64,000 nucleotides of DNA from Pelomyxa schiedti (taxonomy: Eukaryota > Protista > Evosea), in NCBI GenBank assembly GCA_020536535.1, contig JAHLWZ010000231.1, positions 62,001 to 126,000 on the forward strand, in the 5' to 3' direction. The notes beneath the pieces were generated by a model, which saw only the letters and a program-made list of their open reading frames with translations, did no database searches and was not told where the DNA came from. Below, piece after piece: positions 1 through 64,000 of the stretch (position 1 is the stretch's first letter; each line of letters begins with the position of its first letter). The position numbers were made by a program, and so were the translations under genes.

Positions 1-3000
1 CTTCGAGAGGTTATTTTTGGCTTGCCTTGCTGGGCCTAAGGGTGGTTTGGTAAAAATCTCTTGTAGTTGTGCAAGTCCTATTCCTATCTCCAGTCCTTTG
101 GTGGTGGTACCTTGTGAAGATGAACAATGAAAAAAGGGAATGTGGGATAGTACAAAGCTCTGGGTTGGACAGGAGCTTGTTGAATAGGAGTGCATTCATC
201 CAGTAGGTAAGTTGTGAGAAGAATTGCACACAGAGGTCGCTTGGCACTTTATTTTCGTTCAAAACACGGAGAGCTTCATTCAGTATTGAATGGATGTCAG
301 ATATTGTGCCACGGCGGGCTCTTGGTTTGCGTAAGAACGTAAGATTTTTTTGGAGGCTAGGCTTCACCTGTGACTGACCATTGGCTGTGCTCCTGGTTTA
401 CTGGGGACCATATTTTGTTCAAAAATGGCGTTAAAGAGAATTGGCTCAATAGCCTGAAAAAGGGTGAGCAAATTTCGACATCTGGCGGAAAATGTTTTAC
501 CTTTTTGTACTTTAACACGAAAGTGGTGTATGCACAGTACAATGTTTCTCTTAATTTGTGGCAGAAGGTTTGCATTTCATCCCCCAAGCTTGGAGTTGAG
601 GAAGGGGGTACAACAAAGACTTTTTCTTGTTTGCTTAACCTGTTTCCGGTTTAGCTTTGAAGAATTACGATCCTTCTTACACGACAGGAGAGATAGCATT
701 ACGTTCGTTGTAAACTAGCTGGATAAATGACCAACATATATTAAGATTGTAGGCCCCCATCAAAGGCAAGTCGGAATAATTCTGCATCAGCATTTTAGTG
801 GAACCAGTGAGTAACTGAAGGACTTAGGTAAAACCTTTCCCAAAGCACTCAAAGCCTCTATTATGCTGGTGTGTAAAATTGCATCTGTATTGTTGAAGCA
901 ATCCCACTTTTTCATGACATTAATTAGAATGTTACAAGGACGAGGCATATTTCCAGAATCAAAAACAGGGGAATCTAGATGATACAACGCTTGCTTAACA
1001 ATATTAGCCACCTCCAACTGATGAGACAAAGTTTGAAGTTTCTACAGCGAATTAATGGAAGAAATGTAATCAGAAAAAACACCTCCTGGAACTTAGTTTC
1101 CAGCTCTGCTCGTTCTAAAGCTATCTGTGTTTCCAGTTTTTGCCGTAGAGGCTCGCATTGTAAATGTTGTTCGCAAAGCTCAGTTAACCTAGGTAAGTCG
1201 GCTATTTGAAGCATCATCTGATTTCTTTCTTCAGCCATGGAATGACATTCAGACTGGGTTTTCTGCTCTCTCTCCTGGAGCGCCTGCGCTTCAGTTCTAG
1301 CTTGTTCGCATTCTAGTTGAAGTTTCGCAAGTGCAGCGCTGCATTCCGTAATCTCACTCTCAAGCTCAACAATTTTCGCCTTCAAAATGTCAGAATCGCC
1401 CTTGCTTGCCTCAATACTCTTGAGAGATAGCTGAGACTCATCTTCGAGTTGGAAGACTTTTCTCTTGCTTTCCTTGGGTTTCCCTTAGAAAATTAATATT
1501 TAATCGAGGTATAAACCTCTAATTGTACAACTAGCTGCTTATTCTCATCAGATACATTTTGCATTTGCATTGACGAGTCGACCTCCAGTTGGTGCTTTTC
1601 CGAACTCAGCTGCAGTAAGTCAGACTGAAGTTGCTTGTGTTTTAATGAGTAATCTTGAAGCTGTGCCTCACAGTCTTCAAGCTTCCTTGCTAGTTGAGAA
1701 TTTTGTTCACTTAGGGCCTGCATTGGGGCAGCTTGCCCCGAGGTGGCTTGCTTGATTTGAAGTAACTCCTTGGAAAGAGTACCAAATTCTTTTCTACTAG
1801 TCTCAAGAGCATCGTTGAGATCCAGCTTCTCTCTTTGCAGAGCCTCCACTTGAGCCTGGAGGTCCCCAACTTGTGACTGAAGGTGTGCTGTACGTTGCTC
1901 CAATTGTTTGAGCTGAAAAACTTCCTCCTCTTTTTCTCTTAGTTTATCTGTCAGATCTTTCATTTGGGTGTCAATGTCCTGCAGTTGGGACGTTCTGTTG
2001 GCAAGATCTGCTTTCAATTGTTCACATTCTGAGGCTTTCGCAGTTTGTTCTTCTTTGAGTGAGCTCCAATTAAGTTCAGTGCTTGTTAACTCTTTTCTGA
2101 GTGCCTCGATCTGGAAGTCTTTCTTATCTACCTCCTTGGTAAGGTCTGTAAGTTTTGCTGTCTTATCCTCCACATCTCTTCTAAGTTCCACTAGGGTGGA
2201 GGTGTGTGCTGCCACCTCAGAATTAAGAGAATTTATCTGCTCTTTGCAATTTCTCAACTCATTGGAGTCCTGTTCCAGCTTGTTCTCCGTTGAGGCAAGG
2301 CTCTCCTGCAAAGAAAGAATAGTCTTGCTCTGAGTGCCTATTTCCAATTTTGCTTGCTTGTAATCTGAGGACTGTTTAGCAATTTGATCCTTGAGAGCTT
2401 CCACTTGCATTGTGCTCTCGTGAAGTTGTGTGTCCAATTCTGAAATTTTATTCTTTTTACTGTCTAGTAATGCCATGATATCTTTCACTTCGGTGGATTT
2501 ATTTTCTCTCAGAGCCTCTCTCTCAATTGAAATTTGTTGCAGGGCTTCCTTGAGCCGAGTGATTTCAGACAGTTGGGTTTCATGATCAAGATTAAACTGC
2601 TGCTGCTCAGATTGAAGTTTTTCTTGTAATCCACAAAGCAAAGTGTTCTTTTCTTCCAATCCCACACGAAGTTTATCGTTGTTAGCCAGATGTTCTTGTA
2701 TAGACGATTCCTGTCGTGCTGTAACTGCCTTCAGGTGGTCAGTAAGCTCCATTGCAGAATTGTACTTTTGCGTCAGCTCGATCTCTTTGAGATTAGATGC
2801 GTTGGTCAAAGCTTGGTTTTCTTCCTTGGCCAATTTCAGTTGTTCCAAAATAGAAGCTGCTTCCTAAAGGAAAAGCTCAATACAAAAAGAAAAGTAAAAT
2901 TAATGAGTACCTGTTGACTTTCTTTGCAAAGAGTATCAACATTGTGAGCGGTGAGCCTCTCCTTTTCTAACTCCACTTCCAGTATATGGTACTTCTCCGA

Positions 3001-6000
3001 CAGTAGTTTTATGGATTCATTTGTCTGTGACAAAGAATTGCAACTCTCATGGAGCTTAGATTCATATTCTTTGGTTAGCTGTGCAACTATTTGAGTGTTC
3101 TCCTGCTGCATTTTTTCAATCTCGTTTTGATGTTGCTCCTGAGTGGCCTTATATTCCAACTGATATTTGCTGAGAGCGGCATCCAGTTTCACATATTTTG
3201 CTTCACTCAAACTGAGTGCTACATCCACTTCTTGCCTTTCTCGCTTTAATGATTCCAGTTCCTCATGTTTTTTGGAAAGATTGTCTTGTAGAGTAGCACA
3301 TTCCCTCTTGATAGCTTCAATGTCTTGGGAGAGTGACTTCACTTGACTTTCCAATGTCTGAATAACTCCATCTCTTTGCTCTAAGTGGGCTTTCAAAGAT
3401 TTTTTCTTTTCCTTTTCTTCCTCGATCTCCTTTGCAAGTGAAAACGTCGTGTAAGGAAAAACTCGCAAAAAAAAAAAAGAAAGAATGAAAGAGGTCATAC
3501 TGTCTGAAATTTTTCCAGGCTTCTAGCATGTCTGGTTATTTGGTTGCTTAAAGTATCAACGCTTTCCTTGGACAATTTCAAGTCCCGTTCCAGTGTACTC
3601 TTAACGGCATTAAGTTGTTGGAGATCATTTCTTAAACCTTGATTGGATTGAGAAAGTATTTCATGTGACTGTTTGAGTAATGCTAATTCGCTTTCAAGAT
3701 CCTCTTTTTTTCTGGTTGCTTCCGTCAGCATAGCACTCTCATGAGAGAGGTTCACTAAGATTTGTTCATGGTTTGATTGTAGGTCCTTAAAGGCCTCCTT
3801 AACAGGTAACAATGAGTCGACAAGTTGCTGAAGCTCACTGCATTTCTCCTTGGTGGCTCTAGTGTCGTTGGTGGCAATGTCAATGGAAAGCTTCAGAGTG
3901 GATATTTGGCTTTGCATATCGTCCTTATCTTTCTTCAGAGATGCTTGCTCCTGTTCATATGTCTCTTTCAAAAGACTTGTTTGTTTTGTGAATTGGTCGT
4001 GATCGCTTCTCAACTGAAGTAAATTTGCTGTCAACCTCTCGTTCTCAGTACAGAAGTTGTTATTTTTTCGGGATAAATCTTCAAGCTGTGATGTTAGTTT
4101 CTCGTTTTCTTGTGTGGTACGGGACAGTTGCTCAAGTAGTTCCCTCTCAGCAGTGGTACCGGCATTCTTCATGGCCTCCTTTTCACATGCAAATTGTGCA
4201 CGTATTTTTTCGATTTGAGTGTTCTTCTGTGAAACTAAGGTTTCAACTTCTTTCAGTTTTGCTTCCAGAGACCCGCACTCGTCTCTGGATTGCAAGAGGT
4301 GCTGCTGCAATTCCTTGGTATCAGTTTTGGATGAGTCCAGTTCCTTCTGCAACCCGGCTATGCTTTGCTGTAATTGTAGATTACCCTCTAAATATTTCTT
4401 CGCTTTTTTTTCTTCATCAGCGACTCTTGAGGTAAGGCCTGCAACTTCGGCAGAAAGTTTGGAGATAACACAGGAGCCTTCCAAAATTTTGTTGTTCAGC
4501 TCAGAAATGGAATTTTTGTGACGTTCTATTTGTTCTTGACTTGCTTTTGTTTGTTCACGTTCGCTTTCTAGTTCGGAAATGGCCGCTTCCCGTTTGATGG
4601 TTTCCTCACTCTGTGATTGAAGTAGAACTTTTTTTTCTTCTTCAAATGTTCTCCTCATTGCATCAGCCTCGGTATTCAGCTGCTTGATGGAAGTTTCTTG
4701 GCTTAGATATTTCACTTGCAATTCTTCCACAATGGTTTTGAACTTTCCAATTTCTTCTTGCAAGATTGTATTTGCCTCTTTAGACTCGTCCAAGTCGTGT
4801 CTGATTTGTTTCACTTTGTTTTTTACCTTGCACTTCTTAGTTTCTATTTCGGAAATTTGCTTTTGCAAAGCAGAGTGCTGTAAATCTCTCTCAGAGCATG
4901 TGCTTTCTAATAAATCGATAGTGCTTCTTCCTCTTTCCACAGTTGCTTCCAGGTCTTGAACTTGTTTTAGCCATTTAGACTCGTTGGAGTTCAGCTGCTG
5001 TTCAAGTTGAGCCTTTTCTGCTCCAAACCGTACTGTCACTGATATTACCTCTTGCTGAAGCCGTGAAACTGTCTCCTCCGACAATTTCCATTTAGATTCA
5101 AAGTCTCGAGCCTGGGTAATACTTTGCTCCAAATTTATCTGACAGGCTTGAGATTTCTGTTCAATTGTGTGCAAGTTCGTCTCAAAGGCAGAACACTTTT
5201 CTTTGAGGAGTGAAATTTCTTTCTCAGTCTCCTGCTTTCGTGTGTTGATTTCCTCCTCGAGAGCGGTAATCTTCTGCTTTTGAAGTCCCAGTTCCTGTGT
5301 GAGAGTGGTACTTTTGGCACGTTCCTGGTCAAGCTCGTTTATCAGTGAATTTTTGACATCCTTCAGTTCTTCTTGTAGTGTTAGGTATTCCTGCTTGGCT
5401 GAAGAAAGTTCTGCCAGCTTGGAAGAAGCATCCTTGCTGAGGAGAGAAACCTTGTTTTCTAGCTCTTTGCAATACGTTTGTTGTTGATCGCACTTAGCCT
5501 CTGAATTTCCGAGTAGTTGTCTTGCATGTGAAAGTTCTTCGTCAATTGTTTTATTTTGTTGCTGTAGTAATGTGACATCTGCTGTAAGAGCATTAATCGT
5601 TACTGTGCTATTTTGGACTTTATTTTCAAGTCCCTCAACTTGTTCCTGTTTACTGGACAGATCCCGTTCCAATGCCGTTATTTTTAAACCCAACTCATCC
5701 TTCAGTGCTCCAATTTTGAGTTTCTTTTTGTTGACTTTGGCCTCAAGTTGAGTCAGTTTTTGGTTGCCGATGTCACATTGATGCTTCCATTCCTCTAGTT
5801 CAACAGTTTTAGAGGTAACTTGAGCTTGCATATCTGTAAGCTGCAATTTAAGATTTTTCAACTCCTCTGCTTGGGTTTCTTGGTCATGGTGGAGGCTATT
5901 GATCAGCTCTTGGTCTTTTTTCTTTTCTCCTACATATTTCTCTTCCAGTCTACTCTTACTTGCAACTTCAGCCTCAAGTTTTTCCACTAGTGAGGTTAAA

Positions 6001-9000
6001 TCTTGGACAGTGGACTTGAGACCCACACAGACTTTCGTTGATTCATCCAGGTCACTTTGAACCTGCTGGGTTTTTTCACTTGCTAGAGCTAGTTGTGTGA
6101 GGTACTCTTTGTTCTGCTGGGTGATCCTGGATACATCTAGTTTGTAAGTTTCGATCTCCTGTTTTTGTGTTTCCAAAAGTTGCAGGTGTTCAGATAGTTC
6201 TCCCTGTTGGTGTTTGGAGAGCTCTTCCGTCTGACACAGTTTTTCTTGTAAAAAGCGCATTTCAGATTTACTTTGCTCAAGTATAGAGGCATGTTGTTCC
6301 GCTACCCTGGCATTATTACGTTGGAGTTCCGCAATTTCTGCTTGGTATCGCCGTGTCTCTGTATCAAGTCTTATGATATCTTCTTGCTGTGTGGCTGTCA
6401 CTTCTCTTTGATGCATAAGTTCGAGCTCCAGTTGTGTGGTCTGGGTAACTTTATGATCCACTTGTTGCTCAAGAGAAATTATTGTTTCCTGCCTTTGTTG
6501 TACGTCATTGGACAGGGATTTGCTCAGTTGCTTGCACGTTTCCAGCTCTGTCTCCAGTTGAGAAATACGGGCATTCTTATGTTCAATATTGTTGTGTGAG
6601 GTCAGGTCGAGCTGACTCAACTCAGACTGTGATGTACGTAGAGAATCTTGTAAGAGGAGTAATTCTTGCTCAAGTTGCAGGACTCTGGTTTGGCCTGTCT
6701 GAATCTGTGTTTGAAGGTTGGTTCTATCTGCTTCAATTTGCTTTTCAAGGTCAGAGATAATTTTTTTTTGGCTTTCATTTTCGCTAATAAGGGTCCCATT
6801 TTCGTGCTTCTGTGCCTCGAGATTGTTTCTTATCTAGGATGTCTCAGGGGTAAAAAGTTTCTAGGGAGCCTTACCTGAATAAGTTGGGTATTCAGAGATT
6901 CATTCTCCTGCTTTTGTTGGTCCATATCACTTGAGAGAGAGTTGGCAGTTTGCAAGCGGTTTGCTATTTCATCATGCAATAACTTGTTTTGGTTATTGCT
7001 GACAAGTAGCTGATCTTCCAGGGATTGCACATTCTGATGTAGTGTGTGGGCCTGCACCTCAAGATCTTTGTACTTCGCTTCCATCTGTGCCACAGTTTGA
7101 TGCAATTCACCAACCTCCTCAAGGTACTTGTTGTTAAGTTGTTCTAGAGAGGCTTTAAGCTCCTGGTTCAGTTCGTTCATTTGAATGTTATTTTTTTCAA
7201 GCTCAGATACTGTAGTAACCTTACTTTGCAGGTTTTCTGTGAGCTGTGTAATACTTCTTTCTTTTTTATCCACTTCCATCTGAAGTTCTTGGTTGCTTTG
7301 CTTGGATTTCATATACTCAGCATCAAGTTCAGTTATTTGGTTTTTCAGTTTCTCACATTCCAATAAAAGTTGTCCATTCTGTACTTTCTCACTGTTAAGT
7401 GTTTCTTCGAGTGTTATTTGTTTCTGCTGCTCACTTGCGAGCTTCTCAGTCAATTCCAGCTGTTGTAATCTACTGTTTTGGAGTTCTGCCTCCAACTTTA
7501 GGATTTCGGCCTTGAGTACCACTTCCTGCTGCTCAAGTGCTTTCTGCTTTTCTGTATTCAGTGCCACAGTCAGCTGCTCAAGTGCGCTCTGCTTCTCTGT
7601 GTTGAGTATGATTGCTTGCTGTTTCAGGGAACTTTGCATTTCCTCCTCAAGTGTGCATCTTTGCTGCTGTAGTTCACTTTGTTTTTCTGCATTCAGTGAA
7701 ATGATTTGTTTTTCAAGTGCATTTTGTCTGTCCGTGTTCAGTGCAATCTCATGGTCTTCAAGTGCTTTCTGCTTTTCTTTCCTGAGTGCTATCTCAAGTT
7801 CCTCAAGCGCCTCCTGCTTCTCCTTCCTGAGTGTGGTCTCTTGTTCTTCAAGAGCCTTCTCCTGTTCTTTCCTAAGTGCAGCCTCTTGTTGCTCTAGGTC
7901 CTTCAGCTTTTCAGTTTTGAGCTCAGCAGCTTGTTTCTCAAGTGCATTTCGCTTTTCTGTGTCCAGTTCAACTGCCTGTTTTTCAAGTGATTTCTCTTTT
8001 TCTGTGCCAAGTACAACTGCCTGGTTTTCAAGTGCTTGTTGCTTCTCAGTGTTTAGTGTGACTGCTTGTTGTTCAAGTGCTTTTTCTTTTTCACCTTCAA
8101 GTGCAATCTTTTGTTGTTCCAGCGCATTATGCCGCTCAGAATCAAACGCAACAGCTTGTTGCTCAAGTGCCTGCTTCTTTTCCATGTTCAGTGCAGCTTC
8201 TTGCCGCTGCAGTGCACTTTGCTTTTCATCATTTAGTACCAATTTCTGTTCCTCCAGTGCAGCTTGTTTTTCCTTGTTCAATGCTGCCTTTTGATCTTCC
8301 AGTGCAGTTTGCTTTTCTGCATCCAGGATTGCCTTCTGTCTTTCCAGCGCAATTTGCATTTCTGTGCTCAGTGCTACCTTTTGTTGTTCCAGGGAAAGCA
8401 ACTTCTCTGCACTCAGTGCAGCTTTTTTCTCTTCTAGTGCGTTCTGAGTTTCAGTGCCAAGTGCCATCTTTTGTTGCTCAAGGGCGTTCTGCTTATCAGC
8501 GTTGAATGCAGCTTCTTGTTGTGCTAAAGCATTCTTCCCTTCAGTGTTGAGAGCAATTTCCTGTTGCTTGAGTGCGTTCTGCTTTTCAGTATACAATGCA
8601 CTTGCCTGTTGTTCAAGTGCATTCTGCTTCTCTGAGAGGAGGGTAGCCTCTTGTTGCTTGAGTGCGCTCTGCTTTTCAGCCTCAAGCAAAGCTGCCTGTT
8701 GCTCGAGTGCAGTTTGCTTTTCTGCACTGAGGGAAGTTTCTTGCTGCTTCAGTGCACTATGTTTGACTCCGTCAAGCAAAGTTGCCTGTTGCTCTAACGC
8801 ACTTTGATGTTCCGCCTTGAATGATGCTGCTTGTTGCTCGAGCGCACTTTGCTTCTCTGATCTGAGTGCAGTTTCTTGTTGTTGAAGTGCACTTTGCTTT
8901 TCAGTGTTGAGTGCAATTGCCTGCTGCTCAAGGGCATTTTCCATGTTGTTCTTTAAGTCAATAAGCTTTGCTGACCAGCTCTGTCTTTCAGTCTCAAGCT

Positions 9001-11635
9001 TCACTTTGGACTCTTCATCCTTTTCTTGCAAATGAAGACGAAGATTAGCCAGTTCTTGCTCATAAGCTGATTCTCGTTTCTCGTGTTCAAGATGCCTTTC
9101 CTTTTCCACCTTTGCAGCTTCTTCTTCAAGCACGCTCTTTAGGGTGTCTCTTTCCTTTTCTGCCTCCAGCCGTAGCTGCGCAGTAATGGTTATGATTGAT
9201 TGTTCCTGCTCCTGTTGGAGTTGCTGCTTTTGCAGGCGCAGTGCACTCTCCATATCCTGTTTGGCCTCTGCCAGTTTGTTGGAGTTGCCCTTCTTCTCTA
9301 CTTCAAGCTGGATTTCCATAGCCTGCTGAACCTCTGCAAGCCTGTCTGAACTGTTTTGTTTCTCTGCCTCAAGTGTTTTAGCTTGCTGTTCCAGTGTGCT
9401 TTCCATGACCTCTAGTTTCTTTTGGATGAGATCTCTTTGGCCTTCAGTCTCTTTTAGCTTGGTGGAACATACTTCTAGCTCAAATTTGGAAGTTGAGATA
9501 CTTTGCTTGCATTCAGTCAAGTCTGTTGTGAGTGCTTGGTTCTGATTTTTGTATTGTGAGAGTTCTGTTTCCAAGCAGGTAATTGAATGGCGCAGTTCAG
9601 GGAGAAGAGCCTCCTGGCTCTTGAGGGTTTCAACAATTTTACTCAGCTCTGCCTTGGCCTGGAGATGAACCTGTGATTAGGACGGAAGGCAAACTTATTT
9701 TATTGTGGACCTGGGTCTCTGCAGCAAGTTTCTCAGAAGCTTCTTCAGCAGCCTTGCGAGCTAAAGTGAGCTCCTGAGAAGTTGCCTCCAACTGATCCTT
9801 TAATGTTTCGTGGGTCAAACGGAGTTGCTGGTATTGCCCGTCAGTTTTTTCTACGGACTCCATAAGGTGAGCTTTTGAGGAAACCAGTTCCTGCATCTCA
9901 TTTTGTGTTATGCGCAGAGCCTCTTCACTGAGACGAACTGTAAAAACCAGTTTTAGAGCAACCAAGTTCGGCTCTGATTTATACCTTTCCTTTTTTCATC
10001 CTCCAGTTGTTTTTGAAGCTCACTGACCATATCTCGTTTACCTTTTTCACACTCGGCTAGCACTGTTGCATTTCCATCTATTTGAGTTCTAAGTTCATCA
10101 CGACTTTTTTCCACAGACTGTAGTGACTTGGTCACCCCAGCCAATGAAGAAATAGCTCTCTCATGCTGTTGTTCAAGTTCATGTTTTTCTGATTGTATAA
10201 CTTCAAGCTTTTCTTCCAAAGTGTGTATTTTCGCTGAAAGATCAGACTCTTTCTTATGCTGCTTTGAGTATTAGGAGGGGGCATAAAAACTATGTGAAAT
10301 ACAGATTTCTCCAGTATTTTTTCTCTCTTCTCTTTTTGTTTTGCTTCAGACTCTCGGTATGTCTCTTAAAAAAGAATTAAAACTGTAGTTTCACCTTTAC
10401 TGGCATTGGGGCACACCAGAAACAGTCTTATAGTCTACCAATAGTTTTTCCTTCTCAGCTGTGAGTTCTGAAATCTTTTGGTGAAGCTCCTCAAGTTCTT
10501 TTGCTGGCACCTCACTGGCACTACCAAAGTTGACTTCATTGTTCAAATGTAAAAGTGAATGTTGACAAAGTGCTTTTTTAATATATACCTTAAAGCAGTT
10601 TGCAACTCGGCTGCTTTTTTCTTATATTTTGCAGAACTGTGCTTCTTTTCTTCAAGTTCTTCTTTCAGTTCTTCACGCTCCTTGGTTAAATCAATAACTT
10701 GTTGTCTAAGTTGCATCATCATTTCGACATCTATTAGACATGTAAACTGGCTGTGGGGTGATAATGGGAATACCTTGAGGTGAAGATACCACAGGTGCAG
10801 GTGATGGTGGTGTGGGAGCTGGTGGTGTTGTTGTGGTGGTTGTGGCTGTAATTGCACCTTCATTCTCAAAATTTATTTTATCATTGTCTTCATCATCATC
10901 CTGTAGGTTTGTTTTAGAACACAGGGTGAGATTTCATCAATTTTAAGAGGTGAACAACATCTGCTTCTGATTTGAGAATTTCTGTCTCATCCTCCCTATG
11001 AGGATTAATTTGCGAAAGACTGAGATGGAGATGGTTTGTTACCCAGTGGAGGCACCCATGTTCTCGGAAGAAAATTTCACCTGGTGAAAAGGAATTAGCA
11101 CAGATGTGCCTGTAAAATGTGTCTCACCACAAGACTTATGGTAGACTTGGAAGCTTTGGAAGACTTTTCCTTTCCTTTCTTCTGTGTTAAAAGGAGTGTT
11201 GCAGCTTTGGTCGAGCCGCCGAGGTCAGCATAGTCACTCAGGTTGACAGTTGCCTTGCCCAGGGTGTGTTTCTTTTTTCCTCCTCTATCTTCAATACAAA
11301 AAATGATGTTCTTGTCATCCTAGGCACCAAAATAAGCTGAAATACAGCTGAGAGAGCAAAAGCAATACAAAATCAGGAAGCAAAAAAAAAGCACAAGTCA
11401 TGGCACATACATAAGCAGGACCATCCTTGAAAAGCGTGCAAACGATGCTGATAGCTTCATTCCACTCACAAACACCGTGGGCCACAGGACGAGGGGTCGT
11501 AGTGCCCTGGTTCTCCTTTTTCGAGCCTCTTTTCCACGTCACTGCGGCAGATGACGTAGATCCGGGCAGCCCAGTGCCCACAACGAACGTGATTCTGTAC
11601 CGCTGTTTGACACCTGTCCCGCCTCGCCTAAACAT
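1..11635 (-). CDS. Giant NT-type C2 domain + long coiled-coil + C-terminal Dilute (DIL, myosin-V-tail-like) protein; multi-exon, 3' end outside the window
   Basis: ATG at 11635. The N-terminus (VTWKRGSKKENQGTT..CEWNEAISIVCTLFKD..LGKATVNLSDYA) fits the EEIG1/EHBP1 NT-C2 pattern. Large E/K/Q/L coiled-coil exons at 6830-9574, 3495-6620 and 1493-2848 lie in tandem with short gaps consistent with introns. The C-terminal LCVQFFSQLTYWMNALLFNKLLSNPELCT..KGLEIGIGLAQLQE fits a DIL domain. Confidence 0.85.
7496..8935 (-). repeat. 32 tandem 45-bp / 15-aa coding repeats (consensus ALEQQxxxLxxEKQx)
   Basis: Counted directly from ALEQQAIALNTEKQS to ALEQQEVVLKAEILK. 32 x 45 = 1440 bp, which matches the span exactly with no indels. 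Confidence 0.95.
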
Positions 11636-11911
11636 CCCGCCGGATCTGCGACCTCACCCGTTGCCAACGAGGTCGTGTTTTCTTTGCTGAAGTGATTTTT
11701 GAACTCTTTCGTTTCGCCTTCCTTGTTTCATGAAATTGCACGCCGGCGATCTGCTATCGAAGTGCAATTCTGATGGAACACCCAAAAACAGAACCCGAAG
11801 AAACTCGGCACAACTCTGACCTGGTCTGCCCAGAGATGGTGCCCTTTTATTTCGGGCTCAAAGGATAAAAATCATAACAACATTTCGACATTTGGTGGGC
11901 TTGAGGCCGCA

Positions 11912-14900
11912 ATGTCAGCAGCACCACGTCACGAGATACAAGTCACTTACAGAGGAGCCTCCCCTCAGATCCGAGGAACCAGCAGTTCTCCTCCCCCGAT
12001 TATTATGCCGGGCCAGTTGTTGTCGTCCTTCCCCCCCTTGTCATGTTTCCCCACGCCTTCCCCCGTATTGATCCCCGTGGCTTTTCGCGGCGACGATCAG
12101 CGCTGCGGGCGCAGTAAACAAGCGGACAGGAAACACAAGAAGAAGGAGCGGCCGCCGCGGCACCCACAACCAACTTATGGGTCGCGTGGGCGTCCACGTG
12201 CCCCCCATCCGCCCTCGCCCCCGTCTGCTCCCCAACCCAACTTGGCTCCGCCGCCTGACCCCGCAAATTTGCCCCAACAACAAAACCACGCTGCCTCGTT
12301 GTCCAATGATGATCTCCTCGCCACTACCACTTCAACAACAACAACACCAACAAGCATTCCAGCCGCCAACAACACCAACAACAATGTAGAGGGCAACGCA
12401 AGCTCGACGCCGCAGCAGAGGCAAGCATCCAGCGCGGTGTTCCGGTTTCTGGGCAAGGGCAGGCTGGGACACCAGCACAACATGAGGAGGTTCGTGGGGT
12501 GCTTGCTGCACCTGGCCGAGACCCAGCGCGGGAGGGACGTGGAGCTGCTCGAGCAACTGGGTGACTCAAAGTCGGGCAAGGGCCTTGAGCTACTCAGGGA
12601 GATTTGTCTCCACAATTCTATCCGCTTGGTGGCAGGTCGTCGTTCTATTCTGTTTGGGTTTTTTTGGTTTTTTTGGGTTTTTTTTGTTTTTTTTTTTTTT
12701 GGGTTTTTGGCTTTTTGTTTTTTTTGGTTGTTGTTTTGTTGCTTTCTTTTTCCTCCCAGTTTTCAATCAAATGTATTCTTTACTGATGATCGGCTTTTGG
12801 TGCGTAGGAAGTGACCCCATGAATTGCTCCTTCTTGAATGTCATTGTACCTCTTCTGCGCTATCTTTCACTACCTGGCGTGAGGAACAGTGTTATGCGCC
12901 AATTCTTATTGCCAGTGTACACTGAGATGAGTAGCGATACTTTCCTTCAGTCTGTTTCTAGGTGCTTGAAAGAGATGGTTCTCAGGGGAAGATTTGTCCC
13001 TGATGCAGGTAATTGAACAATATTACCATTCTAGGATGTCACACTTTTCCATCAAAAGGTTATGAGCGTCCAGGTTCTGCAACTGAGTCACTTCCAGCTT
13101 TTTGGACACCCTCTTCAACCCTTGAAATCATTGCCCCTATTGCACAGTTCCTTCTCCGTCTTCTTCAACTCTTCCAGGAGAAATCCAGTGACCCAACCAT
13201 TTTGAATTGCATCGCGTCAGTGAAAGCTCTCACTGAAGCACTACCAGAGAGAGAGCCCTCTTCATCTTCAGATAAAGGAATCAACAGTGACTTGCATCAG
13301 TCCCTTGACTATCTCCTTCGCATGACTACCAGAAAGGCATCAATAGTACATGAAAAACCACTTGGACTTCTTGCTAGTACCACAACCTTGCAAACAATTG
13401 TTCCAGTTATTGAAGACAAGAGCTGCCCTGGGGAGATCTGTGCAGATGGGCCGCGTCATGATAACGACCATATGGACATATCACACATCCAGGTTAGGTT
13501 CTTGCTTGCATGTATGCTGGAGTCCTTAGCACTTACATAAGCTAGGTTGCCCCGACACCAGAAGAGATAATATGCAGGAGAAACTCTTGGCTCCCTCGGA
13601 ATAATCACAAGGGGTTCCATTTCCTCCCAGCAGGAACGGTTGAAAGACACTTAGACACTCTTTTTCGCCTTCAAGTAATTAATACACCACTTAACCAGTC
13701 AAACTAACGCTTATTTCCAGCGGCAAGATATGATACAACCACTTATCTCTGGTATTCAGTCTCTTGTATTCAGCAACCAGACCATAGTACAACCAAATGG
13801 CTTTGAGTTGGCCACCCGTGTCCTTTCGGGGCAGGCCATTAAGGCAACTTGTGATGAGATGGGTGATATATTTATCTACCGACACGTTCAACCAGAGCAA
13901 ATACTGGAATCATCTCGTTCCTTTGCGACAGGCATCTCTTTCTTGGTGTCATTTGATCAACTACCATGGCTGGAGAAGGGTAGTAAACAGCAAAGGGAGG
14001 CCTTTTGGGACAGAAGCAAGCGATTGCAATCAGGATCCCTTGCCATTTTATGGGCTGTAGACCATAGTGTAAGCAAAGGGGTAGCACAGCCAATTGTTCA
14101 ACCCTGCATTGTGGCAAGAAGAAGAAATGAGGAAATGATCCATGACCGGCCGATGATTGGGATTACACCATGCAAAGGACATTCTCCAGTAGGCATTCAA
14201 CAAATTCTGTCACAACCATCAGAGTTGGTCCTTCTGACCACAAATAGCGGGTATTGCATTGAAAGTAAGGATCGAAAATTTAAAATCAATCAGGTACTTC
14301 GCAGCATATGGACCAATTCTTGAGGCTTTGAAGGAGACCTTCTTGGAAAGAAGTCTTCCTCTACACCAGTTCTTGATAGGACATGGAGCTCTGAATGACG
14401 GCGTCCAACCTCCACGTTATCTTTCCGGACAGCAACTAGAATGGGCTTCTTTGTGTACACAAAAGGATGTAAGGTCTCTTAAAGCAAGCGTTTTGGATTT
14501 CCCCATTCAAGTCTTGAGAGAAAATTCCACGTTGGATGCGTCACAACTTAATGCTCTTCAAGGGTGCCTGACAAGAGAGTTGGCACTTGTGCAAGGTAGT
14601 GTGTAAAACTTCTTACTTTATACTTTTAAGACAAATCAAGGTCCACCTGGAACCGGAAAAACGTACCTAGGTATTGCCCTTATGAGCCTCCTTATTGCAA
14701 ATCGACCTATTGTTCCCCTCCCTATACTGTATGAGCATAAAAAGACTTGCAATTATTCTTCTGAAGTTACATTTCAGGTGTGTGTGCTACACAAACCATG
14801 CACTTGACCAGTTTTTACTTGGGCTTCTGAATAACAAAGTGACGGGTATCGTTCGGTGCGGAGGACAGAGTAGATCAAGTGCACTAGACCACTACAATTT

Positions 14901-17900
14901 GCATGAAATAGTAAAAATGCAACGATCGGATATTAACAAGAGACACAGCCGTTACCAGTATGCCATGGCAACAAGTAAAACTTTCTCTTCTCCATGCTTG
15001 GAGTAAAACTCTATCGTAGAGGAACTCAAGGAAATCAATGAGCAACTTGCAGAACTCGTGAAAGAGTTGAACAAAATATCTCCCAACGACAACAATCCTG
15101 ATTGGAAAATAATCAGAAATCTTCTGCCCCCTAAATATCTTCCACAGTATCATGCGCTTCATCTTTTGTCCCGTTTTTAAAAGGCATCTAGGTTTGACCT
15201 TTCAGTAAACAACAGTCATGAAGTCCATTCTGAAAGCTCTGATGAATATGATATACCCCAAGCTCAGGATAACGATGATGGCTCCTGGGAAGTTCAAGAT
15301 TCTGAAAAACCAAGTTCAAAGTGGAAGAGATGGATGAAAGTACCAATATAGAACATAGACAATATTAGTTCTAACGCTTTCATAGGGTGGAACCTCTGCA
15401 CATAAAGCTCAGTCAATACTGTGGGATTCATGGGGAACTGATATTTGGAGCTGGAGTCTGGAAAAAAGAAGAGAAAAAGTTCATCAGTGGATTGAAGAAC
15501 ACCAAAGTTCCCTGAGAATGGAATTTGAGTCTCTGTCCAAACGGTACACATCTGTTGCAACACAACGAAGAGGTTCTATCTCAACTGCTTTAATATCTTT
15601 TATTGAAACGAATATACCAGAACTGGAAGAACAAGATATGTTGGCAATACTTAAGGATGCAACTGTGGTTGGGATGACAACAACGGGAGCAGCGAAAAAT
15701 CAACAGCTTATTCGTGCTCTGGCACCAAAAATCGTTGTCTGCGAGGAGGCTGGTGAAGTATTGGAGTCACACATTCTCTCTTGCTTGTGTTCAGATACAA
15801 GACATATCATCCTCATTGGTGACCACCAGCAACTCAGGCCAAAGTGTGAGCTCTATACACTCACAATGGACAGTAAGCAGGGCTATAATCTAGATATGTC
15901 GCTTTTTGAGCGGCTGGTTGTGGTTGAAAAGACAGTTCCACATGTGTCACTGCAGATACAAAGGCGCATGTTGCCCTCTATTGCTGACCTAATTCGAGGT
16001 TATTCTTTTCAATTTCGTTTTCATGTTCACCCACCGTTTTTTTTTAGGTACTTTGTATCCTCATCTTCAAGACCACGATACTTGTGCTGCATACCCACCT
16101 GTGGCTGGCCTGGCATCACCCTTGTGGTTTTTCACGCATACCCACAATGAAGATAAGTCCAAAGGAGATGAAGGAGGCCTTCACTCCCACTCTAATGCTT
16201 ATGAAGTCGCCATGGCAATAGGTAGGAATAAACATGTTCTTGCTTGTTTGTAACTTTTTTTAACCAGGACTTGCGCGGTACCTTCTGCAGCAAGGGTCTT
16301 ATGCAAAGGATGAAGTAATTGCTTTACATTAGTGTTTACCCTAATATCCGGTTTCTTCAAAAGATCACAATTTTGACCCCATACATTGGCCAACTTCTAC
16401 TACTAAGAGATGCTTTAACTCGCTGCAATACAAGAGTTGTTATTGGTGACCGTGATGCCCAACTCCTAGAAGAGAAAGAAGACTCTATCTCCCTTGATCG
16501 GCTGAGGCCACAAGCCGCTGTAACAAGCGTACCTCTCAAAGGCCAGGTCCGCCTTGTCAGTGTTGACAACTTTCAAGGGGAAGAAAGCTCAGTTGTTATT
16601 GGTATGTCTGCCACGCCACTTTCAAAATCTCAGGAATCTGTTTAGTATCTCTTGTACGAAGCAACCCGCAAAACATGATTGGCTTCCTGAACTCTTCAAA
16701 CAGAACAAACGTTCTACTCTCCCGTGCCAAGCATGGGCTTTATCTTATTGGGAACTCCAGTTGCATCCGTCAATCTAGGAATCAAATGTGGGGTAGTATA
16801 TTGGATATTCTTGAAAAAAAGGGAGCAATAGGTAGACTTACGCCGTTTTCTTATATTTTTTTTTTATTCATTTTTTCTTCAGGAAATTATCTTCCACTCA
16901 AATGTGCAAGACACCCTGAGACCATCTCAAAAATATTTTCCCCAGAGGAATTTACTTCAAAAGTGTATGATGGAGGTTGTGCACTGGTTTGCAATGCCCG
17001 TCTCCCTTGTGGGCACACTTGTGAGCGCCGCTGTCATCCAAATATGAAAGTATTGGAGTTGTGTTTTTGAAACTATCTAAAGTTATTTATAACAGGAACA
17101 CCAACTACAAGCTTGTCTCAAGCCTTGCATCCGCATCCCAAAACATTGCCCTTTCCAACACCCTTGCATGAAGTTGTGCTGTGATAAGTGTGATCCTTGC
17201 AACACAGAAGTTAAGGATGCTAAGCTTCCGTGCGGACATCTTGCCACGATCAAGTGCTACCAAGTGCACAACCTTGGGCAAATTGCTTGTGATGCTAAGG
17301 TACAGTTTGTGTATCAGGGTGGGGTTTTTTAACAAAATCTGGAAGGTATCATTGACATTTACACTCTGCGGGCACTCTCTGACCACCACTTGCCACGAAT
17401 CGCGTTCTTCTCAGCTTAAGTGCGTGGATACATGTGGTGTTGCACTTGAATGTGGTCATGCGTGCTCAAACCCTTGCACAACATGTCAAGAAAAGAGTGC
17501 CTCCGTTCCTCCCCCTTCGGTTCATGGTCCTTGCACTCAACTGTGTGGAAGGTTTGTGTGATCTTCATTTAGTACGATTCACCTTTTTTTTTCCCAGGGC
17601 TCTCTTCTGTGGACATAAGTGCACTTCCCCCTGCCACCCACCAACAAAATCTTGTCCACCCTGCGTGGCAAGATGTTCAATGAAGTGTGTGCACTCTGAG
17701 TGCAAGGGCAATTGTAATGAGGCATGCTCCCTCTGTGCTGAGTGCTGCACATGGTCTTGCGAACACCAAGGCCCCTGTCCCCTTCCATGTGGGGCTCCAT
17801 GCACAAGGTTTCTATTTTGTTTTTCTTCATTGAATTTTCTGAAACTATGTGCTACAAGGCTGCCCTGCAACGAAAGGTGCAATAAGAAGCTCGGATGTGG

Positions 17901-19544
17901 GCACCAGTGCCCCTCAGTCTGTGGAGAACCCTGTCCAAACAAGGAGTACTGCCCAATTTGTGGGACGCAGAACAACAGAGACCGAGTTGTAGATTTCATC
18001 AGCTTCACAACTCTTCAGGAACACTTCGAAGTATGTCATCCCAATCTGTTTGGGAATCTGAATGATTTATAATGTATCAAGACTCCCTCTGTTGAACCAG
18101 TGGTTGTCCTTGCGTGTGGTCATGTCTATACAGTTTCAACCCTGGACAATATCTTTGAACTCTCGCGTTATTATCAATCCACGGTTTCTCCAGACTCAAC
18201 TCTCCCTCTGTTCACCGGGCTTTTGCCACTGTACTCGTCATCTTCCATTGCGGTCGACCCAGAGTCAACTCCCAAAGAAATGGCCGTTGTCAAAGGATGC
18301 CCGGAGTGCAGGCTACCAATAATTGGTGTTTATCGTTATGGTCGACCTTTGAACTTTGCTCTACTTGCCAGCGTACAGAGGTTATTTTGATTAAATTCAA
18401 ACGGCCACTAACAGTTACTGCACAGGAAGTTCCTACAACAGCAGCTGACTCTCCTTTTTAACATTGCTGAAGCAATTTCTACTCTATCCTCTGATACCAA
18501 GCCTCTTCACCAACTTAAGGAAGCTTATTCTCTCAGCAGCAAGTGTCGAGTAGCCGCTCTCAAAGCCACACCACCTTCAGTTCTGATGTATAATGCCACA
18601 CAAGCTGCTTTGAAAAGGCAACATGCACTCAATGCAGATGCAGCTGCAAAACTGAAGGCTGCAACCCCGACCCCAATCTCTGCTTTGGTCAATGACATGC
18701 CCAGCCCGGACACACGTACCAAGTGTTTAGCATGTGCGTACTATGCGGAAGTTGTATCACTTGCCGCGAATGCACTTCTGGTACTTCCTGCAGAGGAATT
18801 ATCTCCCACAAAGAGCATTTCAGTGACAGTTGGGGACAAAACAAAGTAACTGCAAAAGATTGTTCCTCATCTCACCGAATTGTAGGACTTTGACCACAGG
18901 GGGATTGCCAAACTTACAGAAGGAATTCAACGAAGCTTCGTCAATGGCACTAGACGCTCTTGCAGATGCTCTAGCCCACAAGTCCCTTAAAACTGCCTCG
19001 GAAGTAGCCCGCGCTTTGTGCAGGTTACATCACGCACAAGCTAGGGTCATAGACAAAAGCCAAGGCAACCCGAAAGAAAGAGACCAAGTCATAAAAGTCG
19101 CACTCGACGCTATCGGCAGGGTCTTTGCATGTTGTCCCTCCGTATTCCCGCGCATGGATTCGCTCATTCACACATATCCACGCAGGTGGCATCGACGACC
19201 CCGACCTGCGCCAGCTCGAAGTGGTGCTCAAGAAGTACGGGGAAGGCCTTACAGTTGAAGAAAAGAGAGCGATATTCTCCGCCATGAAGCTTAGTGCCGC
19301 GACCGGTTCCTACGGGGGCCACTGGTACCAATGCTCCAACGGCCACATCTATACAATCGGCGAGTGTGGTGGGGCCATGGAGACCTCTACTTGTCCTGAG
19401 TGCGGCGAACAGATAGGTACACAAAACAGCCCCCTCTTACCGCTGGCACAACACTAACACCACAAAGGAGGGGGTCACCACCATCTCGTTGGAACTAGCC
19501 AGGTTGCTTCCAGTTTCTTGCAAGAGATTGGAAGCACCGAGTAG
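11912..19544 (+). CDS. ZNFX1: ZNFX1-like UPF1/SF1B RNA helicase with NFX1-type zinc fingers, a RING-like segment and a C-terminal RZ finger
   Basis: Spliced Walker A QGPPGTGKT (intron 14596-14640); CYTNHALDQFL; GMTTTGAA; EEAGEVLE; LIGDHQQLRP; SLFERL; VDNFQGEE; NVLLSRAKHG. Cys/His-rich NFX1 repeats at about 16970-17970; LACGH..CPECRLPI; GHWYQCSNGHIYTIGECGGAMETSTCPECGEQIGG. Stop TAG at 19542-19544. Confidence 0.92.
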
Positions 19545-19643
19545 GGTTGGTGGAATGGTTTGTTGTAATTTGTTGGGTTGGCCAGTTTAAAATAAAACAA
19601 AAATCCACCTTCGATTTTCTTGGCTTTTGTTTTGCCCGTCACT

Positions 19644-22595
19644 TTATACGAGGAGAGAAGTGTCACAAAGCGGGTAGACGTTGATTCGGCCGCTTGGGTT
19701 TGTCAGAGGGATGTAAGGAAAAGGGGTGGGCTGATACTGTGCACATTGAAAAGGAAGCCGGCACTGCGACAGTCTCGACAGGAGGTCTTCACATTCGGAT
19801 TTTTGCAGCCTGTCTCCAAACATGATGGCACCTGTGCTTTGGGTGAGTACTAGTTGTTAGGATGCAAAGACATACTCCGGCAAGCTTTTGAAGCTAAAAT
19901 GGTGAGAACTGAAGGCGGTTTTGTGAAGGCAGACCCTGAAGCTTTGGAGAGGGCAAGTAAGAACTGAGTGAGGTCTTCACAAGTCAACACGACTCCAATT
20001 ACAACAGGCACCCGTGTGGTTCTCACTGGAATCCAAGCTTGTACTGCCCTTTCTTGTGTGTTTACATATTGTGGGTGACAAATGAAGCCCCAGGCAGATA
20101 CATTCTCTAAATAGTGGTTAAAGGTGTTACTGAGCCTCGATCAGGTGCCTTGATACAGCTCAAGTAACTGCACCTCGTGGGCTGAAAGGGACCAAGTCCA
20201 ATCACCACATCGATATTGCACATTGTGCTCATTGCCATTACGTCCAAAAACCTTCAATGTAATCATTAGTTAGATTCCCTTTTTTTCTTGCAGAAGAACC
20301 TCATTCTCAAATTCTTCAAGTTTAATCCTCTCATGGACGGCGTGTTGATCAAAAGCGTACCTTCGTGAATAGGTTGATCAGAAAAGCACGCCGGGTACTT
20401 ACACAGAAGTGTTTATTTTTGCTAGAATGTATTTGAGGTCAACTTGACAGATTGCTTGCATTCCAGTGAGCATTTCTTTAGTGACTGGTTTCGGAGTGCA
20501 CACTTTGAAACATACTGGAACAGAAGGTAAGGGACACGAACTTGTGGGTGCTGCCAAAGAAGTAACTGTGGTTTCTGTGGATAGTACTGGTTTTAGTGCA
20601 AGTGTTGCCGTTGGGATTTGTTTCTGAGGAGCTCCAGTATGATGAGATAAAGTGGATGAATCTTCATTGAAATCCTGGTATTCGTTATGTAAGAAGAAGG
20701 GAAGGTAAATTCGAACTTTGGTCTTTCTCACACTGGGGAATTCGCTCGGTCCTCTCCTGGAAAAGTGTGAAAAGGATTTGCGGTGAGGGCATACAAAAAA
20801 GCAGGAGGAGCTGAGGAGCAACGCCTTCTTCTTGCGAGAGGTTTAGAGGATATCTCCCGGTGGATATTTGTGTGTACTGGGCTGGATGTGGTGGTAGGAT
20901 AATGTACTTTTGGAGGGGTTATTTTTCCTGTTTCGCATGTTCTTGCCTTCTTTGGTGGAGAAATTGAAGAAACTGTGGGTTGTGTTGCGAGTGGTTTAGT
21001 TGCTGGAACTATTGATACACAATGAGCATTTGGTGGGTCACTTGATTGAGAAGTGGCCAATTCCACCTGGGGAAGTGACCCACAGAGACCACAGATGGAT
21101 ATGTCAGCTATAAGAAGTCACCTCTGGGGAAAAAATGGGGGAAAGGCTACACGAATTCAGAGCTTCTATTCCATAGATAGAACATGTAATGAGACTGGAT
21201 AAAATGCGTAAAGGAGTGGTGGAATCCTACATTTTCAGTTGTTAAGCGCTTGAAAAAAAAACAGTGACGCACCTGGAAGACAATCCCCAAATTTTCAGTC
21301 GTTGTGGAGAAGAAATCGACCAAAGAAGGAGGGCATGAAAGCATTATGATGAATACAGGGTATCGATCACATGTTCTTGGTTTGTCAGTGATACGCAGAC
21401 GATTCTCAACAGACCTTACCTCACTCTTCTATCATCACTGGAATATAATTTACCAAATATTGTATTTATTTCCTTCTGAAAAACGGATTTGTGGAGCCAC
21501 TTCCCATTGATATGTAATTGAGTCAAGGAGTGTTCAATAAGCAGTATAGTAACTAGAAATGTAGGATATAAAAAAATTGCAAATCCTGATTGCCCAATCA
21601 CATAAGGGAAATTGAGAAAAGTAGAAGATACCTTGCTGGTATAGGGTCTGGCTGTTGGGGATTGAATATACCCAGTAAAGTGGTATAAATTGTGATTGTG
21701 GGAGGGGAGTGGTTGTAGGGAAAGAGCAATATCTGAGCCAAATAAATCACCAAAAACTGCAACGGAAGTGCCCCGCTACTTCACATGTCAAAGGCTATTA
21801 TACAATGTGTGCATCGCTTTACTGCTATTGTAGAGAGTATGCGAGTCCCCTTGTGGGAATATAAAACGATCGAGGTATTTGGATGCAATAGAGCCAATGC
21901 TTCAAGTGATTGTTTTAATCTGTGTGTAATTGACTCTGCACTGGTTGATGTCTTTCTGCGTGCTGGATACATATAAAAGAGATCTTGGGCCTGTTATATG
22001 TGAATTCTCGATTGGCATTCACTCTCTTGTATACCCGAATTGTTGTGCCAGTTGCACGGCCCTCCTCTGCAGCAGCCAGTGACAGAGTTTTCCCACCCTT
22101 TTTGAGTGTGGTAGGTTAGGGAAAAAATAGCGGGGGTAATTAATATACATGAAAGGTTTTGGTGAAGGTTTGAGGGCTTCCAGCCGCTCTAGAAGTTATT
22201 CTCAGAAAACAACATCGGGCCAAGTTTGCCAGAGACTCCCCACGCCCCGCGGGCAGAACTTCCTCAGAGCACTCTTTTGATGTCACTGCATTTGAGGTCA
22301 AATTGAGTGTTTTTGGCCAGTGCTCCACATCGTGTCCAATACAACAAGCAGGGAAGGCGTAAAACTAACTTAATCGCTGCCCTACAAACTGCATCTGGTC
22401 CGCTTGTATTCCACACCCATTGTCGCGTACTTCGAACGAGAAAGTGACAGGATCGAACGTAGTCTCCACTCGCGTCGCTCCTGCCTCAATGCTATTTGCC
22501 ACACACAACAACACAGCTTCACACAGTGACGGAACACCCAGCGTAGATCTCAGATCCTCGGCACACTCGCTCTCCACCTTTCTGATTCGCTGCAT
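19644..22595 (-). CDS. MLH3: MutL-family mismatch-repair/meiotic endonuclease, MLH3-like
   Basis: GHKL motifs NSIEAGA..VRDNGCGI..GRGESL. Spliced endonuclease motif DQHAVHERIKLEE (DQHA-x2-E-x4-E), SKACR, AIMFGDRL and FQCAHGR (MLH3-type C-terminus). Stop TAA at 19644-19646. Confidence 0.85.
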
Positions 22596-22973
22596 TTTTT
22601 TTTTTTTCAAATAATGAACTGGTGTACGAACCTGGCCAAACAAGTGCGAAGAAGGGAAAAAAAAATCTGCAAGGCAATTCGCAACATGGAGAAAGAAAGG
22701 ATAAAAGTTTTGTTGTCCCTAACCTGGCAAGAGTCAGGGTGTGATTTGCTAATGTACAGATTTGCCAGGCCCACTACCAACAACGAGTTACCGTTGCCGG
22801 CTGGGATTTGGCTTTTCTGTTTGGGGGTTGTGTGGGAGTTATGGGATAGGCAATAAAAGGGGGCTAGGGGGGAGAGGGGGGCTTGGGATTCTTCACCCAC
22901 CCCATTTCTTCAATGGGGTGGGGAATGGCATATTGTCCTGTTGTCCTGTTCCCACCCAGCCATGCGGCCGGCT

Positions 22974-24218
22974 TCAGAAGCACAGCATGAGCCCCTGGTT
23001 GTGTTGTTGGGGGTGAGAGGGTGTGGCTGCGCAGGTGTCCGGGAGCCCTGTGGTGGTGCGCTGATTGCGCATCATTTGTAGGTGCAAGGCTGCAGCTTCC
23101 TGCATCACTTGCTCTTGGTGCTCAGACACCCAGTGGGAGGCCAATTCCGTTTGGGAGAGCTGTTGTTGTGGGGGGTACTGGTTGGCAGCTGATGTGCGGG
23201 GTGCTTTGTATGAGTTGACTGTGGTGTGAGTCACCGCCGGGTGAGAGCGCTTGATTCGCTGTGGGTTGCCCTGCTGCTGGTCCACTTGCGGAGGCGGAGT
23301 AGAGAAGCGAGGAGGGCACGTAAAAGAAGGAGTCACAACAGGGTGGACTTGGTACTGGGAGCAATCCTTGTCCGCGTAAGTCATTTCCTGTGACACCGGG
23401 GATACTGAGGTTCCAGTGTAAAGAGGACCAGATGAGGTAGGGGAAGGTTTGACAGTAGCCGTGACCACTTCCACAGTGGTTACTTGAAGTTGAGGAGATG
23501 GGGGTGGGGCTGGTGTGCTGGAAGGAGAAGGGGAGCCAGGAGGGGTTGTGCACTCCAAGCCCTGGTTAGGTTCCTGGGCTGGTAGACCTGCAAAACTATA
23601 AGGACGGGGGTGTCGGGAATAAGGTGATACCTGTGATTGCTGTTACAGCATCATCATACTGAGCAAAGCTCTCGGGGGTTATGTAAAGATCGAACTGAAC
23701 CATCTTGAGTTGAGTGAGTTCCAAAGCGTTCATCTCTAGCATTGAGACTCCTCCAACTTTGGCGTAGAACTTGTTGGAGTAGAAACTGTCCTCGTAAAAT
23801 TTCAAGGCCGTTACTAAACTGACACAAGGTCAGGTGCGAGTAAGGCTAAGGTTGCCAAAACTCACCACGAAAGAAGTAACCGGTGAGCATTTTTCTCGGT
23901 AAGGAAGAACAAGGGGTTCTTCTCGAGAATACGGTCGATAAAGACCAAAGCGGCTACCATAGTTGTTCGGTTACAGCCACTATACTGCTCAAGTCTATGT
24001 GTTGGGGGGGAAAAAAAAAACAGAAAAAAAAGAGTTAATAAGCGAGAAACACAGTAATACGAGCGATACCGTTTTATGTAAGACTCTAAAGTAATTCCTG
24101 GGACTCGTGCAGCTTCAAAGGCGGTGTTTTGGGGGGGACTTGATTGTACGAAGGGTCTTTGAGCCTCGATAAGACGTGTCAATAGACGCGAGATCTGGAC
24201 GTATATAGGTGACTCCAT
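22974..24218 (-). CDS. PHO80/U-type cyclin with a P/Q/S/T-rich C-terminal tail
   Basis: PGITLESYIKR, ALVFIDRI, NAHRLLL, KFYEDSFYSNKFYAKVGGVSMLEMNALE and FDLYI are the cyclin-U/PHO80 box motifs. GT-AG introns join the pieces. Confidence 0.9.
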
Positions 24219-24941
24219 AGTTCGTTTGACTTGCTACGCTTGTGACTCGTGGTCCACCCCCCAGGGCTTTTTTATTTTGAAGGTTTTGAAACTTTTTGTT
24301 CGTTTATTCAAATAAAGGGAGATGCCGGCAACATCCACGAAGCCCTCGGGACGAAATCCACCCAAAATGATCAAAATCAAGTGTTTGCGCAGTTAGCGGC
24401 CCATCTTAGGACCGGGGTGAATTGTCATTACTTTTAAGGCAGGCTCCACAAACAGGTACGGTCTGGGGATTCTTTTGGTGACTTGGGCTGGTGGGGTTGT
24501 TGATGTTCGTGTAAGTATGGTGTGGTTGGCGCCAAACCAGGGGCAACCAGGAATGTTTTTTGCTCTTCTTAGGACCCACAGGTGTTGTGTTGTTGTAAGT
24601 GTGTTGTGTATTATTGGTATGAGATACATGTGATAGTAGGGTTTGGTAATAATGAAAAGGAAGGTTGTGTTCACCACAGTTTGCCAGCAGTGTAAGAAGC
24701 TCTACAAAGAAATGTATGGAATAAAATAAACTGCAGACTGCTTGGCCTGGCAAAGAAAAAGATTGGTTGTGCCAAAAGAGTTATGGTCTGTTGACTATTG
24801 TTTCCCCCACATACCACACAAGTGCTTCCCTATCAGAACAGTGCTTTCCATGAATGAAACCTGAATGCCCATAGCACTGCTGTTGCCTGTTGCTGGTTGG
24901 TTGTTGGTGACTGGCCAAAAAATCCCACTGAATCAATGACT

Positions 24942-25259
24942 GTGCGTTATGGGGTGGTGGTGTGAGTTGAGGGAGAGAAGGAGGAAGAAGAAGAAGAAGA
25001 AGCCAAAAGAGGCATTCTCCCACCACTACTACCACCCACCACGCCCAACAGCAACAAACCACAATGCCCCCAAAAAAGCAAAGGATTGTGGTGGACAGAC
25101 AACCCACAATGGCAGTGCGTTATGGGGTGGTGGTGTGAGTTGAGGGAGAGAAGGAGGAAGAAGAAGAAGAAGAAGCCAAAAGAAGCATTCTCCCACCACT
25201 ACTACCACCCACCGCGCCCAGCAGCAACAAACCACAATTCCCCCAAAAAAGCAGAGGAT
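24942..25259. repeat. Direct duplication of about 145 bp with a 173-bp period, containing a (GAA)n tract
   Basis: gtgcgttatggggtggtggtgtgagttgagggagagaaggaggaagaagaagaagaagaagccaaaaga... starts at both 24942 and 25115, with only a few substitutions between the copies. Confidence 0.9.
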
Positions 25260-25596
25260 GGTGAGGGGGGTCCACATGATGATGATGGTGATGCATGCTG
25301 ACACAATGTAGACGATACAGCAATGTTGCTGCTTGTGGCGAGGTGAGCTAAATATTAGTATGGCCCACCAAAATGATTCTGGAGTGCCACACTGCTGTTT
25401 GTTGTACTTTTTTTTTGTTTTGATGTAATTTTTTCCCAGCTTTTCAAAGTCCCTTGTGGGACAGCGGTAAAATCTCCTGTCATTGGCAGTACGTTGGACA
25501 GCCGGCAACACTTTTTGTTTTGGTGCCTGTTTGTTGCACACTTTGTTTTGTTTGAAAGACTTTTGAAGGGTCGCTGAAAAATTCGAAAGTGATCAG

Positions 25597-28564
25597 ATGG
25601 CCACAGATCCAGCCACGTTGTTGCCGGTAACGGGTTGCACGGATCCGCAAGATCCACAGCTTCGTTGTTTGTTGTTCCTTTGGCGTGCTCGTCAACACGA
25701 GTTGGGGTTGGTTTCCAGCGAACCGCCGCCACCTGAAGTCGTCGGTCATGTTGTATTTTCCTTCCTTCCCTCACTCCCTTTTTTTTTTTTTTTTTTGTGG
25801 GAATTTGGGGAGGGTTTGGTGGGCTAAAGTTTGAGATTGGTTGTTTACTGTTGCTCATAGAGAATGAGAGTTTTGATGTGTGGAGTTTGGGACCTTCTGC
25901 ACCCTGGGCATGCACAGGCGATGGAGCGAGTGAAGGAAAAGTTCCCTCATTGTTGGCTTATTATAGGAGGTATTCTGGGGATTTTTCCCCCATTTGGAAT
26001 TCTAATTGATGGAATAAGTTCACAGTGACCAAACTACGGCTTCCATGAAGGGCAAACCTGTTTTAACAATGAAAGAGAGGGCTGAAATGGTTAGGCACAT
26101 TAAGTATGTTGATGAAGTGCTTCTGGACTGTCCTTGGGCAGTTGATAAAAGTTTCCTTGATAGTCATATGGTGACCACTTTGTCCTGTATATTGCACTGC
26201 ACCTTATAGTTTTGAAGATAGACCTTGTAGTTGGCTCTGATGATAGCTTTACGAGTAAAGGCAAAAGTATCTATGAAGAAGTTCAAAAGTTGGGGAAGTT
26301 CGTTGAAATTCCCCGCATAGAAGGTGACAATTCAAATAGTAGAAGCTATTACAAGAGTTCACCCTAACCATAGGAATATCTTCTACTTCTATCATTTCTC
26401 GAATTGTTAGTAATTATGATGCCTACATTAATCGCACCCTTGATTGCGGCTATTCACTAAGTGATTTGAATGTGTCATATCTTCGGGTAACATTCGTTAC
26501 TTCCAATAAATAGAAATGTTCAAATATGTACAGGGTATGAGAGTATCAACCTCTCGAGGTGTGAAAAAAGTTATGAGGGGCTTTGGATTTGGTGCCAACT
26601 GGAGGATTAGTGGCTTCACGAGGCGATTTGGTGAGAAAATTCTTCAGTCATGGGCTCAAAGGGGACTTGCAAAAGAACTTGTGTGAATGCATTAGAGACA
26701 AACTATCACTCACAAAACAAAAAAGCGTCTTGCAGAGGCTACTGACCCAAGCTACCCTTCAGCAGCATCAGAGGAAACATCAACTTCGTCTGAAGATTTG
26801 AGTGAAATTTTCCCTTGGGCACTTAAGCAGTGCAAAGAGTTGGTCAATGGTTGGAAAAATGTGGACGTATCAGAAATTTCCATCAAAGTAATAAAAGGTT
26901 ATTTCCTTATGCAACATGAAACGAGTTTTGATTGGTTTTAGGAGGACTTACAAATAGACTCTACAAACTCTCTTTGTCACCCGAGGCGACTGAAAGACTG
27001 AATGAAGCTGCTGATCCGGCTTCTTGTGGTATCAACAGTATAATTTCCATTGTACTCATTCGTGCAGAAAGGGTACCTCAACACGTTCTTGTTCGCAAAT
27101 ATGGCGAAGGAACCGAAGTATTTTTCGACCGCAGTCACGAGCACATTATCTTTAGCAGATTCTCTGATGCTAGACTTGGTCCTCACTTGTATGGCCTTTT
27201 CGAAGGAGGACGGATTGAGGAATTTCTTGAATTGCAATCTCTTACATCAGACGAGGTACCTAATGTGCTGCTGGCCATTGCACAGCAACTTGCAAATGTG
27301 CACAGACTAGAGATTGAGGATTTACCACATACCCCCTCCTTGTTTAATTCTCTGCGACATTGGTATGAAGCAGCAATGCAAGTTACATTTGGTACACCTC
27401 CTAAATTTGTACAACCTGACTTGGGTTGCCAGATGACCCAAAGAAGAAACTTCAACTGTCAGAGCTTGGTCTAGAAAAATTGGGAGGCGAGATAGATGAA
27501 CTTCAAGGTTACTTACGTAAGATTGATTCACCAATGTGCTTTTGCCACAACGATTTACTTGGCGGAAACATCATGTATGACAATGAATCCAAGAAACTGT
27601 GCTTTATTGATTTTGAATATGGCTCTTATAATTACCGAGGTATATTAATACAATTCATAAGTGTGACTGATCCCTGCTAGGGTTTGACTTCGGAAATCAT
27701 TTCAATGAATGGATGCTCGTATATAGTGAGCCCCACGAACCTTGGTTCCGGCTGGAGCCATCTCATTATCCCTCATACCAGCAACAGCATGACTTCTTTA
27801 GCACTTACCTTCGTCAGTATCTGTCTGTTTCCTCTACCTCCCCGACCACAGTAACTTCAGGCGAACCTGTTCCCCCAGCTACAACAACTACTACCACTGC
27901 AACTACCTCAACTACAACAACTACCTCCACAGCAACTTCCGAAGAGGCTCTTATATTATCAAATCCAGAACGGTTTGAACAAGCAGTACAAGGACTCATT
28001 GCTGAAGCTAACCAATTTTCCCTTGCATCCCACATCTTGTGGGCCGTGTGGTCTGTTATTCAAGCTTCTTCCTCGTCTATCCAATTTGGTTATCTCGAAT
28101 TTGCCCAGGCACGAATCAAAGAATACTACAAAAGGAAAAACGATTATCTAGTAGAACACGTTTATACCAAATCCTACTGTGAACCCCACGTATTGACGTG
28201 TGTTATTCATTATTATTCCAGTTTCCAGTTTAATTCCCAATCCAGAGAAACTCCCAGCCCGGCCACCACAGTATTTGTTAGTAATGATGACCACCACTTT
28301 GTGGTAAGCCCACTCATTAACAGTACACAAACATGACAGCTATTCCAGGAGGCCAGATTCAACATTCCGACCTGGTGCAAGCAATGTGGTTACTTTGTGC
28401 GTTCTCCATTTGGGAAACAAGGCTACCGCTGCCAAGGTTACAATACAGTTTCGGAAATAAGACTCACTAACAAACTAAAAGCTTGCGGGATGTGCGTTCA
28501 CCGTAACTGCAAAGACAACGTTGTATCGAAATGTGTCTTCAGAAAGCAAGCAGAAATTTTGTAA
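25597..28564 (+). CDS. Fusion protein: choline-phosphate cytidylyltransferase (CCT/PCYT1-like) + choline/ethanolamine kinase + C1 zinc finger
   Basis: CCT part: CGVWDLLHPGH (HxGH), KGKPVLTMKERAEMVRHIKYVDEV, RIEGISSTSIISRIVSNYDAYINRTLDCGYSLSDLNVSY. Kinase part: [69 protein letters not shown]. C1: H-x12-C-x2-C-x14-C-x2-C-x4-H-x2-C-x7-C after removing introns 28304-28348 and 28437-28481. Stop TAA at 28562-28564. The start codon is inferred. Confidence 0.85.
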
Positions 28565-28648
28565 CACAAAGCCCTCTTGGTTTAATTTAAAATTCTATTC
28601 TCTGAGGAAATCACATACTTTCGGTTTTTTTTTCCCCTTGTGTGAAAC

Positions 28649-30477
28649 ATGAACTTTTGGCCGTTCATTCTCATTGTTTCCTCTGGTGTTCTGCTGGGTC
28701 TGTTGTGGTGTCAATTTGAAAACGGTTCTTTCTCTTATTGGCATTAGGGGCCTTTGGTGATTACATCAACCCAGTGGTCAATGTTGATGCACCAGGTGTG
28801 TACATGAGGTGGCTAATTGTTACTTGAGAGGCAACAACCAACATACAAACTTGTAATACAGACCCTGGGGTTTTGTTCTATGACGGGTTGTTCTGGATGG
28901 TTTCTACATCTGGCGATGATACCAGTAATATGTTTCCTATACGGAAAAGTGCTGATCTGGTTTCCTGGACCTCCATTGGTTTTGTGTTCAACTCCTCTAC
29001 AAAACCATCCTGGGTATTTCCCTTACTACCTATCTTTCTCTATCTAACAAAACGCAAGGCTTCCAAGTGTTTTTGGGCCCCAGAGCTTCACGTTGTGGGT
29101 GGCAGGATAATGGTATATTTTGTTGCATGTGACTCTGCTGGGCTGCTCTCTATTGGCGGTGGATATGCATCACATCCACAAGGTCCTTACACGGCTCTGG
29201 AATATCGGCTTGTTAACGATCCCCTGGGAGCCATTGATCCTTCCTTTTTCAAGGACCCAGTTTCAGGGCACCAGTATCTACTTTGGAAGGTTTCTCAATT
29301 CATAATAGCAACCTTTTCTGAGAGATATAGGTTAATGATGCAGCTGCTTCTATATACGCACAAGAAACAAACGACGCTGGTGACAGTCTTCTGGGCTCCA
29401 AGACTCTCCTCATGGTTGTGAGTCTGACGTGGGAGCAACCCATAGTTGAAGCCCCCTGGATGATCTACCGGAATAATACATATTACATGTTCTACAGCAG
29501 TGGTTACTATAATCAACCAACCTACAATATAGGAGTTGCTCGTAGTTCATCACCACTTGTATGTTTGCAGGTTTTTATTTTGTGAATTAAGTGTTATTTT
29601 ACACAGGGCCCATTTGAAAAAGCATGTGCCCCCCTAATGTCACAATATGCTGATGGCTCACCTTCAAATGCATTCAGTGCACCAGGCCACACTTCGGTTC
29701 TCGATTATGTTGGAGAATCATCTTCCACATTCCTCGTTTATCACTCATGGTACAGTGGGAAAATTGACATGTCTCCTGGGCGCGTGGTTCTTGTTGACCA
29801 GCTGTGGTGGAGTGAAACTCCAGGAGACTGGCCTGTTGTAAGCGGTCAATCCGGCACCCCAACATGTGATTCCCAACCTACTCCTACTTCTTCAGGCTCA
29901 GCCAGAGTACCTTCATCTGTATTACAGGTTGGGTTCCCCCTTTAGTACTGTCTACCATACTCAGTTGATATCTTTCATGAAAGATTGGTAATTCATACAC
30001 CCTACAAACTTATCAATGGTCCGATCAGTGCTGGTCCGATGACGGCGTGATAAGTACAAGTGGATGTAGTTGTCAGTACAAGGTTCATTCCGGCTTGTGT
30101 TCGGGAATGACTATCACCTTAGAGAGTGTCAACAAGTATTTACCGTTCTTGTCACTTGTATCATTCACTCAATTTCTAGACCTGGATACTATTGGAGACA
30201 CAAAAATGGCCAGCTCACTCTTGATAAAGATGACGGCACAGACCTCTTTCATCAGGACAGCTCCTTTATGCCCCTTGCTGGTCTTCACAACCAGGTATTT
30301 GCTAATCTCTATGGATTTAAAATATTAAAATATTCACCCTAGGACTATGTGAGTTTCCGGTCTGTGAATTATCCTTCAGAATACATTAGACACAAAGATG
30401 GGATTTTGTACATTAATGAATGGGATGGCACCGACTTAATGGCTCAAGATGCTTCCTTTTTGCCAATTGCAAAGTGA
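28649..30477 (+). CDS. Secreted GH43 glycoside hydrolase (arabinofuranosidase/xylosidase-like) with a C-terminal CBM42/AbfB module
   Basis: Hydrophobic N-terminus; NPVVNVDAPDPGV, SADLVSW, FWAPELH, AIDPSFFKD, IVEAPW, APGHTSV, LVYHSW. C-terminal LESVNKPGYYWRH..FHQDSSF and FRSVNYPSEYIRH..AQDASF are AbfB-type repeats. Stop TGA at 30475-30477. Confidence 0.88.
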
Positions 30478-30559
30478 ATAAACCGATTTTTTGTGATTTT
30501 TTTACAAAACAAAAATAGGTGATAGGTCCTCAGTGTCCTTTCTGGGTTAAGTACTTCTC

Positions 30560-33500
30560 AACATGTTCTACAATCCGCTGGGGGGCAGATTCTGACAAGG
30601 CGGCGTCACATACGGATTCTTTATTGACAGTACGGTGTTGCTGATGGAGGTATAACGCAGAAGCCAGCTATTAAACGGAGTCAGTTTATGGTGGAAAGTG
30701 GTAAAGTTGGAGAAATTACAAGTCTAGATTGCGGTATACCCATCTCTAACAAGTCCGTGCATAGCTCCCCATATTGCAGCTCAATGGCGCATACTTCATC
30801 AAAATTGTCAGTGTGTTTTGTGCTAGCAGGAACAAGAGAAGGCGGGGGTACTGAAACAACCACTGACGGTGGCTCCATGTCATCATCTGTGCGTGTGGTA
30901 TCTGGCGGTGGGATGCTCTCAGTAGCCTTAACTGGTGGGGGAATAGGGTCTGTGGCTAGAGCCATTGTTACACCACTTTCAGGCTCAGAGGTAGCGCCAC
31001 TGCCTGAAGAGGTGGTCGTTGTTGTTGATGTTGTGGCCGTTGTTGTGGTAGTAGTTGCCGCCGCTGTTGCTCCATGTGGAGCGTCAACAAGATGCATAGT
31101 AGTTGCAGTAGGTCCCGCGGCAGGGTCTACAATCGGGGCATCGGGACCTCCCAGTGGTAATGGTAAATTGCGATTCACACACTGCACTACAGTACTAAGC
31201 CGTGTTGTGACTTCACAGAGAGTTCCATATTTCTTCCACAAGAAGGTTTTTTCACCAAAGTCGATAATAAGATGGACAGCAGGGTCACCCTACATTGTAG
31301 ACTGAGATAAATCGGATAATTAACATGAAGAAACCTGGTCAATGATTTTTTGTGCATATCGTAGAACAAGTTTTTTTTTAATTATGAAGCGACCTGATGT
31401 TCCGAACTGAATCGTAGTGTTCACCTCAGTGGAGCCGGCAACGAATGTACTAGGGTCAAGAAACTTAATTCATTTAGTACTTATGAGAAAGAACGAAATT
31501 GTACAGAAGGGCAAAGCTTGATAGGGTACATGGCAATCTTGAAAGTAGAAATAAGGCGTGCTCCTCCTGGGACCACTTTTGTGAGTGCCGTCCAGAATTC
31601 ATCTCCCTCAAATCTTAACATTGCTTGCTTAACAACAAGTGCTAGAAGATTGTTAAACCAAAAGAGGAGAGCCTTGGTAAATACCAGCCGGCTTGTTAGC
31701 CTTTATATGAAGGCGAATTCCTCCTCCATGTGGGAACTCACCACGTACTGACACAATGTCAACTCCTTCTGTAAAAATGGGTGCAACCTAGAGGCATTAA
31801 AAGAGCAAAGATAATTTGAAGTTCACTTCATGCCAATCTCGCTTCAGAACTTGGTAAGCCTTCCATGTGAGGAACAGGCTCAAGGGACCTGCTCCGATAT
31901 ACAACCAATACCAAGGAAATCCATCAATCTGAAACATAGGTGGAACAGCGAGAGGCCACCAAGCCCATACTACAAACACAACAACCTATTGTAAAGTCGG
32001 TATTGGTTTATATTACATTCAATGCATGAATAGACATACAATGAACCACTCCCCTATAAAAGAAAAAAGGGATGAGATGTGAATACTGGCTAACTTTTAA
32101 GTATCTTACCAAAACAGCAACAGCTTCGCCTATGCATATAACAAAATTCTGTTGCTTTGGAGAGAATTGCCTTGTATCCTTTTACGACTGTACCAGCCAT
32201 TATTCTTTTTCCTATCAAGACATATGCATTAAGGGGGTCGAAGACTTCATAAAGTGTCATCTTTAGAATCTGTTAAGGAAGAGTATACAGTCGTAAGTCA
32301 GGAAAGGGCATAGAAGGATATGTAAAAATGTGAGATGGAGGATGATCGGATACTCTATCCACCATATAATACACAAAATCCAGCACCTAGATAAGTAAGC
32401 TTGATTTCCTAAATTTCGTTTCCTTTTCAAAACTGGTAGTATACCAGGGTGCAAAATTGGCCACAGTATCTGACCAAAATTCGATATCAGCAAAAGCTTC
32501 CCAAAATTCTACAAAGGACGGAAGAGGAGACATGCGTAATCCACCTTTTTCTCAAGATTGGATTCATTACACAATATTACACACACTTACCAATTAGAAG
32601 AACGGGCAGGATAGGAAGGGCTAGATTAAGAATAACTATGAAGGGAATGCAGATGGCTTGAACTATCATCATGAAAATCTTGACAAAACGGCGTGAGCTG
32701 TGAAGGAAAGCAGGCAATACCTCCAAAATAGCCCAGCCTACTCCCGGGCAGGTTCCAATGCTCCAGCCCGATGCTAAAGTTACGTTATAACAGTAAAAAA
32801 TGAGGTCTCTAAACATACAACGGCGACATCTTCTCCAAATTGGTTCAAAAAAAGTACAAAACAGAAAGCAGGTATGATTGAAACAAAGTACAGGAATCAA
32901 CGCAAGCTCATTCAGGAGTATAAAAGGGAACCCACAAAAAATTCCCATTATGACTTGATGTATAGCCCAGAAATCTCTTCTACTATCACACATTGCTGTA
33001 AGAAGTAAGACATAAGTTTGTTGCGATTCGAGGTACCATAAATCCAATAAAGAGGCATGCAAACAAAAGACAGGGTTCTGGAGCCATTATTCATATCCAA
33101 AATTGGTAACCTCCCATAGGGCGTTATAGCGGAAGTCCGTCTAGCAGGTGCGGCTGCAGTGATAGCTGCAGTACTAGCTGCAGATGACGCAAGGGGGGTT
33201 GTATCTGTTGGAGCCGGGCTTGAATGATATGTAAGGTCGGCACGGGAAGGCTTAAGATCACTCAGCTTTTTCACTTTCCCTATGCGCCATCCGATATACA
33301 TATGAATAGGAAGAAGGACAAATGCGGCCGCCTAATAGTCACTTTGTTAGAAGAGAAAACGGTATTGAGCAATAACCTTTATTAGTAGCATTACAACATG
33401 TGGAATGTGCATCATTGCTGGAGAAGCCACAAGGGGGGGGAAAAAAAACAGGAAGTTAGTGGAAGAGTTATTTTGGTGGCTGAGAGACTTTGTAGAAATT

Positions 33501-36500
33501 CATATGTAACTATATCTCTGTACAATGAAAACGACATGTGGAATGTTTGTTCTTCCTCTCGTAACTGCAGTTATTAGGAGGGAAGTTTATAACTATTGTA
33601 GGAGTACATAGCACTTCCATGCAGCCTCGAAGCCTGTTGTAAAAATTGACTCGTCTATTTCCTAAAGAGGCATTTTAAAGTAAGGTTCTTAATTGTAATG
33701 CAACACCAAACACAAAGACAACAACCTCTTCGTCTTCTTCGGCATTTACCATTTCCATTGTAGTGCCGGTAGAAGTAACAGGAGAGCTGATATCTACAGC
33801 GGTAGTGGGAACTGTGGACTCTGTTGTGTGAACGTCAACAGATGGGGCTCCAGAAATGGATGGTTCTGTAACAGTGGTGGGTTCTTTAACTAGTTCTTCA
33901 TGGTGCGTCAAATCACTTTCAGGCACTTTCGGGGACGATTTCTCACTAGAACTTGAACTGTGCGATTTATGTGTTTTTCCGGTAGTGGCCAGGGCGCTTT
34001 CCATAACGACAGGGGGGTCGGGGTCCGTCGATTTTGGTGAAGTAATTTCTATACTGTTAGTGGAGTCTTTAGCCTCATCGGACACTGTTTTCTCTTCTGT
34101 ACTTGGAGGGGCAACAATGACTTCGGATTCTGGCGGGGGAGTTCCGTCTCTAGTATCACAAGCACTGGCACTCTCACCTTTTTCACTCGTCACAGAAAGC
34201 TTCACATCGTCTGCGGTACCAGTCACTGCCGGTTCCATCACTACTGTGGTGCTTGTTGTGGTTGAAGGGGTGGTTGTGGTAGTGGTTGTCGTGGTAGTTG
34301 GGGTGATGGGCACCTTCAGAGTAGGCGGTGGAGCAATGATGGGAACAGTATGTGCCGGAGTGTAATCTTCTTTAGCCAAAGCGCGTGCTATTTCTTCATC
34401 TTTAGCCAGCTGTTCTTCCTGTGTATCTTAAGTGATTGATCCAGGAAAGGGTGGTACCTTTCTTCTTTTCTGCCTGGCCAGTATTTGAACGCTCTTCTTT
34501 TTTCGGGAAAAAAGCCAACTGTAATTCCATGCTCGCTTAACCATACAGGGAATGTGGATTGGGCATAGTAAACAGAGCAAAATCTCCATGAAGGATATAA
34601 AGTCACGAAGTAGAAGGTTCATTGTCCAAAGTGTACCTAGATACCAGGAAAAACTCTAAAGAAACAGTTGGCTTTTATTATACTTCCCCTTAGAGCTGGG
34701 TAGGAAACCTCGCGGAAATGATATGTGGAAGAAAGTTCTCCGTGAAGATGGTGTATATGTGATGCTAGTGACAACCATCTCCATGGGCATGCACAACAAA
34801 GTACAAAAAGGGGACCAATGAGACAATCAGCCAGACCAATTCCAAAATATTTGACCACATATTCATGCCGGGCAATATCAACCTCCTTCTTCAAGATAAA
34901 GTGAGTTTTTATTGCTGGTTTATACTAGCAACCTTACGGAAGATATAATTTAGGAACCAGATTGTACGCCAGAAGAAAAAGCAGTTGATGATTCCCAACC
35001 AAACAAAAGGCCAATCAATAAGAGTTTTTGATAATGTTGTTGCTGTTGCTCTGTATAATCCAGTTGTAAGCCAGAAATGCTTCATGAAATTAAAAAAGTA
35101 CACCACAATGCAGGATACCCGTTTAAAATAGCTCTCATGATCAGGTGGCGTCTTGTATTTGTCATAAGCCTTCTTCACTTCAGAAAACAAGGTCTTCCAT
35201 CGCCAAAAGGCAAAGAAAATGAACAACCATTCAAATGCCATCACTATGTCAGCCAAGCATGCCTGTTACTAAAAATGAGGAAGGTAAGTGGAGATATGAA
35301 AACTTTCCCCTAGGTAGGCAGCTGTACGATAGCGTTTTTCGCTTCCCTCTTCATTTCGCAACTATTCTATCCTAAGTATTTGAAAACCAAATTATCACTT
35401 ACTTTCCAAAAAATGGTATGAAGGAAAAACGGACTGCGCCAGGGACATAATGTGACAAAAACGCCGGCAAACACAAATGGTTCATCCTTTAGGGCATGGT
35501 AGAAGCACTTGCATGTCGTAGCATAAAATCTCCAACTCTGGAAAAATAAAGTTACAAACTTTATAAGCAGGGAGACATTAACATGATGCCAGTGGATCTC
35601 CCTAGCCCTCTCAGTGAAGGGTTTTTTAATCTTTCGCACAAAGGTGATTATTCTCCATGGAGCCATAAGCATGAATAGCGCAAATAGCAATCCCACCAAT
35701 ATGTCAACAAATGAAAGCCCAAAGTATTGAGCAGTGCGCAAGCGTCTTTCTGAAGCATCCTTTGACTGAGGGGAGAGTAAACTTTTGTATGTTACATATT
35801 CCCTCCAACCTTGTATAGAGTACGAATGAATCCAAACGTTCTCCAAGGCATTAGGCACACCCATGCACCAAAAAATACAAAAGGAAGGTCAATTAACCAT
35901 TGCAAAAATAGCTTAAGAAACGCCTTGTGCTCATTATCGCCAGTTTCATGCTGAATAAGTAAGATAGAACGGAAGTTAAATTGATTTTTCACCTTTTTAA
36001 TGAGCTGCACTAGAGACGGTATTCTCCAACCAGTAAGAAGAATTAAAAGTAGCAATGGAATGCAAGGAATATCTTAGGGAAAGCTGTTAAAACGGCCTGC
36101 AAGAATAATTACCTTTCAAAGTTCCCAAGCAATACCTAATAAAATAGGACATTTTGTTAAAAACGGGGAATAGCAATTAAGGAATAGATGAATACCGCAG
36201 AACCATGATTCGCCTTTGGTTTGCTGTTTCAGTCTCCTGCACCAGGCGTTTAATGCACCAAGGCATTCGCCACAATGTAAATAGCAGGAACAAGGGAAAA
36301 GGAGCATCCAACAAGAGTAGGCCAAATGGTATCCACACGTAAGGGTACCAGTAGTCCCACTCTTTTATTGCTGTACTGGTCGGCTAAATAATTCAATGTA
36401 AGATGGCATCTGCAAGGACAAATACGTACAGCAGGCATCTCAGCATCAATGGCAGACGAAGGGCTACTTGTATCAGCAGGGGCAGCAGCAGTGGCCCCAG

Positions 36501-39046
36501 TGGGAGGTGGGGGCTGTGAAAACCAATGCTGGTTTGAGTGCCATTTCTTAAGCCCAATGATCATAGTTTTAGCACGGTAGACAGTCACTAGAACAACGAC
36601 AAACGCAAAGAATGTGGGCATGTCAAGGAGCCACATTCCAATCTGTTTGATTACAACACTACGACACGCGTTGCGTGACTTGGCCTGAGCTACTTTAAAA
36701 TTCTTGTAAAGTGAAGGGAATCGCCAGCCAGTTGCAACAATAAGGAGTGCAAAAAAGGCAAATGGAACATCTATCATATCCACAAACAGCATGCCAAAAT
36801 GCTTTGCACAGAGTTTTCTCGTGTTCCAAGTTGTGGACTCGCCTGTACGAGGTCGCCATAGCTGATAGAAATCAGTGCTTGTTCTTAATTTATATAGGAA
36901 AGGAAGTAAACCTTCCATATATCACGCCAGAGGAAAAATGCTCTCCAAAGAAGAATAGTCACAAAGAGCGCCCCAATGGCAAATGGAAGATCCAAAAACC
37001 AGTTTCCAAAGTGGTACCAAATCCAACCACGAATTTCCCACTGATTGTGACTGTGGTATATGTGGTACCACATGAGAACGGCCCGCCACATGAAAAGTAC
37101 AGTAACAATCAAGCAGGCAAGAATGCAAGGAATATCCAACCAGAATAAGAGAAATTGGTACCAAACATGCTAAACATGTATGTTAATTACTTAGAAGAGT
37201 GGGTATGGAACCTTGCGGCGCTTTTTCGCAAGATGTAAATCGGGCAATCTAGCTTTCTTGGGGTTTTTTTTTAGAAATAAGGACCGAAAGAAAGTAATAC
37301 CTTTTCATTGATATCCTGCCATTTGAATAGAAAAAAAGGTAACCTCCAGGAACAGATAACAAAGGCACCCATGAAAAAAAAAGGTAAATCCAAGAGAAAA
37401 TAGCCAAATTGTTGAAGAGCCCGAGACTGGCCATAAAGTAAAGTGAATCTTCTTGTTGTATCTGAATATCCAAAGCCCCATTCATTCTAGTGGCACGTCA
37501 AAGAAGAAAGTGGTAAAACAAGATACATTAGTCTTTCTCCACTTCCTTATTAGGTTTGGTATACGGTAAATCGTCAGAATGACAAAAGGTAGCGTAAATA
37601 TCATCAAAATATCAACAATGAGGTTCCGGAATTGGTATGCTACAATAAGTCTGCGTGCAGAGGCATCAAAACCAGATGTCTACGAATGTGGCTTATAATG
37701 AGAGAGGCTGGTACTGCAATACTTTTGTCACAAGTGTGTAAATTATACATATGCCTCGATATATGAACAGGCACGTTACAATTGCCAGCATTATAAAGAA
37801 CATGTCCAAAAGACCTAATAATGAAGTCATTGTTGGAATTCCTCATGTTATTTATTGCCTTCTTTGGCTTCGTAAGCAAGGCAATAACGTTTATCATTGA
37901 TTGTGACTACATCCTTGTGTTCCAAAGAAAAAGAAATTAGGAGCGGAAAGGAGTTGGAAGCAGATGTAAAACCGTCTCTCTCCACTTTCTTACGAGGATA
38001 GGAAGTCGCCAAGGTGTTAACAGTACAATAATAATCAACGAAAAAGCTGGAAGATCAAGCAGACCATTCAATGCACCAATAATTATCCTGCCTCTCACCT
38101 TAGGCCGATCGAACAAACAAAGTACATCAAAAGAACCCCCATTGGAGGCATCCTAAAACGTTTTGTCAGTTGTTTTCATTTATTAGCACTGGTACCTTGA
38201 CACAGCGTTTACGCACTCCTGAAATTCTCCAGAAAAAAATCAGGAGAAATAAGGCAAAAAAGAGGGTGATAAAATCAATTACTATCATGAGAAAATTATG
38301 GAAAATTTCTCTACGGAGATTTCGGTCCACAGAACGAAGTCTAAGTACAGAGATAAATACAAAGGTCTTTATTTATGAGTTTAGGAACTACCTGTGACTC
38401 TTTGTGTCATGGCCTTCATCTTCCTCAGTTGCATCAAAGGATTTGACCAAAAAAACTATCAGAGCAGGAATCCTCACTACTGAGAGAATCGAAATAATCA
38501 GAGCCAGGAAAGCCAGGATATCTACTTGGCAGTCTAATAAATGAAACCAATATTTCCCTTTCATGAAATCGGCCCTATATGAAGCAAGGAAAAGTTAAAG
38601 AAGCAAGTGAAAAGCCGTAAATTACCACAAAAATTTCTTTTTAAGAAAATCTTCCCGTTGGCTGAAGATTAGGCCGATAATCCATGCAACTGTTGCCAAT
38701 TATAAATGAAAGGTGACGGTTTCATCTGGTGCTTGGATTTCAGGGTGAGAACACACAAAAGTAAAATTGCTACACCAATAGCAACACCAGTAGCATCAGT
38801 CAGTGCCCAGATCAGCACACCCAAACCGGGGCTTATACCAATCAGAATGGGCCAGTAGGACGTAAACATGATCCATTTCGGGATCGATAGTAAACCCTGC
38901 GCAAAACCACCCCGCGAAGTCACTGCGGCAAGACCCTGACATGCCAGAGTCAAAATGAGAGTTGGAGTGGTGCCTATGGCGAAACACGTGTAGCCAATAG
39001 CCTTCAAGAGGTACCGAAGTGCGACCACAATCGCAGCCTCAGGCAT
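30560..39046 (-). CDS. Very large polytopic membrane protein with about 19 tandem D-x-P...[WY]R hydrophobic repeats; function unknown
   Basis: ATG at 39046. Exons across 34430-38530 repeat units such as LDLPFAIGALFVTILLWRAF, IDVPFAFFALLIVATGWRFP and IDLPFVFFGAWVCLMPWRTF. These are followed by a T/S/P/E-rich insert (33720-34380), further hydrophobic exons and a more polar C-terminus. The exact 3' end is uncertain, and so is whether the region is a single gene. Confidence 0.7.
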
Positions 39047-39386
39047 TTATGCACCACACAGATCTTTGCTCCTTATGGCTGGCCTTGTGCCTGGGTGTTT
39101 CCGAGTGGTGTTGGTTGGGCAGATGAAGGACGGTTTTTTTTGTTATTTTAATGTAGTTTCGTTGTTTTTCTTGCAAAACATCAAAAAAAACCGACGGTGG
39201 AAGTTGGAGAAAACTTCAAGACCAGAGTTTAGAACTTAGAGCGTTAGGGCACCCTCGGCTGCAGATAAAAAAAAAGAACATGAATCTTCAGCAGAAAAAG
39301 ACTCACAACGAAAGACACGGCAAAACAAAACCCCGGAAGGAACGTTTCGGGAATAAAAAAAACAGAAAAACACAAAAAAAAAACTG

Positions 39387-40232
39387 ATGTCGAAGAAGGG
39401 GTCAGCGGCAGCGGCAAAGGGCGGGGCGACACCCTCTACGCCCAAGATGGAGATCGAACTGATGATGTGCGGTGAGGCCGGTAGCGGAAAGACGACAATG
39501 GTTTCGTGCTACATGCAAGGCCCCGGCGTAGCCGCCGCTCCTAACGCCCAAGGTTTCCACATCAAAAACATTGACATGCCCGACAGGAAACTCTGTGTGA
39601 AGGTTTGTTGGCGTTTTTTTTTTTTTTTTTTAAGTTGTACATTTTGGGGCTAAGAGCCGGAATATGATGAAGCTATAATGGAAACATAAATAATAAAGCA
39701 TATTCCCAAGTTAACATTTTTTTTGACCAAAAAAAAAGACGTGGGACAGCTCTGGTGAGGAGAGGTTCAGACACTTAACAACAGCTGCATATAAGCGAAG
39801 TGAAGGGTACTTGATCGTATTTGACCTGAATGACGAGGAGACGTTCTCTCGCGTTGTTGACTGGGGTGACGAAATCAAACGTTATTGCGCAAGTGAGACG
39901 AGGATAGTATTTGTGGTTGCTAACAAGACCGATTTGGAGAGGGTTGTAACTCGAGAGCAAGGTGAGCAAGCCGCTGCACAAATTGGCGCTACCTATTATG
40001 AGGTATTTGACTCTTTAGAGTCCTTAACCTCATATTTTACCAGGCTTGTGCGCTCAATGGGACCAATGTGAATGAAATTTTCAATGACTTGCTCACGAAA
40101 GTTGTGGCTGGCAAGGATGCTACTGATAAGGCAAAAAAGCCCTCTACTGGAGTTTCTGGTCTTCAAAGAACACCTAGTACCAGTGTTAGCAAGACTCCAG
40201 CAAAGAAGAAGAGTGGCTGCACCTTACTCTAA
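39387..40232 (+). CDS. Divergent Rab-family small GTPase with a CaaX (CTLL) tail
   Basis: GEAGSGKT, WDSSGEERFRHLTTAAYKRSEGYLIVFDL, VANKTDL, C-terminal KKKSGCTLL*. Introns at 39603-39738 and about 40003-40043. Confidence 0.9.
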
Positions 40233-40448
40233 CAAGTCGTCAGTCCAAATGTGTAAGTTCCAAATAACTGCTTGGTCCACTGACTCAACGCTCACAGATT
40301 GCTGTATATATAGTTGTTGTTATGCCACCCAAGCCCACTTTAAAACAAACTCTAACCTTTGATAAACCAAAACTCTTTTCTTGAACGACGTTTTCTTTTC
40401 GATCGGGAAAACAATTTCGCGAAAGCGGAGAACAAAAATCAAAAGCCG

Positions 40449-43400
40449 ATGGGCGTGAAGTCGTGGTTTGTGGTTGTTTATTGTGTTGTATTGGCACTAC
40501 TTCCCTGCCAGGTGAAAACAACCCACAAGTTTTATTAATGAGACCTTTCCACAAAACTCTAAACATGGATCTCAGGGGGAAGGGAGCGCACCCGTGGCGG
40601 GTTTTCGGCCTCCTGCAGTACCTTTGATAAACTGGGACCCGTACATGAACATCTATTCGTATGTGATTTCTTTGAGATCTCGTTATGGGGCAAAGGGTCC
40701 GCTGGTCATCGCCGGCTAATCGGGCCTCGACAGGTTCTCTGACAAGCTCACTGACAGTTGGCCAGTATTGTGGACTGGCACTGTTAAAGCTTTCGTCGGA
40801 ATGCTTCGCATCGATGGTGTTGCCTATAGGTTCATGGGGCCACAATCTCAGGATGGTGGTACTCTGCCAGATCCGATGGATCAGATATCTGTCAAGGTTT
40901 TCGTTTTGTCCAGATTTTATTTATGGAATGGGAACTCATAAGACAACCATAGGTCTATCCAACTCAGACTGAATACATTTTTTCAAAAGCAGGAGTGCAA
41001 CTCACTCTGACATTCACGACTCCAAAAATAGCGGAATCAACTTATGACTATATTTCACGCCCCATAACCTATTTGCAATATAAGGTCGTTTATCATCCTC
41101 TTTACTCTACTTAATGCTGCAGGTAGTCTCGACAGATAATCAACAACATACAGTGAATCTGTATTATGACAATACTGCCGAAATCTCAGTTAATGAAGTC
41201 AGTGAACTTGTTGTCTGGAACCGAATTTCAATTTCGGGGATGGTGGCAATGAGAATAGGGACTAATGCCCAGGATATTCTGGGAACTGTATCACTTCCTT
41301 TGTCTTGTTATCTCCTCCTCATTTGTTTTCTCCCTCTTTACATGTTGAAAAAAAAAGAAAGGGGATTACGTGGGAATTGATTGGGGGTATATGTACGCAG
41401 CAACCGAGGATTCTAATGGTGTCACCTCAGTGATCTCTGATGCTCTTAGTGCCAGGAATACATTTATTTCCTCTGGGTATTGAATAAATGAATTTGTTTG
41501 GTGTAATCACCACCAATGCAGGGCCCTTCCCACCACTGATGACAACGATATGCCCAGGAAATGCAACAACGATTGGCCCACACTGGCATTTGCCTGGTAC
41601 TTTGATAGAAAGAATATGATAATTTAAACTTCATAAAAAGGTCTTTCACAGTTGGTCCTGAAGAAGAAGTATCTCGTTACGTAATTGTAGCATATGATGA
41701 TATCTACTCAGTCAAGTACTTTGGAACCAGGTTGAAACCTTATTGGACCAATAAGTGGGGATCCATAGGTTTCTCAGTTGGCATTTTACTGTGATTTCTT
41801 ACATATTTTATCTTAGAATCGTTCATTCTGTATAGTTGGAGTGACATGAAAAATGTTCTTGCTATGTGTGACACATTTGATCAGAACCTTATTACAGAGT
41901 TGACTAATGTACATTCTCATTTTTGAGGGAAAATATCAAAGCTCACAAAATATATATTTAGGTTGGTGGTGAAAAATTCGCTACTATTGCAAGTCTTGCT
42001 TATAGGCAGACGTTTGCCGCAGGCAAGATGGTCTGGGATGTTGACAACTCTGGTCCTTGGTATGTGATGAAAGAAATTTCCAGTAATGGCGACTTTTCTA
42101 CTGTTGATGTAATTTTCCCAGCGTAAGCTGTTCTTTTATTGTTTTATGTGTCTCCTGTAAATCTCTACCAGTTCCCCTCTGTTTGCTTGGGCTGATCCAG
42201 AGCTTCTTCGTTTACTTCTACTCCCCATCCTGATGTAAGAATAAACCTGGGTTGTTATCTACTAAATGCCAAAGGTTTGCAAACAACGAAACAACGAACA
42301 ACTATGCGGAAGCATGGGCTCCACACCACTTAGGTACATATCCCATTGCCGATATGTATGTCCCCATACTCTTTGTCGTTAGACCCACCTTTCTAAAGCC
42401 GTACTGGAGAAGAAGAAGACATGCCAGTAGAGGAAACAGGCAATATGCTTATGATGATTGCACTAGTGACAAAACTTGAGGGAAAGTAGGATAAGTAACA
42501 TAGTTGTGGAACTGCATAATTTGGGTTAAGATTTGACTCCTCTTTTGACCACTACTGGTCATTGTTGATTCAGTGGGCGGACTACTTAATTTCCTCCCTT
42601 CCAGACACCGCCAACCAGCTCTGTACTGACGATTTTGAAGGTTATACTTTAACCATTGCACCTCCCAAGTCTAATTATTTATGAAGGGGTGAGTCCTGTA
42701 CTTCTGAGTTAATGTTATACAAACCAAAAAAAAAGCCCATTCCCCATGATGCCAATTTGGCAGTGAAAGGAATTGTAGCACTTGGCGCTTTCTCTTATGT
42801 TTGTCAAGTTAAAGGTGACACAACCAATGCTGATAAGTACTCTCAGTATGTCTTCCTGTAAACAATGAGCGACTACTAATTCGGCTTAACTAGAGCAGCA
42901 CAAGGTTTTGTGAGTCAGTGGTTGGACTTGGCTAATCCAGAACAGACTGATCACTACAGACTGGTGAGTAGTGACGCCCTTTTCCAGTTTAGTACAAATG
43001 TGCACAGAGATACGACGAGGCCGGGTGGAGCACGAAGTATAACCTGTTGTACCAAAGGCTCCTTGGCATTTCTGTGTTCCCTGAGTCTGTCCTATCGATG
43101 GAAACAGCCTACTACTACACTCAAATGAACAAATACGGTTTTCCCTTGGATTGCCGAGAGTACGGCTTCCCCTAATACTTCACTTCACTCACCCCTTTTG
43201 CAACCGCAGCACTTTTGCCAAATTGGACTGGGAAGCTTGGGCCGCAACGCAGTCCCTCAACTCAACTTTCTTCGTGGAAACTTTTGACGCCATCTACGAG
43301 TACACCTCCACCTCCTCAAAGACTTCTAATTGATTGCACTAAGATGGGCAAATGCCGCCCCAGACCGCGTACCCCTCAGTGATCTGTACTACACGACATC

Positions 43401-43512
43401 TGGGTCACAGTACCTCAACTTTAGGGTACATTCCTCTTCCCCCCCCCCCATACTCAATTCCAAACAGGCGAGACCTGTCGTTGGTGGTCTTTTTGCCCCT
43501 CTTCTCCTCTAG
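40449..43512 (+). CDS. Glutaminase A (GtaA)-like secreted protein (DUF5127/DUF4965/DUF1793-type architecture)
   Basis: Signal-like N-terminus; RPPAVPLINWDPY, IDWGYMY, AYDDIYSVKYFG, KEISSNGDFSTVDVIFP, APHHLGTYP, MPVEETGNML, NLAVKGIVALGAF, AKLDWEAWAA, C-terminal ARPVVGGLFA. Confidence 0.88.
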
Positions 43513-43558
43513 GGAAACACCCAACAAAGCTGAAGAGAAAGAAAAACCAAAAATTACA

Positions 43559-45582
43559 TTACATTATCAACTTTGTGCTGTTTTGTAAGTATTTCCAAGG
43601 CCAGAACTGTTGTGTGCACTGTTGCGGGTCTCCAAAGTTGTAACCTGAAAGTATTCCAAGGGTTCCCACACTATGTATGTTGGTTAGTGAAGTGCTAGAC
43701 TTGGGGCCATACGGAAATGCCACATATGCCACCAGGGCTGACACGACCATGTAGGTAAAAAGTTGCTTTTTGAAGGAAGCGGCGATGGGGGGTGGTTTCT
43801 TACAAATGTAAATCAATCTCAGTCTATCCACAAAAATCCTTGGATTTGGGTGTCAACTCCATACAAAAAAGGGAGTCACATACTCCAGAAGAGTTGCAAA
43901 AACAGCAATACATGCAATAAGAGGGAAAAACGGGATCCCAAGAAATATAATAAATTGCCGGTATAATATCTCCAAGTACTCTTCCGTCAGGTCAAACTCC
44001 GGCTGTTGCAGTATAAGATTAGACAGACTTTTTAACAGCACACTCTTAATTTTCTTAGTTCCTGAGAACCTTCATAAGATGCACATTGCTTCCGTATGTA
44101 GGGTAACACTAACGGTACAACAACTTCCAAAAAGTTTCCAACCTTTTCTAAAGTTATTGATAGTTTGAAGGCTCCCCATACAATAAGGTCAAGAAAGATG
44201 AGGCTCAGAAACTGGTCACCCATGTACACAAGTCCACACACACGTTCCTCTGCTGCAGTCTCAGATGAAGGTTGTAGGTGCAGTGAATCCAGTGGTAGAT
44301 CAGAGTCAATTAAGGGTACATCCCAGCTGTAGGAAAACATGTAGGAATATTTATCAAGTACCAACCAGCGTGAAATGTACACTACAATAATGTTCAGTAT
44401 CTAATTAACTTTAGGTGGGCCACGAATTGTAAATACCTTAAATATGAACCACTTGAAAAGCAGGTGACTCTTAAAAGTAGAACGAGTTGTGTGCCGCTCA
44501 AAAGTATTCAGCTTCACTGCAATCCAGGACCACAGGGTCCTTGTGGACGTAACCACAATTGAAATTAGAGTTGAAGCTCTATGCGTTGTGAGATTTACCC
44601 CCATCAAAGGGCAAACATAGTTGATTTCATGAAATTCTTCTCCAGGATAGCAAATGCAAAAGTGAAGCCACAAGAAATGCTCAGAAGTCCAAGGAAGACA
44701 AGAAACGAAACAGCAAAACGCCAGCTGCGTTGAAACACTGTAATGCCCAAATTATCCTGGAATGCTCATGACAAGATGTAGCTCAGGGCATAAAATTCAC
44801 CTCAATAATATCCTCGTCACATAATAAATGCTCTTCAGATTCTGCGTCTCTTTTATGCTTTCTTTGTTCCAAGTATTTCGAGATAAAGAGGTTATACAAC
44901 CATCTTAAAAATGACACAATCAGGGCCAAGTAAAGAAATGCCGAATTTACCCAGAAAAGAACCAAGAAAATCCAAGGAAAGAGGTGGACATAAACCTGGA
45001 AAGGGTCAGCGTGAGAGTGAGACGAATTTCCAGTCCTCACCAATAAGTAAAAGATGAGCTGCGATAAGAAGAGAGGTAAAATAGTTTCCGCTTATTATAT
45101 ACATCCCCAAACTTGTATGTATCGGGGAGTTCCCAGTCTTCTGCTGTTACATCCAAGAAAAAATGCGGTATTATATTGGAGAGTACTAACAGGTGTGGGT
45201 AAAAAGAAAAAAAAAAGTGGTGACTTACCAATAATACTTTGAAACATATTAAACAATAATGTGAACAAAAGAAACCTGAAGTATAATTCTACACTGGAGC
45301 CATAACTATGTGAAAAAGTAAAAAACAGGTTTCTTCAGGTGGGGGAAAAACACACCTCACTCCCAGGTCCTTTTTCGTTGCACAACACAAACTGGGCCTC
45401 GCTCTCAACGAACCGCCCTCGACATCACCTTCCCAGGTGAGCAGAAACAACATTACCCACAAAAAAAAAAAAAAAACAAAAAAAAAACTTGACAAACCAA
45501 GTGCAGCGTAATGGTCGTAGTCGCTATCAACCGCAGTACCCTCCAGCTCAATTCCAGTGTCGTTCTCACCACCCGATGTCAT
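43559..45582 (-). CDS. Transmembrane channel-like (TMC-family-like) protein, compact
   Basis: Multiple hydrophobic exons. NTFERHTTRSTFKSHLLFKWF, YVGDQFLSLIFLDLIV and PEFDLTEEYLEILYRQFIIFLGIPFFPLI..LIYICKKP resemble the TMC core (ExH..; YVGQE; EFDIxxNVLxLIYxQ). Confidence 0.7.
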
Positions 45583-45729
45583 GTCTCGTGCCTTCAAAGA
45601 AACAGTTGCTGGCAAAGTGTTCGTGTGTCTGTTGCGTCGTCGTTCTCGGCCCCCACTCGAAGGATTTCGCGGTGATTGCTGGCACCAAGTTGGAAAGCTA
45701 ATTCAGGCCTGCTTATCAGCACCGGGGAC

Positions 45730-46245
45730 CAAAGGTGCGGACGAATATTCGTACTTCGAATAAATTCGATTTTTTTTGACTATTCGTCGAATGTCGAATG
45801 CCTGTTACTATTTGGCTGAATAAAAAAAACACCAGACGGCCGATCCTGAGCGACGATAACGAAAAGTACAGCGTTCCGGTCTGTTGATTATTTTATTCAG
45901 CCATTTGGTATTCGGTTCTTTTGTTGTTGTACGTGGGAAAGTGTCTGCCCACACTATTGGTGGGGGTAGATACAATTAATAGTTGCCTACATAAAGTGTT
46001 TGTACCTTGCGTGCCCCGTTAACGTAAGATGTACGTGTCCCTTTTTGCCGGATTTGCGACAGTCTAAGAGGCCACAAAAAAAAAAACCCTTCGCATAACA
46101 ATCAATAATGAGGACCGGCCAGTCTAGTCTGAGGTATGCACAAGTTGGAGAACACCTCGAATATCGAACGTCGAATACCGTTTTTTTGGCCGAATATTCG
46201 TTTTTCGAATACCATCCTGGCCTATTCGGTATTCGCGCAGCTTTG
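45730..46245. mobile_element. Non-autonomous hAT-like DNA transposon (MITE), 516 bp
   Basis: Exact 8-bp direct repeat CCGGGGAC at 45722-45729 and 46246-46253. Imperfect terminal inverted repeats CAAAGGTGCG / CAAAGCTGCG (9/10). Many CGAATA/TATTCG subterminal motifs at both ends. No transposase ORF. Confidence 0.88.
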
Positions 46246-46590
46246 CCGGGGACTCTGGGGGCTCACTGACATTTCAGAACTGACAGACCCGTCAACAGGG
46301 GCACTCAGACTCACACTACCTGATAAAAAAAAACCTGAGCAGCAACCACTGACCCTCACCTTCTCCTTCTTGGCTTCTCGTTTCTGAACTAAATGAAGAA
46401 TCGTATTCTTGCTGTCGGTAACTCTGTTGTGAGTGTTTTTGTGTCAAGGACAAGTGGTTCTTTAATTTTATTTCATAACACCAATCCACGGCTTGAGGGT
46501 GATTTTCGTAGGATAATAATTCCTTGTGGTAGAGCTCTTTGTAGCGGCAATCCAGCTACTGACTTTTTTCTGTCTTTTTTTTTCTTTCTT

Positions 46591-47242
46591 TTAGTGTGAT
46601 TGTTGCAGTAGAAAATGTTGGAATTCTTTCAGCTGGGCTATAAACCCCTCATTGGGTGATATCTGCGGGGTAGATAATAATTAGACAGACTTATTCAAAT
46701 GGAGTTCACATACAGGTCTGATATTGGATAGAACTTCATAAGCCTTTTGGAATGTCCAATTATTCTTCCACATTAAGTATGCCAGAACCACTGTTGCTGA
46801 TCTGCTGACTCCCAATCCACTTAGGGTATTAATCAGTTACAGTAAGTCATTTCGGGTCACAGGCTTACAGTACCAGTGAACCAGTACTCCTCCAGCATCC
46901 CTTCCTGCATCAATAAACTAGATAGAGGTGAAAACCAAAAGGTTCACTCACCTCCTCGTTCATGGAGGAATTTCAAATGAAAGGTAAGAATAAAAGGCAA
47001 AGAAGTCAACACACCTTGTTGCATTCCTCAAACCTTTCAATTAAATTTTGATTGTCAACATCCATTGCCAAAATGTGCAGTTTTTTCTGAGCCCAGGAGG
47101 TGTCCAGTGACCACATTGGCTCATACGCAACCACTGATAGGCACCACTTCACACCCTTTGAAGCCATCAGTTCCCCATTTCCTGCTGCTGATGTGCCTCC
47201 AATAAACAGCCCAGGGCACACTTCGTCCATCACTGAAACCAT
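46591..47242 (-). CDS. Atypical dual-specificity protein phosphatase
   Basis: EVCPGLFIGG, AMDVDNQNLIERFEEC, spliced VLVHCGLGVSRSATVVLAYLM (CX5R), ISPNEGFIAQL. Stop TAA at 46591-46593. Confidence 0.92.
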
Positions 47243-47293
47243 TTTTTCCTATCATCTAGGTATTAAAAAACACAACGAAAATCTTTTGTTGCC

Positions 47294-49511
47294 TCATTCT
47301 GTTTTTTTTGGATCTGTTGTGCCCTTTGTGGTATCGGCGGGTTTTTTGATGCACCCTTCAGTGGCGGGACTGAAGAAATCCGTCTGAATGTTGATTGGTG
47401 TTGCTGTGTGTAAATAGAATAGTGAAGAAACCTGTAGCATTGAGTTCTGGGACAGGTAACCAAGGGCACTGAACATAGTTGTTATTGATTCCTGATGATC
47501 TAGCGGATTTGTTGCCCAGTATGCAATTGTGCCTTCCAATGACGGGAATTGGTTACCATCCTATATCTCAATGTGAGGAAAACCCAGAAAATCCCATCTC
47601 AACAAGAAAAATCATACACGATCAAAGCTGGGAATAAGTTTGCATGTCTCCCAAATGCTTTGTTTCTGTGAAGCAGGAAGATTTTCAAGCTGTGTGGCCC
47701 ATGCCTGTAGCTGGGCAAGTTAAATTTTAACATAATGGAAACAGAAGACATACCATGTGAAGTTGCATCATGGAAGACCGGGCAGTGCAGCCCCAGAGAG
47801 AGGAATCCCCTTCTGTATCAACGGATGGAGCAGGAAACTCGTTGGAAAACACCTTTGGATAGGCCCACTTAACTTGCCGGAACGCAGCATGCAATAGCTC
47901 GGCCAAGATTGGCTGTACTGAGCCTCGTTTTTGTATAGACTTGGCGAATACAGCATTCACTAAATCCAGAATCGATGTGCTCTCTGAAGGTTGCGCTTGC
48001 AGCCCACAGACTTGGAGAATGGCTTTCATTATTATTCTTCGTTCAAATGCATCCATCTCCTCTGCTCTCTGAGCATACATTTTAACAGATCTGATAATGG
48101 CATTGAAGAAGGATGGGGGCGAAGGAGAATTGAAGAGATAGGAATTAGTCAGTTGAGGGGAAGAAGGAACACTTGGGGTTTTTGGAGTTCCCGCTAAAGC
48201 CGAGGTTGATGAAGCTGGTGTAGGTTTGGACCGGTTTGGACTTAGTATGTCAGAGACACCTTCAGAGGGAGGAGGGGACGTGGGGGATAGTGCGGTTGTA
48301 TTACTTGAATGTGCCGGAGACAGAGGGGGAGAGGGAGATTGTGCTTGCGGCGAAAACGGAGACTGTGCCAAAGGCATTAGAGAAAGTGCTTGGAGTGGGA
48401 ATGGTGGCATCCCTAGCTGCTGCTGTTGTGCAGTTAATTGAGAAAGACTTGGAGGCCGACCTCGACGAGGAGCGGTAATTGTTGGTTGTAGTTGTTGGAA
48501 CTGGCCTCGCTGAGGTTTATGTGTGGATTGATGCGCGTGTGGAGGCACTAACTCCATAGCCTGTGGATTAGAGAAAAGCATTGGATTGTACTGAAGATTC
48601 CGTGGGTATTGCATGCATCGCTTATCCGGAGTTTGTGAAAAGGCCCTCTGCGCATCTGGATATGCACTATAACCAAGGGGTTGTGATGAGGTGGAACTGC
48701 GAGGCCGAGTACCAGAGCTAGGGGAGTGTGCGAGCTTAGGACGTGATTGATAAGTTTCGTATTGCTCAGTACTCGGATGCTTTCTAGGTAAAGAGTATTC
48801 TCCACCTAGTGCTGTACCAAAAGCTTCGTGCAGTTGTTGGTGCATAGGGATTGTATTGCGAAGTGGATAAGGGATTTGCTTTGCGTGATATTGTTCAATC
48901 TGGCTCTGAAGTTGCTGGTGCTTGATCTGGGGAGGGATACTACCGTCGTAATAATCAGGTGCCTGCAGGCAACGACCCTGAGATTCTTGTATTTGTTGTT
49001 GTTCTTTCAATTGTCCGTGTATTAAATTTCGATCCAAGGAGGACTGGTGCTGCAGTTGACTTTGAACTTGAGGCATCCTCATAAGCATAGGCATTGGCAT
49101 TTGCATTGGCAAAGACCTTTTATACAATTGAGGTGGGCGGTTGTACTCTTCGATCTCTTCTGTTAAACTTGGTCATTATATTTAACCAGTCGCACAACAG
49201 CTATGGGGAAAAAAAAAATCAACTCAACCTGAACTGCTCACTCTGTGTCCATGGCGTGATTGATGACTTGTTGGGATAAACTCACAAGGAAAGGGATAAA
49301 CTCCAATTCCGCTACCACCCTCGCAGGCGTCCATAGCCACCGAGTAACAAGAAGGCAACAAGTTCACATGCTGCCTGTTATTATTGACGGCAATGTTGTC
49401 ACTGAAAACACCACTGACATTTCCAGGCCCGCTGTTGCTCCCCTTATGTTGCAGTTGTGATGATGTCACTTTGGCATTGACGTCAACAAGTTGTTGCTGC
49501 TGAGGCCGCAT
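47294..49511 (-). CDS. Q/P/S-rich low-complexity protein with one AT-hook motif and a helical C-terminal region; function unknown
   Basis: Long exon 47727-49127 contains PRRGRPP (AT-hook core). Flanking ORF fragments are joinable by GT-AG introns. Both ends are inferred. Confidence 0.6.
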
Positions 49512-49701
49512 GGTTTTTTTTTCTTTGTTGACTTTGCCGAACGCAAGGTGTCTCTTGTGTTGGAAATTTTTTTCTTGTGATGATGCGGGCGGTTCCACAC
49601 ACTCAGAAAAAAGCAATAACTGTAAAGGAAGAAAAATTGGAAGTGCCTCTTGGCGAAACCAAAAGTTACTTGCTGTCCAAACAAGGAAGGTCTGGAAAGA
49701 A

Positions 49702-50880
49702 CTAGTGGTTGTTTGGTTGTTCGGAAGGAAATGACGAGGAGGTACTGGACATTGTTGTAGTTGCTGTAGTTGGGGTCCTGTGGCATGATATAGGTAGAAA
49801 TTCCCTCAGGGTTGAGTTGGAAAAACTCTGGACTGTGTCAAACTGCTGCTTCAGTTTTTGTGGCCAACTGGGCATGCTGGATTGGAAGTCCTTCATGTTC
49901 ACTTTGGCATGTAGGTGCTCGTGATTGCGGTAGTTGCCGTTGTTGATGACTATGGAGTGCAGTTTCTCCATATGGAAGGACCCGCACACGGTCTGCACTG
50001 CTGCAAACATGTCAATGGCCTCTGGTTCTGTGAGTTCATGTATTGATCCGAGGTGGCGCTTTGGTGTTATTATAATCTTAGGTCTTCCCTGGGCATCTAT
50101 CCAACAACGGCTGAACTCCTTAACAGGCATCAATTCAATGTGTTACGAAACTGTTAAAAAGGAAGAAATATTAAGGGGAAATTTGAGAAGATGAAGTACA
50201 GTTTCCAAAATTAGAGCGTTCTGCGATACTACATTGCCTTCAGTGACACAGGATATACATGTCTCATAGTGCTTTACAGGTTTACGGTTCCTCCCATAGC
50301 ACACATTTCCCTGAAAGGTCTCCCCAGATTCACTTGGTCTCAACTATAACGACAGCACTATTAGTTCAGAATTACAATGATTCGACACAACATTTTTCAA
50401 ACCCACAAAGGAGATTAACTTATTTACCTATATACATACATTACTACTACTACTACAGTTACTATTACATGCCTCGAACCTATAATGGGGGATTCCCGAC
50501 GTGACTTGAATGACACTGGCAACAGCCTTAGCGAACCGGGCCACGCAACCAGCATCCATATTCCCAAACACTGGCCCTGCTCCTTTCCCCTCTCCCTCTC
50601 CTTGCCTCACTCCCTCTCCTTCCCCTTCCCCTCGCGACACCCTCCCCGTCCCCGTGTCTTCTGCCGGCCGCGAAGCAGCCGTTTGTGCGGGCGAGAGTTG
50701 CGGTTGCTGCTGCGTGGGCTCGAAGGTGACCATTGGGGAGCTGTGCTTGCCCCCGGCCCCCACCGCCCGTGTTAGGCGGCAGGGGAACGCCGCCCCCGAC
50801 GAGTCCGCGGTGGGCAGCAATATCGCCCTGGGACCCTCCGGCCCCCCGCTCCCCTGTTGCTCCCCCTGCCTCGTGTCCAT
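49702..50880 (-). CDS. HIT (histidine triad) family protein
   Basis: CISC zinc-type pair, IIITPKRHLGSIHEL, VINNGNYRNHEHLHAKV (HxHxH). The GC-rich first exon from ATG 50880 is inferred. Confidence 0.75.
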
Positions 50881-50946
50881 AACTTAGTGTTTCACGAAAA
50901 AACCGAACGTTTTGGAAAAACAAAAGCAAAGAGACAACAAACGCTT

Positions 50947-53900
50947 TCAAGGACTTTTGTTCTCGTCGGCGGTTGCACTTGTTGCAGGGGTTTCTTTGGG
51001 CGGCTTCTCGGGAGTCGTTGGTTTTGTGGGTGGTTTCGTAGCGGCGTGGTGGGGGTGTGCGGCCAATGGGCTGGAGAATTGCGCCGGGATTATGGCCACG
51101 CTCTCGGTGCAGTCCTGGACTTTGTAGATGCCGACGAGCCGGTCCGCCAGCTCGAACATGTCGTTCCTCAGGCTGATGATTACAAACTGCGCGTTCTTGG
51201 TCCTTTGCTTGATGTAGTTGGCGACGATGGACACGTTCTTAAAGTCCAGTGCCGCATCGATTTCGTCCATGACATACAGCGGCGTGGGGTTGTAATCATG
51301 AAGTGCAAATACGAGGGCAAGAGAGCTGAGTGTCTGAGTGGCCGGCGTTAGTAATTTGTTTTGGTTTGTGTGACTCGACTCTACGGTTAACATAACAGTA
51401 TAACTATTACGAGAAATTTGTCATTTGGTAGGGGATTGGTTTTACCTTCTCACCACCAGAGAGGTTTGAAATATGCTTCCAACTCTTTTTAGGGGGCCTC
51501 ACACTGAATACTATGCCCTCGGAGAAGGGGTTGAGCCGGTCAACCAGTTCAAGGTCCGCATCTCCTCCAACTGTGATCATTTGATACATTTCCTTTTGAG
51601 GTCAGATTCTTTTCCATAAAGCACAGAAAGAGGAAGGTGCGCACCTTGAGCTTCATCGTGATGTGTGAGAATCCTTCCATGAATTCATCAAGTCTGGAAT
51701 TTCTTACTGCGAGTTCAACTTTTAGTTCTTACCGTCTCTTGCACAATGTGTCGTGCTTAATTTTTAAATCATCAAGCATGTGCGTTATCTCCTCTAGCTC
51801 GTGTAATTTCTCTAGGTATAGCTTCTCTTTTTTCTTATACTCCAAAATTGCTGGCATATTTGGCTTCATAGTTTTCAAAGCTGCTTGCAACTTTGCTAGT
51901 TGTAGGACAGAGTATCAGCATCAAGAATGTGAGTAAGAGAATATTACCTATCTCTTTTTCGATACTGTGAGCATCCATTTTACCCAATTCTTTCTCGTTG
52001 AAAAACTGAAGTGGTGTTGGTTTTTGCTCAAGGTCCTCAGCTATTCTAAAGAAAATGTGAATTCTCCACTTACCCAAATTATAGGTGTAGAGGTACCGAG
52101 CCAGTTTGTTTTCAATGTCTTTTATTTTTGCCATTGCTGAATTTCCTTTAGCTTGAATATCTTTTCGGTTGCATCGTGAGAAGTACGATTAGAGTGTAAG
52201 GATGAAACCATTGAGAGAGGCAACGTTGACTTCGATTTCGTGAGTTAACTGTACTTGCAAGGTATTGGACGCCGCTACTACCTTTCTTAATTTATCTACT
52301 TCCTTTTGAGCTTGATCAAGGTGAGACAGCTTCTCATCAACGACCGCCTTGTCCTTTTCATACTGCTCATTGAGGGTAACAGCGTTCTTGGTTATTTCAT
52401 CCAGTTTTGTTTGTGTAGTTGTAAGCTTGTCAGCCAATTGATTAAGTTCTTCCTTTGCGCGCTTCACAGACAGTTCAGCTTTCTTTGCTGCAGCATGTGC
52501 TCTGTCAGCTTCTACATCGGCTGCAGTAATTTGATTCGGGAGAGACTCAATCTGGGAAGTGTGAACTATTGTATAAAACCCGAAAGATTGATGGATCACC
52601 TTTTCATTTAGTCCATCAACAGTCATTTTTTGTACTTGAAGTTTAGATCCACCAGCAGCCATAATTTGATCTCTTATATGGGCAATTTCTGTCTTAGAAA
52701 GTGTGTTGATTTTCCTTATAAGGGAAAAAGGGGAAGCACACCTCAAGTTCTGACATGGATGCTTTCACTTTTTTGTACTCTGAAGTATCTTTGTCAATAC
52801 TTTTTTGTAGATCGGCCTTTTTAGCTTCCTCTTGGGGTAGCAGTTGTCTTTGTGACTCCAACGTTGTTATTGATTGCTTCAATGATGCCTGGCGCTTTTT
52901 ATTTGCCTATAATGTGGTGGTTTCAGTCACACAATTAAGATGGGTTAAGCATGCCTCTAAGTCCATTTCCAATTTGGTGAGATCGGAGTTTTCTATGAGT
53001 CTTTGCAGTTTTTCTTTTTCTCGTTCATGGTCTGATTTTTGGGCTTGAAGCATGTCCAATTCACTGGTCATCTTCTCCAATTGCAACTTGAAATTTGAAT
53101 ATGAGAAACGTCCGTTATGGTGTGGTATTTTACTGCAGCTTGCTTGAGGGCGGCTTCATCTTCTGCTGTGAATATTGAGGATGCCATTCCGCCACGGTAA
53201 ACTCGATTTCCACCTCCGGACATTGTTCCACTTGTGTCAATTACCTCCCCCTGGAAATATTTAGGCACACTAATAGTGTAGTGGTTTTACACCTGAAGGG
53301 TTACAACTCGCCACCGCTTTTCGGGATAAGCAATTCTAAATTCATGTTAGGTGTAAATAATGCACAACTGATCAGGGAAATTACCGTGTTGCCTGAGCAA
53401 TATCGTTTGCGACTAGAGTATCACCCAGGGCATGATAAAATGCTGGCAAAAGTTCTTTTTGAGAGACTTTCACACAATCAAAAAGCCTCCATAAATTCTC
53501 AGAGACAATGAAGGAAATAAAAGGAAAATAAAAGAAAAAGTGAAGAAGGGGAAAAAACCGTGGCACGTTTTCTGGGGTTGGTTTTGGTGCCATTTGAGAA
53601 ATCAAATCATGTTGCTTTTCCAAAATGATAAAAGTACTTCTCCCCAATTTGTTTGTTCTACAGGCAATGAATTGAGTAGAAATGGGAGGTAGTTTTGGTT
53701 ACTTCAGGAACTCCACACAACTTCTGGCAGTGTCCTCATCTTGAACGACAATATTATCCAGGGATGGGCAGGCAGTGGATATGGCAACATCATATTTGTT
53801 GTCTATTGCGCCAAGATCCCCGAGTCGCCCCTAAAGACTTACTGAATCTTCCAAACTTATTCAGTGTCACATACATAAATGCCAGGAAGTTGCTTCTTAA

Positions 53901-56900
53901 GTTCTTTCATTCTTTGAAAGAGAACACCTCTAGTTTGGTGCTGTTCAGATTCATATCGTTTTTCCATCACTCGGGCCCGTGCTTCCTATTATTTTTAGAT
54001 AACTCAAAGCAAAGTCTAAGAACCTTAATGTCTCTATCAAGAGCTTCTTCTTTCTTTGTGAGTGCCTGAAGTGGCCTTGAGTCAGAAGTTCCAGAAAAAT
54101 TGTAGAGGTACCTCAATTTTGGCATTGATTTGGGCCATTTGCTGTGATCGCTCCTGAAGGGCCTTGGATGCTTGAAGTTTATTTTCTTTCTATAATTTGA
54201 GTCTGTTATAAGCTTTTTTGTGAATAACCATGATTTTACCAGTTGAGTATATGCACGTGCAGTAGCTTCAAGCTCAGCTTGTGCCTTTTCAAGATTGTTA
54301 TTAGCAGTTTCCATGCGTGACATCAGTAATGACAGTTCTCTTGTGTTGAGATCAATTCTGGCTTGCAATTCATTAAGCTTTGTTTCATAAGGCATGAGCG
54401 CCTTTCGTTTGGCTTCCATCTTTTGTTGCAGACCACCTGTCTCACCTATTTGGAGGGAATCAACCAACAATAAGAAGATGAGGTGAGCCTAACCCTTTAA
54501 GCTGCGCAACATTTCTGCTAATTTCTTTTCCTCAGCTTCAAGAGTTTGCTGGGTCTCTTTCAACTAAAGAGGATTTAGATCTTAATTGACGAGAAAAGCG
54601 AACTTGTTCAGACAGGACTTCTTTATCACTTTTTTTCTTTTCTTCTTCAGCATTAGCCTCAGAAATTCGACGTGTTTGCTGATAGGTAAATGAGGTCTTA
54701 GATTGCAGGTAAAGAAAGAAACCGTTTCAATATCCTTCTTCAACTTTTTTTTTTGAGCTTGTGAGTGCTTCAATTCTTCTCTTAAGTGAATGTCTTCTTT
54801 TTCCAAAGCTTGGTAGTCAGCTCGAGCTTTGTTAAGGGCTTTGACGAGTTTCTGTTGAGAAAAGCTGTGAACAAAATCAAAAGTGGGGCTTCTCTTACTT
54901 CATGCTTTGATTTTTCAGACTTCAAGAAATTTTCTTTTTCTTGGCAAGCTTTAACACTGTCAGAAACTTTGTCCCTTTATTCGTGGAGTTATTTATTGGG
55001 AATCAAATGGAGTGCAGTACTTTTCTTCCTGGAGTTTGCTTTCAAGATCTTTTTGTTTTTCTTCAAATTGAAAGGCCTCCTTTTCATGTGCTTTTCTTGT
55101 TAATCGTTGTTTGGAATTATGTTGTATTACCAAGCCTCTGAATTTGGCATAGTGTTGCTTGATGAGTTAGTATCTGTTGCTCTTTTGAGACATACTCCTC
55201 CGCCTCTTGTTTGGCTTCCTATGGAAATGGTAGGAAATGGGAATAAAATGTGAAACTTACCTCCAGACGTGATTTGTCACCTTCAACAATTTTTACGCGA
55301 TTATATTGTTCCGTTCGTGTCTCAGATGTGTGCTCAATCTGTTGGGTTGGTTTCATCTGCTTTCCCATTTTTAATTTTACATACTTGTTTTGCAATATCA
55401 TTAATTTCATCTATATACTTGTTTGTTCCTAGGAGATGTGGTTATTCCTTTTATGCAGAGGTACTAGATTACCTATGATTCCTTCTAAGTATTCGAGCAT
55501 TCCAACTTCATGTTGGGGGGTTCCCTTTGGCTCCATTTGGGCAATCTGGTCTACTTCCCCCTGAAATAAGTGTCAAAGGGTTCTTGAATAGAGTGTAAAA
55601 TGAAATGTAGAATCACCTGCATAATGAGAAATCTGTCATTGCTTAAATTGATGTTCTTGGATTTAAGAATGTTCATGAATTCATTTATGCTGGATGATTT
55701 CCCATTAAGGTTATATTTGGCCGACCCACCAGAGGCTTTCACAATACGTGTGAGTACAAGTTCACTTCCTGGGACTACTTCATAGTCACTCCCTTCCTGT
55801 GTATGTGTTGGAAGGAATGACATCATCAGATAACAACCAAGTCGTAGATCTCACAAAAATGAATAGACACTCTTGCTTCTTTGACATCAGGATGTTTTGC
55901 AGAGTTATGAACAAGTTCACCAAGGGTTTTCTGTCTCAATCTGGAAGCACGGTACCCAAAAACAAACAATAATGCGTCAATGACATTGGATTTTCCACTT
56001 CCATTTGGACCAACAATAGATGTGAAACACTGGCAAGAATAAGAAAGTCTCACAAACTGTGTGTGCACATCAATACTTTATGGAACGGGCCTATCTCTTG
56101 GATACCAGCATAGGACTTGAAATTCTCCAATTCCATCTTGGTCATTATCAAACGACTCGCCCTTTGAGGGACTTGAGGCTGAGATGGAGGCCGAGGCTGT
56201 GATTGTGCCGGTGCCTGTGCCTGTGATTGTGATGGTGCATGTGATTTATTAGGCTGACTCTGCAAAGGAGCGTTCTTGGCGCCGGTTTTAGAGTCATTCT
56301 TATCCATTGATACAGAAGAAGTTGTGGTTGTTGTAGTAGTTGTGGTTGTGGTTGTAGTTGTAGGTTTTGATGATGTTGTTGCTGTAGTTGATGATGACGA
56401 CGACGACGACGCCGCGGCCTTTGGTTTAGCAGTGGGAATGTGGCTTGGGCTCGTCGGGTCCCTCGACGCCGCGCTGCTGGGCTCGTGGCCCCGCGCAATC
56501 TTGCAGCGGAACTCCCCCCCGCCTCCCTTCTCCAGGTCGCTGTCCCCCCCCGCGTCCGCGTCGGGGTCCGGCTCGCTCGAGCTCCCTGACCCCGCCCCCG
56601 CCCCCTTCTCCTTCTCCTGGGCCTCCCCGCCGCGCCCGCGCTTCCTCCCGGCCTCTCGCCCGTCGTCGCTGCTGCTGCTGCTGTTGCTGCTGCTGGGGCT
56701 GGGGCTTGGGCTGTCGCTGGCCGCTGCGGCGCCCTTCTTGGCCTTCTTGGGCTTGGCGGCGGCCTTGGGCTTGGGCTTGGGCCGCTGCTGCGTGATCTTG
56801 GTCCGCTTGGGCGCCGCGGCCGCGGGGGCCGCCTGCGGCTGGGCCTTTGCCTTGGGTGGTCCCTTCGCCGTGCTGGCCGACGCGGCTCCCCCCCGCCGCT

Positions 56901-56982
56901 TCCGGCCCGCCGCCGGGGCTTCGCCTGACGACGAGCCCCCGCTGTCGCTGGACGTGTCCTCGCCGCTCGAGCTCGTTGGCAT
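50947..56982 (-). CDS. SMC4: Structural maintenance of chromosomes 4 (condensin subunit) with a long low-complexity N-terminal extension
   Basis: LENFKSYAGIQEIGPFHK, IVGPNGSGKSNVIDALLFVFGYRA, hinge region with SGTMSGGG, GGDADLELVDRLNPFSEGIVFSVRPPKKSWKHISNLSGGEK, PTPLYVMDEIDAALDFKNVSIV, AQFVIISLRNDMFELA. Confidence 0.97.
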
Positions 56983-57102
56983 GACCGACTTGGCTCTTGG
57001 TCTCCCCCCAACTAACAAATCAAATTTGATCTGTTCAGAGTATCGATCTACTCTTGTTAATTGCCCCTATGCACCACAAAACATTGTGCTTGGCTTCACT
57101 GT

Positions 57103-58820
57103 TTAGTGTTTTTGTGGTGGGGGAGGTGGTGGGGGTGTTGGTGGTGGATGGAAGAAGTTGCCAATGAGGTACTCTGGTACACCATCCAGTTGCATCTTCT
57201 GGTGCACCACAGCCTCTTCAAGGCCTATCTTGAGCATGGTGGTGTAGCGGCTCAGGTCCACAGGTGTTGCTGATGCAGGAGGGGCAGCCGGTGAAGTGCA
57301 AGTCGCCTCACTTGGCGGAGGGGGGGCTTTTGGTGCAATGAGGGGCAATTTCCCTCCCGGGCATATCCCGTAGCCCTTGGTGGCCATTTCAATCCACCAG
57401 TTACCAAGCCACAGTGAAAAGGGCCGCCGTTTTATGTTGAGCACTTTGTTCAGTGAGTCGGTGATGTGAACACAGTAGTGGCCCTCCGGGCTTTTCTTTG
57501 TGATGACACCAACATCTCCTTCAAAAGGTCCTCCAGTCAGCTGGACCTGTGTCCCAATAGAGAGGTTCCACACAGTGAACGATTCCGTAGGAACTGTGTA
57601 TGGCAACGGAACCACCTGCCGAATCCGAGAGGATGTTGGTGAGGGTGTTGTAGTAAGTGAACAAGCAGTAGTAGATGTGGTGGCACTCGCGGGAGTGGTG
57701 ACTGGTGTGCTGTTGCATGGCACTGGATGCCAAGCCTGATCAACTGGACAGCATAGTGGGTTTCCCTCTCTGTCAAAGGGAACAAGGAATCTGTCCTCAC
57801 CCACACATGATGTGGATGGTATGTCTGGACTGTATGAGGAATCCATTTGTAAAACGGGCAGTTCCATTTCCCTTGCAAGCATCCCGAATACGTCGTCCAA
57901 TCTTCCATAGATTCTTAGTGAGCTGAGTTCATCATACTGAGTCTGTTGGAGATTGACAATAACAAGACCCAGAGAATTCCGTCCTTCCTCAAAAGCTTTT
58001 GCCACACCACTGGCAGCAGTGTCTGCATCAAATCCTGACATCGATGTTCCAAGTGCGAGGCACAGATCAGCAGCATCACGCCACCATTTAAGCCAGGTCT
58101 CCAAATCAGGCCTAACTTCACCCTCAAATGGAACGACAGGATTGGAAGGATCATGTAGTGATCCGTGAATTTCATTCAGGCAGCACTGAGGGAACCCAGC
58201 TTTCTGCGGCAAACTGTCGTGGTTCTGGCGAGCATCGATGACTAAGCGAACAAATACGGAAAATGGGAGATATATGTACCTGTTGTATCCAGTGCTTAAG
58301 AAATCCCGAATGATACAAGGATGCCAGAACCCTGTGGGCCAGAGTCGGCCTGGCTGTTTTCCAGTCTTTTACACGAGGCCGGTCAGCAGTGGCAGTCACC
58401 GAGGCATCCTTTGCCTTGGTGGCATAATCGTCAATTCCTGCAGCTGTGCTTATGCCCGCCCCTGTGTAGCATATCAAGCAAGACGACCGTCGTATCATCG
58501 ACGCTAACAAGGCTACTTTCTACAAAAAAAAAAGTGTAAGCTATAGATTCCAATGAAGGTTTATTGCGGTGAGTTTCTTCGCCGCTACTGCATAGGCCAT
58601 TATTATGGGTAAAAAAACCGAAGGAAACACCACGTACTTTACGCATTACGTCCGGTAGGTCCATGTACTCGTGTGCCTTGATGTCCGTGAATGTCAACCG
58701 GGCATTGACGTCAAACTCCGTAACCAGCGCGGGGGCTGCCCAAGTTGGGTCTCCCAGCCTCCCGTGCATTCTCGCCACAGACGCCACCATGGCACTGCTA
58801 CCCTGCGTGTCTCCTTGCAT
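57103..58820 (-). CDS. Sirtuin (SIR2-family, SIRT6/7-like core) lacking the Zn-binding module, with a KOW-like element, a CCDC53-like helical motif and a polyproline C-terminus
   Basis: YTGAGISTAAGIDDY, ARPTLAH, QQNHDSLPQKAG, NEIHGS, LALGTSMSG, VIVNLQQTQYD..LRIYGRLDDVF. Then VQLTGGPFEGDVGVI, YTTMLKIGLEEAVVHQKMQLDGV and PPPTPPPPPPP. Confidence 0.85.
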
Positions 58821-58935
58821 ATGAAACGGTTTTTATTTTTACTGTAATTCGTTTGTGATGGGAGGTGGATTGGTGGTGAGACAGGTACATTACATCTGAA
58901 GGTGGCGTGGCCACACTGAACTTATGGGTGGAGCA

Positions 58936-61900
58936 TCAAGGCATCCAAATTTGAAGTGTTTGGGTGATTTTTGTCCTGCAAGTTGGGCATGTTTGTGACT
59001 TTGGAGTTGGTGAAGAGGCTGTTATTAGGTCACAACATTGCTTGCATACAGTGTGTCCGCAGGGACTGAATGCAATGACATTGTTGCCCATAGGCCCCAG
59101 GCAGACGGGGCACTCACTCGCGGAGGCTGTTGTGCTTGTGTGGGGTGCGGCTGCGGTTGTATCCGGAGTGCTTTTGGTGTGATCTTTGACAATCCAAGCA
59201 AGTTCGGGGTTGTACTGTTGTAGAGAGGGGCTGGAGAGCTTGGAAACGATCAGTGCTTCCTGGTTTTCGTAGGCTTGGTACTGTTCCGTGAGATTTAATC
59301 GCTTGCGTTTGAGTACTTCCACTTCCGCAATTGAGTTCTGTATTTGCTTTGTAATTATTTCAGCTCGGTTTTCTGACAATTGTTTTTTCAAGTTTTCCTT
59401 CATTTCCGTCAACTGTAAAAAGTTAGTTGATCTTGAACAACAAGGATTCTGAACCTCTTTCAATTTCCTCTTCAGGTCATTTGCACATTGACGGCTATCG
59501 CAGAGTTGCTTATAGCTTTCAGACCATTTGCTGACCTGGGAGGACTTTTTTTTTGTGCGTGAAATCAATTGTTTGGTTGCATCCAGAGCTTCATTTGTAG
59601 CATCGAGCTCGGCGTGGATAATCTTAAAAGCATTGGTCAACTCCCCAACAGAAGGAGCATTGCTAATTAGTGCACGTTCTTCAATTTGTAAATCTGATAT
59701 TTGCCTGAACTTGGATCCCATTTCTTGTCTGCATCGGAAAAGAGGTAGAAAAAGTGACTGAAATGTTTTTTGAAGATCCGCAGGAATTCTCAGCATATCC
59801 TCCCTTTCATTCAAGCCCACACCAGTAACACGGTTGGATATCGATAGAAAGTCATTCACTTGCCGTTCTAATTGAGAAACCAACTGCTGAAAATGGTCTT
59901 CTACAACCGCACGCTGGTGAAGGAGATTGTCAGACTCCGGTGTATTTTGTAATCGTGACTGTACATTACTATGTTCCTTTGACAAGTCATCAAGCTCAGA
60001 TAAGCCTTTTTGAATGGCATTGCTCATGGCTGCAACATCATTGCTTTGCTCCAGACAGGTTTTTTTATTGGCCAAATCTTCACGCACTAAAATGAAATCA
60101 CAGACTATTTGCATGACTTTGTTGGTTTCCGCATGAACCTCTGTATCCACTTCGGGTGTGCCAGCTTTGCGGAGGGATTGTGCCAATTTTTTTACAAGTG
60201 GAAAAGATTGGCATTGCTCTTGGATATAGGAAGCATCTTGCTGCACAAGGGCTTGCTGTTTTGTTGCAGGAGCATTTAATGTCCGAATTTCCAATTCCAT
60301 CGTCGTAAGTCTTTGTTGCAGTTGTTCCATTTCCTGTTTTTGTCTTTCACAATGTTCTGCAAGTCTAACATTTTCCTGTTGAGCCGCAAGTAGGTTCTTA
60401 TTCAAGATGGAAACGGAGTCTTGATGCCTATCAGTTAAAGACTTGAGCTCTGCCTCGTTTTCATGCTGCTTTGCTGTTATCTGTTGCTGCAACAGGTCCA
60501 ACTGTTGTTGGCGTGCTTCTAGGTTCTTCTCATTAGCATCTTGAAGACTTTTTCGATCAGAAGTGTGTTGCATTTGGAGTTGTTCGATATGCACCAGGTT
60601 ATCTTTTTGTATTTTTTCTACGGCTAGATTATGTTCTCGTTGGAGAGATTCAATTTCTTCTTTGTGTCTCTCAAGGATGGCCTGTTTGTCATTTTGAGCT
60701 TGCCCGAGGGCTGCACTGATCTCTCCTTCTCGGTTCTTTAATAATTGCTCTTGTGCCAATTTCCATTTTTCTTCAGCTTCTTTCAGAGCCCGTGCACAAC
60801 GGTCTTCGACGGCTTTAATTTTATTTGTCCTCTTCTCTTTTACTGTCTGAATACAAGATCAAATAAAACTTTCCATAGATTATACTTACACTAAGGTAAG
60901 TCAAACTGGCGTTATAGTCTTCCTGGAACTTGTATATCATGTGGATATCCTGAGTAACCGGTAAAGTGAAAGTCTCTTTTCCGATACAGAGTGGAACGCC
61001 AGCACAAATGCCAACGACATTATTCTGCATGCTATGCAATCCGCAAGTATCTTTCACCTCTGGAGTATTATAACAGTCTCTTGGTACCTGCCCAAGCATT
61101 TGACCTAAAAGCTTGGGACTATTATGAGCAAAAGCAATGACCTGGGAAGTGACAAGGACCCCTGAAGTTATGAGGGCCTCTGCAATTGAGAAGAACTTCA
61201 GTATAAGAGCATGAATTAAAGGTGGGACATCATCGTGGACAGTAGTGTTAAAGTCAAATAACTTGGGCGTAACAACTTCCCGAACAAATGCCTCCTCAAA
61301 CTCAGCGAGCTGTTGAGGGGCAAATCTTTTCTCAGAAGCCCACCTCAAGCAATCTGTAAAAACTGTATGCCCACACATAGTTATGCCATCTTTATCCACT
61401 TGCTCTTCTTGTGGGAGGGACATTTGATCTATCCCTTTGAAGAGCCTCACCCAAGTTTTTGGGTCACAAATATCACAGCTACGAAACGGATTTTTTGGAC
61501 AGTGTTTATTGGAGACCATTGTAAAGTGATTCCTCAACACATCCACAGAATTACGACTAATGGGTAGACCCGTCGCATTAGCTGATGTAGAGCATGGTGG
61601 AGGTAGAACTTGCTGGGTTGGAGATGGAAAAAGTGGCTGGGAGAATGGGGTCATATTTTTTGTTGAAGTATCAGTAGGGTTCTTGGTGCTAGGTTTGAGT
61701 GCCTGAGGTACATCTTTTTGACATGTGAATGGAACTCGTTGAGGCATTGACTGCAGTGGAGCTGGAGGAGTTTCATGATGCACTTGGGGAGGAACCTGTA
61801 CGGGAAAACGTGGCCTGCCACCGGGTGCCACATACTGTGGTTTTGGTAGCAAGGATGGAGATTGTAGAGGTGGCCCTACTTGATATGGTAATACTGTTGG

Positions 61901-63749
61901 CGATAGCGTTCTCTGGGGAATGACAGAAGTAGGAGTGTATGGAGGAAAAACTGGTTTATGTGATAGTAATTGGGTTTGATAAGACTGAGGCACTATGGAG
62001 TTGATTTTTGGTGGTTCAATGAGTGCTTGGGGAGGATGCGTTGGAATCCCCTGCACAACATGCTGCTGCTGTGCGTACAAGGGTAGTTGTGGCAGTACCT
62101 GTGGTCGAAGTTGGAGCTGCGGGTGTAATTTGGCTTGTGGGGGTTGAAGGGTTTGTGGAAGTGGCGGTGGAACGGTTTGCGGTTGTGGCTGTGGCTGTGG
62201 CTTTAGCTTCGGCTTTCGTTGAGGTTGTGTTTGCAGTTGCTGTAGTTGAGGTTGTGGTTGTGGTTGCGGCTGAGGTTGTAGTTGTGTTTGCGTTTGCACT
62301 TGTTGTGGTTTCGGTTGCAGTTGTGGTTGTGGCTGTGGCTGTGGCTGTGTTTGCATTTGCGGCTGTGGCTGTGTCTGTGGCTGCGTCTGTGTCTGTGTCT
62401 GTGGTTGTGTCTGTGGCTGTGGTTGTGTCTGCGTTTGCGGTTGTGTTTGCAGTTGTGGTTGTGGTTGTGTTTGTGTTTGCGTTTGCGTTTGCGTTTGAGA
62501 TTGCGGTTGTGGTGGTGATTGGGTTTGCAGCTGCTCCAGTTGCGCTTGCGATTGCGATTCGGATTGTGATTGGGATTGTGGTTGCGGTTGCGGTAACTGT
62601 TGTGGAAGAGGAAGCTCATATTCGGGAGTTTCCTGTTTCGGAGAGTGCACTTGTGCCTGCGGCGGCAGTTTTGGTTGTGGTCGGGATGGTAGATACAGTG
62701 GTAACTGCGTTGGTGGTGGCAGTTGTAGCTGTGGTTGTACTTCTATCGCTGGTTGCACTTCTAGTAGTGTTTTTTGTTGGGGAGGAACTGCCTCCAATGG
62801 CTCTTTGTGCATTTCTTGTGCAACTTGAGGCGGTAAGGGAACCGGGTGCTCTACCATCACTTGATCTTGACGAGGAAGTTGAGTTGGTGAGTTTACAGCT
62901 TGAATTTGTCCCCCAGGGTCGCTTTGGGAATGTTGCTGATCCCTCTTTTGGCAATCCAATACAGGAACTGTTAAAACTGGAGAAGGAACACGCTCAGATG
63001 CCAGTTGAGCGGAAGTCGTGAAACGAGATTCCGTTGGAGGGCGGACTTCGGGGCCAGCTTGCGGGGTCTGTTGTGGAAACGAACTCGGTGGCGTCCCAGG
63101 CCTCGGTGGTGGGGTTTGTGGTGCTCCAGAAGCTCTGAGTTGAACGGGCGTCGGTGGGCCCAGCAATTGATCCCCCCTTACTGGCGGATTTCGCTTTGAG
63201 TTTAATTGTTCTGCAGTGGGAAAGGTGACTAAAGAGCCTGTTACAGATAATGTTCCGCAGTTTACAGACTTAATCTTAAACCTGGTCACATTCAGTGTTA
63301 TTGAGGGGAGGATCTCACCATACACAGATTTGACTGATCGAACGAAAGTATGTTTATCACCTTCTTTTGACAGCTCGGAAAGAGTGCACGCAAACGAGCC
63401 AAGTGCAGAGTTCCTGTGTAAAAATTAACACCGTCACAAAACATATGAAAATTACATATCCCATAGTGCCACTTCCACATTTGTCTCGAGCCTGTAAACG
63501 GCCAAATCTATGTCCACACACGAGGAAAAGTGCTCGGCCTTGGGAACAGGGTCCGACTGCCCACAGTTCGAAGAAAAACTGGACCCAGTGATACGCACAC
63601 AGAGATGAGTACTATAGGCAAGTGTTATTGTCCTCGAACAGTAAGACCCACAAAGACATCAAAAGCACGCACCAGTTTGGCGGTATGTCGCTCTTCTTCA
63701 CGTCCACATTAAAATTAATTTTCAATTTGCTGGCAGGAGGTTGTTGCAT
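58936..63749 (-). CDS. Large protein: possible N-terminal C2-like region, P/Q-rich linker, coiled coil and C-terminal RING finger (putative E3 ligase)
   Basis: C-terminal CPVC..PCGHTVCKQC..CPTCR (C3HC4 RING). ORFs 60821-63325 and 58936-60759 join in frame through a GT-AG intron near 60850-60890. Upstream VEVALWD..LGSFACTLSEL is C2-like. The first exon and start codon are unresolved. Confidence 0.72.
62175..62600 (-). repeat. Coding (QP/QT/QS)n dipeptide repeat
   Basis: Degenerate hexanucleotide repeats encode QPQPQSQSQ..QTQTQTQPQP. Confidence 0.9.
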
Positions 63750-64000
63750 CGGAGCACAGCCGTAATTGGACGAAGGGGGAAAAAAAAATCGAACTCCCTC
63801 CTACCCACGCGCCGAAAGCCTTTTTTGCCAAAAAAAACAAAAACAAAAAACTCCATACCAACTTGATTTGTCGCACAACCGTTGATCGGCACTGTCGCAC
63901 GACCATGAAAAGTCCTTTTTGGTGAATACCTAAAAGCTGTTCTGTTTCTATTTTTGCCAACTTTCAACAAGAATGGGATGTGGTGGTTGTGGATGAAGGG

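What the first reader, a model, noticed from the sequence alone, without database searches (positions are those of the whole stretch)
25597..28564. Kennedy-pathway fusion: cytidylyltransferase + choline/ethanolamine kinase + C1 (DAG-sensor-type) domain in one gene
Seen: a CCT catalytic domain with the RxEGIS..RIVxxYDxYxxRxLxxGY signature, a basic/aromatic segment where the membrane-binding M domain normally sits, a full choline/ethanolamine kinase, and a C1 finger with exact Cys/His spacing. The kinase region has no in-frame ATG before its N-lobe motifs, so it needs the upstream exons. Known: the kinase and CCT catalyse steps 1 and 2 of CDP-choline synthesis, DAG is the acceptor in step 3, and these are separate proteins in yeast, animals and plants. 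Inference: one polypeptide that channels choline to CDP-choline and is recruited to DAG-rich membranes. I do not recall this three-part architecture being described. The C1 keeps Pro11 and the QG motif but has RSPF in place of WGL, so DAG binding is not guaranteed.
Basis: partly seen in the sequence, partly recalled or inferred. Interest (0 to 1): 0.85.

Follow-up and report, generated by a model that had tools for sequence, protein, structure and literature searches.

The report
Amoeba choline kinase-CCT-C1 fusion gene
The amoeba Pelomyxa schiedti and several other amoebae have one gene joining choline kinase to an altered copy of the next membrane-lipid enzyme and a lipid-sensing zinc finger; since the genome also has a normal copy of that second enzyme, the fusion may be a membrane-regulated choline kinase rather than a simple two-step assembly line.

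Summary
Window 25597-28564 is one 14-exon gene of Pelomyxa schiedti (771 aa; GenBank KAH3765158.1, named only 'choline kinase alpha'). It has a CCT-type cytidylyltransferase domain, an amphipathic M-type helix, a choline-kinase-type kinase and a C1 finger. RNA confirms the kinase-C1 splices. The CCT-kinase splice has no RNA cover here, but Mastigella and Echinamoeba transcripts and single stop-free genomic frames in relatives carry the same join.

The genome holds a separate, canonical CCT (contig C557). In nine orthologues the fused domain keeps its CTP-side residues but replaces two phosphocholine-site residues (rat D82, H168) kept in all CCTs sampled. Related tubulinid kinases show a decayed or lost CT domain.

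Best reading (0.45): an active choline kinase that uses CCT's membrane-sensing and nucleotide-binding module plus a C1 finger for regulation. A true bifunctional enzyme (0.35) or another head-group (0.15) remain open. DAG binding is untested. I found no paper on this architecture; bacterial LicCA is a convergent precedent.

The parts
25597..25749 (+). Exon 1, 51-aa N-terminal segment (alternative in-frame donor at 25753); intron 1 is about 110 nt and not RNA-covered
   Evidence: matches GenBank model P0159
25861..26486 (+). Exons 2-5 (25861-25969, 26019-26170, 26218-26323, 26374-26486): CCT-type HxGH cytidylyltransferase domain and helix alphaE. HPGH at 25900-25911; RIEGIS split by intron 26324-26373; D82 to C and H168 to G
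   Evidence: Pfam PF01467; alignment to rat and Plasmodium CCT; tree with CCT 98/93; AF2 model, Foldseek best hit 4mvd E 3e-17
26534..26680 (+). Exon 6: basic amphipathic M-domain-like helices with the conserved FxxxFG motif that aligns to the CCT auto-inhibitory helix region
   Evidence: net charge +9 and the highest hydrophobic moment in the protein; alignments; helices predicted at low confidence
26681..26725 (+). 45-nt GT-AG intron that removes two stops and makes the CCT-kinase join; not RNA-covered in this species
   Evidence: orthologues carry this join in transcripts or in a single genomic frame
26726..28197 (+). Exons 7-11 (26726-26897, 26942-27028, 27068-27391, 27433-27639, 27681-28197): acidic linker, then a choline-kinase-type kinase. 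Brenner motif at 27543-27569; Thr-rich insert near 27830-27945
   Evidence: Pfam PF01633; best PDB match human choline kinase alpha E 9e-60; tree on choline-kinase side; RNA joints
28246..28564 (+). Exons 12-14 (28246-28303, 28349-28436, 28482-28564): linker, PKC-like C1 zinc finger (28292-28534) and stop TAA
   Evidence: RNA joints in three runs of one sample; PF00130 E 1e-13 on P0159; best PDB matches PKC beta and delta C1

Best explanation
One gene makes one 771-aa protein whose working enzyme is a choline (or choline/ethanolamine) kinase, step 1 of the Kennedy pathway. It carries a diverged duplicate of CCT with its M helix at the front and a C1 finger at the back. Most likely the CCT-derived part acts mainly as a regulator. 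It still binds CTP or CDP-choline, and its amphipathic helix, with the C1, docks the kinase on PC-poor, anionic or DAG-rich membranes. The canonical CCT on contig C557 carries most of step 2. Shown: single gene, domain order, intact kinase motifs, conserved pocket changes, a separate canonical CCT, a loss series. Inferred: weak CT activity, nucleotide sensing, membrane docking, DAG binding.
For: Canonical stand-alone CCT in the same genome, with D82, HxGH, K122, W151, H168, D169, Y173, R196, T202 and S203. D82 becomes C/A/S and H168 becomes G/A in 9 of 9 orthologues with a full CT domain, whereas 9/9 CCTs and 11/11 ECT N-domains sampled keep both. The Plasmodium equivalents D623 and H709 line the choline subsite, and H709 coordinates the nucleophile phosphate (PMC6060094). 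Fused CT domains sit on longer branches (0.2-2.1) than CCTs (0.03-0.43). The kinase clade (99/97) also holds a Copromyxa protein with a decayed CT and stand-alone kinases, one keeping the M-helix remnant. The linker holds the most amphipathic basic helix in six of six fusions tested. The C1 is conserved with a PFGKQG loop in named Archamoebae and Tubulinea.
Against: HxGH, D86, K122, R196, T/S202 and the cage residues W151 and mostly Y173 are conserved across the orthologues, which is what an active enzyme would keep. H168 is not universal in the wider superfamily (own knowledge: bacterial GCT differs there). I could not test whether Mastigella or Echinamoeba also have a stand-alone CCT. Expression of C557 was not checked. 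No biochemical data exist.
Confidence: 0.45

Rival explanations
1. True bifunctional enzyme. The kinase makes phosphocholine and the fused, lipid-activated CCT converts it to CDP-choline at the membrane. A weakened phosphocholine pocket is tolerated because substrate is made next door.
For: Catalytic K122, HxGH, R196, T202/S203 and alphaE Y213 are retained over deep divergence; K663A, T761A and T762A inactivate PfCCT (PMC6060094). Bacterial LicCA fuses the same two steps (PMC8590670). CEPT-like genes for step 3 are in the genome.
Against: Conserved loss of D82 and H168; a canonical CCT paralogue at C557; CT decayed or lost in relatives. Fusion alone does not show channelling.
Confidence: 0.35
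2. A dedicated two-step pathway for another head-group (for example ethanolamine, methyl-ethanolamines or another amino-alcohol), with both pockets retuned.
For: The three-domain clade also has Leu/Ile where choline kinases have Gln in the Brenner motif (human Q308), so both head-group sites changed. The C1-less fusion P0006 keeps both that Gln and D82.
Against: The kinase keeps the choline-type aromatic groove (Y333, E349, Y354, W420, W423 equivalents) and falls on the choline-kinase side of the tree (95/89). The CT keeps W151 and mostly Y173. The genome has a two-domain ECT (C892) and an ethanolamine-type kinase (C424).
Confidence: 0.15
3. Two adjacent genes (CCT and kinase-C1) wrongly merged by gene prediction.
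For: RNA contigs do not cover anything upstream of 27136.
Against: No start codon or room for a promoter in the 45-nt gap. Full fusion transcripts exist in Mastigella and Echinamoeba. Stop-free genomic frames of 567-781 aa in three related loci span alphaE to C1.
Confidence: 0.03

Closest known systems
Eukaryotic CTP:phosphocholine cytidylyltransferase (rat CCTalpha, PDB 3hl4/4mvd; Plasmodium CCT 4zcp)
   Same: HxGH fold, RxEGIS motif, K122, alphaE with Y213/Y216, followed by an amphipathic helix; groups with CCT rather than ECT.
   Different: D82 and H168 replaced, D169 variable, M region shorter, fused to a kinase, and a canonical CCT paralogue coexists.
Eukaryotic choline kinase (human CKalpha, PDB 2cko)
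   Same: Brenner and choline-kinase motifs, catalytic D306/N311/D330/E332 and the aromatic choline groove kept.
   Different: Known enzymes are stand-alone and soluble (own knowledge). Here the kinase is flanked by a CCT module and a C1; Q308 becomes L; there is a Thr-rich insert.
Treponema denticola LicCA fusion
   Same: One polypeptide covering choline kinase and phosphocholine cytidylyltransferase, in transferase-then-kinase order as the name implies (PMC8590670, citing Kent 2004).
   Different: LicC is not an HxGH enzyme (own knowledge) and has no M helix or C1, so the fusion is independent and convergent.
Typical DAG-binding C1 domains (PKC beta C1A, PKC delta)
   Same: Cys/His spacing, F3, F8, P11, T12, FGKQG loop end, net basic charge.
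   Different: One-residue insertion; W22/G23 replaced by R-S-P (V-S-P, F-Q-P or Y-Q-P in orthologues); not on a protein kinase or a GTPase regulator.

Membership tests
CCT (eukaryotic choline-phosphate cytidylyltransferase) | HxGH and RxEG(I/V)S(T/S) nucleotide-binding motifs, K122 | tested here: met
CCT | Single CT domain grouping with CCT rather than ECT | tested here: met
   98/93 branch uniting fusions and CCT; long branches noted
CCT | Phosphocholine subsite D82, W151, H168, D169, Y173 | tested here: not met
   C, W, G, S, F in P0159; D82 and H168 replaced in 9/9 orthologues
CCT | Amphipathic M domain after alphaE | tested here: met
   hydrophobic moment 0.56-0.59, net +9, FxxxFG motif; membrane binding itself not tested
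CCT | Lipid-activated CDP-choline synthesis | not testable with these tools
   needs an enzyme assay
ECT (PCYT2) | Two tandem CT domains with an HG loop | tested here: not met
   one CT domain; the genome's ECT is on C892
Eukaryotic choline kinase | Brenner motif, DxEY motif, catalytic residues | tested here: met
Eukaryotic choline kinase | Aromatic choline groove and placement apart from ethanolamine kinases | tested here: met
   (ethanolamine-kinase group labelled by motif only, not by assayed proteins)
Eukaryotic choline kinase | Gln in the Brenner motif (human Q308) | tested here: not met
   Leu/Ile in the three-domain clade; its weight for specificity is from memory and was not confirmed in papers
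C1 domain (PF00130) | H-x12-C-x2-C-x13/14-C-x2-C-x4-H-x2-C-x7-C | tested here: met
Typical (DAG/phorbol-binding) C1 | P11, hydrophobic 20/21/22/24, G23, Q27 | tested here: inconclusive
   P11, F20, V21, F and QG kept; 22 is R; 23 is S plus a Pro insertion
LicCA | LicC-type nucleotidyltransferase fused to LicA | tested here: not met
   Pfam, NCBIfam and fold hits are HxGH/CCT type

The most novel reading that the evidence does not exclude
Amoebozoa evolved a membrane-sensing choline kinase. A duplicated CCT became a CTP/CDP-choline- and membrane-sensing regulatory module, and with a DAG-binding C1 it moves control of phosphatidylcholine synthesis from step 2 to step 1, tied to the supply of the step-3 acceptor.
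Probability: 0.3. Interest if true: 0.78.

Novelty: new variant of a known kind. Interest (0 to 1): 0.57.

Why it matters
In the eukaryotes studied, choline kinase is a soluble stand-alone enzyme and CCT is the membrane-sensing control point (own knowledge). A conserved amoebozoan protein that puts CCT's sensor helix and a C1 finger on the kinase is a natural experiment. It lets one test whether CK-CCT coupling gives channelling, whether the M helix can regulate a foreign enzyme, and what D82 and H168 contribute. It would also be a C1 domain on a small-molecule metabolic kinase. The family spans intact, C1-less, CT-decayed and CT-lost forms, which gives ready controls.

Tried and rejected
Two-gene artefact: rejected. 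ECT origin of the CT domain: rejected. Bacterial contamination: rejected (13 GT-AG introns, RNA joints, amoebozoan orthologues).

Searches that led nowhere:
- Paper searches for this fusion gave no description. The library is limited to open papers.
- The rat CCT structure papers were not held, so the effect of H168 mutation rests on the Plasmodium paper and memory.
- The role of Q308 was not found in papers.
- Full-length AF2 of the Echinamoeba protein was too poor for domain contacts (pTM 0.37).
- ESM Atlas had no cluster with this architecture (uninformative for small clusters).
- The word-indexed homologue searches missed known fusions (P0006, P0015), so the taxonomic range is a lower bound. 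Absence from Acanthamoeba, Dictyostelium, Entamoeba and Mastigamoeba is not shown.
- The search of earlier findings had nothing on this gene.

Full report
Source. The assembly has 52,367,397 bases in 5337 contigs. This matches the published Pelomyxa schiedti genome (52.4 Mb, 5337 scaffolds, 7.4 introns per gene; PMC8887013). The window is contig C231:62001-126000.

Gene structure. Three-frame translation and splice-site listing give one frame from ATG 25597 to TAA 28564 through GT-AG introns of 39-51 nt (intron 1 about 110 nt). Pfam scans of single exons found CTP_transf_like, Choline_kinase and C1_1 in that order. RNA contigs from three single-cell runs of one sample cover 27136-28583. They confirm introns 27392-27432, 27640-27680, 28198-28245, 28304-28348 and 28437-28481, with single contigs spanning kinase and C1. 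Nothing upstream of 27136 is covered, so the CCT-kinase intron 26681-26725 is not shown by RNA here. It removes two stops, and no ATG between the first stop and the kinase N-lobe opens the kinase frame. GenBank protein KAH3765158.1 (P0159, 771 aa, 'choline kinase alpha') is the model of this locus; a 14-exon set reproduces it exactly.

Searches of the window's gene were made exon by exon by reference. My own joined model was never sent to a search tool; exons were joined only inside local scripts to check the frame.

Conservation. The kinase exon's best relative among 1.84 billion representatives is a 757-aa Mastigella eilhardi transcript product with all three domains. An Echinamoeba exundans transcript (P0175, 742 aa) and unnamed metagenome proteins (P0160, P0286) have the same order. 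In loci L022, L024 and L042, single stop-free frames of 567, 781 and 757 aa run from CCT helix alphaE through the kinase to the C1 loop, so the fusion does not depend on splice prediction. Three more genomic loci (L045-L047) have CT exons directly upstream of the kinase. CT+kinase proteins without C1 also occur: P0006, P0015 (MMETSP) and L048. The named hosts are Archamoebae and Tubulinea, so the fusion is probably old within Amoebozoa (inference). The kinase tree is not fully congruent with host taxonomy (Echinamoeba groups with Archamoebae, away from Copromyxa and Pyxidicula), so paralogy or rate effects are possible.

The kinase. Its best solved relative is human choline kinase alpha (E 9e-60). 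The alignment keeps D306, N311, D330, E332, Y333, E349, Y354, W420 and W423, with Y440 to F and Q308 to L (numbering from memory of the human enzyme). It falls on the choline-kinase side of the split from motif-labelled ethanolamine kinases (95/89). The only other clear family member found in the genome, on C424, has the ethanolamine-type EYGG motif. So this is probably the cell's choline kinase (inference; the assembly is about 82% BUSCO-complete).

The CT domain. It aligns to rat CCT through alphaE and into domain M, folds like CCT (mean pLDDT 79; best Foldseek hit 4mvd) and groups with CCT, not ECT (98/93). In rat numbering, D86, H89, H92, K122, R196 (K in Mastigella), T/S202, R208 and Y213 are kept in nine orthologues, W151 in eight, and Y173 in most. 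D82 is C/A/S and H168 is G/A in all nine, whereas all 9 CCTs and 11 ECT N-domains sampled keep D and H. In Plasmodium CCT the equivalents (offset 541, fixed by K663 = K122) are D623 and H709, listed in the choline subsite, with H709 coordinating the attacking phosphate (PMC6060094). P0006 keeps D82, and its H168 depends on the aligner.

A second CCT. A search with a mammalian CCT found a better match on contig C557. It is an intron-containing gene with every canonical residue. A two-domain ECT (C892) and CEPT-like genes (C291, C870) are present too. The fusion is therefore not needed to supply step 2.

Loss series. A 99/97 kinase clade joins the three-domain proteins with a Copromyxa protein whose CT lacks the HxGH region and alphaE tyrosines, and with stand-alone kinases, one from Pyxidicula. 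One of these, P0007, still begins with the M-helix remnant.

M helix and C1. The segment between alphaE and the kinase has net charge +7 to +12 and holds the top 1% hydrophobic moment in six fusions. Its FxxxFG motif aligns with the CCT auto-inhibitory helix region. The C1 is closest to PKC C1 domains. It keeps F3, F8, P11, T12 and the FGKQG loop end, but has one extra residue and R-S-P (orthologues V-S-P, F-Q-P, Y-Q-P) for W-G. The conserved loop implies a function; DAG binding is about an even bet.

Mechanism. I favour (0.45) an active choline kinase docked and tuned by a CCT-derived nucleotide-binding and membrane-sensing module plus C1, with C557 doing most CDP-choline synthesis. A real bifunctional enzyme is close behind (0.35), because the catalytic lysine and CTP residues are conserved. 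A different head-group (0.15) is suggested by parallel changes in both pockets. A two-gene artefact is unlikely (0.03).

Novelty. No paper on a eukaryotic CCT-choline kinase or choline kinase-C1 fusion was found. The nearest precedent is the Treponema LicCA fusion (PMC8590670), built from a different transferase fold (own knowledge). The sequence is public but named for one domain only. I rate it a new variant of known parts, real and testable: interest 0.57.

Noticed in passing
G000:C557 about 26700-28200 (-), locus L041: Stand-alone CCT with a fully canonical active site; the paralogue that changes the reading of the fusion.
   Followed up: partly
window 28646 to about 30500 (+): GH43 glycoside hydrolase gene starting about 80 nt after the fusion's stop; two of its introns are seen in RNA.
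   Followed up: partly
window about 23560-24440 (-): Cyclin (PF08613, Pho80/U-type-like) gene upstream, divergently oriented.
   Followed up: no
window 24934-25090 and 25107-25263: 157-nt direct repeat (95% identical) upstream of the gene, with conflicting, deeper DNA contigs; a repeat or local mis-assembly.
   Followed up: partly
L006 1456-2628 (G000:C476): Intronless 390-aa cytidylyltransferase-like + GHMP kinase fusion of bacterial type (RfaE domain II-like and fucokinase-like hits); another transferase-kinase fusion, possibly laterally acquired.
   Followed up: partly
window about 27830-27945: Thr-rich low-complexity insert in the kinase C-lobe, present in RNA, absent from orthologues.
   Followed up: no
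P0162, P0007, P0008, P0163, P0186: Tubulinid and unnamed kinases nested in the fusion clade with decayed or missing CT domain: apparent secondary fission.
   Followed up: partly
L014 about 2500-3950 (-) (G000:C424): Divergent stand-alone ethanolamine-type kinase.
   Followed up: partly
window 58936-63325 (-): Two long open frames, one ending in a C3HC4 RING finger.
   Followed up: no
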